This document shows positions 1-64,000 of a stretch of 64,000 bases of DNA, in pieces (the stretch's first letter is position 1; every line of letters begins with the position of its first letter). Position numbers and translations under genes: made by a program. Below the pieces are notes generated by a model. It was given only the letters and a program-made list of their open reading frames with translations. It had not been told where the DNA came from and ran no database searches. The DNA comes from Halarcobacter sp. Lineage in GTDB: Bacteria > Campylobacterota > Campylobacteria > Campylobacterales > Arcobacteraceae. The stretch spans positions 2,784,001 to 2,848,000 of the forward strand of contig CP182352.1 in assembly GCA_048571215.1 (NCBI GenBank). The letters are read 5' to 3'.

Positions 1-626
1 ATGTAGAAACCTTTGCAAATATAGCTTCTATTATTAGAGAAGGTGGAGAATGGTTCAAAGCAATAGGCACAGATAAATCTCCAGGTACAAAAGTGTTTGC
101 CCTAACAGGACATATAAAAAACACTGGATTGGTAGAGGTTCCAATGGGTATTAGTCTAAGGGAGCTTATTTATGATATTGGTGGAGGACCAACGGAAGGC
201 AATAAAATAAAAGCTATTCAAACAGGTGGACCAAGTGGGGGATGTATCCCTGAACATTTACTTGATATTCCTGTAGATTATGACTCACTAAAAGAGATTG
301 GCTCTATTATGGGTAGTGGTGGATTAATTGTGATGGGTGAAGACTCCAATATGGTTGAAGTTGCAAGATTTTTTATGGACTTTTGTAAAAGTGAATCATG
401 TGGGAAATGTGTACCCTGTAGAGTTGGTACATCAGAGCTTACAAGTTTATTAGATAAATTCATAGCAAAAACAGCCACCCAAAGTGATTTTAATCTTTTA
501 AAAGATTTATCTTATGTGGTGAAAGATAGCAGTCTTTGTGGTTTAGGACAAACTGCGCCAAACCCAGTATTAAGTACTATAAAATATTTTGAGAATGAAT
601 ACCTAGAAGGGATTTGTAATGATTAA
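1..626 (+). CDS. hoxF: Bidirectional NAD-linked hydrogenase diaphorase subunit HoxF (NuoF-like), 5'-truncated by the window edge
   Basis: Frame is open from position 3 (VETFANI...GTKVFAL); GGPSGG and [10 protein letters not shown] 4Fe-4S motifs and SLCGLG; directly upstream of hoxU/Y/H. Confidence 0.9.
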
Positions 627-1341
627 AGAAAAAGTTAGAGTAAAAACCTTTAAAATCAATGGTATTGATGTAACAGGAAAATCAGATTCATCAATCTTAG
701 AAGTTGCAAATGAACATGGCATAAAAATACCAACCCTATGTTACCTTGAAGGACTAAGTTGTGTAGGTGCATGTAGAATGTGCCTTATTGAAGTTAGTGG
801 AAGTAGTAAACTAATACCAGCATGTACTTCAAAAATCAAAGAAGGGATGGAGGTAATTACAAATTCACCAAGAATAGATTCCCATAGAAAAATGATTTTA
901 TCAATGATTTTTGCAGAAAGAACACACACTTGTAGTGTTTGTGTATCAAATGGAAATTGTGAACTTCAAAACCAAGCAATAGAACTAGGTCTTGAACATA
1001 GTCATGTTCCATATATCCATAAAAGATTTGAGCTTGATGCTTCCCATAAAGATTATATTTATGACCCAAATAGATGTATTTTATGTACTAGATGTGTTAG
1101 GGTTTGTGATGAAGTTGAAGGGGCTCATGCCTTAGATATCTTTGGAAGAGGAATTGATGCTAAGATAATTCATGATATGGATGAACCTTGGAGTGAAAGT
1201 CAAAGTTGTACTAGTTGTGGAAAATGTGTTCAAGTTTGTCCAACAGGAGCTCTTTTTGAAAAAGGGGTTAGTGCTACAGAGATGATTAAGAAAAAAACAA
1301 TAGTAACAAACTTAATTCAAGCAAGGAAAAACAATGGATAA
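619..1341 (+). CDS. hoxU: Bidirectional hydrogenase Fe-S subunit HoxU (NuoG N-terminal-like)
   Basis: IPTLC...GACRMC 2Fe-2S motif, HxCxxC-x5-C, CILCTRC and [12 protein letters not shown]; operon context. Confidence 0.9.
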
Positions 1342-1870
1342 AATAAAAGTTGGAACAATTTGGCTTGATGGTTGTTCAGGATGCCATATGTCATTTTTAG
1401 ATATGGATGAAAGATTGATTGAGTTAGCCCAATATATGGATGTGGTTTACTCTCCCTATGTGGATGCAAAAGAGATACCTGAAGATGTTGATTTATTTAT
1501 AGTTGAGGGTGCATTAAGTACTGACCATGACATAAAAATCATAAAAAAAATAAGAAAGAATTCTAAAAAAATATTAGCTTTGGGAGATTGTGCTATTACT
1601 GGAAATATCTCTGCTATGAAAAATCTTGCAGGAACCGATGCAGTACTAGAAAAAGGATATTTTGATTTAGCAGATTTTAATAAAGGGAAATACCCAGATA
1701 AAATAGTACCAAAACTTCTTGATAAGGTTATCCCTTTAAATGAGGCTATTGATATAGATTATTTTGTTCCAGGATGCCCAACTCCAGCAGATGCAATTTA
1801 TGAAGTTATAAAAGGGATTGTTACAGGAGTTGAAGTTGATGTTAGTAAATATACAAGATTTGGATTATAA
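1334..1870 (+). CDS. hoxY: [NiFe]-hydrogenase small subunit HoxY
   Basis: WLDGCSGC, GDCA and PGCP motifs; single-cluster size of 178 aa. Confidence 0.9.
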   Translation: MDKIKVGTIWLDGCSGCHMSFLDMDERLIELAQYMDVVYSPYVDAKEIPEDVDLFIVEGALSTDHDIKIIKKIRKNSKKILALGDCAITGNISAMKNLAGTDAVLEKGYFDLADFNKGKYPDKIVPKLLDKVIPLNEAIDIDYFVPGCPTPADAIYEVIKGIVTGVEVDVSKYTRFGL

Positions 1871-1879
1871 GGAAAAAGC

Positions 1880-3310
1880 ATGAGTAAACAAACAATTGTA
1901 ATAGAACCAGTTACTAGAATAGAGGGTCATGCTAAAATCACTATAGATTTAGATGAAAACAAAAAAGTAGAAGATGCAAGAATCCATGTAACCCAATATA
2001 GAGGTTTTGAAAAAATGTGTGAAGGGCGACCTTATACAGAGATGCCCGCATTGACTGCTAGAACTTGTGGTATTTGTCCAGTAAGTCATGAGATATCTTC
2101 ATCAAAAGCTTGTGATGGTCTATTAGCAGTTCGTCCACCAAAAGCAGCTAGAAATCTAAGAAGAATAATAAATTTAGCTCAAATAACCCAATCCCATGCT
2201 TTAAACTTTTTTCATTTAAGTAGTCCTGATTTTCTATATGGATTTGATGCAAAACCAGAAGATAGAAATATTTTCAAGATGATGAAAGATTATCCCGAAC
2301 TTGCAAAAAATGGGATAGCTCTTAGAGCCTTTGGACAAAAGATTATTGAAACCCTAGGGGGAAAAAGAATCCACCCAACATGGATAGTTCCAGGGGGAGT
2401 TAGTCATGCAATTACAAGTGAAACAAAAGATGAAATCTTGGCACAAATTCCACAAGCAATGGATATTGCAAAACAAGCCCTAAAACTATTTACAAACTCC
2501 CTACATAAATTTGAAAAAGAGATAAAATCATTTGCAAATTTTGAGTCACTTTTTATGGGATTAGTGAACAAAAGTGGAAATCTTGAGCACTACGATGGAC
2601 TACTAAGATTTGTGGATGCCCAAGGAAATATTTTAGAAGATAAGATTGATCCCAAAGATTATAAAGAATATATTGGGGAAGCCGTAGAAGAGGATAGTTA
2701 TTTAAAATCACCATATTATAAACCTCTTGGTTACCCAAAAGGGATGTATAGAGTTGGACCTTTAGCTAGATTGAATATTGTTGATGGATGTGGAACAAGC
2801 TTAGCAGATGAAGAGTTTGAAAGATTCAAAAACCTAAACAATGGAAAACCTGTATTAAATTCATTTTATTATCATTATGCAAGACTTATTGAAATAATTT
2901 ATTGTATAGAAAGAATAGAAGAGCTTTTAAAAGAGCCAGAAACTTTAGATACAAATATAAGAGCCCATGCCCAAATAAATAGAAGTAGAGCTGTAGGGTG
3001 TTCAGAAGCTCCAAGGGGTACTTTATTTCATGATTATGAGGTTTCAAATAGTGGTATAATTACAGGTGTTAACCTAATCATTGCAACAGGAAATAATAAC
3101 CTAGCTATGAATGCAGGTGTAAAACAAGTTGCCCAAAGCTTTGTAGATGGAAATGATATAAAAGATGGAGCATTAAATAGAGTTGAAGCTGTTATTAGAT
3201 GTTTTGACCCATGCTTAAGTTGTTCAACCCATGCTTTAGGTATAGTTTCATCAAATATTGAGATAAGAGATCACAATAAAAATATAATTGATACTATAAA
3301 AAGGAGTTAA
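1880..3310 (+). CDS. hoxH: [NiFe]-hydrogenase large subunit HoxH (group 3d-like)
   Basis: EPVTRIEGH, L1 RTCGIC, L2 DPCLSCSTH followed by a cleavable C-terminal extension. Confidence 0.93.
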   Translation: MSKQTIVIEPVTRIEGHAKITIDLDENKKVEDARIHVTQYRGFEKMCEGRPYTEMPALTARTCGICPVSHEISSSKACDGLLAVRPPKAARNLRRIINLAQITQSHALNFFHLSSPDFLYGFDAKPEDRNIFKMMKDYPELAKNGIALRAFGQKIIETLGGKRIHPTWIVPGGVSHAITSETKDEILAQIPQAMDIAKQALKLFTNSLHKFEKEIKSFANFESLFMGLVNKSGNLEHYDGLLRFVDAQGNILEDKIDPKDYKEYIGEAVEEDSYLKSPYYKPLGYPKGMYRVGPLARLNIVDGCGTSLADEEFERFKNLNNGKPVLNSFYYHYARLIEIIYCIERIEELLKEPETLDTNIRAHAQINRSRAVGCSEAPRGTLFHDYEVSNSGIITGVNLIIATGNNNLAMNAGVKQVAQSFVDGNDIKDGALNRVEAVIRCFDPCLSCSTHALGIVSSNIEIRDHNKNIIDTIKRS

Positions 3311-3311
3311 T

Positions 3312-3743
3312 ATAACTTACATAATTGCTTATGGAAATGAATTAAGAGGGGAAGATGGTTTTGGAGTTGAAGTTATAAAACAACTTCAAAAAACCTCACT
3401 AGCTAATACAAAACTACTATGCCTACTTCAATTAACTCCAGAGCTTTGTTTACAACTACAAGATGCCACAAAAATCATCTTTGTTGATGCAACATATTCA
3501 GAACAAAATCCATATGCCTTAGCTTGTAGTTTAGAAAAATCTGTAAATAGTAATATAACTCACCATATAAGTGTTTTTACTATTATAGAGATTTTAAAAA
3601 ATCTCTATGGAAAAAATCCAGACTTTGAAATATTTTCAATCTTAACTAAGAATTTTGATTCAATAATAAATAATGCTTACTATACCAATTGTATAAATGA
3701 AACTTCTAAACAAATAATTTTATCTATTCAAAAATATAATTAA
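3312..3743 (+). CDS. hoxW: Hydrogenase maturation endopeptidase HoxW (not in the ORF track; apparent ATA start)
   Basis: Manual translation: ITYIIAYGNELRGEDGFG...QLTPEL...IFVDA...THH, stop TAA 3741-3743. SD AAGGAG at 3301-3306; in-frame stop at 3297. Confidence 0.8.
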   Translation: MTYIIAYGNELRGEDGFGVEVIKQLQKTSLANTKLLCLLQLTPELCLQLQDATKIIFVDATYSEQNPYALACSLEKSVNSNITHHISVFTIIEILKNLYGKNPDFEIFSILTKNFDSIINNAYYTNCINETSKQIILSIQKYN

Positions 3744-3754
3744 TCCATTATAAG

Positions 3755-3766
3755 TTGTCTATACAA
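3755..3766. promoter_or_regulatory. Putative PhnF (GntR/HutC-type) operator TTGTCTATACAA
   Basis: Near-palindrome with the HutC-subfamily GT-N-TA-N-AC core, upstream of phnF. Confidence 0.6.
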
Positions 3767-3769
3767 GTT

Positions 3770-3801
3770 GTAATTTTCTTGTAACTAACTACTCTTATAC
3801 T
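3770..3801 (+). promoter_or_regulatory. Putative Pho box plus -10 (GTAAT-N6-GTAAC-N10-TATACT) of the phn operon
   Basis: Same motif and spacing as upstream of pstS at 63326-63357. Confidence 0.65.
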
Positions 3802-3830
3802 TTCACCATAAAATTTGGAGAAGTTAAAAG

Positions 3831-4547
3831 ATGTCTAAAGTATTTGATTATGAATTAATCTACAATTATATATTAAAGCTAATCGAAACACAGCTACAAG
3901 AACATGAAAGAATACCCTCTGAGCATACACTAAGTAGAGATTTCAATCTTTCAAGAATGACTGTTAGACAAGGTATAAATAAACTTAAAAATGAGGGATA
4001 TTTATATTCACGAAAAGGTAGTGGAAATTTTGTAAATCCAAATAAGATTATATACAATATTTCATCATATACAACCTTTACAAAAGAGATTTTAAAATCA
4101 AAAAAGACCCCTTCTATAAAACTATTAGAATCAAAGCTAATAAAAGCTGATGAATTTATTGCCAAGAAATTAAATATTAGAGAATCAGAACAAGTTTTAT
4201 ATGTAAAAAACATGAGATTTGTTGATAATGTGCCATTTTTATTTGCTGAGTATTATATGAATCTTTTAATCTTAAAAGATGTGGAAAATCTAATTGAAAC
4301 TACACAATCCTTTTCAAAACTTTATACAGATATTTATAATCTAAGTCCTATAAGAGATAGCTCTGAAATAGATATCACCTCAACAAATTACGAATCAAAA
4401 AAACTATTCAAAGTGCAAAATGATTTACCAATTATAAAAATATCTACAAGAACAATTGATAAAAATACAAAAAATGCAATCGATTATTGTTACTCATATT
4501 TTAGAAGTGATATGGCAAAAATTGTAGTTAATTACAAGGAAAAATAA
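3831..4547 (+). CDS. phnF: GntR/HutC-family phosphonate regulator PhnF
   Basis: wHTH motif PSEHTLSRDFNLSRMTVRQ plus C-terminal UTRA-like domain; first gene of the phn cluster. Confidence 0.8.
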   Translation: MSKVFDYELIYNYILKLIETQLQEHERIPSEHTLSRDFNLSRMTVRQGINKLKNEGYLYSRKGSGNFVNPNKIIYNISSYTTFTKEILKSKKTPSIKLLESKLIKADEFIAKKLNIRESEQVLYVKNMRFVDNVPFLFAEYYMNLLILKDVENLIETTQSFSKLYTDIYNLSPIRDSSEIDITSTNYESKKLFKVQNDLPIIKISTRTIDKNTKNAIDYCYSYFRSDMAKIVVNYKEK

Positions 4548-5305
4548 TGATAAAAATGAAGAAACTAACCTTAGGCTATAAAAAAGAAAAAATTCTAAAA
4601 AATATAAATTTAAATATAAGCTCTGGTGAATTTGTAAGTATTATTGGACCATCTGGTGCAGGAAAATCAACTCTTTTAATGTCTATAGTTGGTGGAATAA
4701 AAGTGTTTGATGGAGATTTTGAAGTTCTTAGTTTCAATATGGAAAATATCAAAAAGAAAAATCTTGTAAACCTAAGAGAACAAATAGGAATTATCTTTCA
4801 AGGGTATAACTTAGTTGATAGGTTAACAGTTCTTGATAATGTAGTTAGTGGGATGTTAAAAGATATTCCAATGGCAAGGGCAATAATCAAATATTATAAA
4901 GATAAAGAGTTAAAAAAAGTAAATGAACTTATGAAAATAGTTGATATTCAAAAATACTCTTCTAAAAGATGTGATGAACTAAGTGGAGGTCAAAGACAAA
5001 GGGTTGCAATAGCAAGGGCATTAGCAAGTGAACCTAAAATAATACTAGCAGATGAACCAATTTCAGCTTTGGATCAAAAAAGTGCAAAAAAAGTTATGAA
5101 GATTTTAGAAAAAGTAAATAAAGAGTTAAATGTAACCATTGTAGCAAATCTTCACCACCTTGATATTGCACAAAAATATTGCTCAAGAATAATAGGTGTA
5201 AATAATGGGAAAATTGTATTTGATGGAAAAGCAGAAGATTTAAGTGAAGAGATTATTGAAAAAATTTATGAAGGGGAAAATAATAAAGAAGAAGAGGAGG
5301 AGTAG
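4547..5305 (+). CDS. phnC: Phosphonate ABC transporter ATPase
   Basis: GPSGAGKST, LSGGQRQR, ADEPISALD, NLHH. Confidence 0.9.
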   Translation: MIKMKKLTLGYKKEKILKNINLNISSGEFVSIIGPSGAGKSTLLMSIVGGIKVFDGDFEVLSFNMENIKKKNLVNLREQIGIIFQGYNLVDRLTVLDNVVSGMLKDIPMARAIIKYYKDKELKKVNELMKIVDIQKYSSKRCDELSGGQRQRVAIARALASEPKIILADEPISALDQKSAKKVMKILEKVNKELNVTIVANLHHLDIAQKYCSRIIGVNNGKIVFDGKAEDLSEEIIEKIYEGENNKEEEEE

Positions 5306-5434
5306 ATTTTAGAGTAACTTTTACTTGAATATTTAATTCAAATAGTGAAGCAAGAGTTATCTTGTATCTTATCTAGTCTTTAGGTGAATCATTTTTGATG
5401 ATTGAACAAATTTAATATAAAAGGAACATATATT

Positions 5435-6310
5435 ATGAGAAGAGATTTTTTCAAAAAAGTTGGTCTTGCAGCACTAGCATTAACATTAGGGGCACAAACT
5501 TTAAGTGCAAACCCACAAGATTGGCCAAAAGAGGTTAATTTTGGTGTAATTCCAGTTGCTGGAACTTCAAGTGTAAAAGACACTTTTGGTGCACTTGCAA
5601 AATATTTAGAAAAAACTTTAGGTGTAAAAGTAAACTTACAATCAGCAGGGGACTATGCAGGTGTTATTACTGCTATGCAACACAAACATGTAGATATTGC
5701 ATATTTTGGACCAAAATCTTATGTTGAAGCTGCAAAAAGAGCTGGGGCTGAGGCAGTTGCTACTGAAGTAGATGCAGAGTCTGGACTTCCTGGTTATAAG
5801 GGAATCATAATCTCAAAAAAAGAAAGTGGTCTTAAAACCTTAGAAGATATAAAAGGTAAGAAATGGGCGTTTACTGATTCTAACTCAACTTCTGGAACTT
5901 TAGTACCAACTGTAATGTTTTCTAAAAAAGGGATAGACCCACAAAAATACTTCTCAAAAGTTCTTTATTCAGGTGGTCATGAAGCTTCAATTCTTTCAGT
6001 AAAAGCAGGAAAAGTTGACGCAGCTTCTACAAATAATCTTGATTTTAACAGAGGTCTTGGAAAACACTGGGAAAAAGATGATTTTAATATTATCTGGACT
6101 TCTGATTTAATTCCTGGTTCTCCTATGACAGTAAGAGGTGATCTTCCAACTTCATTTAAAATGGCTGTAAAAGGTGCTTTCCTTTCTTTAAAAGATAAAG
6201 ATATCTTAGCAAAAATGAAAATCAATGGTTATGTTGCAGGTGATGATTCTTTTTACAATCCAGTAAGAGAATTAATCGAATTAAAAAAAGCACTAAAAAA
6301 CAAAAAATAA
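5435..6310 (+). CDS. phnD: Phosphonate ABC transporter substrate-binding protein (likely start ATG 5435)
   Basis: DYAGVITAM, STSGTLVP and GGHEAS motifs; SD AAGGA at 5421; signal peptide. Confidence 0.9.
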   Translation: MRRDFFKKVGLAALALTLGAQTLSANPQDWPKEVNFGVIPVAGTSSVKDTFGALAKYLEKTLGVKVNLQSAGDYAGVITAMQHKHVDIAYFGPKSYVEAAKRAGAEAVATEVDAESGLPGYKGIIISKKESGLKTLEDIKGKKWAFTDSNSTSGTLVPTVMFSKKGIDPQKYFSKVLYSGGHEASILSVKAGKVDAASTNNLDFNRGLGKHWEKDDFNIIWTSDLIPGSPMTVRGDLPTSFKMAVKGAFLSLKDKDILAKMKINGYVAGDDSFYNPVRELIELKKALKNKK

Positions 6311-6334
6311 TTACAATTTTTAGTTAAATTTGAA

Positions 6335-6358
6335 AAGCAAGGGCTTTGCCCTTTGCTT
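6335..6358 (+). terminator. Intercistronic hairpin after phnD
   Basis: AAGCAAGGGC-TTT-GCCCTTTGCTT inverted repeat. Confidence 0.55.
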
Positions 6359-6432
6359 AGTTTAATATTTGATACTTTTAAAAAAGCTAATAGTTATCTA
6401 TTGTTTTTTTAAATGTAATTAGGAGATATATT

Positions 6433-7290
6433 ATGTCAATAGAAAATTTAAAAAAAGAATCAAGCCCTTTTAAGCTTTTTAATTTTGTTTTAATAGCTAT
6501 ATTTATTTATATTATTAGTAAAAGCTGGGTTGATACAGAGATGAGTTTTACAGGGCTTATAAATGGTTGGCAAGATATGGTTTCATATATAAAAGGAAAC
6601 CCAGAGATAGAGGGTAGTTCATATTTCCCACCTATTTTAAATAAAAGTGATTTATACACATATTTTTGGGCTATGTTGGAAACTGTCCAAATGGCGGTTA
6701 TTGCCTTACTTTTATCAATAATCATAGCAATTCCCTTATCATATATCACCTCAAGAAATATCTTGGAGATTTTGGTTCCGGGGAAAACCTTATTGCATAC
6801 TTCAATTAGAAAAGCTCTTTATATGTTTGGAACCACCTTAGCTAATATCTTTAGGTCCGTAAATGAGCTTGTTTGGGCTTTAATATTTGTTAGTGCAGTT
6901 GGACTTGGACCAATGGCTGGTATTTTAGCACTTGGAATTCATACAGCAGGGGTTCTTAGTAAATTACTAAGTGAAGGGAATGAAGCCATAGACCCAGGAC
7001 CAGTTGAAGCTTTGACAAACAGTGGGGCAGGTTTTATAAAAGTATTAGCCTATGCAGTTGTTCCTCAAACAATGCCTCACTTTATCTCTATGACACTATA
7101 TAGATTTGAAAGTGATGTAAGAAGTGCTTCAATTTTAGGTTTTGTTGGGGCTGGTGGGATAGGATTTTATCTATTTGATAAATTAAGAGGATTTGAAAAT
7201 GGTCATGTGTGTACTATCTTAATCTTTATTATCATAACTGTTTGGTTACTTGACAAATTAAGTGCAACTATTAGAAAAAGGTTTATATAA
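6433..7290 (+). CDS. phnE: Phosphonate ABC transporter permease
   Basis: VGLGPMAGILAL, YRFESDVRSASILGFVGAGGIG. Confidence 0.92.
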   Translation: MSIENLKKESSPFKLFNFVLIAIFIYIISKSWVDTEMSFTGLINGWQDMVSYIKGNPEIEGSSYFPPILNKSDLYTYFWAMLETVQMAVIALLLSIIIAIPLSYITSRNILEILVPGKTLLHTSIRKALYMFGTTLANIFRSVNELVWALIFVSAVGLGPMAGILALGIHTAGVLSKLLSEGNEAIDPGPVEALTNSGAGFIKVLAYAVVPQTMPHFISMTLYRFESDVRSASILGFVGAGGIGFYLFDKLRGFENGHVCTILIFIIITVWLLDKLSATIRKRFI

Positions 7291-7704
7291 ATGAAAAGAG
7301 AAGAATTAAATTATATTCTCCAAGAAGCGAAACTAGAAGATATTAAATATCTTCATAAAAAAATTGATAAAAAATATAAAGTAGTGGTTATAAACAAACC
7401 CACAAGTCAAACTCTACTTGTACCTGTTAAAGACCCTATAAGTGAAGGTAGTTTTTATGCGGGAGAAGCACTGGTCACCTCAACAATTGTAGAAGTAAAT
7501 AAGCAAAAAGGTTGGTCGATGGTATTAGATGATAATGAAAAACTATCTTTATACATTGCAACTATTGATGCTGTTTTTGATTCAAAAGAGTTTAAGAATG
7601 AAATTGAAGAGATATATAAACAAACAACTATAAAACTTGATAAAAAAAGAAAACAATTAAATCAAAAAATAAACTCAACTAGAGTTAACTTTGATTTGAT
7701 GTAA
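7291..7704 (+). CDS. phnG: C-P lyase system protein PhnG
   Basis: FYAGEALVT motif and C-terminal TRVNF; position in operon. Confidence 0.82.
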   Translation: MKREELNYILQEAKLEDIKYLHKKIDKKYKVVVINKPTSQTLLVPVKDPISEGSFYAGEALVTSTIVEVNKQKGWSMVLDDNEKLSLYIATIDAVFDSKEFKNEIEEIYKQTTIKLDKKRKQLNQKINSTRVNFDLM

Positions 7705-7712
7705 GGAAAAAA

Positions 7713-8249
7713 ATGGACAAAATAGATATAGAACAATATAATAGAGAAAATTTTAGAACACTTTTAGATTCACTTTCAATGCCAGGTAAAACTACCAAGC
7801 TAAATAAAGTATTTGATTCTTATACCTTATCTCTAGCAAGTGTATTATTGTATTCAGAAGTTAGTTATTTAAATACTACCGATGAAGACTTTTCAATAAT
7901 TGATGCCATAACAAATCCTAAAAAAGATAACACACAAAATGCAGATTATATTTTTTGTAATAATTTAAACTCCCTATTACAAAAAGTAAAAAAAGGAACA
8001 TATCTTAGCCCTGAACACTCTGCAACTATAATTTGTAGTGTTGATAGTTTTGATGGCATAACTTTAAATCTAAAGGGTCCTGGAATAGATGTGCAAAAAA
8101 AACAGACTTATCCTGTAAATAAAGACTTTGTAAAAAGTTTTAATGAAAACAATAAAGAGTTTCCCCTTGGCAATGAGATAGTTTTTATCAACAAACAAAG
8201 TGGTGAATTAAAATCACTTTGTAGAACAACTAAATTGGAGCTAATATAA
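7713..8249 (+). CDS. phnH: C-P lyase system protein PhnH
   Basis: FRTLLDSLSMPG, GTYLSPEHSAT, LKGPGI, FPLG motifs. Confidence 0.88.
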   Translation: MDKIDIEQYNRENFRTLLDSLSMPGKTTKLNKVFDSYTLSLASVLLYSEVSYLNTTDEDFSIIDAITNPKKDNTQNADYIFCNNLNSLLQKVKKGTYLSPEHSATIICSVDSFDGITLNLKGPGIDVQKKQTYPVNKDFVKSFNENNKEFPLGNEIVFINKQSGELKSLCRTTKLELI

Positions 8250-9298
8250 TGGGTTATGTTGCAATAAAAGGTGGTGAAGAAGCTATTGATAACTCTTTAA
8301 ATTTTTATAAAGACTCAATTAAAAAAAATAAAAAAATTGAAGATGAAGATATTCAAGAAGGTTTAAGATTTGCAGTTGATAAGGTGATTAGTGAAGGGTC
8401 ATTATATAGTAAAAAACTAGCTTCCATAGCTATAAAAAGAAGTGCAGGAGACTTGCTAAATGCTGCATTTTTTCTAAGGGCTCATAGAAGTACCTGTCAA
8501 AGAATAGGAGTAGCTAAAACTATTGATGTGGATAAGATGAAACTAATTAGAAGAATCTCTTCTGCTTTTAAAGATATCCAAGGGGGACAAATCTTAGGTC
8601 CATCAAATGATTATGAAGTAAAACTTATCTTGAATCAGCAAACAAGAGATACTCATTGGGAAAAATTTGATCAAAAAGATTGTATTTTGCCTAGTGCCTT
8701 AACACCACTAAGAAAAAATAGATTAGTAAAAACTTTAAAAGCAGATCAAAATATATCAGATATAACAAGACTTTTTCCAGAACCTCCCTATACAAGAAGT
8801 GCTGTGTTGCAAGTTTTGAGTAGAGGTGAGTCTGGAAGTATGTTAGGTTTTGCTTATACTTCAATTAGAGGTTATGGGGATGTTCACCCTACAATAGCAG
8901 ATTTAAGACTTGGAACTTGTGATTTGAACTTCACCCATCCATTTACACAAAATGAGGTAAAAATAGGAGAGTTAGAACTAAGTTCATGTGAAAGTGCAGG
9001 TACTTTTGAAAAAGATGAAAACAATGAAGTGAAACTAACAACAGGTTTTGGTTTTTGTTTTGGCTTTAATGAAACAAAAGCTATTAGTATGAGTATTTTA
9101 GATTTATCTTTATACAACACAAAATTTAGTGTGGGTGAAAAAGAGTTTGCAAGTGATTTTGAGATGATGGTTCATCATGTGGATGGAGTTGATTCTATGG
9201 GCTTTACAAACCACTTTAAACTACCACACTATGTGACTTTCCAATCTGATTTACAAATACTATCACGTGCTAATAAATTTGTAAAGGATAAAAAATGA
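8249..9298 (+). CDS. phnI: C-P lyase complex subunit PhnI
   Basis: YVAIKGGEEAI, RRISSAFKDIQGGQILG, HFKLPHYVTFQS. Confidence 0.95.
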   Translation: MGYVAIKGGEEAIDNSLNFYKDSIKKNKKIEDEDIQEGLRFAVDKVISEGSLYSKKLASIAIKRSAGDLLNAAFFLRAHRSTCQRIGVAKTIDVDKMKLIRRISSAFKDIQGGQILGPSNDYEVKLILNQQTRDTHWEKFDQKDCILPSALTPLRKNRLVKTLKADQNISDITRLFPEPPYTRSAVLQVLSRGESGSMLGFAYTSIRGYGDVHPTIADLRLGTCDLNFTHPFTQNEVKIGELELSSCESAGTFEKDENNEVKLTTGFGFCFGFNETKAISMSILDLSLYNTKFSVGEKEFASDFEMMVHHVDGVDSMGFTNHFKLPHYVTFQSDLQILSRANKFVKDKK

Positions 9299-10122
9299 GA
9301 TACGCTTTTTTAGATGAAGATGCAAAAAAAGAGATAAGAAGAGCTATCTTAAAAGCTGTGGCAATACCAGGATATATCGTATCGTTTGCAAGTAGAGAGA
9401 TGCCTATTGCTAGAGGTTGGGGAACAGGTGGACTTCAACTAACCCTATCCCTTATAAAAGAAAATGATGTTTTAAAAGTGATTGATCAAGGTTGTGATGG
9501 AAGTGTAAATGCTGTAAATATGAGAAACTTTATAAGCTCGGTTACAAAAAATAAAACAACCTTCGATACACAAAAAGCAACTTTAATCCAAACAAGACAT
9601 AGAATACCAGAAGAGGATTTACAAGAGGGACAAACTCTTATTTTTCAAGTTCCTATGCCAGATATTTTAGAAACAGTTGAGGCAGATACTTATAAAGCAA
9701 AAGTTATGCATGCAAATGAAGACTATTCAAAACTGTGGGTTCTTCTATATGAAGATACCTCAATTTATGGAGATAGTAGAATCTCAAATAGATATCCAGT
9801 TCTTGTAGAAAATAGATATGCGATGGATCCAAGTCCAATACCAAAATATGATACTACAAAACTAGGTAATAGCAAAGCTTTACAACTTTTTGGTGCAGGT
9901 AGAGAAAAAAAAATCTATGCCATACCTCCATATAGTAAAGTTGAACCATTAAAATTTGAAGATAAAGAGTTTACTGTAGAAACTTTTGAAGATAAAACTT
10001 GTGAAAGATGTGGGAATAGTGCTGTTTTTCTGGATGAGATTTATGATGAAAACAATGAAAAACACTATTTTTGTAGTGACACATCATATTGTGATAAATC
10101 ATTAGAGAAGAGGATGAAATGA
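9295..10122 (+). CDS. phnJ: Alpha-D-ribose 1-methylphosphonate 5-phosphate C-P lyase (radical SAM)
   Basis: AVAIPGY, GWGTGGLQ, GAGREKKIYAIPPY, CxxC...CSDTSYC cluster. Confidence 0.96.
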   Translation: MRYAFLDEDAKKEIRRAILKAVAIPGYIVSFASREMPIARGWGTGGLQLTLSLIKENDVLKVIDQGCDGSVNAVNMRNFISSVTKNKTTFDTQKATLIQTRHRIPEEDLQEGQTLIFQVPMPDILETVEADTYKAKVMHANEDYSKLWVLLYEDTSIYGDSRISNRYPVLVENRYAMDPSPIPKYDTTKLGNSKALQLFGAGREKKIYAIPPYSKVEPLKFEDKEFTVETFEDKTCERCGNSAVFLDEIYDENNEKHYFCSDTSYCDKSLEKRMK

Positions 10123-10958
10123 AAGTTTTAGAGATTAAAAATATATCAAAAATATTTGGAAATGGATGTTCTAAGTGTTTGGAAGATACAGGTTCAATTA
10201 CAAACTCTTCTATTTGTCCACACTGTAATAGTGTAGTTGGAGTCAACCAAATAAATTTAGAACTTAAAAAAGGTGAAATCTTAGGTATAGTTGGGGAAAG
10301 TGGTAGTGGAAAATCAACCCTACTTCAGCTCATATACCAAGATCAAAAAGCAACAAAAGGGGAAATCTTTGTTGATGGATATTTTGATGAGAATAAAGAT
10401 AAAAAAAATATTATTGATGCAAACTTAAACGACTTAAATTATCTAAGAAATAAACTTATGTCTATGATATATCAAAACCCAAGATTGGGATTAAATTATA
10501 GATTTAGTGCTGGTGGGAATATTGCTGAAAAAGTTATAGGAAGTGGAAATAAATTTTACAATCAAATAAGAGAAAAAGCTAAGTATTTCCTAGAAAAAAC
10601 TGAAATTCCAATTAGTAGAATAGATGATTATCCGGATATATTTAGTGGAGGGCAACAACAAAGAATCCAAATATCAAAAGCCCTATCAAGCAATCCAAAA
10701 CTATTACTTCTAGATGAACCAACTACAGGTTTAGACCTTTCTGTTCAAGCTAAGATTTTAGATCTAATAAAGGTTTTACAAAATGAAATAGGATTTTCAA
10801 TGGTTATAGTTTCTCATGATTTAGGGGTTATAAAACACCTAACTGATATTACAGTTGTGATGAAAAATGGACAAATAGTTGAAAAAGGGCTAACAGATCA
10901 AATCCTAGAAGATCCCCAACATCCCTATACTCAACTACTTGTTTCAAGTATATTGTAA
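10119..10958 (+). CDS. phnK: C-P lyase ABC-type ATPase PhnK
   Basis: GESGSGKST, DEPTTGLDLSVQA, DQILEDPQHPYTQLLVSS. Confidence 0.93.
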   Translation: MKVLEIKNISKIFGNGCSKCLEDTGSITNSSICPHCNSVVGVNQINLELKKGEILGIVGESGSGKSTLLQLIYQDQKATKGEIFVDGYFDENKDKKNIIDANLNDLNYLRNKLMSMIYQNPRLGLNYRFSAGGNIAEKVIGSGNKFYNQIREKAKYFLEKTEIPISRIDDYPDIFSGGQQQRIQISKALSSNPKLLLLDEPTTGLDLSVQAKILDLIKVLQNEIGFSMVIVSHDLGVIKHLTDITVVMKNGQIVEKGLTDQILEDPQHPYTQLLVSSIL

Positions 10959-10966
10959 GGTAAAAA

Positions 10967-11671
10967 ATGAAAAAAATAGAGATAAAAAACATATCAAAAA
11001 TGTTTACAGTACACACCAGAGGTGGTTTGCAAGTTCATGGTTATGAGAATATAAGTTTTGATGTAAATCAAGGAGAATTTATCTCACTATATGGACCAAG
11101 CGGAATGGGAAAATCTTCTGTTTTAAAAGCTATTTATAGAACATATACGACAACTAGTGGGGATATTATGTTTTATAAAAATGAAAATGAGAGCTTAAAT
11201 ATAGCTACTGCAAATGAAAGTGAAATACTAGAACTAAGAAAAGAACAACTAGGTTATGTATCACAATTTTTACAAGTTCTTCCAAGAATAAGTGCAGTTG
11301 ATATAGTAGCTCAACCCCTTATAGAAAAAGGTGAATTTCAAGAAAATGCTATACAAAAAGCAAAAGAGATGTTGGATTTCTTAAATATAAAAGAGGAACT
11401 TTTTTATATCTCACCTCTGACTTTTAGTGGTGGAGAACAACAAAGAGTCAATATAGCAAAAGGGATAATTGCTCCAAAATCTGTATTACTTTTAGATGAG
11501 CCAACAGCCTCTTTAGATAAAAACAATACCCAAAAGGTAATTGATAAACTTTTAGAGATAAAAAAAGATGGAATAAGTATGATTGGGATTTTTCACGATT
11601 TAGATTGTATGAAAAGAATAAGTGACAGAATATATGATATGAAGGAAAAAAAGTATGCAGACAATCATTAG
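10967..11671 (+). CDS. phnL: C-P lyase ABC-type ATPase PhnL
   Basis: GYVSQFLQVLPR, TFSGGEQQRVNIA, GIFHD. Confidence 0.93.
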   Translation: MKKIEIKNISKMFTVHTRGGLQVHGYENISFDVNQGEFISLYGPSGMGKSSVLKAIYRTYTTTSGDIMFYKNENESLNIATANESEILELRKEQLGYVSQFLQVLPRISAVDIVAQPLIEKGEFQENAIQKAKEMLDFLNIKEELFYISPLTFSGGEQQRVNIAKGIIAPKSVLLLDEPTASLDKNNTQKVIDKLLEIKKDGISMIGIFHDLDCMKRISDRIYDMKEKKYADNH

Positions 11672-12800
11672 AAGTACAAATATACTAATTGATGGTAAAT
11701 TTCAAGGTGCTGATATTGTTATTCAAGGAGATAAAATAACTGCTGTCTGCCCTTACAAAAGTATTGACGTGGCTATTGATTTAGGGGAAAGAAGAGTTGT
11801 ACCTGGTTTTGTTGACTTACATGGGGATGCCATAGAAAAAGAGATTGAACCAAGACCAGGAGCTAGGTTTCCAACTGCTATGGCGGTAGTTGAATTTGAT
11901 AAAAAATTGTCAATTGCTGGGGTTACAACTATGTACCATGCAGTTGGTTTTAATGATGAAGAATTAAGCAAAGGTAGAGGAACAGAACAATCAAAAGAAC
12001 TAATAGAAAATATCTATGAAGCAAATAAAAACCACCTTGGAGTTGATAACTTAGTTCATGCAAGATTTGAAATCACAAGTCATAGTTCACTTAAAAGTAT
12101 TAAACAACTTATAGAAGATAAAAAAGTAAATATGTTATCACTTATGGACCATAGTCCCGGACAAGGTCAATTCAAAACCTTAGAGTCATGGAAAAAATAC
12201 CATCTATCAGCCTATTCCATTGAAGATGAGGATGTAGAAGAGTACTTAAAAAACAAAACTTCAAAAGACAAAACTGGTATAGTTGAAGATTTAGTAGCAT
12301 TTGGATTAGAACATAATATTCCAATACTAAGCCATGATGATGATTGTGAAAATAAACTAAATACCCTTAAACAACTGGGTGTTACTTTTTCAGAGTTTCC
12401 TTTAAGTGTAGAGGTAGCAAAAAAAGCAAAACAGATGAATATAAGTACAGGAATGGGTGCTCCAAATGTAGTAAGAGGAGGCAGTCAAAGTGGGAATATA
12501 GCAGCAAAAGAATTAGTAAAAGTTGGTGTTTGTGATTACTTATGTAGTGATTATCACCCAGCTTCACTTTTAATGAGCCCTTATAGATTAAAAGAGGATG
12601 TAAACTTAAACCTCGAAGAGGGATTTGCCATGATTAGTACCACCCCTGCAAAATTGGCAAAACTAGAAGATAGAGGAGAGATAAAAGAGGGAAAACTAGC
12701 TGATATTATTGTTATAGATGAGTCTCATTTTCCAAAAGTTGTTTTAACTTTAAAAAATGGTGAAGTTGTTTACAATGGGATTAGAGGATTTAAAATATAA
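11655..12800 (+). CDS. phnM: Alpha-D-ribose 1-methylphosphonate 5-triphosphate diphosphatase
   Basis: [37 protein letters not shown]. Confidence 0.93.
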
Positions 12801-13441
12801 TGTATAAGATAAATAGTTTAAATAAACCACCAAAAAAACTCTTGGAGAAAAAGCCCCAGTTTGATACCTCTAGTATAATTATTGATTCTGAATTTGGTGA
12901 GTTTGTGGAGATTGGTTCTTTTAATAATATACAAGAATCTACAATAGATAAGTATAGTTATACTTGTGAAAATTGCCAAATCATATATAGTTATATAGGA
13001 AAATTTGTAAATATAGCTTCATATGTAAGACTAAATCCAAGCCCCCATCCTATGGAAAAAGTGACGCAACACCATATGCTTTATAGAAAAGAGATGTTTG
13101 GTTTTGGAGAAGATGATAACTCTTTTTTTGATTTTAGAAGGTCAAGAAGAGTTCATGTAGGTCATGATGTTTGGTTAGGGCATAATGTAGTTATTATGGG
13201 TGGAGTAACTATTGGAAATGGTGCAGTTATAGGCAGTGGCTCAATTGTTACAAAAGATATTCCACCCTATGCAATTGCAGTGGGAAATCCCGCACGAGTT
13301 ATAAAATATAGATTTGATGAAAAATCAAGAGAAGCCTTAGAAAAAATCTCTTGGTGGGATTGGAGCCATGAAAAAATAAAAACCTCTTTAGAGGATTTTC
13401 ATGATACAAGTCTATTTATTGAAAAATATTTAAAAGGTTAA
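12800..13441 (+). CDS. Hexapeptide-repeat acetyltransferase of phn clusters (CatB/Vat-like fold)
   Basis: Left-handed beta-helix repeats ([25 protein letters not shown]) and WWDW motif; embedded in the phn operon. Confidence 0.8.
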
Positions 13442-13445
13442 GTCT

Positions 13446-13970
13446 ATGATAAAAATAGTTTTAATAGTAGGAGCAAGTGGAGTTGGCAAGGATAGTTTAC
13501 TAAAGTCGATTAAAAATCAAGCAAATATAAATTTTGTAAAAAGATATATCACTAGAGAACCTGATAATAATGAATCAAACTATTATGTAGACAAAGAAGC
13601 CTTTAACTTATTAAAAGAGAAACAATTTTTTGTATCAACTTGGCAAGCCCATGGGAACTCTTATGGTATCGCAAGGTTTGATATAAAAGAGGGATTAAAT
13701 ATTATCTCTATTTCAAGAGATGCCATAAAAGATTTTGAAAACCAATATGAAAAGGTTAAAACTATAAATATAACTGTGCCTTTAGATATTTTGAAACAAA
13801 GATTAGAAAATAGAGCACGGGAATCACAAGAACAAATTGAAAAAAGATTAAATAGAACATATGAGAAACTTGAGGCAACAAATCTTATAAAGTTCGATAA
13901 CTCGGAATCTTTAGAGTTTTCATCAAAAAAGTTTTTAAATCTTATTGAAAGAATTGAAAATGAGTTCTAA
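13446..13970 (+). CDS. phnN: Ribose 1,5-bisphosphokinase PhnN
   Basis: VGASGVGKDS P-loop, RYITR, WQAHGNSYGI. Confidence 0.88.
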   Translation: MIKIVLIVGASGVGKDSLLKSIKNQANINFVKRYITREPDNNESNYYVDKEAFNLLKEKQFFVSTWQAHGNSYGIARFDIKEGLNIISISRDAIKDFENQYEKVKTINITVPLDILKQRLENRARESQEQIEKRLNRTYEKLEATNLIKFDNSESLEFSSKKFLNLIERIENEF

Positions 13971-14634
13971 TTTTAATATAGCTACATTCAACTTATGGAA
14001 AAACTGTGGAGATTTTCCAAATAGAATTCACGAAATACCAAAACTACTCAAGGACTTAGATTGTATCTGTTTTCAAGAAGATTTTAACTCAAAAGATTTT
14101 TCAAGTAGCAATACAATAAACAAAAAACTAAACTTCCATCAAGTAAGCTTACCAATAAGAAAAAAGCAAAGAGATGGAGTGATAAGCACTTCAAATCTGA
14201 CAATCCTTACAAAATATAAACCAATAAAAATAAAAGAGGTTTATTTTGATGAAAAAGGGGAAGATGAAAGGGGTGCTTTATTTATCCAACTAGAATATAA
14301 ACAGAAAAAAATAAGTATTTTAAATACACACTTAACCAATATAAATCAACAATCAAGAGTAAAACAAATAGTAAAACTTATCAACACAATAAATTGCAAA
14401 AAAAGTGACCTATTTATAATTTGCGGAGATATGAATGCAACTCCTCCCTCAAAGGAGATTAAGCTTATAAAAAATTGTGGCTTTAGTACAATAAATGAAG
14501 ATATTACCTATAATGAAGGTTTAATACTAGATTACATATTCTTTAAAACAAATTTTAGAGTTGAAAACAAAAGTGAAATCATAATAAAAAAATTAAGTGA
14601 CCATTATTGTTTAAAAAACAGTTTCAAATGGTAA
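13960..14634 (+). CDS. Endonuclease/exonuclease/phosphatase (EEP) family protein
   Basis: TFN, FQE, NTHL, GDMN, LDYIF and SDH motifs. Confidence 0.85.
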   Translation: MSSNFNIATFNLWKNCGDFPNRIHEIPKLLKDLDCICFQEDFNSKDFSSSNTINKKLNFHQVSLPIRKKQRDGVISTSNLTILTKYKPIKIKEVYFDEKGEDERGALFIQLEYKQKKISILNTHLTNINQQSRVKQIVKLINTINCKKSDLFIICGDMNATPPSKEIKLIKNCGFSTINEDITYNEGLILDYIFFKTNFRVENKSEIIIKKLSDHYCLKNSFKW

Positions 14635-14644
14635 AGGATAAAAA

Positions 14645-15361
14645 TTGCAAATAAAGTTTTTAGGTACAGCAAATGCAAGTGGAATTCCTGTATATAATTG
14701 TCAATGTGAAATTTGTAAAAAATATAGGGAAGAAAAAAAGTTCAACAATAGTACTTGTGCCTATTTAGAGTGTGACAATAAAGAGATAATCCTACTTGAT
14801 GCAGGTGTAGATGAGATTAGCAAGCTTTTTGATGGCAAAAAAATCAAAGCTGTGTTTATTACCCATTTTCATGCAGATCATGCTCTAGCACTTTTAAAAC
14901 TAAGGTATGGGAAAGATAAAATAACTTGCTACCATCCAAAAGATGAAAAAGGTTTTGCAGATTTATTTAAACATAAACTATCAATAAACTATATAGAGAA
15001 CAAAGCCTTTGAACAAATAGTTGTAAATAATATAGAGTTTATACCCATCCCACTAAAGCATTCAAAAAATACAACAGGATATTTAATAAAAGATAAAGAT
15101 AAAACAATAGCATACCTAACAGATTGTGCCGCAATAGATGAAAAATCACTTAATTTTTTATGCAAAGAGAAAATAGATGAGTGTTATATAGATGCCTGCC
15201 ATGCACCAAGTTATCCAGACAAAAACCATCTAAATTACGAACAAGCCACTAAGATATTAGATAAAATAAAAGCTAAGAACTCTTTTTTAATTCATGGTTC
15301 CCATGAAACCTTAGAGTATATAAAAACAAATAAAATAAAACTCAAATATAGATATATATAA
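14645..15361 (+). CDS. phnP: Metallo-beta-lactamase-fold cyclic phosphodiesterase PhnP
   Basis: FLGT, CxCxxC, THFHADH, LKHS, YLTD, NH motifs. Confidence 0.9.
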   Translation: MQIKFLGTANASGIPVYNCQCEICKKYREEKKFNNSTCAYLECDNKEIILLDAGVDEISKLFDGKKIKAVFITHFHADHALALLKLRYGKDKITCYHPKDEKGFADLFKHKLSINYIENKAFEQIVVNNIEFIPIPLKHSKNTTGYLIKDKDKTIAYLTDCAAIDEKSLNFLCKEKIDECYIDACHAPSYPDKNHLNYEQATKILDKIKAKNSFLIHGSHETLEYIKTNKIKLKYRYI

Positions 15362-15417
15362 ATTAGATTTTTTTAGAAAGATTAAGAGGTTCAAAAGAAC
15401 CCCTTAAATTTTTTTGT

Positions 15418-18400
15418 TTATTTTTTTCTTGAAAGTTTTTGTTTTATTCTAACTACTCCGTAGAAAAATAGTGGAATAAATAGTACACCAATAGCAACAG
15501 CAGCTAACATACCACCAACAACAGTTGTACCAATAATATGTCTACTTGCACTTCCTGCACCTGAACTTAAGGCAAGGGGTAATGTACCAACAATAAATGC
15601 TAAAGAGGTCATTACAATTGGTCTAAACCTTAATCTTGCAGCCTCAATAGTAGCATCAAATAAACTTAATCCTGAACTTAATTTATCCATTGCAAACTCA
15701 ACAATCAAAATTGCATTTTTTGCAGATAAACCAACAAGGGTAATAAGACCTACTTGGAAATATATATCCGCTTCTAAACCTCTTAAATAAATAGCTAAAG
15801 CTGCACCAAAGATTGAGAATGGAATTGAAATAATTACAGCCATTGGAATACTCCAACTCTCATATAATGCTGCAAGAATCAAAAATACAAATAAAGCAGC
15901 GTATAAAGATGTGTAATTACCTTTTTTTTCAAGTTTTTTCTCTTGAAATGTAGTTCCTGACCAAGCTATTGTATACCCTTCAGGTAGTACTGAACTTGCA
16001 ATCTCTTCGATAGCCTTAGTTGCATCACTTGAAGCAAATCCAACAGCTGGATTACCTGTGATTTTTGAAGCATTAAACATATTAAATCTTTCAATAATAC
16101 TAGCACTCACTTCTCTTTTTAAAGTAATTAGTTCACTAATTGGAACTAGATTATCATTACTTGATCGTACATAAATATTTTTAAAATCATCTCTATTTTC
16201 TCTATATTTAGATTCTGATTGTATATTTACATGGAATGTTCTACTATATAAGTTGAAGTCATTAATATAACCTTTTCCAAATGTTTGTTGAATCACATTA
16301 AATATAGATTGTACATCTACATTCATAGATTTTGCTTTCTCTCTATCAACCGTTAACATATATTGTGGAACATTTGTATTTAATGTTGTTCTTACTGATG
16401 TTAATCTAGGATCAGCAGATGCTTTTGAAACAATCTCGTCGGTATATTTACTTAAAGTACTTATATCTCCACCTGTTCTGTCTTGAATCCACATCTCAAA
16501 ACCACCTGTTGTACTCATCCCCATAATTGGAGGAGGATTTACAGGAATAACAAAGGCTTCTTTACTAGTCATCATAAATTGTCCCATTAATTGACCTGCA
16601 ATTGCTTGAGACTTTTGATTTGGTAAAGGTCTTTCATCCCAAGGTTTAAGCATAGCAAACATTAATGCAGCATCTGTTTTATAAGCAAATGATGAAATAT
16701 CTAAACCAGTAATTGCCCCTACAGAAAGAATATCAGGATGTGCTAATAATTGTTTTTCAATTCCATTTGTAATTTTTTTAGACTCCCCTAAAGAAGTAGA
16801 TGGCATCATGTTTACAATTACAAGCAATACCCCTTTATCTTCTGCTGGAACTAATCCAGAAGGTGTACTTTTCATAATAGAATATGTTGCACCCATCAAT
16901 ATTGCAAATAATGCTAATGAAAAAAACCATAATCTAATAGTCTGTTTTGTAATACCAATAAAAACTGTAGTTGACCAATCAAAAAAACCATTAAATTTTC
17001 TAATTAACCAAATTGGTTCTGGCTCATGTTTTCTTAAAAAGATTGCACAAAGGGCAGGAGTTAAAGTAAGGGCAACTAAACCAGAGATTACAACTGCCAT
17101 TACAATAGTAATAGCAAACTGTTTATACATAACTCCACTAAAACCACCTGTAAGTGCAGCAGGAATAAATACTGCTGATAATACAAGAATAATAGCTACA
17201 AGTGGAGTTGTTAACTCTTTCATAGCTTCAATAGTTGCTTCTTTTACATTAAGATCTTTTGTCCTTAGATTTCTTTCAACATTTTCAATTACAATAATAG
17301 CATCATCAACAACCAATCCAATGGCTAGAATCATACCAAATAAAGTAAGTAAGTTTATGGAAAATCCAGCAGCATAAAGACCTGCAAAAGTACCAATAAC
17401 CGAAACAGGAATAGCCAATACAGGGATAATTGTTGCTCTAAAGTTACCTAAAAATAGATAAATTAGAATTACAACGAAAACAATTGCTTCAAGCAATGTT
17501 TTAACAACTTCTTTAATTGATTCATCAACAAAAAGTGTTGCATCATAAGGAACTCTATACTCTAAATCTTCAGGAAATTTATGAGAAATCTCTTTTAGTT
17601 TTGCATCAAGTGCAGCTGAAACTTCAAGTGCATTTGCACCTGGTGCCAAGAAAATACCAACAGGAATCATTGGTTCTTCATTATAATTTGCAGATGTATG
17701 ATGAGAATCTGCACCCAATTCAACTCTTGCAATATCTTTTAATCTTAATGTTGAACCATCTGGATTCGATCGTACTATAATATTCTCAAACTCTTTTACA
17801 TTTTTTAATCTACCTTCAGTTGAGATAGAATAAGTAAATGCTTGAATATTTTTAATTGGTTCAGCACCAACTGAACCTGTAGAGTATTGATTATTTTGAC
17901 TATCAATAACCTCTCTTACATTTTTAGGAGTTAAATTATAAAATGCAAGTTTTTCTGGATCAATCCAAATTCTAATTGAGTAGTCTTTAGCACCAAAAAC
18001 TGTTGCATCACCAATACCTTTAATTCTTTTTATATCATCAATAACATTTACGGTTAAATAGTTTGAAATATAAGTTGTATCATGTACTTGACCTTTTGAT
18101 TTAAAAGCCAATACTTTAAGCATATCAGGAGATCTTTCTCTTACAGATATACCTTGTCTTTGAACCTCTTCGGGTAATTTATTAAGAGCTAGTTGTACTC
18201 TGTTATTTACATCAACCTTTGCTTGTGCAACATCAGTACCTACATTAAAAATAATACTTAAAGACAATACCCCACTTGGAGATGCTGTTGATGACATATA
18301 TGTCATATTATCAACACCATTTATGGCATTTTCTAATGTTGTTGCTACAGTTGAAGAGAGTGTCTGAGCATTTGCCCCAGGATATGTAGCTGTTACATTA

Positions 18401-18531
18401 ATCTGAGGAGGAGTTACGGCGGGGTACTCTTTTACAGGTAAAATATTTATAGAAATCAACCCTGCTAATATAACTAAAATAGACAATACTGTTGCGAAGA
18501 TTGGTCTATTTATAAAAAAACGTGAAAACAT
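15418..18531 (-). CDS. RND multidrug efflux permease (HAE1, AcrB/CmeB-like)
   Basis: FFINRPIFA, GLVVDDAIIVIENVER, KNAILIVEFA, RFRPIVMTS; 1037 aa. Confidence 0.95.
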   Translation of the reverse strand: MFSRFFINRPIFATVLSILVILAGLISINILPVKEYPAVTPPQINVTATYPGANAQTLSSTVATTLENAINGVDNMTYMSSTASPSGVLSLSIIFNVGTDVAQAKVDVNNRVQLALNKLPEEVQRQGISVRERSPDMLKVLAFKSKGQVHDTTYISNYLTVNVIDDIKRIKGIGDATVFGAKDYSIRIWIDPEKLAFYNLTPKNVREVIDSQNNQYSTGSVGAEPIKNIQAFTYSISTEGRLKNVKEFENIIVRSNPDGSTLRLKDIARVELGADSHHTSANYNEEPMIPVGIFLAPGANALEVSAALDAKLKEISHKFPEDLEYRVPYDATLFVDESIKEVVKTLLEAIVFVVILIYLFLGNFRATIIPVLAIPVSVIGTFAGLYAAGFSINLLTLFGMILAIGLVVDDAIIVIENVERNLRTKDLNVKEATIEAMKELTTPLVAIILVLSAVFIPAALTGGFSGVMYKQFAITIVMAVVISGLVALTLTPALCAIFLRKHEPEPIWLIRKFNGFFDWSTTVFIGITKQTIRLWFFSLALFAILMGATYSIMKSTPSGLVPAEDKGVLLVIVNMMPSTSLGESKKITNGIEKQLLAHPDILSVGAITGLDISSFAYKTDAALMFAMLKPWDERPLPNQKSQAIAGQLMGQFMMTSKEAFVIPVNPPPIMGMSTTGGFEMWIQDRTGGDISTLSKYTDEIVSKASADPRLTSVRTTLNTNVPQYMLTVDREKAKSMNVDVQSIFNVIQQTFGKGYINDFNLYSRTFHVNIQSESKYRENRDDFKNIYVRSSNDNLVPISELITLKREVSASIIERFNMFNASKITGNPAVGFASSDATKAIEEIASSVLPEGYTIAWSGTTFQEKKLEKKGNYTSLYAALFVFLILAALYESWSIPMAVIISIPFSIFGAALAIYLRGLEADIYFQVGLITLVGLSAKNAILIVEFAMDKLSSGLSLFDATIEAARLRFRPIVMTSLAFIVGTLPLALSSGAGSASRHIIGTTVVGGMLAAVAIGVLFIPLFFYGVVRIKQKLSRKK

Positions 18532-18540
18532 CTATTTTCC

Positions 18541-19671
18541 TTACTTGTTAATTATTTTGTCAACAGTTACAGGTTTACCAGGTTTAACTCTAAAGAAGTT
18601 GTTAACAATAACTTTATCACCACTTTGAAGTGGTCCACCAACAACAATATATTTATCACCACTTTCATTTCCAATAATAACTGGTTTTACTGCTGCTACA
18701 CCTTTGTTTTCAACAAAAACAACTGTTCCTAATGGATTTTGCAATAATGCTTTTTGAGGAATTGTAATTACATTTTTTTGAACAATTCCATTTAAAGTTA
18801 CTCTTACAAAATTTCCAGCCATCAATTGATTATTTTCATTATCAACTAAAGCCCTCATTTTCACTGTAGAAGTATCTTTATCAATATTTACATCTATAAA
18901 ATCCACATAACCCTTTGCTGATATAGGTTTATCATTTACATTTAACTTTACATCAATTTTCCCATCAGCAGGGATTGTCCATAAACCTGTTTTAATATTT
19001 TTATAATCACTTAATGGCATTGAAAAATCAATATACACTTTTTCATTTTGTGTAATTGTTACTAATTCCATTGGTGGATTTGCTGTTACAAGATCACCTA
19101 AATCAACTTTTTTCAAACCAGCGATACCAGAGATTGGCGCTTTTACCTTTGTATAGTCCAAATCAATTTGTGATTGTCTTAATTCTGCTTTTGCTAATGC
19201 TAAAGAAGCTAAAGCCTCCTCATAGGTTGATAAAGCATTATCTCTTTTTTCAGTAGTAACTGCTTTACTTTTATAAAGTTTTTTTATCCTATTCCAACTT
19301 CTAGTTGCATTATCAAGTGTTGCTTTACTCATTTGCACAGTAGCTTGTGAAGCCTCAACTTTTGCTCTGTATAAATCATCTTCTATCTTAAATAAAGAAT
19401 CACCTTTTTTTACTTTTGATCCCTCTTTAAATCTTTTTTCTTCCAATACTCCAAGAACCCTTGAATAAACTTTTACCTTATTTAATGCTTTTATTTGTCC
19501 AGGATATTTCAAATCGATTTTTAAATCTTTAGCTTCAGGTACAATATAAACATCTGCTTTTGGTGCAGGCATTTTTTTTGCTGCAGGAGCAGCATCTGCT
19601 GCTAAAAGATTTGTTGAAATTGTAGTTAAAGCTAAAGCCGATACTACTAATAGACCTTTAAATTTTTTCAT
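18541..19671 (-). CDS. RND efflux periplasmic adaptor (MFP)
   Basis: LDYTKVKAPISG lipoyl/hairpin signature; adjacent to the RND pump. Confidence 0.92.
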   Translation of the reverse strand: MKKFKGLLVVSALALTTISTNLLAADAAPAAKKMPAPKADVYIVPEAKDLKIDLKYPGQIKALNKVKVYSRVLGVLEEKRFKEGSKVKKGDSLFKIEDDLYRAKVEASQATVQMSKATLDNATRSWNRIKKLYKSKAVTTEKRDNALSTYEEALASLALAKAELRQSQIDLDYTKVKAPISGIAGLKKVDLGDLVTANPPMELVTITQNEKVYIDFSMPLSDYKNIKTGLWTIPADGKIDVKLNVNDKPISAKGYVDFIDVNIDKDTSTVKMRALVDNENNQLMAGNFVRVTLNGIVQKNVITIPQKALLQNPLGTVVFVENKGVAAVKPVIIGNESGDKYIVVGGPLQSGDKVIVNNFFRVKPGKPVTVDKIINK

Positions 19672-20903
19672 TTTACAAACTCCTCTAAATTTTCACCACT
19701 ATAGTAAATTATATTTGCTTTTTTTATTTCTAAATCATAAAGTGCAACTTTTAATACACTTTGGGCATCATACTTTTCACTTAAAGCTTCAAGATATGAT
19801 ACATTATCCACTAAACCACTTTCATATTTTGCTTTTATTGCATCATATGCACTATTTGCTGCTTTTAATCCAGCTTTTGCTGACTTAATTTTTAATTTTC
19901 CAATATCAAAAGATTCTTTAGCTAATTTTAAATCAACTGAAGCTTTATTTTTTTCATATTCATATTGAGATTTTAAAGCTAAATATTGTTTATATGCTGC
20001 TTGATACTCTCTACTTGTTGCCCCAAAATCAAATATCTTCCATGAAAGATTTACTGAAGCAATATTTTGAGTATATTCATCATCATTACTAGCAAATGTA
20101 CTTGAATTAAAATTTGCGTCATTTCTTGTATATGTATCATTTATATTAATAGTAGGAAGTGTTCCACTTTTTGTTGCTTTTGCTGTTGCTAGTAATGCTT
20201 CTAATTTATATTCTAAAGCTTTAATATCTGCTCTTAACTGTTTTTTATCTGAGCTATATTCAGATACAACAGAACCTTTTTCTATAGATACAGATTTTCC
20301 CACTACATATTCTAAGTTGTGAGTTATAGTTAAAATATTTAATTCAATCTCATGTAAATCAACTTTTGCATTTTCAACTCTTGAAATGATTTTTTGTACT
20401 TCATCTTCTGTTGTAGTACCTGCATCCAAAAACCTTTTTAGTCTCACATATTGTGATTCTAATTGTTCTATCTCTTTTAGTTTTGCTTCTTTTTGTGCTT
20501 CTAATGATAAATAGTTAAAATAATAATTAATTACTTGAAGAGCAATCTCATTTTTTTGATTTACTAGATCATTTTTACCTTGTTTAATTGATGCTTCATA
20601 AGAATCAAAAACATTGTACTTTTTCCCTCCATCATAAATTACATAATCTACACTACCTTGTACTTTATTACTACTATGGGGAACTGAGGCTGTTTCCTTA
20701 TTTGTTCTTTGATAACTTGCACCAACGCTAAATTGAGGCAAATATGAGTTTTGAACACTTTTATAAGAATCTTTTGTACTCTCAATACTAATTCTTGAAG
20801 AGTCAATCATCTTATTATTCTTAGATAATTCAATTAATTGAGTTAAACTTTCACCAAATAAGGCAAAAGGAACAATTAAAAGAATAGCCATGCTTTTTTT
20901 CAT
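19668..20903 (-). CDS. TolC-family outer membrane efflux protein
   Basis: Signal peptide, YLPQFS/TLPTINI repeats, KYESG; operon context. Confidence 0.88.
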   Translation of the reverse strand: MKKSMAILLIVPFALFGESLTQLIELSKNNKMIDSSRISIESTKDSYKSVQNSYLPQFSVGASYQRTNKETASVPHSSNKVQGSVDYVIYDGGKKYNVFDSYEASIKQGKNDLVNQKNEIALQVINYYFNYLSLEAQKEAKLKEIEQLESQYVRLKRFLDAGTTTEDEVQKIISRVENAKVDLHEIELNILTITHNLEYVVGKSVSIEKGSVVSEYSSDKKQLRADIKALEYKLEALLATAKATKSGTLPTININDTYTRNDANFNSSTFASNDDEYTQNIASVNLSWKIFDFGATSREYQAAYKQYLALKSQYEYEKNKASVDLKLAKESFDIGKLKIKSAKAGLKAANSAYDAIKAKYESGLVDNVSYLEALSEKYDAQSVLKVALYDLEIKKANIIYYSGENLEEFVK

Positions 20904-20973
20904 TTTAAATCCTTATTATCTATATTATTAACTTTATAATCTTATTTTTATTATATAAAATATTATACACTAT

Positions 20974-21576
20974 TTAATTACATCTATTATTTTCTATTAA
21001 ATCAAAGATTGTATCAATATAACTATCTATCTCTTTTTTTGAGTTTGTACTAACTTTACAAGTTAATTGAGAAATAAATACTCCTGTACCTAATAAAAAA
21101 AGCCCACTTACAAGTTTTTGAGCTTCTGGTTTTAACTCTTTTTTCTCTATTCCCTCATCAAATATAGATTTGAACCATAAATAGTATTCTTCATTATGCC
21201 TAGTATGATAATCAATAATATCCTTTGTTGGTTCAGACAAAGAGATTGACAAAAACTCTTTATATAAATTTCTTAATTCATCATCTTCTTCTTCGTAAAA
21301 AATTTCTAAAAAAACTTTTACTTTTTCACGAGATGATTTTACACTATTAAGTTTTCCCTCTTTTATCATATTGTGTTTTAGTATTGATAAATTTATTATT
21401 TCAAAAACTAAATCATTTTTATTAGTAAAATAATCATAGAAACTACCTTTACTAATCCCTGCAAACTTTGCAAGTTTTGATATAGAGATTTTATTTATCC
21501 CTTCTTCAATCAAGATTTGTTTACATGAGAGTGCTATATCTTTTCTTTTTTGTATTTTATCTACTATAATTGCCAA
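20974..21576 (-). CDS. TetR/AcrR family regulator
   Basis: HTH ISKLAKFAGISKGSFYDYFTNK. Confidence 0.9.
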   Translation of the reverse strand: MAIIVDKIQKRKDIALSCKQILIEEGINKISISKLAKFAGISKGSFYDYFTNKNDLVFEIINLSILKHNMIKEGKLNSVKSSREKVKVFLEIFYEEEDDELRNLYKEFLSISLSEPTKDIIDYHTRHNEEYYLWFKSIFDEGIEKKELKPEAQKLVSGLFLLGTGVFISQLTCKVSTNSKKEIDSYIDTIFDLIENNRCN

Positions 21577-21593
21577 TAAAAATCCTAATTTAA

Positions 21594-21616
21594 AAATGAA
21601 CGACCGTCGGTCATTT
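21594..21616. promoter_or_regulatory. Putative TetR operator
   Basis: GC-rich near-perfect palindrome AAATGAACGACCGTCGGTCATTT 18 nt upstream of the TetR start. Confidence 0.7.
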
Positions 21617-21717
21617 ATTTGAAATAATACTAAAATAATATTAACAGTAGCTTAATAAAAAAATTGTTTCTAACATATTACAGTGATTTAATATAAAAAA
21701 ATTGTATAAATTAAGAG

Positions 21718-21792
21718 TGGATGGGGTAGCAGGATTCGAACCTGCGAATGACGATACCAAAAACCGTTGCCTTACCACTTGGCGATACCCCA
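21718..21792 (-). tRNA. tRNA-Gln(TTG)
   Basis: Cloverleaf TGGGGTATCGCCAAGTGGTAAGGC..., anticodon loop TTTTGGT, GTTCGAATCC, 3' CCA. Confidence 0.95.
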
Positions 21793-21831
21793 GATTATTA
21801 ATTGAAAATAAGTTTTAAATTTAAAAAATAG

Positions 21832-21908
<77 letters not shown>

Positions 21909-22094
21909 ATTTATAATTAAAGATTTAGTTTTAAATCTTTAGAGGTGAAAATTATAGACAATTTTTTCTTATATTTCCCTAAATATTTATTAAAATAGAT
22001 AAAGTGATATTCTTAATTTTTATTTTGTTAAATTTTACAAGAAGATAAAGATAACAAGAATTTCAAAATGAAATTTTCTTGTATCAGTATTAGG

Positions 22095-22250
22095 TTATTT
22101 ACAGTTAATGTGAGTTTTTAAAGCATTTAATACTTTAGAAGATATTGTGATACCTGCTTTGCTACATGCATCAAATATGTTTTCATTGTTTTGAATAAGT
22201 CTAATAAAAACTTTTTCTTTTTCTGTTAATTTTATATCAGTTATTGACAT
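22095..22250 (-). CDS. Small 51-aa hypothetical protein inside the tRNA cluster (below the ORF-track cutoff)
   Basis: SD AAGGA then ATG; MSITDIKLTEKEKVFIRLIQNNENIFDACSKAGITISSKVLNALKTHINCK*; hairpin downstream at about 22053-22082. Confidence 0.55.
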   Translation of the reverse strand: MSITDIKLTEKEKVFIRLIQNNENIFDACSKAGITISSKVLNALKTHINCK

Positions 22251-22323
22251 GTTTTTCCTTTCAATTTTTGGGATTTACTATTGATAGTTTAAAGAAGTTT
22301 GTTAAATTCTTAATATTAGTAAT

Positions 22324-22400
<77 letters not shown>

Positions 22401-22480
22401 TCCTGTTTAATTAGTACTGCTTTAACAGTAAAAATAGTTTAATTGATTTCTAAGTCTGAAAGAACTTCAATTTTTAAAAG

Positions 22481-22565
22481 TGGTGCGGATGAGAGGACTC
22501 GAACCTCCACACCGTGAGGCACCAGATCCTAAGTCTGGCGTGTCTACCAATTTCACCACATCCGC
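22481..22565 (-). tRNA. tRNA-Leu(TAG)
   Basis: CCAGA-CTTAGGA-TCTGG, long variable arm, CCA. Confidence 0.95.
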
Positions 22566-22632
22566 ATATAAGCGTCTTAAAAAAGACAAAAAAAAAGATT
22601 TAGTTGATTGGCCAACTAAAATCTTAAATAAA

Positions 22633-22709
<77 letters not shown>

Positions 22710-22721
22710 AATTATAAAAAA

Positions 22722-22799
22722 TGGGGTAAGTAATGGGATTCGAACCCACGGCCCTCTGAACCACAACCAGATGCTCTAACCAACTGAGCTATACCTACC
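22722..22799 (-). tRNA. tRNA-His(GTG)
   Basis: G-1, anticodon loop TTGTGGT, C73-CCA end. Confidence 0.95.
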
Positions 22800-22809
22800 A
22801 TATAAAAAA

Positions 22810-22887
22810 TGGTCGGGGCGAGAGGATTCGAACCTCCGGCCCCCTGGTCCCAAACCAGGTGCGCTAACCAGACTGCGCTACGCCCCG
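22810..22887 (-). tRNA. tRNA-Pro(TGG)
   Basis: CGGGGCGTAGCGCAG..., CCTGG-TTTGGGA-CCAGG; CCA. Confidence 0.95.
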
Positions 22888-22919
22888 AAACAGTCACTTC
22901 TTTTCAAAAAGTGGACGGA

Positions 22920-22948
22920 ATTATACTATGTTTTTATACTATTGTCAA
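22920..22948 (-). promoter_or_regulatory. Sigma70 promoter of the tRNA-Pro/His/Arg/Leu operon
   Basis: Perfect TTGACA-N17-TATAAT on the minus strand. Confidence 0.8.
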
Positions 22949-22991
22949 GAGCTTTTATATAAAAATAGAAATTTTATTTAAATTTCTATTT

Positions 22992-23771
22992 TTAAAATTG
23001 AATAAGCCCATCAACTGGCGAACTTGCAGTTGCATATGGTTTCTTAGGAATTCTTCCTGCTTTATATCCCATTCGACCAGCTATAACTGCATGTTTCATA
23101 GCTTCTGCCATCATAATTGGATCTTGTGCTTGAGCAATTGCAGTATTTGTAAGAACTGCTTCCGCTCCAAGTTCCATAGCAATAGCAGCATCACTTGCAC
23201 ATCCAACTCCTGCATCAACAATAACAGGAACCGATACTGCATCTTTTATAAATGCTACATTATATCTGTTTTGAATACCTAAACCACTTCCAATAGGTGC
23301 AGCAAGTGGCATAATCGCATCAGCTCCTGCATCTTCTAATCTTTTTGCAATAATTGGGTCATCATTTGTATATGCCATAATTGTGAAACCCTCTTTTTTT
23401 AGAATTTCACAAGCTTTAATAGTCTCAATAACATCAGGATATAAAGTTTTTTGAGCATCCCCAATAACTTCTAATTTAATTAAATCTATTCCAGTAGCTT
23501 CTCTCATAAGTCTAAAAGTAGTAATAGCTTCCTCTGCTGTAAAACACCCTGCACTATTTGGTAAAAGTTTTACATTTGTATCTTTAAAATAATCTAATAA
23601 ATTCTCTTCATTTGGATTTGTAATATTAACTCTTCTAATTGCAACAGTGATTAGCTCACTTCCACTTACTAGTGTTGCATCTTTTGTAGTTTGAAAATCT
23701 TTATATTTTCCAGAACCAACTATTAGTCGACTGTTAAACTCATATTTCCCAATTTTTAGAGTATCACTCAT
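22992..23771 (-). CDS. thiG: Thiazole synthase
   Basis: [35 protein letters not shown]. Confidence 0.96.
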
Positions 23772-24079
23772 TTTATATTTTCTCCCATAAATTTTTTATA
23801 ATCATTACTTACATTTTTAATATCAATAGATATAATTTCCGGAACATCATAGCTATGTAATTCTTTAATTTTGCTTTTGATTTTTTTGAAATTTTCTTTT
23901 TTTGTTTTAATGCTAAGTAACACCTCATTATCTTCACAAAACTTCTCATCCCATTCATAAAAAGATAAGATTTTACTCATTTGAACACAAGCTGCAAGTT
24001 TTTTTTCAATAAGAGTTTTAGCTATCTTCTTAGCTTCCTGTTTATTGGCGCATGTTGTTTGTATAACTATTGGCTTCAT
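23768..24079 (-). CDS. cutA: Divalent-cation tolerance protein CutA
   Basis: [15 protein letters not shown]. Confidence 0.92.
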
Positions 24080-25476
24080 AACTTCTTAACCTCCTCTACT
24101 AAATCAGAAGGGATTAAAGAGTAATTGTTTTTTTTATAATTATTAGCAGCAAGAGTATGGGCTAGACTAGCACTTATTGCCGCATCTAAAGGTTTATACC
24201 CTTGGGCTAATAAAGATGCCACTAGACCACTTAAAACATCTCCACTGCCACCTTTGCTTAAAACTGCTGTTCCAAAACTATTTATAAAAATCTTTGCACC
24301 TTTTCCTATTAAAACATTTGCACCTTTTAATAATAAAACCACATTTGGATATTTTTGACAAAACTGTTTTACATAAAGGAATCTATTGTTTTGTAGCTCT
24401 TGTACACTAATTTGTGCTATATCACAAAGATTTAAAAGAGCACAAAATTCTTTTGGGTGAGGAGTTAAAACAACCTGCTTATCTAAAGCTTCTAAAACAA
24501 TATCTTCATAAAATAAATCTGCGTCAATTATTTTTGGTATATCATTTGCCAATATCTCTGAGATTTCATCTTTTTCATATTTTCCAAGTCCCATCCCAAT
24601 AGCTATTGCAGTACAATTATCTGATATATTGTGAGTATGCATAATATGGTAAGGTAAATCAACACACTCATGGCAAATTACACTTACAAGTCCTGCCCCA
24701 AAACCAAAAGCAGCCTTGGCTGCTATTACCCCAGCACCTTTTTTACATCCAATTACCACATTTAGATGTCCAAAACTTCCCTTGTGTGCATTTTTTTTAT
24801 CCCTTAAAGGTAGTTTCATATCTTCTTTATCTAATAAAAATATATTTGATGATATTTCATAAACTTCCCTTTGTACTCCAAGATTTGCTAATATTATCTC
24901 TCCTACAAAATCTTTTGCTATATCTGTATAGAGTGAGGTTTTTAAAGCACCCATTGTTATAGTTGTATCAGCAATAAAAGCGGTAGTTGTAATTTGACCT
25001 TCTGTATTTACACCACTTGGTATATCACAGGCTATTTTATAAGCATCTATCTCATTTAGTCTATTTATTAAATATTGCGTTAACTCATCTAAATCTTTAT
25101 TTAATCCACTTCCAAAAAGGCAATCAACAACTAAACTACAACTATCAAACTCATCTTTTTCAAAAGAATCACTCTCTTCAAGTCCAATTAACCTTGCTCT
25201 TTTTAGTTGTAGTTGTGCCATTGGGGATTTAACTTCATTTGGTATAAAAAGTTTTACATCATATTGTGGGAAAAGTAGTCTTGCTAAGGTTATACCATCA
25301 GCTCCATTGTTACCAACACCACAAGCTATCAATATAGAGCTTCCTTTATCAAAATTCTTTTCAATAAAATTTGCCATCTCAAAACTTGCGTGTTCCATTA
25401 GAAGATCTTCACTTAATTCAAACTTCTCATAACACCTTTTATCTAAAGAGTTAACTTCATAAAAAACTTTTTGCAT
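24076..25476 (-). CDS. nnr: Bifunctional NAD(P)H-hydrate epimerase/dehydratase
   Basis: GVGNNGADG, DIPSG, HKGSFG, TPHPKEF, GGSGDVLSG. Confidence 0.92.
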   Translation of the reverse strand: MQKVFYEVNSLDKRCYEKFELSEDLLMEHASFEMANFIEKNFDKGSSILIACGVGNNGADGITLARLLFPQYDVKLFIPNEVKSPMAQLQLKRARLIGLEESDSFEKDEFDSCSLVVDCLFGSGLNKDLDELTQYLINRLNEIDAYKIACDIPSGVNTEGQITTTAFIADTTITMGALKTSLYTDIAKDFVGEIILANLGVQREVYEISSNIFLLDKEDMKLPLRDKKNAHKGSFGHLNVVIGCKKGAGVIAAKAAFGFGAGLVSVICHECVDLPYHIMHTHNISDNCTAIAIGMGLGKYEKDEISEILANDIPKIIDADLFYEDIVLEALDKQVVLTPHPKEFCALLNLCDIAQISVQELQNNRFLYVKQFCQKYPNVVLLLKGANVLIGKGAKIFINSFGTAVLSKGGSGDVLSGLVASLLAQGYKPLDAAISASLAHTLAANNYKKNNYSLIPSDLVEEVKKL

Positions 25477-25487
25477 CTGACAAACTC

Positions 25488-25814
25488 CTATTTTTTAAAC
25501 TTCCAAGCCTCTTTTTGTAAAATCTCTTTTATTTTATCTTTTACATCACCTTGTAATTCTATCCACTCTTCTTTTATGGCACCACCACAAGCTAATTTTT
25601 TCTTTAGTAGTTTAAGTATATCTTTTTTATCATTATCATTTAGATAAAATCTTCCAACTAAAGTGACAGGTTTACCTTTTCTTTTTTCATAAGTAAATAC
25701 AAGTTGGTGTTGCTCTTTTGGTTTTATCTCAGTGTTTGTTTTTTTATTTTTTTTATCCTCTTTTGAGGTATCAAAATTATCTCCATCAAGTTTTGCACCC
25801 ATTTCAAATATCAT
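25488..25814 (-). CDS. SUI1/YciH translation initiation factor family protein
   Basis: RKGKPVTLV, LKKKLACGG, IELQGD. Confidence 0.88.
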   Translation of the reverse strand: MIFEMGAKLDGDNFDTSKEDKKNKKTNTEIKPKEQHQLVFTYEKRKGKPVTLVGRFYLNDNDKKDILKLLKKKLACGGAIKEEWIELQGDVKDKIKEILQKEAWKFKK

Positions 25815-25854
25815 AAAAACTCCTTTTATCCTTATAACAAACCCTAAAGGTGTA

Positions 25855-26850
25855 TTAAAATGCCTTTATTCTTGTTTGTATATCTATTTTATCTATTGTT
25901 ATAAAATCTTTTTGTTTGTATTGTTCTACTGCAACTCTTCCAATCATCGCTGCGTTATCACTACAATATTTTAATTGGCTTAGATATAATTTAATATTGT
26001 TTTTATTACACAACTCTTCTAAGGCAGTTCTTAACCTAATATTTGCACTTGCTCCACCAACTATTGCAAAGTTTTTAGGTACCTTTTTTTTGAATAGTTT
26101 TTTTATCTTTTGCATTATATGAGCTACTGCAGTTTTCTCAAAAGACGCACACACATCACATATATCCTCTTGTGTTAGTCCATCTTTTTCTAACTTTTCT
26201 ATTTGCATTCTAACTGCATTTTTAAGTCCAGAATAACTAAACTCTATATTTGGACTCTGTCTTAAAGGAATTGGAAAATCAAACCTATTTTCATCCCCTT
26301 TTAATGCTTTTTCTTGAACTATTGGACCACCAGGATATCCAAGATTCATCATCTTTGAAACCTTATCAAAACTTTCTCCAAAACTATCATCTAAAGTTGT
26401 TGCTAGCAAATTCATCTCTGTTAGAGAGTTTGCTTCTATTATCTGAGTATGTCCCCCTGATACAAGTAAAATTGTCATAGGAAACAGCTGCTCCTTTTCA
26501 ATAAAAAGAGAATATATATGACCTTTTAGATGATTTACCGCAATCAAAGGTAGATTTAGGCTCAAAGATAAAGCTTTTGCCATAGTAACACCCTCCATAA
26601 GGGTAACCGAAAGTCCAGGAGAGTTTGTAACAGCTATTGCTTTTAATTTAGGAAAATACTCTTCACACTCTTGTAATATTTTAGGTAAGGCTTCCACATG
26701 AAGTCTTGCAGCAAGTTCAGGAACCACTCCCCCATAAACACTATGTTGAAGCTCCTGAGATATTTTTTTATGATAAATTAATTTCTTGCTTTTTATTTCA
26801 GTTATTGCAATTGAACTATCATCACAACTACTCTCAATACTTAATATCAT
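25855..26850 (-). CDS. tsaD: tRNA threonylcarbamoyltransferase subunit TsaD
   Basis: [36 protein letters not shown]. Confidence 0.96.
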
Positions 26851-27408
26851 CTATTGATTTTCCTCACACTCTTCTTCTTTGTTTATCCAATCTAAGGAAC
26901 AATCAAGTTTACCATAGCCTGAGGATGCATTTATATGCCCTGCTTCTTCTAAAAGTTTCATACCAATATTTAATTTACTTTGTAATCTAATTGCTTCTTC
27001 TACATTCATATAAGGATCGTTTGTTGAAGCTGCCATAATTATCTCTTTGGATTTTAAATCTTTTGGAAGAGGATAAGGGAAGAACTCTTTTATTTCTTCA
27101 ATTTTACAATCCATTCTAACTGGAGCAACTAACATGAGTTTATCTAATTTAATATCTATCTCTTCACATATATGAAACCATAAAATATTTGCCAAAGAGT
27201 GACAAACTATAACTGTTGGTTTAAAATGTTCAATCTCTTTTTTTACAAAAGTTTTCCACTCATCTAAATCTGGATTATCTCTATTAGGAAGAGAAGGGAA
27301 AGAAACTACACTATTTTGTTTTATCAAATCCCTTGCTAAATGTGCTTGCCAATGGGGATAGTCACTCCCACCTAATCCATGTAGTATTAAAACTCTCTTT
27401 TCTCTCAT
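26851..27408 (-). CDS. RBBP9/YdeN-family alpha/beta hydrolase
   Basis: LHG...HWQ, CHSLA, NDPY, AGHIN. Confidence 0.85.
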   Translation of the reverse strand: MREKRVLILHGLGGSDYPHWQAHLARDLIKQNSVVSFPSLPNRDNPDLDEWKTFVKKEIEHFKPTVIVCHSLANILWFHICEEIDIKLDKLMLVAPVRMDCKIEEIKEFFPYPLPKDLKSKEIIMAASTNDPYMNVEEAIRLQSKLNIGMKLLEEAGHINASSGYGKLDCSLDWINKEEECEENQ

Positions 27409-27843
27409 CTACTTCATACTCCTTACACATCTAAATAGTTTGTTTTTATGTCTGCTATCATAATATGGTGTACCACTTACAAAATACATATAATCAGCAT
27501 AAAACCAAAAAGTTCTCCAGTGTGCTTTGCTAGCCCAATACCCATCTGGAAGATTAAATCTAAAGGCTTTATTTATATAGTTTATCTCATTTTTTTTATC
27601 AACAATCAAAGCATACTCTTCTATATCAGGAAGTCTCCAATTTGAATAACCAGCATGGGATAGCTCTTTACAATACTCTGTTGCTTTTTCATGGCTTAGT
27701 CTTAGTTTTAAATTTGTTACATCATCAACCCACATAAGATTATTTTTATTATCTATTACAACTTTTAGATTTGCATCTCTTCTTAGGTTTGATGAAAATA
27801 AAAAACTTACAAATATAATACTTAGGAATAAATATCGCATCAT
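27409..27843 (-). CDS. DUF1566/Lcl-domain secreted protein
   Basis: Signal peptide, LMW...YC...GYSNWRLP...RCVR pattern. Confidence 0.75.
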   Translation of the reverse strand: MMRYLFLSIIFVSFLFSSNLRRDANLKVVIDNKNNLMWVDDVTNLKLRLSHEKATEYCKELSHAGYSNWRLPDIEEYALIVDKKNEINYINKAFRFNLPDGYWASKAHWRTFWFYADYMYFVSGTPYYDSRHKNKLFRCVRSMK

Positions 27844-28124
27844 TTATCCTTTATGTCGAATTTTCCTCTTTGTAAACTATTTTTTACACTCTGTTTATCT
27901 TCTAATATCTCTACTGTTATATTATACTCTTCTTTAAAAACTAATCCAACTAATTGCTTATAATTTTTATCATTTTTTTCATTATGTGTAGAGTTGTCTT
28001 TCCAATGTTCAAACTTTTTTTCATATAACTCTATTATATTTTTTTCAAATTTATTTCTTGTATAAATTAAATATATAACTAAAAATAAAAGTATCAAAAA
28101 AGGGATAAGAATATCAAGACTCAC
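27840..28124 (-). CDS. Hypothetical protein with N-terminal membrane anchor
   Basis: Overlaps neighbours in operon fashion; hydrophobic N-terminus. Confidence 0.7.
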   Translation of the reverse strand: MSLDILIPFLILLFLVIYLIYTRNKFEKNIIELYEKKFEHWKDNSTHNEKNDKNYKQLVGLVFKEEYNITVEILEDKQSVKNSLQRGKFDIKDK

Positions 28125-29181
28125 AATAAGCCCTCACTTCTTTATCTATTTCAAAAATATCTTCAATATTTTTTGCACTTGTATTATGAAATCTATTTAA
28201 AGCATCCATTGTGATTTTTGATATATCCAAAAATCCAATTTTTGAATTTAAAAACTTCTCAACAGCAACTTCATTTGCTGCATTTAAGACAACTCCCAAA
28301 TCAAGATTATTTAAAATCTCATCTTTTATTTCCCAAATTGGATATCGTGAGGTTTCAATTTTTCTAAACTCTAAACTTCCCGTTTCCAATAGATTTACAG
28401 GCTTTAAAATCTCCTCATCACATTTTCCTAAAATCGCATAAGCAATAGGTAATTGCATAGAAGCATTTGCAATATGTGCTGTTGTACTCCCATCAGTAAA
28501 ATTTATCAAAGCATGGATTAGGGATTTTGTTTCTATTATTGCATCAAGTTTTTTAATATCAAACAACCATGCAGCCTCTACTAATTCAAACATCTTATTT
28601 GTCATAGTTGCACTATCTATTGTAATTTTATTTCCCATAGACCAATTAGGATGGTTTAAAGCCTCTTTGATAGATACATTTTTTAACTGCCCCATTGGAT
28701 AATCTCTAAAGGAACCTCCACTTGCTGTTATTGTCATAGAATCTATTTTTTTATCTTGGAGTAGATACCATAATCCAAAGTGCTCACTATCTATTGGACT
28801 AAGTTTAGACTGGTCTAAAAATTTTCCTGCAACCACAAGGGACTCTTTATTTGCTAGGGCAATTTTTTTCCCACACTCTATAGCTTTTAAAGTTGGTTTT
28901 AAACCTAAAAATCCAACTAAAGAATTCACTACAGTTTTTGAATCTGATTGTTCAATCGCTTCTAAGATTGCTTCTTCTCCAAAACTTACATTTGAGTGAT
29001 TTGTTTTATTTATATCTTCACTATTTGCTATAACCACTTTTTTTGGATGGAATTCATTTATTTGTTCATTTAAAAGCTTAATATTTCTACCTGCTACTAA
29101 GACCTCAACATTTAAATTAAATTTTCTTGCAATATTTAGAGTATTTACCCCAATAGAACCTGTACTACCTAATACTATCAC
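28114..29181 (-). CDS. dxr: 1-deoxy-D-xylulose-5-phosphate reductoisomerase
   Basis: LGSTGSIG, LANKESLV, PIDSEH, HPNWSMGNKITIDSATM. Confidence 0.97.
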   Translation of the reverse strand: MIVLGSTGSIGVNTLNIARKFNLNVEVLVAGRNIKLLNEQINEFHPKKVVIANSEDINKTNHSNVSFGEEAILEAIEQSDSKTVVNSLVGFLGLKPTLKAIECGKKIALANKESLVVAGKFLDQSKLSPIDSEHFGLWYLLQDKKIDSMTITASGGSFRDYPMGQLKNVSIKEALNHPNWSMGNKITIDSATMTNKMFELVEAAWLFDIKKLDAIIETKSLIHALINFTDGSTTAHIANASMQLPIAYAILGKCDEEILKPVNLLETGSLEFRKIETSRYPIWEIKDEILNNLDLGVVLNAANEVAVEKFLNSKIGFLDISKITMDALNRFHNTSAKNIEDIFEIDKEVRAYCES

Positions 29182-29936
29182 ATCACTGCTCTTAAAATTA
29201 CTAACATAATAACTCCACCAAAAAGATATCCATCTGTTCTATCCAAAATCCCACCATGTCCCGGCAAAATATTTCCACTATCTTTTACATTTGCTTCTCT
29301 TTTTAAATAGCTTTCAAATAAATCTCCAAAAACAGAAGCTAGTGATACTACAATAGAGATAACAATTGCCCCAAATAAAGAGATATTATCTATGGCAAAA
29401 ATAATTCCTAGAATAGTAGCTACTACCACTCCACCTATTACACCCTCTATTGTTTTGTTTGGACTAGTTTCACAAAACTTGGTTTTACCAATTGCACGAC
29501 CAGTAAAATATGCTCCCACATCAGCCCCTGCAACTATCATAAGTAACCAAAGTAAAGAATAAACTGTAAACTCATTATAAAGTGCTAGTAAAAATAGAAA
29601 AGATGCAGTTGGATATAAAAGCACCATAAAAACTTTTTTATTTAAAGTTTTAGTATAAGCTAATACTGAAGCATAAACCACTGCTAATACAAATATCAAG
29701 TCTTCGGGACTTGGATAAAAATAAGCACAAAACCAAAGTACTCCACTATATAAATAGACCACATCACTTTTCATTTGATATAGTTTCATTGATTCATTGA
29801 TTGAGATAACCAATAGTGCTCCAAAAAGAAGCCACATAATAAAAAATGAGTCTACATAACCTATTAGTAAAACTGCTAATAGAAGTACTAAACCCGTTTT
29901 TATTCTTGTTGAACTTGATTTTATTATATCTGTCAT
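29178..29936 (-). CDS. cdsA: Phosphatidate cytidylyltransferase
   Basis: SPNKTIEG, GDLFESYLKR...KDSG...PGHGGILDR. Confidence 0.95.
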   Translation of the reverse strand: MTDIIKSSSTRIKTGLVLLLAVLLIGYVDSFFIMWLLFGALLVISINESMKLYQMKSDVVYLYSGVLWFCAYFYPSPEDLIFVLAVVYASVLAYTKTLNKKVFMVLLYPTASFLFLLALYNEFTVYSLLWLLMIVAGADVGAYFTGRAIGKTKFCETSPNKTIEGVIGGVVVATILGIIFAIDNISLFGAIVISIVVSLASVFGDLFESYLKREANVKDSGNILPGHGGILDRTDGYLFGGVIMLVILRAVM

Positions 29937-29999
29937 ATTAAATCCAATTTTTAGTATAAAGTTAGATTATACAAAAACTTGGCTTTTTTTATTATTTTA

Positions 30000-31334
30000 T
30001 TAAATTTTTATACTTATTGTAGTGTAAGGGTTATATAAAACATTTGCACCATTTTGTATTCTTACATTTCTTCTTTGTGTATAATCAACCAAATAATTTC
30101 CACTACTATCTACAGAAAATTTAGCACATAAACTTGCAGCTTTTTCTATAACATTTTCTGGAATCGTTTTTTTACTATTTTGTACCACCACATGACAAGA
30201 GGGTCTATCTTTTAAGTGAAACCAAAAATCACTAGCTTTGGAGTTTTGTAAAATATAGATATTTTCTCTTTCACTTGTACCTAACATAATTTTATAACCA
30301 CTAAAGAAAAAGCTTTCATAGTTTTGTGCTTTTTTTGTTTTGGTTTGATTTTTTTGTTTTTTAGGGTACAAAAATTCTATCTCATCAGTACTATTAGACT
30401 CTTCAATATTTTTTATAAGTCTTTTTAAAAACTCAATTTTTTCTTCTAAGTTATTCTTTTCAATGCTAATATTGCTTGCTTTATGTTTTGCTTTTTTTGC
30501 TTTTTTAAATAAAGAATTAGAAAAACTTGAAGCTGTCATTAGATAATCCAACTCTATCTCAACCTCTTCACCCTCATAATTAAAAGTTTTTAAAGTTTTT
30601 TGATATGGTTTTATTTGATGTAGATTTGCTAAAATCAAATTTGCTTTTTCATACAAAACAAATGATTCTTTTTCTAAATCCTCTTTTAATGGCAAGGATT
30701 CAAAAGTTTTTTGAAGTTTTTTTAGCTTTTTTGAGAGTTGAGTTATTTTTTGTTTTTTATAATTAGATAGATTTTTCTCTTCAATCTCTTCATACACTTT
30801 ATATAAATACTCTTCTATATTATCTATCTTTTCTATTTTTGGTATAAAGTTTTGCTTAGGAACCTCATCAAGTTTTACTCCAACTTTTACAATTCTACTT
30901 GAAGACTCTTCATCTATATGACGTAAAGCTTCTAAAACAACTCTATTTTCATCAAGTATTATTATATTTGTATACTTTCCTGTAAACTCTAATTGTAAAA
31001 TAGTAGTTAATTTTTTATAAGAAGATGAGGAGTTTACCTCTATATTTATAATTTTATCATCATTATATAGTTCAACCCTCATTACTTTTGAATTATAAAA
31101 CCTTTTTTGTAAGACAACATCAAAGGGTGCATTAAAATCCCTTGTAGACTGTACATACTCTTTTCTTTTATAAACAAGACTATTACCCTTGGACATATCA
31201 AAATATATTTGATTTGAATTATTAAATTCAATTATAATTGTATTATTATCAATTCTCTTTGCAAGCTTTATATTATGGGCATTACTAGATAAATATTGTA
31301 TAATTTCTTTTAGTAGATAGTATTTCACAATCAA
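30000..31334 (-). CDS. NFACT/RqcH (FbpA-like) protein
   Basis: N-terminal LEFTGKYTNIIILD, coiled coil, C-terminal NFACT-R WFHLKDRPSCHV...VDYTQRRNV. Confidence 0.85.
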   Translation of the reverse strand: MIVKYYLLKEIIQYLSSNAHNIKLAKRIDNNTIIIEFNNSNQIYFDMSKGNSLVYKRKEYVQSTRDFNAPFDVVLQKRFYNSKVMRVELYNDDKIINIEVNSSSSYKKLTTILQLEFTGKYTNIIILDENRVVLEALRHIDEESSSRIVKVGVKLDEVPKQNFIPKIEKIDNIEEYLYKVYEEIEEKNLSNYKKQKITQLSKKLKKLQKTFESLPLKEDLEKESFVLYEKANLILANLHQIKPYQKTLKTFNYEGEEVEIELDYLMTASSFSNSLFKKAKKAKHKASNISIEKNNLEEKIEFLKRLIKNIEESNSTDEIEFLYPKKQKNQTKTKKAQNYESFFFSGYKIMLGTSERENIYILQNSKASDFWFHLKDRPSCHVVVQNSKKTIPENVIEKAASLCAKFSVDSSGNYLVDYTQRRNVRIQNGANVLYNPYTTISIKI

Positions 31335-31426
31335 TTCACTTTTATTAATAAAATTTATAAGATGTTTTTTATATTCATTTGATATAATAAACTAATCATA
31401 TCGAAATTTATATTAGGAGAAAGATA

Positions 31427-31750
31427 ATGACTAAACTATTAAAGACAATATTAGCAGGTGCTTTAATATTAACTGTTGCAGGTACTACTGCATCAGCTGA
31501 CGCAGTGAAAGGACAAAAACTTTTCATAAAAAAATTTAAATCATCGTGTGGTTTCAATGGAGCAAAATTTGCAGCAAAACATTCACAAGACGAGTGGGAA
31601 ACTATTATGAATGATGGTAAATTCAAAGATGAATTAATCAAAATTTGCCCAAAAGTTAAACCAGAAGATGTAAAAGATAAATGGATTCAACATATTTATG
31701 ATTTTTCATATGAATATGCAAATGATTCAGGAAATGTTCCATCTTGTTAA
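31427..31750 (+). CDS. Small secreted cytochrome c-like protein lacking CXXCH
   Basis: Signal peptide, DAVKGQKLF start typical of class I cyt c fold, three Cys, ends NVPSC. Confidence 0.7.
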   Translation: MTKLLKTILAGALILTVAGTTASADAVKGQKLFIKKFKSSCGFNGAKFAAKHSQDEWETIMNDGKFKDELIKICPKVKPEDVKDKWIQHIYDFSYEYANDSGNVPSC

Positions 31751-31920
31751 AAAATCAAGGGGTAAGAGTCACTCTTACCTCAAAACTATAAGCTAAACTT
31801 ATATTAAAACTTACTAGTTATTATAACTAATTTTAAACTCAAATTATAAATATTTTTTATCTTACTCTAATCACAAATAGAATAAAATATCATAACACAC
31901 ACGCACACAAAGGACAAAAT

Positions 31921-33534
31921 ATGAAAAAGTCATTAATAGCTTTAATGGCACTTGCTTCTCTTAGTTCATCGGCATTTTCTGCAGATATATCAAACGCAGA
32001 AATGATGAAACAAATAGAGGCATTAAAAGCACAAATTGCAGCCCTTGAAAGTAAAATTTCAAATACTGAATCTGCAACAAAAAAAAATAAAGTATCATTA
32101 GAGAAAATGATAAAAGGAGAATCTGCAACAATAAATGATAAAAGATTCAAAAAGTTAGAAAAAAAAGTTGCTAAAAACTATAAAAAAATCAATGATGTTA
32201 AAACCCATGATGCAAATGATAACATAAAATGGGATGTTGATTTTAGAACACAGTTTGATAATATTCAATATGAACATGCTTCAGGTAAAAAATCTAAAAA
32301 CAATGCCTTACTAACAAATAGATTATGGCTGGGCATGGGTTATTCTCCTGATGATAATACAATCTTTAAGGGATTATTATCGTATAACAAAGCTTTTGGA
32401 GATACTGCAAACCACTCACAATCAAATACAAATCCTGGATATGCAAATTTTGATTGGGTGACTAATGAAAATGCTCTTGATAACACTTTAAAAGTTAAAG
32501 AAGCATATTGGTTATATAAACAAGCTACTCTATTTGGAAGCAAAGTACCTTGGACAGTTTCTGTTGGTAGACGACCATCAACTGATGGTTTAGGAATAAA
32601 CCTAAGAGCTGACCAACAAAGAAAATCTCCCCTCTCTCATACTGTAAATGTTGAATTTGATGGTGTAAGTGCAAGATTTGATTTAGATAAAATTACAGGT
32701 GTTACAGGTATGTGGTGGAAATTTTGTGGAGGTAGAGGTTTAACAAATGCTAAACCTAGATTTCAAAATGATGGCACTGATTATGCAAAAGATGATTCAA
32801 AAAATCCTGATGTAGATATGGCTGGATTTATCTTTGTACCATATGATAATGGTCAATACTCTATTCATACAAACTATGCTAGAGCATTTAATCTAATTGG
32901 ATTTACAAATACTGCACTTGGTGCATATCAAGCTGCATATGGAGCTTATATGGGTTCTCAAAATGCAACAACTGCATATAATTTACAAGCTGCTACACCT
33001 GCATTTAATGATGTTGGAGATATGGATTTAGCAACTATTATGTTTAAAGCATATGGTATAGGAGATGGTATCTCTGATTTCTTAGATGATACAACCTTCT
33101 TTGCATCTGCTGCTATGTCAAAAACTCATCCTAACTCGAAAGGTATGTTAGGTTCTACAAGTTCTGAAACTGGATACTCTTTTTGGATTGGAGCTAATGC
33201 ACCTTGTCCTATAAGTCCAGATGATGCAAGAATAGGAATAGAGTGGAATAAAGGTAGTAAATACTGGCGTTCTATGACTTATGGTGAAGATACTATGGCA
33301 GGAAGTAAGATATCAGCTCGTGGTAATGCTTGGGAAATTTATAGAAATGCTAAGATTACAGATTCATTAAGTTGGCATCTAAGTTATACTTATATCAAAT
33401 ATGACTATACAGGAAGTAATGCCTTCTTTGGTGCAGAAGGTGCACCTATGACAATGGCTCAAGCTGTTGGTGCAGGTCAAGACCCTGTTGAAAAAGCACA
33501 AGATATAAAAGCATATGTAAGATATAGATTCTAA
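31921..33534 (+). CDS. DUF3373-like outer-membrane beta-barrel protein
   Basis: Signal peptide, N-terminal coiled coil, alternating aromatic strands, C-terminal YVRYRF; SVGRRPSTDG motif. Confidence 0.75.
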   Translation: MKKSLIALMALASLSSSAFSADISNAEMMKQIEALKAQIAALESKISNTESATKKNKVSLEKMIKGESATINDKRFKKLEKKVAKNYKKINDVKTHDANDNIKWDVDFRTQFDNIQYEHASGKKSKNNALLTNRLWLGMGYSPDDNTIFKGLLSYNKAFGDTANHSQSNTNPGYANFDWVTNENALDNTLKVKEAYWLYKQATLFGSKVPWTVSVGRRPSTDGLGINLRADQQRKSPLSHTVNVEFDGVSARFDLDKITGVTGMWWKFCGGRGLTNAKPRFQNDGTDYAKDDSKNPDVDMAGFIFVPYDNGQYSIHTNYARAFNLIGFTNTALGAYQAAYGAYMGSQNATTAYNLQAATPAFNDVGDMDLATIMFKAYGIGDGISDFLDDTTFFASAAMSKTHPNSKGMLGSTSSETGYSFWIGANAPCPISPDDARIGIEWNKGSKYWRSMTYGEDTMAGSKISARGNAWEIYRNAKITDSLSWHLSYTYIKYDYTGSNAFFGAEGAPMTMAQAVGAGQDPVEKAQDIKAYVRYRF

Positions 33535-33535
33535 T

Positions 33536-33559
33536 AAAAAGAGGCTAAGCCCTCTTTTT
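33536..33559. terminator. Bidirectional rho-independent terminator
   Basis: AAAAAGAGG-CTAAGC-CCTCTTTTT between convergent genes. Confidence 0.75.
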
Positions 33560-34073
33560 ATTTACTAAAAGAGTATCTATCTAGTTTATAGATTACTTTT
33601 TCTGCTATCTCTAACATAGAGATATTTAATTTCTTAAAATTCTCATCTTTTATATTTACTAATAACTTATCGTATACATTTCCATAAGGATATATTGTAA
33701 AATAGATATAGCTCTTTGATTTACTCTCTTTATCCAATTCTTTAAACCAAACTGCTAAAAGTGAGAAATACAACATAGCAGGATTGAAAGGTTTTCCATC
33801 TTTTAACTCTTTTGAAAGTTGAAAATTTAAAAAGTTATAAGCATCAATAATCGCTTTTATTCTATAGTGACTTGCATTTTTTATATAATATTCATTTGGA
33901 AAGGTACAAACACTCATTTGTTTATACATATCTTCTGATATTTTATTGATATATTGATTAATCTCTTTATCAATATCAAAAATATCCTCTTCTACATCCT
34001 TATACGAGGAGATTAAATCTTTGCAAAAAAGTAGTAAGGCTTCTGTTTTTATCTGTGATAAGTTTAAAATCAT
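33558..34073 (-). CDS. Hypothetical protein
   Basis: 171-aa ORF with ATG start ending at the terminator. Confidence 0.7.
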   Translation of the reverse strand: MILNLSQIKTEALLLFCKDLISSYKDVEEDIFDIDKEINQYINKISEDMYKQMSVCTFPNEYYIKNASHYRIKAIIDAYNFLNFQLSKELKDGKPFNPAMLYFSLLAVWFKELDKESKSKSYIYFTIYPYGNVYDKLLVNIKDENFKKLNISMLEIAEKVIYKLDRYSFSK

Positions 34074-34183
34074 ACACTATTTTAACGAAATTTTGATAAA
34101 AAATTCCACTTAAGAATAAATTTAAGTGCTTTTGCGATAAAATGTATAAATTTAATCAATTATTAATAAAATAAAGGAAATTA

Positions 34184-35992
34184 TTGGAACCTATTGGTAT
34201 TTTAAAAGATGGTCAAATCTATGACCTTCAAACTGCGGAAGCTTTAAACTTAAGTGGAGATGAGATTAAAGCTGATAATTCACCCGAATCTCTAGAGATA
34301 TTAAGACACTCGTGCGCACACTTAATGGCTCAAGCAATAAAAGAGCTATATCCAGAGGCTAAATTCTTTGTTGGACCAGTTGTAAAAGAGGGATTCTATT
34401 ACGACTTTAAAGTAGAAGAAAAAATCTCAGATGAAGATCTTCCTAAAATAGAAAAAAAGATGAAAGAGTTAGCAAATGCTAAACTTAAAATCGAAAGATA
34501 TGAAACATCAAGAGAAGAGATCTTAGAAAAATTTGCAGATGATGAATTAAAACAAGCTGTGCTTAGTAAAATCAAAGATGATACACTAACCATATATAAA
34601 CAAGGGGATTTTGAAGACCTATGTCGTGGACCACATCTACCTAATACAAGAATGATTAGAAGTTATAAACTTACACGTGTAGCAGGTGCTTACCTTGGTG
34701 GTGATGAAAAAAATGAGATGATCACAAGAATTTATGGTATTGCATTTTTTGATAAAAAAGAGTTAAATGACTATGTAAGGATGCATGAAGAAGCTAAAAA
34801 AAGGGATCATAGAAAACTTGGAACAGAACTTGAACTTTTCACATTTAGTGATGATGTGGGAGCAGGTCTTCCAATGTGGCTACCAAATGGAGCACGTCTA
34901 AGATCAAAACTAGAGCATATTTTATACCATGCACACAGAATTAGAGGTTATGAACCAGTACGTGGTCCTGAAATCTTAAAATCTAAGATGTGGGATATCT
35001 CAGGGCACAATGCAAACTATAGTCAAAATATGTACTATACTACTATTGATGAACAAGAATATGCAATGAAGCCAATGAACTGTGTTGGTCATATTCAAAT
35101 TTTTAAGAACTCTTTAGTATCATATAAAGATTTGCCAAAAAAACTTTTTGAATATGGTGTTGTTCATAGACATGAGATGAGTGGAGCTATGCATGGATTA
35201 TTTAGAGTAAGAGAGTTTACTCAAGATGATGCACATATATTCTGTACACAAGACCAAATGAAAGAAGTTATATTTGAAGTTTTAGAATTTGTTGATTCTT
35301 TACTAAAACTATTTGATTTTAAATATGAAATTGAAGTTTCTACAAAACCAGAAAAAGCAATTGGGGATGATGATTTTTGGGAAAAAACAACAAAAGGTAT
35401 CATGGATGCACTTGATGAAAACAATATCTCTTATGGTATTGATGAGGGTGGAGGAGCATTTTATGGTCCAAAAATTGATATCAAAATTCTTGATGCTATT
35501 GGAAGAAAATGGCAATGTGGAACAGTACAAGTAGATATGAACTTGCCTTCTAGATTTGAAGCTGAATTTATTAATGATAAAGGTGAAAAAGAACAACCTG
35601 TTATGATTCACAGAGCTATATTAGGTTCTTTTGAAAGATTTATTGGAATATTAACAGAACACTGTGCTGGTGAGTTTCCATTTGCTATTGCACCAACACA
35701 AGTAATTTTTATACCAATTGCTGATACACATAATGAATATGCAAAAACTCTACAAAAAGAGCTTTTAGCAAATAATATGGATTCTAAAATTTTCAATATG
35801 AATGAAAGTTTAAATAAAAGAATTAGAATGGCAGAAAAACAAAGAGTTCCTATGATTGTAGTTATTGGGGATGAAGAGGTTGAAAACCAAACTATTGCAT
35901 TAAGAGATAGAAGAAAAAGAGAACAGTCAAATATGAGTAAAAATGAATTTTTTACAATGTTAAATGAGTTAAATAAAGGGAGTAAAATTTGA
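34184..35992 (+). CDS. thrS: Threonine--tRNA ligase
   Basis: [46 protein letters not shown]. Confidence 0.98.
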
Positions 35993-36525
35993 GTAGAGAT
36001 AAAAGAAAAGACGATGTTATAATGAATGAAGACATTACAGCAAGAGAAGTTAGGTGCACAGGTGATGATGGAACAAATTATGGAATTATTCCAACAAGCA
36101 ATGCCCAACAAACTGCTGATGAATTAGGACTAGATTTAGTTTTAATTGCACCTGATGCTAAACCACCAGTTGCTAAAATCATGGATTATGGAAAATTTAA
36201 ATATCAACAAGAAAAAAAGAAAAAAGACGCTAAGAAAAAACAAAAAGTTATTGTTGTAAAAGAGGTAAAATTTTCTGTAAAAATTGCAGATAATGATATC
36301 AACTATAAAGTAAAACATATTATAGAATTCCTTGAAAAAGGTTACCATGTAAAATGTAGAGTATTTTTAAAAGGTAGAGAGATGGCACACCCTGAAGCTG
36401 GTGCTGAAGTACTTGAAAGAGTATGGCCTATGATTGAAGAATATGCTGCAAGAGATATGGAACCAAAACAAGAGGGAAGATTTGTTAATATGAATGTTGT
36501 TCCTAAAAACGAGCATAAAAAATAA
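35989..36525 (+). CDS. infC: Translation initiation factor IF-3
   Basis: [31 protein letters not shown]. Confidence 0.96.
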
Positions 36526-36676
36526 GCTAAGGTAAATTTAGGAAAAGAGCTCTCAACTCTTTTTCTCTCCCCTTTTTAATACTTCACTTAAACTTTATTA
36601 AAGCTAAATTTAAGTAAAATCTCAAACTTTTTCATAAGATAATTGGAAATGCAAATTTATTAGAAAGGAATCCACG

Positions 36677-36874
36677 ATGCCAAAGATGAAATCTGTAAGT
36701 GGTGCTTTAAAAAGATTTAAAGTAAAAAAGAATGGTTCTATTAAAAGAGGATCAGCTTTTAGAAGCCACATCTTAACTAAAAAATCTCAAAAAAGAAAAA
36801 GAGATTTAAGAGGTCCTCAAACAGTTGCAGAAGTTGATGTAACTAGAGTAAAAAGAATGTTAAACAAAGCGTAA
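36677..36874 (+). CDS. rpmI: 50S ribosomal protein L35
   Basis: MPKMKS...KRFK...HILTKK. Confidence 0.96.
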
Positions 36875-36971
36875 TTAAGATTTAATTACATAGTCCCTCC
36901 ACAAAATGTGGACAAGTTCGATTTTATAAAATCGACACCTATTAAAAAAATATGGTAAAGAAAGGAAAAAT

Positions 36972-37331
36972 ATGCCTAGAGTTAAAACTGGTGTAGTAAG
37001 AAGAAGAAGACATAAGAAAGTTTTAAAAGCTGCTAGAGGTTTTTATAGCGGTAGAAGTAAACACTTTAGAAAAGCTAAAGAGCAATTAGAACACTCGTTA
37101 GTATATGCTTATAGAGATAGAAAACAGAAAAAAAGAGATATCAGAAAGCTTTGGATCATCAGAATCAATGCTGCTTGTAGATTAAACGATATTAACTATT
37201 CAAGATTTATGAATGGTCTTAAATTAGCAAATATCGAATTAGATAGAAAAATCTTAGCTGATATGGCTATGAATGATGCGGAAGCATTTACTTCATTAGT
37301 AACTAAAGCAAAAGATGCATTAGCAGCATAA
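36972..37331 (+). CDS. rplT: 50S ribosomal protein L20
   Basis: [33 protein letters not shown]. Confidence 0.98.
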
Positions 37332-37350
37332 TAATAAATTTGCAAAATAA

Positions 37351-37389
37351 AAAAGGGTTTGAAGTTTAGACTTCAAGCCCTTTTTTTTT
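37351..37389 (+). terminator. Rho-independent terminator after rplT
   Basis: GGGTTTGAAGT-TTAG-ACTTCAAGCCC followed by T9. Confidence 0.85.
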
Positions 37390-37420
37390 GGTTTTTTTGA
37401 GGACATTGAGCTTTGATTTA

Positions 37421-38020
37421 CTCAAATAGTTTTAGATAATTTCAATTGTATGCAGTTGTCTTGTAGAGCGAGGCTCTCCGCTTTCATACTTTTTAATTGT
37501 AAAAAGTATGGCAAAAAGCAACCAGACGGTTCTTGAAGCTAAAGTTCCCTCCAGTTTTATAATTATTTCCTGACCTGCGGGACTTGATATAAAACGTGAC
37601 ATTTAGTCACCTTTTATATCTTCGAACAAGTCCTCGGTCTTCTCCGAAAATAATTAGAAAACTTCCGGCTTCAACAAAGTCTGGACTAAATATACTAGCC
37701 ACAAACTTCCTAATTTAAATTTAACATAACACCAGTTTAAATAAAATGGTACAAAAAAATGTAAAGGTCCTTATCCCACTTTCCCGCATTTGAGAAACCG
37801 AGTGTTTATTTATCTCTTTTGAAAACAAGTGACTAAACTGTTTGAAGCGTAAAGAAACGTTCTGGGAGAACGTTTTAGCAAGTTTTTAGGCACTCAAAAG
37901 GGATAAGTAATAAGCGAGGGAACCTTCGGCTTCGAAACCCGCGGGATAATTTCTTTGCTACTTTCTTTTTTACAAAAGAAAGTTGAGAAAGCCAAGACGT
38001 ACAGTAGAAATTTAACTACA
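37421..38020. repeat. About 600-bp composite palindromic repeat, unit 1
   Basis: 600-nt periodicity with unit 2 (TTTTAATTGTAAAAAGTATG at 37491 and 38091); nested inverted repeats. Confidence 0.9.
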
Positions 38021-38612
38021 CTCAAATATATTGATAATAGTTTTTATTGTCTGCAATTGTCTTGAAGAACAAGTTCTTCGCTTTCATACTTTTTAATTGT
38101 AAAAAGTATGACAAAAAGCAACCAGACGGTTGTCGAAGCTAAAGTTCCCTTCAGTTTTATAATTATTTCCTGACCTGCGGAACGCCTTCCTAAAAGGTAC
38201 ATTCAGTACCTTTTATCCAGTTGAACGGTCCTCGGTCTTCTCCGAAAATAATTAGAAAACTTCCGGCTTCAACAAAGTCTGGACTAAATACACTAGCCAC
38301 GAACTTTCTTTTGCAAATTGAGTATTACACCAATCAAAATAAAATGGTAGTAAAAATGCAAAGGTCCTTATCCCCACCTTCCCGCATTTGAGAAGCCGAG
38401 CGTTTATTTTGCTTTTCGGAAAAGTTTTTCAACTGTCAGAGCGTAAAAAAACGTAACTAACTTACGTTTTAGCGAGTTTTGAAAAACAGAAAAGTGAAAT
38501 AATAAGCGAGGGTAGTTTCACCTTTGAAACCTGTGGGATAATTTCTTTGCTACTTTCTTTTTTATAAAAGAAAGTCGAGAAAGCCAAGACGTGCAGTAAA
38601 AGTTTATTTATA
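38021..38612. repeat. About 600-bp composite palindromic repeat, unit 2
   Basis: Tandem copy of unit 1 with different inner hairpins. Confidence 0.9.
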
Positions 38613-38904
38613 CTCAAATATATTGATAATAGTTTTAACCCTACATACAACATAATATATTTATCATTTTGTTAAACTATCAAAATTTTCATCCAATAGT
38701 CATACAAAATGATATGCTATTAAGGATATACCTTAATAATCTAACATAAAAAATGTTCTACTTTTTCTTATATTATTTTGTATTTCACTAAATTTAGACT
38801 ATTTAAGGCTTATTTGAGTTAATATTTTTACATTTTAATTGTTAAGATATTAGATGTTTTTATACATTATTTATATATAATGTATAACTAATAAGTAGTT
38901 AGTC
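38613..38904 (+). other. Conserved AT-rich segment ending in attI-like site A (crossover G38898/TT)
   Basis: Homologous to 44443-44718; similarity stops at AAGTA-GTTA; AACTAAT-AAGTA-GTTAGTC has an L box/5-bp spacer/R box layout. Confidence 0.65.
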
Positions 38905-38928
38905 GAAAAATTAAAATAAGGAAGTCCT

Positions 38929-39981
38929 GTGAATTTATATGACTATTTGTATGTTGATTTAGATAAAGCAATTTCATTGTACAGTCAGCTCACGGGAGGC
39001 GTTGTTGAGCTTAAGGAAACTCAATCTGAGAAAAGCATCACCTCAGACAACAAAAGAAATTACGATTTCAAAGTGTTTAAACATGATGCAGGTGGAACCA
39101 CTCAAGACAAAGATCAAGACAAAACAACAATCAAGCCTCATCATGCTCTGCTGCAAGAATTGGAAGCAGAATTATTGTCGTCAGGTTATCTCTTGGACTT
39201 AGACGGTCTTGATGGAGACAAAACCCTTAAAGACCTAGAGCTAAGAGCAACATTGAAAAATGCATTATGTATCAAATGCACAGGGTGAATTGTCATTGAA
39301 GACTATGAAAGAATGAAGAAAATTGGTAAAGACTTTCCTGATATCGTGAAACTTATCAATAGGAGTCATGCCGATTCATTAAAAGACAATCCTGAGTATC
39401 AGGCAATTGAACAGCAGATAGAAGAGCTTGAAAATACGACAGGTGATAGAAATAAGAAATCTAAGGCAAAACAAAAAGCAAAAGAATTAAGAGAAGTACT
39501 AGATAATTTAGTTTCCTCATCGACAGCGCTAGATGCTGTACCTCAGTGGATACTGGACGGGATGAGAACATGGATTGATGCTTTCTTGCCCAATATTACC
39601 AATATTCGAGTCTATCCCTTCAAAGATCAAAATGATGAGCATATCTTTGGGCATTTAGACTCAGAAAACTTCACAATTAATGACCCAACTGCGTTCCATT
39701 TCACATACGGGTCCTTTCCAACAGAAGAGTTTACCATACTTGGAATCGTAACCTCAGTACCACTGAATGAGGAGGAAAGCTTCTCCCCATTGGAAGAATT
39801 TGAAAAAGATGAACTAGAAGATTTCGAAAGTGTTGAAAGTGCTTTTCGCGGTATGTTTAGAGGGTTTGACGGTATGGAGGCAATGGTGAGAACTTGTCGA
39901 TATCCAAGAGTGTTAGTGCATCCAATTTTAGTTTATCGTCACACATCACCTAACAAAGCATTGCAGCGGACAAGCCGCTGA
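38929..39981 (+). pseudogene. Integron cassette 1 gene split by in-frame TGA (38929-39288 and 39313-39981); unknown function, possibly DUF6414-like
   Basis: Both ORFs are in the same frame and read KCTG*IVIEDYERMK across the stop; visibly more GC-rich than flanking genes; terminal stop lies inside attC1. Confidence 0.75.
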
Positions 39982-39995
39982 ATGCGGCGTTAGAT
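39948..39995 (+). other. attC site 1 (48 bp)
   Basis: R'' ACCTAAC, 5-nt spacer, L'' ATTGCAGC (extrahelical G), loop GGACAAGCC, L' GCTGAAT, 5-nt spacer, R' GTTAGAT. Confidence 0.88.
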
Positions 39996-40017
39996 AAACA
40001 TAATAAGGAATATTAAA

Positions 40018-41859
40018 TTGAGCATAGAATTTTTAAAAACAGATTATGAAAAAATAGATTATTTAAGTAATTTATTAAAATCTCGTGCCACAGGAAAGGA
40101 AGCTTCTGATAGTGAATACAAAGCACTAAGAGATGAACTATTATTGAATAGAAAATTAGAACAATATTTTCCTATATGGTTGAAAACCAATGGAGATTTA
40201 AATTCATTTTGGAGATTTATAAAAGAAAAGTTTAAAACATATGATGAAAGAACTAAATTTTTATCTGATGAATTTCTACCTTTGTTAAATTATCTAATGC
40301 CAACAGAATTAAAGCCGGTATCAATTCCAAAAGATATTTTACCATTAGGTCAAGATACTTTAAAACAAAAACTTAATGAATATCTAAAAATACATAATGA
40401 AATAATCAATATATATGGGAATTTTATATTATCTACAAAAGTTTTAGGGAATGGTGGAACTTCTGTTGTTAAAGGATTTAATTTTAGTGGTAAAGAATAT
40501 GCTATTAAATTTTTACTTGAAAATATAAAACAAAAAGAAAGCACAACATTTAAACGATTTAAACAATCTCATTTAAATTTATTGTCCATTCAACATTCAG
40601 GAGTGGTATTACCACAAATACATTTTGATAGCATAAAGATTAATAATGAAACTCAAATCCCATATATAATAATGCCAAAAGCAGAAACTACTTTAAAAGT
40701 TTTTGTGGATGAGAAAAAAAGAAATGATGAATTTAACTTTATATTCTTTGAAAAATTATTTGATAATTTAATAAATATAGTTGATATAATTCATAGCCAT
40801 AATATTATACATAGGGATATAAAACCTGAGAATCTTTTTATTTTGGATGGAAGATTAGTTTTGGGTGATTTTGACATTGCTAAATTTAACGATAATCATC
40901 ACATTAAGCTTGTAGATACAAAAAAAGCCGATAGAATGGCAAATTTTTACTATTCTGCACCAGAACAATCAATAAAAAAATTTGATGAAATTACATTTTC
41001 TGCTGATTGGTATGCAATAGGACAAGTATTGTATTGGCTAATAACTGGCGATACATTAAGAGGTCAAGAGAATATATCTTTGGTTCAATATGATAAACAA
41101 TATGAAAAATACGAAACATTAATAAGAAATTTATTGTCTAATGAACCAAGCCATAGATTAAGTTCAAAAAAAGATATTAAAGAATTTTTAAATAGCAAAA
41201 AACAAATTAGATGGGAAGACACCTTACATAATTTTGATGATATTATTGTTTATAAGTATATGTCTGATTTTGGAGTTTCAAGACAAGGTTTTAAAGAATT
41301 TAACGATGTAGAATCCATTCTTGAAATAATGACTGATTTATCTAATAATACTGATAAATTAGCACTTTGGATAAGTCAAGGTTATTCAGACAGAGATGTT
41401 AAGTATATTTCAAAAAATAAAGACTGCGATGCTTGTTTTTTAATTGACTATTTAGAAATAAAAATTAAAACTATTTGGATATATAAACATTTTAATAGTT
41501 TTGGTGGTAGTACAATTATTATTGAAACAGACAACTATGAAGCTATTAACACAGATGCTAACAATATTGACTATTATGGTCTTTTTGATGGTAATATTAT
41601 AAAACCTGAAGAAGTTGATAGTGGCTGGGCAATAATAAATGGAAAAAGAACTAAACTTGATAAAACAGCAGAAGTGAGGGGAAGAGTTTTAAATAAAACT
41701 ATCTATTTTTTAGCACCATTTAAAGGTCCATTAGTTAAAAATGCTAAAATAATTGATAACTTATATAAATCTTACAATGAGGAAATTGGTCTAAATGAAG
41801 ATTTTTTAGCACCTCTTAAATCAATAAAAAGGAATGATGATATTATGATGATGTCATAA
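40018..41859 (+). CDS. Integron cassette 2: Hanks-type Ser/Thr kinase with helical N-terminal domain (candidate anti-phage kinase)
   Basis: LGNGGTSVV, YAIKF, HRDIKPEN, DFD, YSAPEQ, DWYAIG; bounded by GTTAGAT (39989) and its complement ATCTAAC (41865). Confidence 0.88.
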   Translation: MSIEFLKTDYEKIDYLSNLLKSRATGKEASDSEYKALRDELLLNRKLEQYFPIWLKTNGDLNSFWRFIKEKFKTYDERTKFLSDEFLPLLNYLMPTELKPVSIPKDILPLGQDTLKQKLNEYLKIHNEIINIYGNFILSTKVLGNGGTSVVKGFNFSGKEYAIKFLLENIKQKESTTFKRFKQSHLNLLSIQHSGVVLPQIHFDSIKINNETQIPYIIMPKAETTLKVFVDEKKRNDEFNFIFFEKLFDNLINIVDIIHSHNIIHRDIKPENLFILDGRLVLGDFDIAKFNDNHHIKLVDTKKADRMANFYYSAPEQSIKKFDEITFSADWYAIGQVLYWLITGDTLRGQENISLVQYDKQYEKYETLIRNLLSNEPSHRLSSKKDIKEFLNSKKQIRWEDTLHNFDDIIVYKYMSDFGVSRQGFKEFNDVESILEIMTDLSNNTDKLALWISQGYSDRDVKYISKNKDCDACFLIDYLEIKIKTIWIYKHFNSFGGSTIIIETDNYEAINTDANNIDYYGLFDGNIIKPEEVDSGWAIINGKRTKLDKTAEVRGRVLNKTIYFLAPFKGPLVKNAKIIDNLYKSYNEEIGLNEDFLAPLKSIKRNDDIMMMS

Positions 41860-41864
41860 TGATT

Positions 41865-41877
41865 ATCTAACAAAACC
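41865..41877 (+). other. Truncated attC site 2 (R'' box and spacer only)
   Basis: ATCTAAC-AAAAC begins like attC3 (ACATAAC-AAAAC), then is cut by an IS end. Confidence 0.65.
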
Positions 41878-42202
41878 TACAGACTGTGAATTTAGTCCCA
41901 AATAAACTAAATTTACAGTAAAAATTCAAATTAACTTCCTAAATATCTGATATTTTTTCTTAAAATTTTTTGATATAAAAATTTTTGTAAAAAATAAACC
42001 AAATAAAGTCCAAACACTAAGATATATTCCTCTATATCTTTGGTAATTTGGGTTAAATCTTTATTTTTTATGGCTAAGCATAACTTTTGAAACAGATTTA
42101 TCCCTATAAGATTTAAAAGTCTTCTAAAATTATATGTAAACATAATAAGAGCATTTTCACCAAGTACTTTTTCTTTAGAACGAACTAAAAAATAATCCCA
42201 TA
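41878..42202 (-). mobile_element. IS1182-family transposase C-terminal remnant with terminal repeat
   Basis: WDYFLVRSKEKVLGENALIMFTYNFRRLLNL resembles IS1182 DDE C-termini; terminal ...CACAGTCT; 5' part missing. Confidence 0.7.
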
Positions 42203-42489
42203 TAACGCCCCATAGAATGAATTTCCACTTTTATAATAATTGTTAAGTATCACACCGATTCAAATAAAATGGTATCAAAAAATGCAAAGGTCAATTTCCT
42301 ACCTTTCCGCATTTGAGAAGCCGAGCGTTTATTTATCTCTTTTGAAAACAAGTGACTAAACTGTTTGAAGCCTAAAGAAACGTTCTGGGAGAACGTTTTA
42401 GCAAGTTTTTAGGCACTCAAAAGGGATGAATAATAAGCGAGAGTAGTTTCACCTTCGAAACCTGTGGGATGGTTCGTATAATAAAATAT

Positions 42490-42720
42490 TGGAAATATGA
42501 TAGTATATTTTCATAGAGTTCAATAGAAGATGATATATTGTGTGGGTGGTTGAAGCAATTAAAAATAATTTTAATTAGCTTGTAAAGAAGTTCAATAGTT
42601 ATACTTCAAATTTGAGTGGCAACAAGAACAGTTTTATAACTAGTTCGTATTTACGAGTCTAAAGTTTGTATGACGAAATATCAGGTAGGAATTTTATTCC
42701 TACCCTAACGAACTCTTTAT
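42490..42720 (+). ncRNA. IS110 bridge RNA (target-binding and donor-binding loops); ends approximate
   Basis: LTG GGGTGGTT 42544-51, RTG GTAAAGAAG 42582-90, LDG GTGGCAAC 42616-23, RDG TACGAG 42652-57; each pair flanks an internal hairpin and is closed by a stem. Confidence 0.85.
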
Positions 42721-42741
42721 ATTAATACAAAGGTTCTAGAT

Positions 42742-43725
42742 ATGTATTCTATCGGATTAGATATAAGTAAGTCAACAATTAATATTTATATCCCTATCAA
42801 TGATTTAGATATTCAAATATCAAATAATTTGAAATCACTTAAAGGTTTTTATTCTAAGTTAAAAAAACTTTATAAAAAAGATATAGATAAACTTGTATTT
42901 GTTTTTGAACCTACAGCTAATTATTCCTTTTTAATTAAAAAGTTTTGTTCTGAAAAAAGTATACACTGTTTTATTGTTAATCCAAAGAAAAGTGCTAACT
43001 TTGCTAAAGCAATTGGTCAAAGAAATAAAACTGACCTTTTAGATGCTAGAATGTTATCTCAGATGATAGTTACTGCAAGAAAAAATCAGATTAAAATACC
43101 CATTATTAATCCTTATGCCGAGGAATTAAAAGAGCTTATTACATATTATAAATTTATATCAAAAATTAAAACTCAAAATAAAAATCATTTGGAAGCTTTA
43201 GTTTCAAAAGATGCTTCATCTATTATAATTAAATCATTAAGAAAAGATATAAAATCATTTGAAAAAAAAGAAAAAGATATTCTTATTGAGATAAAAAAAG
43301 TTATTGCAAAAGACAAAAATTTACATAATGCATTTTTAAATATCCAAACTATAAAAGGCATAGGAGAATTATCTTCAATTATATTATTACACCATTTTAT
43401 ACAATATCCTGATACAAATCAAAAGCAAATTGTTTCATTAGCTGGATTAGATCCAGTTAGTAGAGATTCTGGTTCATCAATAAAAGGAAAAACAAAAATA
43501 TCAAAATCTGGTTCAAAATTATGTAGGGGTACATTATTTATGGCAGTAATGACAGCGATACAATACAATGAAGAATTAAAAATATTTTATAATAGATTAA
43601 AAGAGAATGGCAAACATACTACTGTAGCACAAATTGCTGTAATGCGAAAAATGATTGTAATTGCTCACTCATTATATAAAAATAATAATATATATGACCC
43701 TAATAAATTTAAAAGTATATCATAA
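42742..43725 (+). CDS. IS110-family DEDD recombinase/transposase
   Basis: GLDISK, FEPT, KTDLLDA (DEDD); IKGIG; AGLDP..RDSG (catalytic Ser); AVMRKM. Confidence 0.95.
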   Translation: MYSIGLDISKSTINIYIPINDLDIQISNNLKSLKGFYSKLKKLYKKDIDKLVFVFEPTANYSFLIKKFCSEKSIHCFIVNPKKSANFAKAIGQRNKTDLLDARMLSQMIVTARKNQIKIPIINPYAEELKELITYYKFISKIKTQNKNHLEALVSKDASSIIIKSLRKDIKSFEKKEKDILIEIKKVIAKDKNLHNAFLNIQTIKGIGELSSIILLHHFIQYPDTNQKQIVSLAGLDPVSRDSGSSIKGKTKISKSGSKLCRGTLFMAVMTAIQYNEELKIFYNRLKENGKHTTVAQIAVMRKMIVIAHSLYKNNNIYDPNKFKSIS

Positions 43726-43843
43726 ATATTAGATTTAAATATTTTATATTTTATCATTTTTTAAGGTGGCAACTTCTTTGCTACTTTCTTTTTCAGAAAA
43801 GAAAGTCGAGAAAGCTAAGAGGTACAATAAAAGTTTATTCACA

Positions 43844-44442
43844 TTCAAATATTTTGAAAATAGTTTTAATTGTATACACCCTCTTGTAGAGCAAAGCTCT
43901 CCGCTTTCTCACTTTTTAGTTGTAAAAAGTAAGACAAAAAGCAACCAGACGGTTGTCGAAGCTAAAGTCCCCTACAGCTTTCTAATTATTTCCTGACCTG
44001 CGGAACGCCTTCCTAAAAGGTACATTCAGTACCTTTTATCCAGTTGAACGGTCCTCGGTCTTTTCCGAAAATAATTAAAAACCTTCCGGCTTCAACAAAG
44101 TCTGGACTAAATACACTAGCCACAAACTTCCTAATTTAAATTTAACATAACACCAGTTTAAATAAAATGGTACAAAAAAATGCAAAGGTCAGTTTCCCAC
44201 CTTCCCGCATTTGAGAAGCCGAGTGTTTATTTATCTCTTTTGAAAACAAGTGACTAAACTGTCTGAAGCGTAAAAAAATGTGCTGGGAGCACATTTTAGC
44301 AAGTTTTTAGGCACTCAAAAGGGATGAATGAAAAGCTCGGGGAGCTTCTGCCTTCGAAACCTGCAGGATGGTTTCTTTGCTACTTTCTTTTTCAGAAAAG
44401 AAAGTCGAGAAAGCCAAGAGGTACAGCAAAAGTTTATTTACA
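43844..44442. repeat. About 600-bp composite palindromic repeat, unit 4
   Basis: Full-length copy; left inner hairpin like unit 2, centre and right arm like unit 1. Confidence 0.9.
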
Positions 44443-44721
44443 CCTAAATATATTGATAATAGTTTTAGCCAATCACAATATAATATATTTATCATTTTGT
44501 TAAACTATCAAAATTTTCACCAAATAGTCATACAAAATGATAGGATATTACGGATATACGTTAATAATCTAACATATAAAAGTACATATTTATTTACTTT
44601 ATTTTATATTTTATTGAATTTTGACTATTTAAGGCTTATTTGAGTTAATATCTTTATGTTAAGATATTAGATGTTTTTATACATTATTTATATATAATAT
44701 ATTACTAGTAAGTAGTTATGT
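44443..44721 (+). other. Conserved AT-rich segment ending in attI-like site B (crossover G44715/TT)
   Basis: Second copy of 38613-38901; TACTAGT-AAGTA-GTTATGT; GTTATGT is the exact complement of attC3 R'' ACATAAC. Confidence 0.7.
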
Positions 44722-44737
44722 TCAGAGGAGATAAATT

Positions 44738-45100
44738 TTGTTAGAAGTCATAATATTTGCATTAATAATAATCATTTTGGGTGTACTCCCAAGTATTTGG
44801 TACCTTAAAAGGAAAGAAAAACCTGCTGAAGTTAATCAAAAACCGAATATTATAATAGTAATTTTAGGTTCGATACTTTTAATTGTAAATACATATTTTA
44901 CATATATTTTGAATAAAGGCTCTATAGCATATGTTTTTGGTGCGGTATATTTTATTCCAATTGTTTTAATCCTAATTTTCAATGAAAATTGGAATAAAAG
45001 ATGGAAAATTATACTGTTTACACAGTTTATAATTTTCTTAAGTGTTTTGGGTAATTTGATGTCAGTAGCTCAAGAAGTTGCTAAAACTCAAGGAACATAA
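44738..45100 (+). CDS. Integron cassette 3: small multi-pass membrane protein of unknown function
   Basis: SD GAGGAG, four hydrophobic segments, stop codon overlapping R'' of attC3. Confidence 0.8.
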   Translation: MLEVIIFALIIIILGVLPSIWYLKRKEKPAEVNQKPNIIIVILGSILLIVNTYFTYILNKGSIAYVFGAVYFIPIVLILIFNENWNKRWKIILFTQFIIFLSVLGNLMSVAQEVAKTQGT

Positions 45101-45163
45101 CAAAACATTGGAGAGAAATATTTGACCCTGCGGCTCAAATATTTCTCAACTCAAACGTTATAC
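45095..45163 (+). other. attC site 3 (69 bp)
   Basis: ACATAAC-AAAAC-ATTGGAGAGAAATATTTGA-CCCTGCGGC-TCAAATATTTCTCAA-CTCAAAC-GTTATAC; long imperfect palindrome between RYYYAAC-like and GTTRRRY-like boxes. Confidence 0.88.
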
Positions 45164-45239
45164 TTTAAAACGAAAATATGATCATAATCTAAATAAGGAA
45201 TATAAATATGTTTGATTATTCTCTTGTCCACTGACAACT

Positions 45240-46346
45240 TTATTTCACACTATTTATTGAAATTTTTACAACCACAGTTGTTCCAATATTTTCTTGACTT
45301 TCATAGTGAATTGTTGCTCCCAAAAGTTCTAAAATTCTTTTTACGATGGAAAGTCCAAGACCACTTCCTTGTTTTTTATGGGATTCATCACCTTGGTAAA
45401 ACTTATCAAAAATCTTTGCAATTTTTTCACTCTTAATCCCAATACCTTCATCTTTAATCTTAACAATAAGTTCATTTCCATTTACGTATTCATCGATATA
45501 AATTGTACTATTGTTAGAAGAGTATTTCATGGCGTTATCAATGAGATTCATCCAAACATGCATCAAAAGTGATTTATCCGATTCTACAACTACATCGCAG
45601 AGGTTTAAATCAAATTTTTGATCATGATCACTCCACTTTTGGGACAGTACTATCACTGCACGCCTTATTTGTTCATCTACTCGGATCATATCTTTTTTTG
45701 AGATAATTTGTTGATTATCTAAGCGTGACATTTGGAGCATATCTTCACAAAGTAATGACAAGCGTCTAGATTCTTGATGTATGAGTTCCAAATACTCTTT
45801 TTGCTTTTGCATTTCAAGTGGCGTATCTAATAACAATTCAGCAAAACCTGTGATTGCCGTAACAGGTGTTTTTATTTCATGTGATACATTACTCATAAAA
45901 TCTTTACGCATATAATCCATACCAGAGAGTTCTTCTACCATTTTATTTACATTTGAAGAGAGTTCATCAAGTTCATGGGCATAAAGATGATTTTTCATCT
46001 CTCTTTTTTTACGATAAACTCTTGCAGTAAAATCCCCTTGGGCAATTTTATTCACAGTTAAATTTAAAGCTTCAACAGGTTTCAATAAATGCCCTGAACC
46101 AATGTATAAGGCAATACCACCAATAATCATCGTTAAAGCACAAACCAGTAGACTCATAATGATCCCTGATAACATAGTAATTGGTCCGTGATAAAATAAC
46201 CAAGTCCCAGTAATAACTATACCACACGCAATAAGACAAGCAACGAATAAGGTGGCAATAGAAACAAAAGAGATAAAAGAGCGAAGGCGTATTATATATT
46301 TCTTTTTCATGGTTTCCTTTTTTAATTTTATGGCATTACTTTTCAT
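45240..46346 (-). CDS. HAMP-domain sensor histidine kinase (HssS-like)
   Basis: Two TM helices, HAMP, SNVSHEIKTP H-box, NLIDNAMKY, DEGIG, GSGLGL. Confidence 0.93.
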   Translation of the reverse strand: MKSNAIKLKKETMKKKYIIRLRSFISFVSIATLFVACLIACGIVITGTWLFYHGPITMLSGIIMSLLVCALTMIIGGIALYIGSGHLLKPVEALNLTVNKIAQGDFTARVYRKKREMKNHLYAHELDELSSNVNKMVEELSGMDYMRKDFMSNVSHEIKTPVTAITGFAELLLDTPLEMQKQKEYLELIHQESRRLSLLCEDMLQMSRLDNQQIISKKDMIRVDEQIRRAVIVLSQKWSDHDQKFDLNLCDVVVESDKSLLMHVWMNLIDNAMKYSSNNSTIYIDEYVNGNELIVKIKDEGIGIKSEKIAKIFDKFYQGDESHKKQGSGLGLSIVKRILELLGATIHYESQENIGTTVVVKISINSVK

Positions 46347-47032
46347 TTGGTATTATCTGTTAAATGATATTTTGCCTTATACCCAAGCCCTCTTATAGTC
46401 ATAATCTCAAAATCCTGACATGATTCAAATCTACGACGAAGTTTTTTGATATGAGAATCAACAGTTCGTTCATCTGCTTCTGATTCTACACCCCAAATTT
46501 CATTCATAATTTCATATCTAGTAAAAATTCTATTGGGATAGCTGAGTAAAAGAAATAGTAGATAAAACTCTTTAGGGGGAAGATCGTATTCTTTAGAGTC
46601 AATATTTATTTTTAATGCCTTGTAGTCTAGAAAACTCTTTCCTATAACTAATCTATTTTCATTAGCTATTTTTGCTCTTCGTAAAAGTGCATTTACTCTA
46701 AGAACCATCTCTTTTAGTTGAATAGGTTTAACCATATAATCATCTGTTCCAAGTCTAAATCCCTTTTCAATATCTTCCATTTGATTTTTTGCCGTAATCA
46801 TCAAAATAGGAAAAGAAGGTTCCATCTTTCTAATCTCTTGTATAAGTTCATAGCCATTTATTTTTGGCATCATAATATCTGAGATGACTAAATCAACATA
46901 TGTTGTATCCATGATTTCTAAGGCTTCTTCTCCATCAAATGCCGAAATAGTCTTGAAGTTTTCTTGTTTTAATTTCGTACATATCATCTTATTTAATGTC
47001 TCATCATCTTCAGCAACTAATATAGAAAACAT
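46343..47032 (-). CDS. OmpR-family response regulator (HssR-like)
   Basis: EDD, SDIMMP, GFRLGTDDYMVKP, LPPKEF, RTVDSHIKKLR. Confidence 0.93.
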   Translation of the reverse strand: MFSILVAEDDETLNKMICTKLKQENFKTISAFDGEEALEIMDTTYVDLVISDIMMPKINGYELIQEIRKMEPSFPILMITAKNQMEDIEKGFRLGTDDYMVKPIQLKEMVLRVNALLRRAKIANENRLVIGKSFLDYKALKINIDSKEYDLPPKEFYLLFLLLSYPNRIFTRYEIMNEIWGVESEADERTVDSHIKKLRRRFESCQDFEIMTIRGLGYKAKYHLTDNTK

Positions 47033-47135
47033 CTTTTTACCTCGTATCTAAGATATTACTTTTGGAAAATTATATCACAGTTCTTTCTCTTAAGACAAAC
47101 CATATCTTTGTCTGGCATAGTACTATAGTTTATAA

Positions 47136-47447
47136 TTACATCCACTCAAAATGGATAAAGAGTTCAGGATACCCCTCAATTGGAAACCAATAAGAGATAA
47201 TTTCTTTTTCCGTATATTCTGCATTTTTGTATGCCACTTGCTGCAAATGTAATGCTCTATTAGCCAAACAACCCCTATATTCTTCATTTGTACTTAAAGT
47301 AGAGTAATTCATTCCCTTCACAATTCCAAGCACTTCAGACAATGCATTTACAGCAATTACTTCTTTGTTTTTATGTACCAGTGTTACAGGCTCAGGAAAA
47401 TTTCCCCACATCAGATGAAAAGCCTCAATTATTTTTGAATCAACCAT
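47136..47447 (-). CDS. Hypothetical protein (PAS-like, possibly degenerate)
   Basis: SD AAGGA; FHLMWGNFPEPVTLVHKNKEVIAVN resembles a PAS N-terminus. Confidence 0.6.
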   Translation of the reverse strand: MVDSKIIEAFHLMWGNFPEPVTLVHKNKEVIAVNALSEVLGIVKGMNYSTLSTNEEYRGCLANRALHLQQVAYKNAEYTEKEIISYWFPIEGYPELFIHFEWM

Positions 47448-47492
47448 AATTAGATATCCTTCCTTAAATATATTTCAAAAAGATCTCTTACA

Positions 47493-47651
47493 CTATTTAA
47501 CCAAAAATGTTACGGCACATAAAATAACTGCACTTGCTCCCATAATTAAATGGCATTTTCTAAGCCATGTTGCTTTTGAACCAAAAAACATGTAAGCTCC
47601 TGTAATTCCTGCTATTGCAATTGTTAAACGAAATAATAAATCTAGTATCAT
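47493..47651 (-). CDS. 52-aa two-TM membrane protein (not in the ORF track)
   Basis: SD AAGGAG; MILDLLFRLTIAIAGITGAYMFFGSKATWLRKCHLIMGASAVILCAVTFLVK*. Confidence 0.65.
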   Translation of the reverse strand: MILDLLFRLTIAIAGITGAYMFFGSKATWLRKCHLIMGASAVILCAVTFLVK

Positions 47652-47741
47652 TTCTTCTCCTTTTATTTATTATGTCAATAGAATAATAATAACCTTCATT
47701 CACTTATCCATCTGAAAGTTCATTTCCTTTTGACAATAGGA

Positions 47742-47774
47742 ATTATACATTTCGAATATGGTCTGAATGTGTCC
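47742..47774 (-). promoter_or_regulatory. OmpR-type direct repeat (HssR-box-like) plus -10
   Basis: Minus strand reads GGACACATT-CA-GACCATATT-N7-TATAAT. Confidence 0.5.
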
Positions 47775-48124
47775 AAAATAAAGAATTCTATGATTTTGTA
47801 CTTTTATGAAATATAGATTGTGTATGAGTGTACTGTTTTACCCGTTAGAGCTCTTCTAAAAATCCCTACCTCCTTTACAATTCCTATCGTATAAATAAAG
47901 ACAAGTTTCTTTATCTTTCTCTTTCTAAATTCTTTATATGTAAAAGATTTATTGCTTAATTTCGTTAAAATATTCTTATATCTATATGATATAATAAAAC
48001 CTAGAGAGTTTAAAAAGTTAATACATTGCGAAGAATTAAAAGCCGCAGATTTTTCTTTCTACATAAAAGAAAATCAAAAGAAATAAAGGAGTGCAAAATA
48101 AAAATGCACTTCCTTTTATCAAAT

Positions 48125-49315
48125 CTATTCTAAAGGTTCATTAACTGTAATATTACAGTTAGTTCCTTTACACTTTATATTTGCATCAAAATAATAGATT
48201 TCACTGATATCATATTTTGCATTTTTTAGTTTCATCCAGGCATCAATAGATCTACCACCTGCTGTACAGTTAAATACTACTGTTTTGCCTTTTGGTAGTT
48301 TTGCATAGAAGTCTTTTGCACTTAGCTTTTCTGCTTCTATATTTATAGCACCTTTGATATGTCCTGTTTTATACTCTTCTGGACTTGTTACATCAACAAT
48401 TTGGATAAATGAAGGTACTTTATCCCCTTTTATATATTTTAAAAGCCATTCACCATCTACACTTCCCTCATCTGAACCTAGTTTTAAACCATTTTTACTC
48501 ATAGTTGGTTTTGATGATTTTTTCACTTTTTTTATTTTTGAAGCTGATTTTGTAGTTGCTAAACCTGCTTTTTTCCATTGGGGAACTCCACCTGCAAAAA
48601 CTGAAACATTTTTATAAGCCATTGAAACCATTTTTTTTGCGACATTATGTGATTTTGCACATGCATATCCTCCACAAAAAATAATAACTCTTTGCATTTG
48701 ATGAACAGGAAATCTTCCTTTTAGCTTTTCAACTTCTGTATCAGGAATAGCAAGTGCTCCAGGAATTGTTTCTTGTAAAAACTTAGTATATGGTCTTGCA
48801 TCAATTAATAGTGCTGAATTATATTTATATGCAGCTTTGACTACTGCTAGACCAACTTCTATATAACTTTTTTTTCTCCACTCTGGCTCGCCAGCTTGGT
48901 ATAATTTTACATTTGTAAAACCATCTTTTTTAAGCATATTTGCAACTTTTGGAGATTTTCCACAAGCCCATCCTCCACAAAATACAATTATCTCTTTGTT
49001 TTTAGGAGTATCTTTTAACTGTCCCACATATTTTGCATAGTCTGTATCTGGGATATTTATAGCACTTGGAATAGTCCCTTTTACATATTTTGTCTTTGGT
49101 CTTGCATCTATTAAAACTGCTTTTGCACTTTTTCTAGTCCCTTTTCCAATTATATTTTTAACATAATTGTAATCTACAACTTGCAGTTTAAACTTATCTA
49201 TCATAGTTTGTACTTTTGCACTTGGTTTATTTAAAACTTCAGTACTATTTGCATACGCACCAGTTGATAAAAGTGTAGCTAATACTAAACTTTTAATGAT
49301 TAATTTTGCATTCAT
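48125..49315 (-). CDS. Periplasmic triple-domain rhodanese/sulfurtransferase
   Basis: Signal peptide; IDARP/IDARP/VDV domains with active-site loops FCGGWAC, FCGGYAC, NCTAGGRS. Confidence 0.88.
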   Translation of the reverse strand: MNAKLIIKSLVLATLLSTGAYANSTEVLNKPSAKVQTMIDKFKLQVVDYNYVKNIIGKGTRKSAKAVLIDARPKTKYVKGTIPSAINIPDTDYAKYVGQLKDTPKNKEIIVFCGGWACGKSPKVANMLKKDGFTNVKLYQAGEPEWRKKSYIEVGLAVVKAAYKYNSALLIDARPYTKFLQETIPGALAIPDTEVEKLKGRFPVHQMQRVIIFCGGYACAKSHNVAKKMVSMAYKNVSVFAGGVPQWKKAGLATTKSASKIKKVKKSSKPTMSKNGLKLGSDEGSVDGEWLLKYIKGDKVPSFIQIVDVTSPEEYKTGHIKGAINIEAEKLSAKDFYAKLPKGKTVVFNCTAGGRSIDAWMKLKNAKYDISEIYYFDANIKCKGTNCNITVNEPLE

Positions 49316-49327
49316 GACATATCCTTT

Positions 49328-50506
49328 TTAATTGTGATCTAAATTAAATAACTTATCAGCTATATAATACAGTACAAAACATACCCCTATACCACCTATT
49401 GAAACAGCAATTTCTGCATATGATGGAAAATATTCTATAAAGCTTGGTGGTAACTGGTATTCTCTTATTTTAAGTAATTGAAGAGGCATTAATTGAGTAT
49501 CATGAACCAAATCATATCTCATAAAGAAAATACCTACCATACCTAAAATAGATGCCCAAACCATCCCTTTTATATTTTTCCCTTTACTTACTAAAATTAC
49601 AATAAATGGAATCAACATACCTAATAAAACTTCTCCTATCAAAAAGTTACTACTTCCTAAAATATGCCAAGCAACTTCAGCTCGTCCTGGCATTCCACCA
49701 TAAATGGAAGTAAACATTCTCCAAATCTCAAAGAACATCAAAATAGCTAATAAAAGCCCTAAAATTTTAGCAAGTTTTATAAGCATAGTTTCCACTTCTT
49801 TTGGAAAATCCATTTTATATCTAAAACCATACATCAAAAATAGTAAATAAGAACCTGTTATCATAGCTGAAAGTATAAAATATATAGGAAAGAAAACTCC
49901 ATTTGATATAGGTCTTGCAATCAAAAACCCAAAAACTGCACCAAGATTACTATGGGCTGCAAGTCCTACTAAAAGTCCCCCTAATCCAAATATTTTTGAC
50001 CACTTATGGTTCTCTCTAACTAAAAATATAAATTCAATTATAATAAATCCTAAATATGCTCCATATAATGTTCCCATCCACCAAATTGCAGAAGTAAACC
50101 CAGGAGTCAATATATTGTATATTATCATCGTAACAGGATGCCCTATCTCAAGAGCTATTACTATAAACCCCGTTGATATAGTTATTATTGCTCCTAAGAT
50201 TGCACGTTTTCCTATTATCTCAAACTCTTTTACACCAAATACATGTCCAATTGATGACATTATACAAAGCCCTGTACTTGAAACAACAAAAAATACATAC
50301 ATAGCAATAATCAATCCCCACGGGTGGGTTCTTGATACATTATAAGCATGATGCCCTTCAATAAAATACATCACTGCACCAGATATAAATAATGCCACTA
50401 AAGCAAGGGTTAATATAGCCATTGTAACATTACTAAAACTCTTTTTAAAGGTAAACAACTCTTTTAAAGAGATGTCTTTTATGGGTATAATAGTTCTTAA
50501 AGTCAT
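49328..50506 (-). CDS. NrfD/PsrC-family membrane anchor
   Basis: PWGLIIAMYVFF, LEIGHP, SAIWWM; multi-TM. Confidence 0.88.
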   Translation of the reverse strand: MTLRTIIPIKDISLKELFTFKKSFSNVTMAILTLALVALFISGAVMYFIEGHHAYNVSRTHPWGLIIAMYVFFVVSSTGLCIMSSIGHVFGVKEFEIIGKRAILGAIITISTGFIVIALEIGHPVTMIIYNILTPGFTSAIWWMGTLYGAYLGFIIIEFIFLVRENHKWSKIFGLGGLLVGLAAHSNLGAVFGFLIARPISNGVFFPIYFILSAMITGSYLLFLMYGFRYKMDFPKEVETMLIKLAKILGLLLAILMFFEIWRMFTSIYGGMPGRAEVAWHILGSSNFLIGEVLLGMLIPFIVILVSKGKNIKGMVWASILGMVGIFFMRYDLVHDTQLMPLQLLKIREYQLPPSFIEYFPSYAEIAVSIGGIGVCFVLYYIADKLFNLDHN

Positions 50507-50517
50507 AACATCTCTCC

Positions 50518-51081
50518 TTATGTTAGATAAAACAATCTAGGGTCAGTACCTAAATGTGATTTTAAAGTAAAATGATCTCTTGTTCTTAAAACTTCTGATA
50601 TCTCACTATTTGGATCATCCAAATCTCCAAAAATTCTAACCTTTGTTGGACAAGTTGCTTGGCAAGCTGTTGTTGTCTCACCCCTAGCTATTCTTGTATC
50701 AGCACAAAAGTTACACTTATCAACTGTATTTGTTCTGTCATCTACATATCTTGCGTCGTAAGGACATGCGGTTATACAATATGAACATAAAATACATTTT
50801 TCAGGATCTACTCTTACCACTCCATTCTCATCATAATAAGTTGCATGGGTAGGGCAAACTTCTTGACAAGGTGCATTTGCACATTGTTGACATTGGCTTG
50901 GTTCAAAATTATTTGAAGCAATATGTAAAAGTGGAAACTCCCCTTCTATCTCCTTTGTTCCAACCCATATTCTATGATTTTCAGCACCCAATAAAATTCC
51001 ATTTTCTTCTTTGCAAGCTGTTTCACAAGCTTTACAGTTAATACAATTTTTATAATCTAGTACCATTGCGTATCTAGCCAT
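50518..51081 (-). CDS. PsrB/NrfC-like 4x[4Fe-4S] subunit
   Basis: CINCKAC, CQQC..APC..VCP, CILCSYC..ACPY, KCNFC..ACQATCP. Confidence 0.92.
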   Translation of the reverse strand: MARYAMVLDYKNCINCKACETACKEENGILLGAENHRIWVGTKEIEGEFPLLHIASNNFEPSQCQQCANAPCQEVCPTHATYYDENGVVRVDPEKCILCSYCITACPYDARYVDDRTNTVDKCNFCADTRIARGETTTACQATCPTKVRIFGDLDDPNSEISEVLRTRDHFTLKSHLGTDPRLFYLT

Positions 51082-51082
51082 C

Positions 51083-53530
51083 TTACACCTTCCTTACATC
51101 AACAATTGTTTCGTGCATTGCAGCACTTCCAAATACTGGTTCAATTACATCATCAATAATCATATTATCAGCTGCTCCATTGCCCACACCTAAAGTTAAG
51201 CTATCAGAAGTTGCGCCAAAGCCATGGATAAAAAATAGTGTATTAGTACCTATTTTTTCAGTAGGATATGCTTTTATTTGAATTTTACCTACTCCACTTT
51301 CAACCTCTACAGTATCTCCAAACTCTATCCCTTTGTCTTTTGCAACTCTTTTATTAATCCATAAATAATTCTCAGGCATTAAATCCAATAACATTGCATT
51401 ATTACAAGTAGCATTTTGAGTAAATTGCCCATGTCGTCCTGTTATGAATTTAAATTTTCCATTTGGTGTTGGAGTATATAATTCATCTCTCCATTTTGGC
51501 ATCGAATCAACACCTTTACTAGTTAGATTTCCCAATACACACTCAACTTTTCCAGAAGGAGTTTTAAATTGTTTTTTAAGAACTGCAATCTCTTTTTCAT
51601 TTACACAGGTATCATGGAAAACATCAGATTTAAATTCCCCTTTTACAATTGAATAAAATCTTCTAGCTTTTGGATACCATTCATACTCATTAGCAGATAT
51701 TTTTTTGAAGTATTTATCCATATTTAAATAATAAACACCTTTTTCTCTAAGTGTCTCCCAAGCCTCTTTTCCATAAACTTTTTCAACCATATGTTTATTT
51801 ATCTCTTCTTGACTAGATCCATATGCATCACTTAAATCAAAACCGTTCTCTTTATAATATGTTTCAATCTCAGCTTCAGTTTTACCATCAATTTCATCTT
51901 GTACATCTTCATCATATTTTTTAGTAATTTCCCATAAAGGTTTTGACATTTTTTTACCTAAGCCATACATGATTTCAATTACTGGTTTTGTTTCATACAT
52001 TGGTTTAACTACTCTTTGTCTTAGTGCAATAGAAGGTTGTGCCCCACCAAATGATTTGATTGGGTCTTCCCTTTCTAAATAAGTACACTCTGGTAAGATA
52101 ACATCTGCCATCATAGCAGTATCGCTTGGCATTGTATCAATTACAACTACTAAATCCATTTTTTCAAACATCTGTCTTGTTTTTTTAATATTTGGAATAC
52201 TTAACATTGGATTTTGTTTATAAACAAACATACTTCTTATTGGATAAGCAGATGTTCCTTCTATAATTTTATTTCTCCAAGCTATCCAAGAACCACTTCC
52301 ACCTATAATTGCTGCTGAATCTTTTTCTATTCTACCTTCAGCATTTGCATATAAAGGGGCATTTACTGTATGAGAGCCCAAAGGCAATACTTTTCCAAAA
52401 ACAATACCACCCTCTTTGTCTATTCCACCACCAAGGGCTGTAAAAATAGCTTGGGCACGTCTTAGTTGAAAATCTTGTTTACTCCAAGTTGTTCTTCTTC
52501 CTTGATAATAGATAGATTTAGGTGCATGGTGCATAAAATCCCTTGCAACTTTTTTTATCTTTGCAACTTTTATCCCTGTGATTTTTTCTGCCCATTCTGG
52601 GGTATATCCACTACTTAAAATATGTTCTTTATACTCTTCAAAACCATTAAAGTTCAAATCTACAAACTTCTTATTATATAACTCTTCTGTTAATACAACA
52701 TGTGTCATTGCAAGAACTAAAGCTAAATCAGTACCCACTTCTATTGGTAACCACTCATCACTATGAGCAGCAGTATTTGTAAACCTTGGATCTACCACAA
52801 CCAATTTGGCACCTCTTCTTTTTGTTCTTTTAAACAAGTCCATAGTATCAGGAGTTACAATAGCTTCTGCCCTATTTGCACCAGCCATTATAATATAATC
52901 TGCATTTTCTAAATCTGCTTGCCCATACCCACCAATAGTAAGAGCATATCCTGAAACTGTTGTTTGTAAACAAATCGATGAATGGTTAACAAAATTAGAT
53001 GAACCAAGCTTATCTTGCATAAATGTTTTATATGTATGCTCAGCCATCCCTTCACCTGCACAGTACCCTATACATGATCTATTATCTTTCTCTTCATCCA
53101 AAATCTTTGTCATCTTTTCAGTTATATATGTATAAGCTTCATCCCAAGTTACTCTTTTATATTTACCATCACCTCTTTTTCCTACTCTTATAAGTGGATA
53201 TTTAAGTCTATCTGGATCATATAAAGCCTGAATTCCTGCATTTCCCCTTGCACAAAGCATATTCTTTGATTTTGGAAAGTGTGGATTTGGGTCTAACTTA
53301 GTTACTACATTATTTTCAACCCTTGCATATGCTGCACATTTATTAACACACATCTCACATAAAGTTGGAACTATTTTTATCTCATTTTTATTATTTGATG
53401 TTTTAGTTGTACCAAATGTTTTCTTATCATCCTGCGATTTACTATTTGATAGTGCAGAAGTTGATGCTGCGATTACTGATAAAGCAACAGTACCTTGTAA
53501 AAATTTTCTTCTTGAAATTTCAACTTCCAT
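51083..53530 (-). CDS. Molybdopterin oxidoreductase, thiosulfate/polysulfide reductase (PsrA/PhsA-like) catalytic subunit
   Basis: Tat motif SRRKFL, CEMCVNKC...C, YDPDRLKYPL; operon with PsrB/PsrC-like genes and a rhodanese. Confidence 0.85.
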   Translation of the reverse strand: MEVEISRRKFLQGTVALSVIAASTSALSNSKSQDDKKTFGTTKTSNNKNEIKIVPTLCEMCVNKCAAYARVENNVVTKLDPNPHFPKSKNMLCARGNAGIQALYDPDRLKYPLIRVGKRGDGKYKRVTWDEAYTYITEKMTKILDEEKDNRSCIGYCAGEGMAEHTYKTFMQDKLGSSNFVNHSSICLQTTVSGYALTIGGYGQADLENADYIIMAGANRAEAIVTPDTMDLFKRTKRRGAKLVVVDPRFTNTAAHSDEWLPIEVGTDLALVLAMTHVVLTEELYNKKFVDLNFNGFEEYKEHILSSGYTPEWAEKITGIKVAKIKKVARDFMHHAPKSIYYQGRRTTWSKQDFQLRRAQAIFTALGGGIDKEGGIVFGKVLPLGSHTVNAPLYANAEGRIEKDSAAIIGGSGSWIAWRNKIIEGTSAYPIRSMFVYKQNPMLSIPNIKKTRQMFEKMDLVVVIDTMPSDTAMMADVILPECTYLEREDPIKSFGGAQPSIALRQRVVKPMYETKPVIEIMYGLGKKMSKPLWEITKKYDEDVQDEIDGKTEAEIETYYKENGFDLSDAYGSSQEEINKHMVEKVYGKEAWETLREKGVYYLNMDKYFKKISANEYEWYPKARRFYSIVKGEFKSDVFHDTCVNEKEIAVLKKQFKTPSGKVECVLGNLTSKGVDSMPKWRDELYTPTPNGKFKFITGRHGQFTQNATCNNAMLLDLMPENYLWINKRVAKDKGIEFGDTVEVESGVGKIQIKAYPTEKIGTNTLFFIHGFGATSDSLTLGVGNGAADNMIIDDVIEPVFGSAAMHETIVDVRKV

Positions 53531-53693
53531 TTCAGCTCCTTCGTATATTAATATACTCTTATTATTATATATTAATATTATAATTTTAGCATCTTATATG
53601 ATAAATAAAACTTATCTATGAATAATTGTTTATGATTTTATAAATATTAATATCTTTTATGATTAATTATAAGAATTTGTAATTATATTGTAA

Positions 53694-54818
53694 TCATTGT
53701 GGAGGGTATTTTATATTGATATCAGAGAGTAAACCTTGTTCAAAACCTTTATGACAAGCAACACAGTTTACTTTTGTTTCAACTAAATCACTATCAAAAA
53801 CTTTTTTAGGTATTTTTGAATGTATTTTTTTCCAATAATTTGTTTTTGTTATAGTATAGGCTTTCGATTTTTTTATCTCTTTTGTTAAATAATATGATGA
53901 CTCTCTTGTGGATTTTTCAGAAGAATTTACCACAATATAATTTTCTATAGTTTTAGCTAAACTTGCATCTAATTCTAAATCTTCATTATAATGATTGTGT
54001 TGATCTTTCATCAACTGTACCCAAGATTCTTTTGGTAATAAAAAGGGTGGAATTAGATTGTGGCAATCTGAACACTCAAAATAAAAATCATAGTTTTCTG
54101 CTTTATAGTTTATTTTTTCAAAAATAGATTTAGTAAAAACATTATTTGATGAATAATATGAATAGTATGCAATAGCTATCACAACAACAATATATAAGGA
54201 ACCTAAAAACTTCATTCTAAAAGTTGTTGAGATATCCTCACCTTTAGCTTTTTTAAAGCCACTAACCATTGCCATAACCATATTTGTTTTATGATAGAAT
54301 TGTTCTATTAACACCCCTGTAATATGAGCTGCAATCATAAACAATAAGATATAAACTAATATATAATGTACATTATTTATAATATCAACTTTTGATATAA
54401 GAGATGCATTTAAAAAGGAAAATAATCCATTACCCTCTTGAACTCCATAAAGTATAAAACCACTTAGACAACAAAAAATTCCAAACCAAGTTACTAAAAA
54501 GGCAAACCATGATGAGGCAGGATTATGCCCAGCAGGTATATCTCTATATCTGTATTTAATCTTTTCAATAAAATAGTATTTTAAATGTTTTATTTTAAAA
54601 TCAAAATCACTCCACCTAGCATATTTAGGTCCTATAACTCCCCAAACTATTTTCATCAATAACATACCAAATACAACAATTCCTATTGAGATATGCAAGG
54701 TAAGTAGATTTTCATAAAAAGAGCTTATATAACATGCAAAAAAAGACCCCACCAACATCCAGTGACTTAATCTACCTAAAAAAGACCATACATAAGTTTT
54801 GTATTTATAGTTGTTCAT
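53694..54818 (-). CDS. Cytochrome b/b6 domain fused to diheme cytochrome c
   Basis: RLSHW, GHNP, four TM helices; CSDCH and CVACH. Confidence 0.85.
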   Translation of the reverse strand: MNNYKYKTYVWSFLGRLSHWMLVGSFFACYISSFYENLLTLHISIGIVVFGMLLMKIVWGVIGPKYARWSDFDFKIKHLKYYFIEKIKYRYRDIPAGHNPASSWFAFLVTWFGIFCCLSGFILYGVQEGNGLFSFLNASLISKVDIINNVHYILVYILLFMIAAHITGVLIEQFYHKTNMVMAMVSGFKKAKGEDISTTFRMKFLGSLYIVVVIAIAYYSYYSSNNVFTKSIFEKINYKAENYDFYFECSDCHNLIPPFLLPKESWVQLMKDQHNHYNEDLELDASLAKTIENYIVVNSSEKSTRESSYYLTKEIKKSKAYTITKTNYWKKIHSKIPKKVFDSDLVETKVNCVACHKGFEQGLLSDINIKYPPQ

Positions 54819-54867
54819 ATTTTCCTAACAAATGAATATTCATTTATAATTAAATATTTTAAAAAAA

Positions 54868-55095
54868 TTATTTTTTGCTAAATACCTTTTTAATAAAATG
54901 AAATATAACCCTTAAAACCAAAATTATTAAATAGATTACAAAAACATACAAAAGGGGATGATACGGTAACGATTGTGAGAATAATCCCTTAATATGTTCT
55001 ATAGGATGACTAAGCCATGCAGAGTAGTGCATTAGAATAGAAGTTACAATAAAAAGTATAAAAAAAATCAATAATTCTTTTTTTATTTTAAACAA
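54868..55095 (-). CDS. Small membrane protein
   Basis: Two TM helices, HP motifs; co-oriented in the cluster. Confidence 0.6.
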   Translation of the reverse strand: MFKIKKELLIFFILFIVTSILMHYSAWLSHPIEHIKGLFSQSLPYHPLLYVFVIYLIILVLRVIFHFIKKVFSKK

Positions 55096-55146
55096 TACAT
55101 TTCCCAGCTTATAAGGTAAAGATCTATTCTTTACCCTATAATATTT

Positions 55147-55827
55147 TTAATTTTTATAAAGATAAGTCTCTATATATTTTGCCATATCTTTAGGGTCATA
55201 TTTCATACCCTTTTCTTCTATCTTATTTTGGTTATGTTCCATAATTTCGTGTTCTGTTCCAGAAGATTGATTTAATCCCCCATCTCTTATATCAATTAAC
55301 TCAACTTCAATTTCATGTGCAGTTTTATCATTTAGGGCAGGTCCTTTCTTTTTAGGATTCCCTTCACCATTTATCCCATGACATTTTGAACACATTTTTG
55401 CATATATTTCAGATACACTATAATCTTTTTTTTCATTTATATCTTTATAATATTTTGCTTCTGGATTATATGTTGTAAAAATAAAGTTTGCCATTGATTT
55501 AGGTTCATAATTCATACCCTTTTCAATAATCTTCTTCATATTATGTTCCATAACTTCATGCTCAGTTCCAGAAGATTGATTTAAGCCTCCACTTTTCAAA
55601 TCATACAAACTGATTTCAAGTTCATGTGCAGTTTGATCATTAAGTGCAGGTCCTTTTTTTGCTGGATTCCCCTCTGCGCTTTGTCCATGACATTTTGAAC
55701 ACATTTTTAAGTATATTTCAGCATCAGTATAACCATTATCTATCGCATTAGCTCCAACTGCAAAAATAGATACCAGAAAACCTAATAAAATTGCTTTCTT
55801 AGCTTGCATTTTGATTCCTTTTCTCAT
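55147..55827 (-). CDS. Diheme class I cytochrome c with internal tandem duplication (likely start ATG 55809)
   Basis: Two near-identical domains MCSKCHG...KKGPALND.TAHE...GGLNQSSGTEHE.MEHN. Confidence 0.88.
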   Translation of the reverse strand: MRKGIKMQAKKAILLGFLVSIFAVGANAIDNGYTDAEIYLKMCSKCHGQSAEGNPAKKGPALNDQTAHELEISLYDLKSGGLNQSSGTEHEVMEHNMKKIIEKGMNYEPKSMANFIFTTYNPEAKYYKDINEKKDYSVSEIYAKMCSKCHGINGEGNPKKKGPALNDKTAHEIEVELIDIRDGGLNQSSGTEHEIMEHNQNKIEEKGMKYDPKDMAKYIETYLYKN

Positions 55828-56408
55828 TTTTTGTTAGAGATAGTTACTACAACAGCACCTCTAACTTCTCCACTTTTATAGCCATATCCTCTATCGTTTT
55901 TATAAACTTCTGAGAATCTTTTTTTTGACTCTTTATCAACTTTTTTTTCTAAACCATGACATTTTTTGCAGTCTCTACTTTTCATCTGTATAGGGGCATA
56001 TACTTTATATACACCCTCCTTTACAATTTGTACTATCTGTTCTGGTTCGTATGCATCAGATTTTTCTATTAAATCAAAAGCTTTTAAAATCTTAAGCTCA
56101 TTATCTTGCGGTTTGGCATTTTTATTCCTATTATTAAGACTCACCCTTTTTATAAAAACCTTAGGAGCATATTTTTTATTTAGCTTCTCTAAAACCTTTT
56201 TAGACTCATCAATACAATAGCTAGTCATTGCCTTTGTTCCACCTGATCGTTTTGCATCTTTTAGCTCTTTTTTCAATGTGGACTCAAACTCTTTTGTAGC
56301 TTTCGCCGCAATTTTTTTCACATCTTTCAAGGCTAAATCATTTGCACCCAAAACACTTACAAATATAAATGTTAGTAAAACACTACTACTTATAAATCTC
56401 ATTTTCAA
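55824..56408 (-). CDS. DUF3365/Tll0287-like c-type heme protein
   Basis: KRVSLNNRN..AKP, CKKCHG, GYKSGEVRGA. Confidence 0.8.
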   Translation of the reverse strand: MKMRFISSSVLLTFIFVSVLGANDLALKDVKKIAAKATKEFESTLKKELKDAKRSGGTKAMTSYCIDESKKVLEKLNKKYAPKVFIKRVSLNNRNKNAKPQDNELKILKAFDLIEKSDAYEPEQIVQIVKEGVYKVYAPIQMKSRDCKKCHGLEKKVDKESKKRFSEVYKNDRGYGYKSGEVRGAVVVTISNKK

Positions 56409-56409
56409 A

Positions 56410-57885
56410 CTATGCTCTACCTGAAAGCATCCCGTAAACTGTCATTGGTTTAAGAAGATAAACTTTTAATAGCCACCAGATATATCTCTCTTGAGTTGGA
56501 TCTAAAGGAAATGATGGAGTTGGTTTTTTAGTCCAGTTAAACTCCGCTAACATAACTTTTCCAATATCTGTAATAAGTGGGCATACTGTATATCCTGCAT
56601 ATTTAGCAGTTAAATCTTTACCTTCCATTGCAGAGATAAGGTTTTCAGCTAATACTTTATATTGTTTTCTTGCACTTCCACCTGTTTTACCCATAGGTAT
56701 ACCAGCAACATCCCCTAGTCCAAATATATTTGGATATCTAGTATGTTGAAGTGTTTCTTTATCTAACTCTACCCATCCACCTTTTGATGCACTACCTTTT
56801 TGCCAAGCTAAACTTGAGTTTTTAACTGCATCAGGTGCTCTCATTGGTGGTGTAACATGGATAAAATCATATTCTCTATCTACTGCTTTACTCATAGGAA
56901 CCATAGTATACTCTTCTAAATCCTCATCCCAAGGACCTTTTTCGAACCATCTTTTTTCAAAGGTTGCGATTTTTTTATCTGTATCTATTCCTATTAAGTT
57001 ATTTCTATATTCCCATTTCATATCTCTTGCTTCAAACTGCTTTACAATTGCATCATGATATTCAGGTACACCAAACATTTTTGAACCATTTGGATAGAAA
57101 GTCATTTCAACATTGTCTCTTACTCCAGCTTCCACTAGTCTTGCATTAGTAAGGTACATGATTTTTTTTGGAGCTCCACCACATTTGATTGGAGTATTTG
57201 GGTGAGTATAAAGTGCTTTTAGTTTTTTACCACTTTTAGCTTCAGAAATCAGTTCTTGCATACCTTGCCAAGTGCTAACAGCACCATCTGCATAATAGAT
57301 TGAATGTACTCCATTTTTACCTATTTTCTTAGATACTTCAGGATTAGCTTCTGCTGAGTGTCCAACTCCTTCAAGTCCTTTGATTTGTCCATAATCTAAA
57401 ACTAATCCTGTAGCAACTATTAAGAAGTCATAAGAGATTGTATCTCCACCTTCTAATAAAATTTGATTTGACTCTGGATTAAACTCTGATACCTTATCTT
57501 TTATCATCTTAACGCCGTCTGGGATAAAATCTTTTGTATTATAAACAATATCTGACTTTTCCCAAATACCACCTGCAACTAAGGTCTGACCTGGTTGGTA
57601 CGAAACCGAAATAGGATTTGGTTCTATTACAGTTATATCTGGATTAGACAAACTATTTGATAATCTAGCAGCAGTTGACATACCTGATAAACCACCACCT
57701 ACAATAACTATTTTTGCTTTTGAATCACTTACTGTTGTTTCAGCCTCAGCTTCAGTTGCATTACCCATTAAAAATGACGCAGAACCTATACCAGCTATTT
57801 TAAGAGCATCTCTTCTTGAGATACCTTTTGCTTTAAGTTCTCCATTTATAATATCTAATGCTTTTTTTATCTCATCATTTTTCAT
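56410..57885 (-). CDS. Sulfide dehydrogenase flavoprotein (Sqr/FCSD-like) with Tat-like signal
   Basis: SRRDALK, VGGGLSG, YQPGQTLV, PIKCGGAPKK, YAGYTVCP. Confidence 0.85.
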   Translation of the reverse strand: MKNDEIKKALDIINGELKAKGISRRDALKIAGIGSASFLMGNATEAEAETTVSDSKAKIVIVGGGLSGMSTAARLSNSLSNPDITVIEPNPISVSYQPGQTLVAGGIWEKSDIVYNTKDFIPDGVKMIKDKVSEFNPESNQILLEGGDTISYDFLIVATGLVLDYGQIKGLEGVGHSAEANPEVSKKIGKNGVHSIYYADGAVSTWQGMQELISEAKSGKKLKALYTHPNTPIKCGGAPKKIMYLTNARLVEAGVRDNVEMTFYPNGSKMFGVPEYHDAIVKQFEARDMKWEYRNNLIGIDTDKKIATFEKRWFEKGPWDEDLEEYTMVPMSKAVDREYDFIHVTPPMRAPDAVKNSSLAWQKGSASKGGWVELDKETLQHTRYPNIFGLGDVAGIPMGKTGGSARKQYKVLAENLISAMEGKDLTAKYAGYTVCPLITDIGKVMLAEFNWTKKPTPSFPLDPTQERYIWWLLKVYLLKPMTVYGMLSGRA

Positions 57886-57972
57886 TATAAATATCTTCCC
57901 CTTTATTTATGTTGGTAAAGGATAGCAAAAAAGAGATAAGACAAGTCTTAAGTTTTTCTTAATTTTTTAATA

Positions 57973-58581
57973 TTAATTATAAATATAACTTATAATATAT
58001 TTTGCTAGTTCATAATCTTCTTTTCTATTTAAGTTTAAAAACTCCATATCATCGGCAAATCTTATAATATTAACTTTACAATTTTTTTGAAGATATCCAA
58101 CTTTATGAATATTATTTTCTAACATTTGTGAAATCGAAAATAAGTTGGACTTATCAAATACTCCACATAAGTTTTGGATTCTAAAAGTTTTTGCAACTGT
58201 AATATCAAAATTTTTAGATTCTTTTATTAGCTTAGATATTGATTCTATTTTTACAAAAGGGGAATCAACAGTGATTATAAAAACTTTTTGACTCTCAATT
58301 GATTCTAAGATTTTTTTTAAGGCAACTATAGGGGAATAGATATCACTATCATCATAAATAATATTAGATTCTTCATCTTTATCACTATTTTTTAGAAAAT
58401 CAAATTTATCAATTTTTGAAGAGATATAAGTTTTTTTAAAGTAAGGTTTTAGTCTATCATATTGGTATTGAATGAGGGTTTTATGATTCCCAAAGGGAAG
58501 AAGTGCTTTATCTTCTCCCATTCGTGAACTTCTACCACCTGATAATATTACACATGGAATATCAAAAGGTTTTTGAAGCAT
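57973..58581 (-). CDS. mobA: Molybdenum cofactor guanylyltransferase
   Basis: ILSGGRSSRMGEDKA, VDSPF, NLN. Confidence 0.9.
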   Translation of the reverse strand: MLQKPFDIPCVILSGGRSSRMGEDKALLPFGNHKTLIQYQYDRLKPYFKKTYISSKIDKFDFLKNSDKDEESNIIYDDSDIYSPIVALKKILESIESQKVFIITVDSPFVKIESISKLIKESKNFDITVAKTFRIQNLCGVFDKSNLFSISQMLENNIHKVGYLQKNCKVNIIRFADDMEFLNLNRKEDYELAKYIISYIYN

Positions 58582-59849
58582 TATAAACTTCTAGGGTCAG
58601 TTATATATCCAGAAATTGCACTTGCTGCGGCAACTGCACTATTTGCTAAGTAGATTTTAGATGACCTACTTCCCATTCTTCCTACGAAGTTTCTATTTGT
58701 AGTAGAGATACAAACCTCATCATCTCCTAAAATCCCCATATATCCTCCTAAACATGCTCCACATGTTGGATTTGATACAACTGCACCTGCATCTACTAAA
58801 GTATCAATATAGCCAGCTTTAGTAGCATCCCTTAAGATTTTTTGAGTACCTGGAGTTATGATAAGTCTTACATGACGTGCAACTTTTTTATCTTTTAAAA
58901 TCTCAGCTGCAACTTTAAAGTCACTCAGTCTTCCATTTGTACATGAACCTATAAATACTTGATCAACTTTAATATTCTCTTTAACTGCTTCATTTACTGA
59001 GTGTCCATTTGATGGCAAGAAAGGATAAGCAATAACTGGATCTAGTTTTTCAACATCTATTTCAATCACTTGACAATATGTTGCATCCTCATCACTGTAA
59101 TGAATTTTTGGTTCTGCTCTTAATGAATCTCTACTATCTAAAAACTCTTTTGTTACTTCATCATATGCAACTATACCGTTTTTAGCTCCAGCTTCAATCG
59201 CCATATTACATAAAGAGAATCTATCATCCATACTTAAATATCCAATTGTATCCCCTGTAAACTCTAAAGTTTTGTATAAGGCTCCATCAACACCTAAAAT
59301 TCTAATAATCTCTAAAATTAAGTCTTTCCCTGTTACAAATGGTGCTGGTTTACCTTTAAAAATTACTTTAATTGACTCTGGAACTTTAAACCAGTTACCA
59401 CCTGTGATCATACCAAAAGATATATCTGTACTTCCCATACCTGTTGAAAATGCACCTAATGCACCATGTGTACATGTATGTGAATCAGCTCCAATAATAA
59501 CATCACCTGGTAATACTAAACCTTTTTCTGGTAAAAGTGCATGCTCAATACCCATATCTTTTTCATCAAAGAAGTATTTTAAATTGTGTTTCATTGCAAA
59601 ATCTCTTGATATTTTTGCTTGATTTGCACTTGCAATATCTTTTGCAGGAATAAAATGATCTAATACAATTGCAAAACCTTCAGGATTTGCTAGTTTTTCA
59701 AAACCACCCTCTTCAAATGCTCTAATAGATATAGGAGTTGTAATATCATTTCCAATTACCATATCAATTGGGCTTCTTATAATCTCCCCTGCAAAAACCT
59801 CTTTTCCTACATGTTCACTAAATATTTTTTCTGTTATTGTTTGACCCAT
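58581..59849 (-). CDS. leuC: 3-isopropylmalate dehydratase large subunit (start ATG 59849, or TTG 59864)
   Basis: GQTITEKI, ADSHTCTHGA, IGSCTNGR, CGACLG, STTNRNFVGRMG. Confidence 0.92.
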   Translation of the reverse strand: MGQTITEKIFSEHVGKEVFAGEIIRSPIDMVIGNDITTPISIRAFEEGGFEKLANPEGFAIVLDHFIPAKDIASANQAKISRDFAMKHNLKYFFDEKDMGIEHALLPEKGLVLPGDVIIGADSHTCTHGALGAFSTGMGSTDISFGMITGGNWFKVPESIKVIFKGKPAPFVTGKDLILEIIRILGVDGALYKTLEFTGDTIGYLSMDDRFSLCNMAIEAGAKNGIVAYDEVTKEFLDSRDSLRAEPKIHYSDEDATYCQVIEIDVEKLDPVIAYPFLPSNGHSVNEAVKENIKVDQVFIGSCTNGRLSDFKVAAEILKDKKVARHVRLIITPGTQKILRDATKAGYIDTLVDAGAVVSNPTCGACLGGYMGILGDDEVCISTTNRNFVGRMGSRSSKIYLANSAVAAASAISGYITDPRSL

Positions 59850-59953
59850 TATTTTAGTTGGCAATAGTTAGTATTCTACTAACTAAAACCCCCTCCTTAT
59901 AAATTTTTTTTTTGGATTATAGCTAAATTTCTTTTTAACTACAAAATTTAAAA

Positions 59954-60421
59954 CTATATCTCTTTTCTTTTCTTTTCTTCTTTGTAGATTTGATACTGTT
60001 TATATAAAATTAAAACAACAGCTAAATCTATGATTACATCTGCAAAGTTAAATATTGCAAACTCAAAACCATAATGCCAATAAACATAATCTACCACTCC
60101 ACCATAAGTAAATCTATCTAATATATTAGATAAACCACCTGCAAAAAGCAATCCAATCTCTATATTGTATTGTTTAAAAACAGCAGGATTTTTATATAAA
60201 TATCCTATGGCTACAACAACTAATAAAAGTTGTAAATACTTTAAATACTCTTGCAAAAATGAAAACATTGAAAAGGCAACACCTTTATTATATACCAAAT
60301 GCAATGAGATAATACTCCCATCAACATTCCAATCATAATTTACAAAACAAAACTTTATTATTTGATCAAGTATAAATACAAAAACAAATATAAATAAAGT
60401 GACTTTTAACTTCTCTTTCAT
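59954..60421 (-). CDS. lspA: Lipoprotein signal peptidase II
   Basis: LDQ, NKGVAF, SNILDR, VVDY, FNFAD. Confidence 0.95.
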
Positions 60422-61752
60422 AGAACTTTTTTAATAAAAGAGACTAACTCATCCATAGATTTTTCAACCTCTTTTTTATCTTTACCCTCTAAGAGTAATC
60501 TTATTTTATTTTCTGTTCCAGAGTATCTAATCAAATCTCTAATACCTTTTTTTCTAAATGATTCCAATAAAGGTTCTAAGCCTTCAATTTTATTCAATGG
60601 TTTTTTTTCAGATACAATTAGATTAGTTAAAATTTGTGGATATAGTTTAAAAGGATTTAAAACTTCACTTGCTTTTTTACCACTTCTTAATACTAATGCC
60701 AATACTTGTAAAGCAGATGCTAAACCATCTCCCGTTTTTGCCACATCAGAAAATATAATATGCCCACTTTGCTCTCCACCAAAATTGATATTATGTTTTT
60801 TCATTTCTACTAAAACATTTTTATCTCCAACATTAGACCTAATAAGTTTTAATTGGTGGGAATTTAAATAGTCTTCTAAAGCTTTATTACTCATAACAGT
60901 AGCAACACAACCTTTACCCTCTAATGTACCTTCATTTTTCAAAAATAGACAAAGTGCACCTATGAGTTTATCCCCATCAATCACTTCCCCATTTTCATCA
61001 ACTATAACTAATCTATCCGCATCACCATCAAGTGCAATACCTATGTCTGCTCTATACTCTTTTACTATTTTTCCAAGATGTTTTGGATATAAAGCTCCAC
61101 ACTCTTCATTTATATTATAACCATTTGGTTTATTGTTCATTATAATTATATCGGCACCAAGTTCTTCTAAAATAGTTGGAGCAACTTTATATGCCGCCCC
61201 ATTTGCACAATCTAAAACTATTCTCATACCATGTAAAGATAAATCTTTTGGAAAAGAGCTTTTAATAGAAACAATATATCTTCCTATAACATCATCTATT
61301 CTTTTTGAAGAACCTATATCTTTTCCTATAGTTGAACCCTCTTTTAATAACTCTTCATTATTAAAAATATTTTCAATATCCTCTTCACTTTTTGCACTTA
61401 GTTTATCTCCATGATTATTGAAAAATTTTATTCCATTATCTTCATATGGATTGTGTGAAGCACTTATCATAATTCCAGCATCACATCTCATCGATTCTGT
61501 TAAATATGCAATAGCTGGAGTTGGCATTGGACCTATTTGAATTACATCATATCCAACAGAAGTTAGACCACTTACAAGTGCATTTTCTATCATATATCCA
61601 CTTCTTCTAGTGTCTTTTCCAACTAAAATCTTCTTTGTAGTTGAGTATTGTTTAAAATATATCCCTGCTGCTTTTGCTAATTTCAAAACTGTTATTGCAT
61701 CTAAATATTCTCCAGCAAGTCCACGCACACCATCTGTTCCAAACAATTTCAT
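60418..61752 (-). CDS. glmM: Phosphoglucosamine mutase
   Basis: [34 protein letters not shown]. Confidence 0.96.
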
Positions 61753-61871
61753 TGATATCCTTTTATAAAGAAATGTAGATTTTAAATTAAATTAAACTTA
61801 TTTTAAACTAACTTTAAAGTTATTTAGATACTATTCTATCCTTAAAAATTTTACAAAGAGGTTAAACAACA

Positions 61872-62132
61872 ATGGCAAATCATAAATCTGCTGAAAAAAG
61901 AGCAAGACAAACGAAAATTAGAACAGAAAGAAATAGATTTTATAAAACTAGAATTAAAAATGTAATTAAAGATGTATTATCATCAGTTGAAGCTGCTGAT
62001 AAAGATAAAGCAAGCGAAGCTATGAAAACTGCTAACAAATATATTCACCACTGTGTTTCAAAGGGAATCCTTAAAAAAGGAAATGCAGCAAGAAAAGTTA
62101 GTAGATTACAAGTTAAAATCAACGCTTTATAA
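61872..62132 (+). CDS. rpsT: 30S ribosomal protein S20
   Basis: [21 protein letters not shown]. Confidence 0.96.
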
Positions 62133-62184
62133 TTCATATTTTTTCTATTATATTTAATTAATAATTTTATAAATACAAACAATT

Positions 62185-63252
62185 ATGCTACAGAATAAAC
62201 TACAGCCTTTTATAGATAGATATGAAGAGATTAACAATATGTTAATCTCTCCAGATATCACATCAGATATTAAAAGAATGACTAATCTATCTAAAGAACA
62301 ATCAAGTATAGAACCTATTGTTACTAAAGCTAGAGAGTATATAAAACTTCTAAATGATATAGAAGACAATAAACTAATGCTTGAAGATAATGAGTTAGGG
62401 GAACTTGCTAAAGAGGAATTAAGAGAGTTAGAACCTTTAAAGCCTAAGCTTGAGGAAGAGATTAAATTCTTGATGATTCCAAAAGATCCAAACGATGAAA
62501 AAAATATCTATTTAGAACTTAGAGCAGGAACTGGTGGTGATGAAGCAGCAATATTTGTAGGTGATCTTTTTAGAGGTTACTTAAGATATGCAGAAAACAA
62601 TGCTTGGAAAGTTGAAATCATGAACCAAAGTGAGAGTGAATCTGGTGGATATAAAGAGATTGTAGCTTTATTTAAAGGTGACCATGTATATTCAAAATTA
62701 AAATTTGAAGGTGGTACCCACAGAGTTCAAAGAGTTCCAGCAACAGAATCTCAAGGAAGAGTTCATACTTCTGCAATTACAGTAGCTGTTATGCCAGAGG
62801 TTGATGATGTAGAGATTGAAATCAATCCAAACGATTTAAAGATTGATGTTATGAGATCAAGTGGTTGTGGTGGACAATCAGTAAATACTACAGACTCAGC
62901 AGTTAGAATTACCCACCTGCCAAGTGGATTAGTTGTAACAAACCAAGACCAAAAATCACAACATAAAAATAAAGAAAAAGCTATGAAAGTCTTAAAAGCT
63001 AGACTTTATGATTTGCAAATGCAAGAACAAATGCAAAGTGAAGGTGCTAATAGAAAAGAGCAAGTTGGTACTGGAGATAGAAGTGGTAGAATTAGAACAT
63101 ATAACTACCCACAAAACAGAGTAACAGACCATAGAATTAACCTAACCTTATACAGACTTGAAAACATAATGAATGATGGGTACTTTGACGAAATTATTGA
63201 CCCACTTATAACAGACTATCAAACAAAACTTATGGAAGTAAACGGACTTTAA
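62185..63252 (+). CDS. prfA: Peptide chain release factor 1
   Basis: [18 protein letters not shown] (PxT), [14 protein letters not shown]. Confidence 0.97.
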
Positions 63253-63325
63253 TCTTTTAAAGTTTGTTTGCTTTTTTTAAACACACACTAAACCTTTTCC
63301 CCTAAACTTTACCCTTAACATATAA

Positions 63326-63357
63326 GTAACCAAAATGTAATCAATACTTTATATACT
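63326..63357 (+). promoter_or_regulatory. Putative Pho box plus -10 of pstS (GTAAC-N6-GTAAT-N10-TATACT)
   Basis: 11-bp-period direct repeat with spacing identical to the phnF promoter. Confidence 0.65.
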
Positions 63358-63387
63358 TTCATATCAAAAATAGATAAAGGTGAACAT

Positions 63388-64000
63388 ATGACAATCAAAA
63401 AAACAACAATTGCATTACTAGCAAGTGCAGCTCTTACTGTATCTTTAAGTGCAAGAGATCAAATCAAAATCGTTGGATCTTCAACGGTATATCCATTCTC
63501 TTCATCAGTTGCTGAAGAACTTGGTGCTACAACTAAATACCCAACTCCAGTAGTTGAATCAACTGGTTCAGGTGGTGGTATGAAACTATTTTGTGCTGGA
63601 AATGATTTAAATACTCCAGATATCACAAATGCTTCAAGAAGAATGAAAACTAAAGAGTTTACATTGTGTGAAAAAAATGGTGTAACTGATATCACAGAAG
63701 CAGTAGTTGGTTATGATGGTATTGCATTTGCACAATCAAAAGTTAACCCAGCGTTTAATATTTCAAGAGAAAACTTAGCTTTAGCAGTTGCAGCTGAAGT
63801 TCCTTCAAAAGATGGTAAATCATTAATAGCAAACCCATATAAAAAATGGTCTGAAATTGATGCTTCATTACCAGATAGAGAAATCATCGTTTATGGTCCT
63901 CCAAAATCTTCTGGAACAAGAGATGCATTTGAAGAATTAGTAATGCAACACACTTTCAAAAAAATGCCTGTATATACTGACCTTTATAAAGCAGACAAAA
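63388..64000 (+). CDS. pstS: Phosphate ABC transporter substrate-binding protein PstS, 3'-truncated by the window edge
   Basis: Manual translation MTIKKTTIALL...RDQIKIVGSSTVYPF...STGSGGG...NASR...GPPKSSGTRDAF. Confidence 0.92.
   Translation, partial: MTIKKTTIALLASAALTVSLSARDQIKIVGSSTVYPFSSSVAEELGATTKYPTPVVESTGSGGGMKLFCAGNDLNTPDITNASRRMKTKEFTLCEKNGVTDITEAVVGYDGIAFAQSKVNPAFNISRENLALAVAAEVPSKDGKSLIANPYKKWSEIDASLPDREIIVYGPPKSSGTRDAFEELVMQHTFKKMPVYTDLYKADK

Follow-up and report, generated by a model that had tools for sequence, protein, structure and literature searches.

Directly behind rplT, the end of the thrS-infC-rpmI-rplT series, and its terminator-like hairpin (36972–37386, + strand; positions refer to the 64-kb stretch of DNA analysed here, the window) starts an array of structured repeats, integron platforms and gene cassettes. 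The first 600-nt repeat unit consists of two ~210-nt hairpins placed head to head, namely a type A repeat (37457–37700, −), which forms a rod hairpin with a terminal hairpin, and a type B repeat (37718–37996, +), its distant inverted homologue; a second unit repeats the arrangement (A, 38058–38298, −, fold z-score −6.0; B, 38315–38588, +, preceded by a promoter-like TTGAGT-N16-TAAAAT at 38318–38345 that is a consensus match only). Next comes what is probably an eroded relic of intI, covering its first ~12 codons (38607–38641, −; a gapped alignment pairs it with six native intI starts, shuffle p 0–0.07), and, overlapping it, orphan integron platform 1 of a subtype that we call gamma (38613–38901, +), with a TATAAT at 38876–38881 as candidate Pc and an attI crossover at G38898/TT. 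Cassette 1 (38898–39988, +) holds a DUF6414 gene in two pieces (38929–39288 and 39313–39981) with a TGA between them and closes with a short, complete attC (39948–39995, +; R'' ACCTAAC), at whose crossover, G39989, begins cassette 2 (39989–41879, +). The latter encodes a 613-aa Ser/Thr kinase-domain protein (40018–41859) whose kinase domain resembles defence kinases (PD-T4-6 and Stk2 profiles); of its attC only the R'' box (41865–41871) remains, and behind it lies an insertion-sequence end (41880–42202; a longer copy has a DUF772 transposase) that is cut off by a motif termed Z (42203–42241, +).

Z forms the sharp left boundary of a second module, in which a type B repeat (42242–43844, +) is split by an IS110 element (42475–43773, +; transposase 42742–43725) and is followed by a full repeat unit (A, 43882–44121, −; B, 44138–44418, +), a second orphan gamma platform (44446–44718, +; TATAAT 44693–44698; crossover G44715/TT), cassette 3 (44715–45156, +), whose 120-aa product (44738–45100) falls into no Pfam or NCBIfam family, and a complete attC (45095–45163, +; crossover G45157). 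The first-pass annotation had read both modules as two repeat units plus an AT-rich segment: the segment is indeed duplicated, but module 2 comprises Z, a half-unit split by IS110 and one full unit, that is, 1.5 units rather than two.

The composition of the genome (28.5% G+C, repeat-rich) could favour an assembly artefact or chance AT-rich similarity, to which we attach practically no probability. Contigs from other runs span the junctions, those of run X3 covering 38856–41909 and 44669–45126 with zero differences to the window; shuffled and reversed controls gave 0 matches, and the same repeat-platform architecture recurs in six relatives, all of which refutes such an origin. Runs X1 and X3 belong to one study and may be source material of the assembly. 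The repeats stand at ~10–20x single-copy read depth, with loose contig ends at 38902, 45097 and 45162.

Cassettes, attC sites and the integrase

The ORFs behind each crossover are, as had been claimed, unrelated and short-leadered; the further claim that each ends in an attC holds for cassettes 1 and 3 but not for cassette 2, which the insertion-sequence remnant cuts at 41880. Complementarity between the R'' box and the first bases of the cassette is exact, as annotated, in cassette 3 (GTTATGT/ACATAAC) and cassette 2 (GTTAGAT/ATCTAAC), and reaches five of seven positions in cassette 1 (ACCTAAC versus the expected GACTAAC). Of the 19 sites at which an attC was detected, 12 show an exact match, against 1.26 on average and at most 6 in permutations. 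Both complete sites fold as attC bottom strands (z −4.65 for attC1 and −6.49 for attC3); RNAalifold returned no consensus on the alignment of the profile sites. An attC profile built from 16 clear sites, which replaced a rule-based genome scan with 120 candidates that proved too noisy, places 29 of 29 matches in the complete genome under study (G000; other G codes denote family relatives, 184 genomes being compared) at orphan or native attI loci. The arrays are short, and insertion sequences frequently interrupt them; at six positions of G000 the DUF772-associated end lies 8–9 nt after an attC's R'' box.

The window holds no intI, in agreement with the first reading (best tblastn match E 0.06 over 38 aa), and thus no complete integron with intI beside attI; with attC1 and attC3 complete, a third attC interrupted and no intI, it qualifies as a CALIN. 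The two complete sites are 5.1 kb apart, and IntegronFinder's 4-kb rule might split them. The sole intI above cut-off in G000 (C1:895245–896189) lies ~1.7 Mb from the window and is intact, with all catalytic residues; its native attI shares its core with the window sites.

Orphan platforms are integron front ends without an integrase gene

The duplicated AT-rich segment is an intI-attI intergenic region, comprising promoter region and attI, from which the integrase gene has been cut away. The attI core is common to the native site (C1:896496) and to the sites beside intI in 13 of 16 loci of relatives, orphan platforms match native platforms of relatives at 87–94%, and seven clear-cut copies elsewhere in G000 carry a 12-codon intI stub joined to the end of the repeat. 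As annotated, the likeness of the two segment copies stops at AAGTA/GTT (G at 38898 and 44715) and a TATAAT precedes the crossover G by 16 nt in both (38876 and 44693). Each position of this TATAAT (−22 to −17) is kept in 20–22 of 22 sites, and it may act as Pc. A simple attI site consists of an imperfect L box, a 5-bp spacer and an R box; the count table of sites, with a conserved YAA(T) at −9 to −6, five bases and then GTT, fits this geometry.

Besides the native attI, G000 contains 20 orphan copies at 10 loci. A matrix search found 20 sites above 25 bits versus 0 in shuffles, the matrix being trained on the same sites, and an independent pattern gave 18 matches versus 0 in reversed sequence. 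The prediction that other segment copies would share the crossover end and differ downstream was borne out at 23 sites, with no cross-hits. At least five platform alleles can be told apart, four of which match native platforms of relatives, and platforms 96–98% alike bear different cassettes. Several copies in G000 show damage: the crossover reads A/TT at 634881 and 904738, 956999 has lost 1 bp, and the sites at 899725 and 432736 are degenerate. Across six gamma copies the core is only slightly better kept, with differences of 3.8% and 2.5% versus 7.5% in upstream DNA. Both orientations relative to replication are found on both arms. Two intI-start-like strings (C1:1693966 and C1:1696828) have no attI at the expected distance, and the 5' hairpin of the platform was ruled out as a degenerate attC, as it aligns to the native region beside the intI start.

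Since IntI inserts at GWT sites across the genome (10.1101/2022.09.11.507474), cassettes might have landed off target (attG) at AT-rich promoters that merely resemble attI. We consider this extremely improbable, and platform homology refutes it: the sites bear 200–290 bp of native intI-attI region together with intI stubs, well beyond a 3-base consensus.

A dispersed structured repeat accompanies the platforms

The A/B repeat is a covarying rod hairpin present in 64 copies in G000, mostly as head-to-head pairs; its fold is kept by compensatory change, and nothing in Rfam 15, 6S included, comes near the gathering score. The annotated link between repeat and platform holds across the genome, with a repeat within 750 nt upstream of 16 of the 20 orphan platforms, and extends to relatives; 48 of the 64 repeats lie within 5 kb of an attI, a zone that makes up 4% of the genome. 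The repeat is both dispensable, as orphan platforms occur without it in G000 and relatives, and insufficient, as G027 and G036 contain 15 and 13 copies and no attI pattern match. By a junction pattern without stub bases, 13 of 18 short B ends are joined to the intI stub, and the junction is the same in alleles only 65–75% alike. Of 22 genus relatives, 5 likewise have the repeat behind rplT; in G012 a shortened attI platform and then a further gene come after it.

Two IS110 families target the repeat, and the IS110 of the window has four identical copies in G000, all inserted at one same base of the B repeat. Plasmid and phage sequences yielded no match. Neither in G000 nor at the relatives' loci examined do A and B enclose a gene in the manner of paired transposon ends, and the only Y1 gene of G000 was ruled out as the partner of the repeat, which does not flank it.

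Gamma platforms and cassette differences among relatives

Among 184 family genomes, gamma occurs in 22 copies in 7 genomes, with intI upstream of none, the repeat upstream of 20 of the 21 readable copies, and no two copies sharing their downstream 400 nt. A metagenome scan added two copies of like architecture, so that 24 copies are followed by 24 different downstream sequences; across both data sets no gamma platform was seen other than as an orphan. At one chromosomal address, three different first cassettes stand behind gamma in three species (G000, G002 and G017), which supports loading in trans, and the same address holds no module in G003, G006 and G016. A 4071-nt module is 97.9% identical between G000 and G002, far more alike than its flanks (82.7 and 92.4%; other loci 82–88%), indicating that whole modules also move between species. 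This shared module keeps the same cassettes, with no turnover since transfer. Among the gamma copies of relatives, the core is missing from one and the crossover is altered in two; gamma copies in G012 and G023 without an intI match, and in G006 and G017 with only broken intI, imply that the pads persist without any enzyme.

We consider it probable that the window contains two of about 20 integrase-less front ends fused to a dispersed repeat, that the distant IntI likely loads cassettes into them in trans, a service suggested by the sequence comparisons, and that the repeat likely lets modules multiply and move by recombination. The platform is the intI-attI intergenic region, in seven copies with the intI stub at the repeat end, and its cassettes begin exactly at G/TT and close with a complementary R''; gamma has turned up solely as an orphan, with different DNA behind every copy, also at orthologous addresses. 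IntI encoded elsewhere would have put the cassettes in after the platform had lost its integrase. The 4-kb module has crossed between species, the agent would be natural transformation with recombination through the 600-nt repeat and flanking genes, and the same repeat would drive tandem gain and loss.

Alternatively, the platforms arrived already loaded by horizontal transfer, lost their integrase and are now inert promoter-plus-cassette islands whose varied cassettes were assembled in donors that had a complete integron. We regard this as unlikely, even though the correspondence of four alleles to native platforms of relatives, the damaged attI cores, the static cassettes of the module shared with G002 and the pads in genomes without intI would all agree with it, and intI loss is a proposed origin of CALINs (PMC4889954, PMC8618304). 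It accounts poorly for a gamma platform with no native partner in the genomes or metagenomes surveyed, for near-identical platforms with different cassettes, and for a repeat junction that is common to all readable copies but one, yet followed by different DNA each time. Were there a donor outside the sampled genomes with a native gamma integron, the variety of cassettes would need no action in trans, and to that extent this possibility counts against trans loading.

Z and a possible role of transposition

In G014, G018 and G055, remnants of Y1 (HUH) transposase genes lie between two inverted Z motifs, which makes Z a TIRtron-type terminal repeat. It reads GGGGTGTW against GGGGWSAS (PMC3733652), agreeing at six of eight positions with the A lacking. 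At 25 loci, all Y1 genes bounded by Z were truncated and none was intact; full-length Y1 homologues have other GGGG-type ends or none detected, and the one Y1 gene of G000 has GGGGACAG ends. Of the 14 modules that open with a B repeat, 11 have a full Z and 2 a partial Z as their starting point, with unrelated, truncated DNA outside.

These boundaries, the recurrent junction with the intI stub in divergent alleles and the compensatory conservation of the fold would suit a non-autonomous HUH (Y1/TIRYT) element, formed by the repeat and its Z end, that cuts intI at a preferred base and copies platform plus cassettes, as a chromosomal counterpart of MITE- or IMU-mobilised integrons. We judge it rather improbable. 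There is no closing end behind the cassettes, Z is absent from module 1 of the window, the remainder of intI does not appear beyond the repeat in any copy, the Y1 genes with Z ends are remnants, and the junction is equally well explained by a single ancestral fusion followed by exchanges of alleles within the conserved stub. IS91-type transposition fares no better, as no Y2 or IS91-type transposase was found, which also rules out IS91/ISCR rolling-circle capture. Within the recombination-based scheme that we favour, many inner modules have Z as their boundary, and this TIRtron end may have contributed to their insertion. Tentatively, and with a good deal of doubt, one could go further and picture a second mobile element building a distributed integron: a Y1 HUH transposase would move the ~210-nt repeat, itself undescribed, via Z, cut integrons at intI codon 12 and carry promoter and attI to ~20 addresses and between species, with one IntI keeping all of them loaded and many defence or stress cassettes expressed in parallel.

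Discussion

Integrons are normally drawn with one integrase, one attI and one queue of cassettes of which the first few are expressed, and CALINs outnumber complete integrons. Like CALINs (Cury et al. 2016, PMC4889954) and SALINs (10.1101/2022.09.11.507474), whose cassettes an IntI elsewhere can reach, the arrays described here are attC cassettes far from any intI and probably open to the same access, and the origins proposed for CALINs include integrase loss and IS-driven rearrangement (PMC4889954; 10.1101/2022.09.11.507474). In the accounts given there, CALINs are regarded as separated from Pc and as donors of cassettes, whereas the present arrays keep attI and a candidate Pc and would be acceptors. 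As described in these sources, attI was searched for classes 1–3 only and pseudogenes by the C-terminal domain only, so that pads such as these, and 12-codon N-terminal stubs, would be missed.

The first-pass annotation did not recognise the architecture as described, which stands only in part: a second attI heading an integrase-less array, on the same replicon as a complete integron, is already in print (PMC9892861). There the additional site is single and lies in a prophage, compared with 20 sites spread over ten chromosomal loci and at least five alleles here, and the passages describing it mention neither a repeat link nor comparative evidence of reloading, which are the new elements of our findings.

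Class 1 integrons in IMUs or flanked by MITEs (Poirel 2009, Gillings 2009; reviewed in PMC3184786) similarly place a folding non-coding repeat beside a defective intI, keep attI and cassette, and move without an enzyme of their own. As reviewed, they have two identical MITEs, terminal inverted repeats on both sides and target duplications, and reside on a plasmid; our modules are chromosomal, in many copies, with the repeat in head-to-head pairs on one side only and nothing alike after attC3. REPINs/BIMEs and TIRtrons of the Y1 HUH family (PMC6006769, PMC3733652) share extragenic palindromes in many copies and inverted pairs, often between convergent genes and targeted by IS110; the A/B repeat, at ~10 times the size of a REP, lacks the 20–40 bp stem with a GTAG or CGTC foot and has no cognate transposase (RAYT) gene beside it. 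Z resembles the ends of subclass 2.1 (TIRYT) elements, being GGGG-type and flanking Y1 genes, and the passages on REPINs in these sources draw no link to integron platforms. Chromosomal integrons of Xanthomonas whose intI is inactivated or deleted (10.1101/2025.06.18.660453) likewise keep platform and array, and CALINs occupy conserved loci, but in the parts of that work bearing on this question one ancestral platform at ilvD goes quiet, and no multiplication of attI is described.

The structured repeat is a separate lead, as a strongly covarying element of Arcobacteraceae-like genomes that is targeted by two IS110 families and moves with cassette modules between species. Gamma, for its part, is a defined site of 290 bp for which no context other than an orphan one is known, and its candidate enzyme is encoded in the same genome. 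If integrase-less arrays keep a working attI and promoter and reload from afar, part of the CALIN pool would consist of active acceptors invisible to current tools. With TATAAT as Pc, ~20 cassettes, several of them defence-like, would occupy an expressed first position at once, and one cell could express many first-position cassettes in parallel.

Integron front ends without an integrase

The genome, a single 3.61-Mb contig of 28.5% G+C, carries in the window (C1:2784001-2848000) an array that begins directly behind thrS-infC-rpmI-rplT (rpmI identified by eye), and the arrangement noticed in the first-pass annotation is real: the likeness of its two segments stops at AAGTA/GTT, TATAAT lies 16 nt upstream of the crossover in both, and attC1, attC3 and two exact R'' complements to first cassette bases are present as described. 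Module 2, read there as two repeat units, instead comprises Z (the boundary motif at 42203-42241), a B half split by an IS110 element and one full unit, and the statement that every cassette ends in an attC holds for cassettes 1 and 3 but not for cassette 2, whose attC is interrupted 8 nt past R'' by an IS end. A stop codon divides the gene of cassette 1. An assembly artefact is contradicted by contigs from sequencing run X3, which cross both crossovers with zero differences; among the four runs examined, X1 and X3 stem from one study, possibly the source material of the assembly. Repeat depth in the read runs is ~10-20x single-copy depth.

By alignment, the window segment is an integron front end, or platform, comprising attI and a candidate Pc. 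Over the 330 nt that precede them, orphan sites, which have no integrase gene, align to the native intI-attI regions of relatives (88-94% identity to G024/G019, 91-92% to G017, 87% to G026 and 88% to G035), so that at least five alleles are present in the genome. No native region is more than ~71% identical to gamma, the window allele; for a gamma/delta hybrid the best figure is 79%. The platforms are decapitated: the first 12 codons of intI are kept at seven places (22-44 bits; background 99.99th percentile ~0), all abutting the repeat at the identical base, with the window stub eroded (gapped match, shuffle p 0-0.07). An unbiased search for repeat ends in 184 genomes of the family gave 26 matches, reduced to 18 short repeat ends by leaving out seven chance matches and one A-type match, and 13 of the 18 join an intI stub, one of them partly. 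Either a single ancestral fusion followed by allele swaps or recurrent site-specific fusion would give such a junction.

One integrase gene and many attI sites

The first-pass annotation had envisaged a distant integrase, and a single gene exceeds the integron-integrase cut-off (398 bits vs 265; C1:895245-896189), with R, K, H-x-x-R, H and Y all recognized by eye; the divergent attI beside it shares its core with the window sites. An attI matrix, whose scoring is circular since it was trained on 22 sites, finds 20 sites above 25 bits and none in three local shuffles, and a fixed pattern matches 18 times, with no match in the reversed sequence. Including one further copy with a 1-bp deletion, 21 attI sites group in 10 loci. 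Across the family, 21/36 genomes hold at least one pattern match, and the core adjoins intI in 13 of 16 intI loci of relatives. Separately, the intI of L139 in G006 has lost residues 193-225 through an internal deletion and stands next to a platform and to an array containing four attC matches. Two intI-start-like strings (C1:1693966 and 1696828) have no attI at the expected distance, with a weak attI-like site nearby at C1:1697710.

Cassettes and their insertion sequences

Junctions downstream of the platforms are true cassette junctions. A fixed rule finds an attC at 19 of 23 sites, and R'' exactly complements the first cassette bases at 12 of these 19 (permutation mean 1.26, maximum 6 in 10,000 permutations), two of the misses having an exact inner R''. 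Every one of the 29 matches to an attC profile, 16 of which served to build it, sits at an attI locus; behind the 23 sites, the initial 300 nt have nothing in common, in agreement with the expectation of different downstream DNA. Pfam searches of 39 of the 63 listed cassette ORFs returned families including TIR-Mrr, Mrr, HNH, SEFIR, kinase, toxin-antitoxin pairs, methyltransferases and beta-lactamase folds, with no family for 14; PADLOC profiles for 18 proteins agree on SEFIR, Mrr-type and kinase, the SIR2 matches being weak. The beta-lactamase-fold proteins, encoded in two cassettes (L081:11454-12893, minus strand; L080:12403-13176, plus strand), belong to broad families (PF00144, PF00753), and any role in resistance is putative. 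A ~180-nt cassette that contains nested hairpins and no ORF heads the native array and recurs, 99.5% identical, two cassettes on (L080:3493-3676 and 5384-5567; C1:896493 and 898384).

One IS sits 8-9 nt behind the R'' of an attC at six places (window 41880-42202; C1:632425, 900501, 960355, 1471423 and 1937602), and its longer copy contains a DUF772 transposase fragment. IS1111-attC is a named group of attC-targeting elements; the DUF772 IS resembles it in targeting but is not a member. Two IS110 families, 74% alike, have fixed insertion points in the repeat: one, with four identical copies, enters type B, and the other, with three copies, enters type A. The two, with copies at window 42475-43773 and C1:383398-384873, 424754-426211 and 969469-970913, offer a ready pair for bridge-RNA target tests.

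A structured repeat linked to the platforms

The 600-nt unit joins two distant homologues, A and B, head to head. In an alignment of 25 related type A copies, from which the fold itself was derived, 43 of 59 predicted pairs change on both sides (0/500 shuffles as high; slid controls 11-18), and the strand leaving the repeat centre carries 48 G-T against 17 A-C pairs; the modelled element may act as either RNA or DNA. A covariance model finds 64 copies in this genome and matches 25/36 family and 1/24 other genomes, with the repeat also in named loci of Halarcobacter, Arcobacter and Campylobacteraceae and no match in Rfam. A copy lies ≤750 nt upstream of 16/20 orphans, and 48 of the 64 fall ≤5 kb from an attI, in 4% of the genome; the rest are isolated, often between convergent genes, and G027 and G036 have the repeat and no attI pattern match.

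The spot behind the rplT terminator (window 37387-37420) is an insertion hot spot, holding the repeat in 5/22 genus relatives (L207, L212, L205, L215 and L217). The Vibrio superintegron likewise adjoins rplT, probably by coincidence. A ~23-nt insert breaks intI at the same codon in L045 (G017) and L046 (G015), whose platforms are 79% alike, and recurs in several repeat copies of the present genome (e.g. near C1:971008, 1717543 and 1803810); with a second, palindromic ~20-nt insert recurring in other copies, it is possibly a footprint or a very small mobile element.

Possible loading in trans, remnants or transposition

We consider it fairly probable, from these comparisons, that a distant IntI loads the orphan platforms with cassettes, that the platform promoter would work as Pc, and that recombination through the repeat lets modules spread, probably following natural transformation; competence occurs in this bacterial group. 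Supporting loading after orphaning, gamma is found only in orphans, each with unique cargo: its 22 copies, in 7/184 family genomes of one genus, have the B repeat upstream in 20 of 21 readable cases, no intI within 1450 nt upstream (two contigs being shorter) and no pair sharing the downstream 400 nt, and two metagenome copies behave likewise. At one address, which we take to lie between carA and a sugar-kinase gene, gamma precedes a 281-aa Mrr cassette in G000 (the window's genome), a 1180-aa ORF in G002 and a 157-aa cassette in G017, the module being absent from G003, G006 and G016; at a second, G006 and G016 have gamma, each with its own cassettes, G000 a non-gamma allele and G003 nothing. 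Within G000, platform pairs of 96-98% identity bear unlike cassettes.

Alternatively, the platforms could be inert remnants of integrons that arrived loaded and then lost the integrase, which we regard as unlikely. Several observations count against later loading: damaged attI cores, broken intI in G006 and G017, gamma in G012 and G023 without any intI match, and the divergence of six gamma copies from consensus (core 3.8%, next 49 columns 2.5%, further upstream 7.5%). Furthermore, a 4071-nt module, cassettes included, is 97.9% identical between G000 and G002, against 82.7 and 92.4% for its flanks and 82-88% for other loci (one gene 94%), so that the whole module was recently transferred; its shared cassettes imply no turnover since, which would likewise speak against loading after orphaning.

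An HUH element with a Z end might instead move platforms with their cassettes by Y1 transposition, which we judge improbable. B-first modules start at full Z in 11/14 cases and partial Z in 2/14, and attC sites, platforms and ORFs outside Z are truncated. In G014, G018 and G055, Z forms an inverted pair around truncated Y1 genes, which fits the described TIRYT subclass (PMC6006769, PMC3733652). None of 25 loci holds an intact Y1 gene with Z ends, making present activity doubtful. Z and GGGGACAG repeats also punctuate arrays whose short ORF pairs share a start (L130, C1:2552000-2562500; C1:807500-811500; C1:3394000-3398500), one adjoining the sole Y1 gene of G000; by eye these resemble orphan tips of polymorphic bacterial toxins with immunity genes, and HUH-linked shuffling of such tips is possible.

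Loading in trans with spread through the repeat is our preferred reading. In the compared literature, mainly open-access and main texts, we found no description of many attI copies per genome or of this repeat (PMC4889954, PMC8618304, PMC9668308, PMC9892861, PMC3184786, PMC8266576, 10.1101/2025.06.18.660453, 10.1101/2022.09.11.507474, 10.64898/2026.03.17.712381, 10.1101/2020.03.09.984088), the nearest precedent there being a Shewanella prophage in which one CALIN (an attC cluster lacking an integrase) possesses an attI of its own (PMC9892861). The loci described here may appear in IntegronFinder tables, classed as CALINs or SALINs. To this the present case adds the repeat, the fixed intI junction, an orphan-only allele and the comparison across species.
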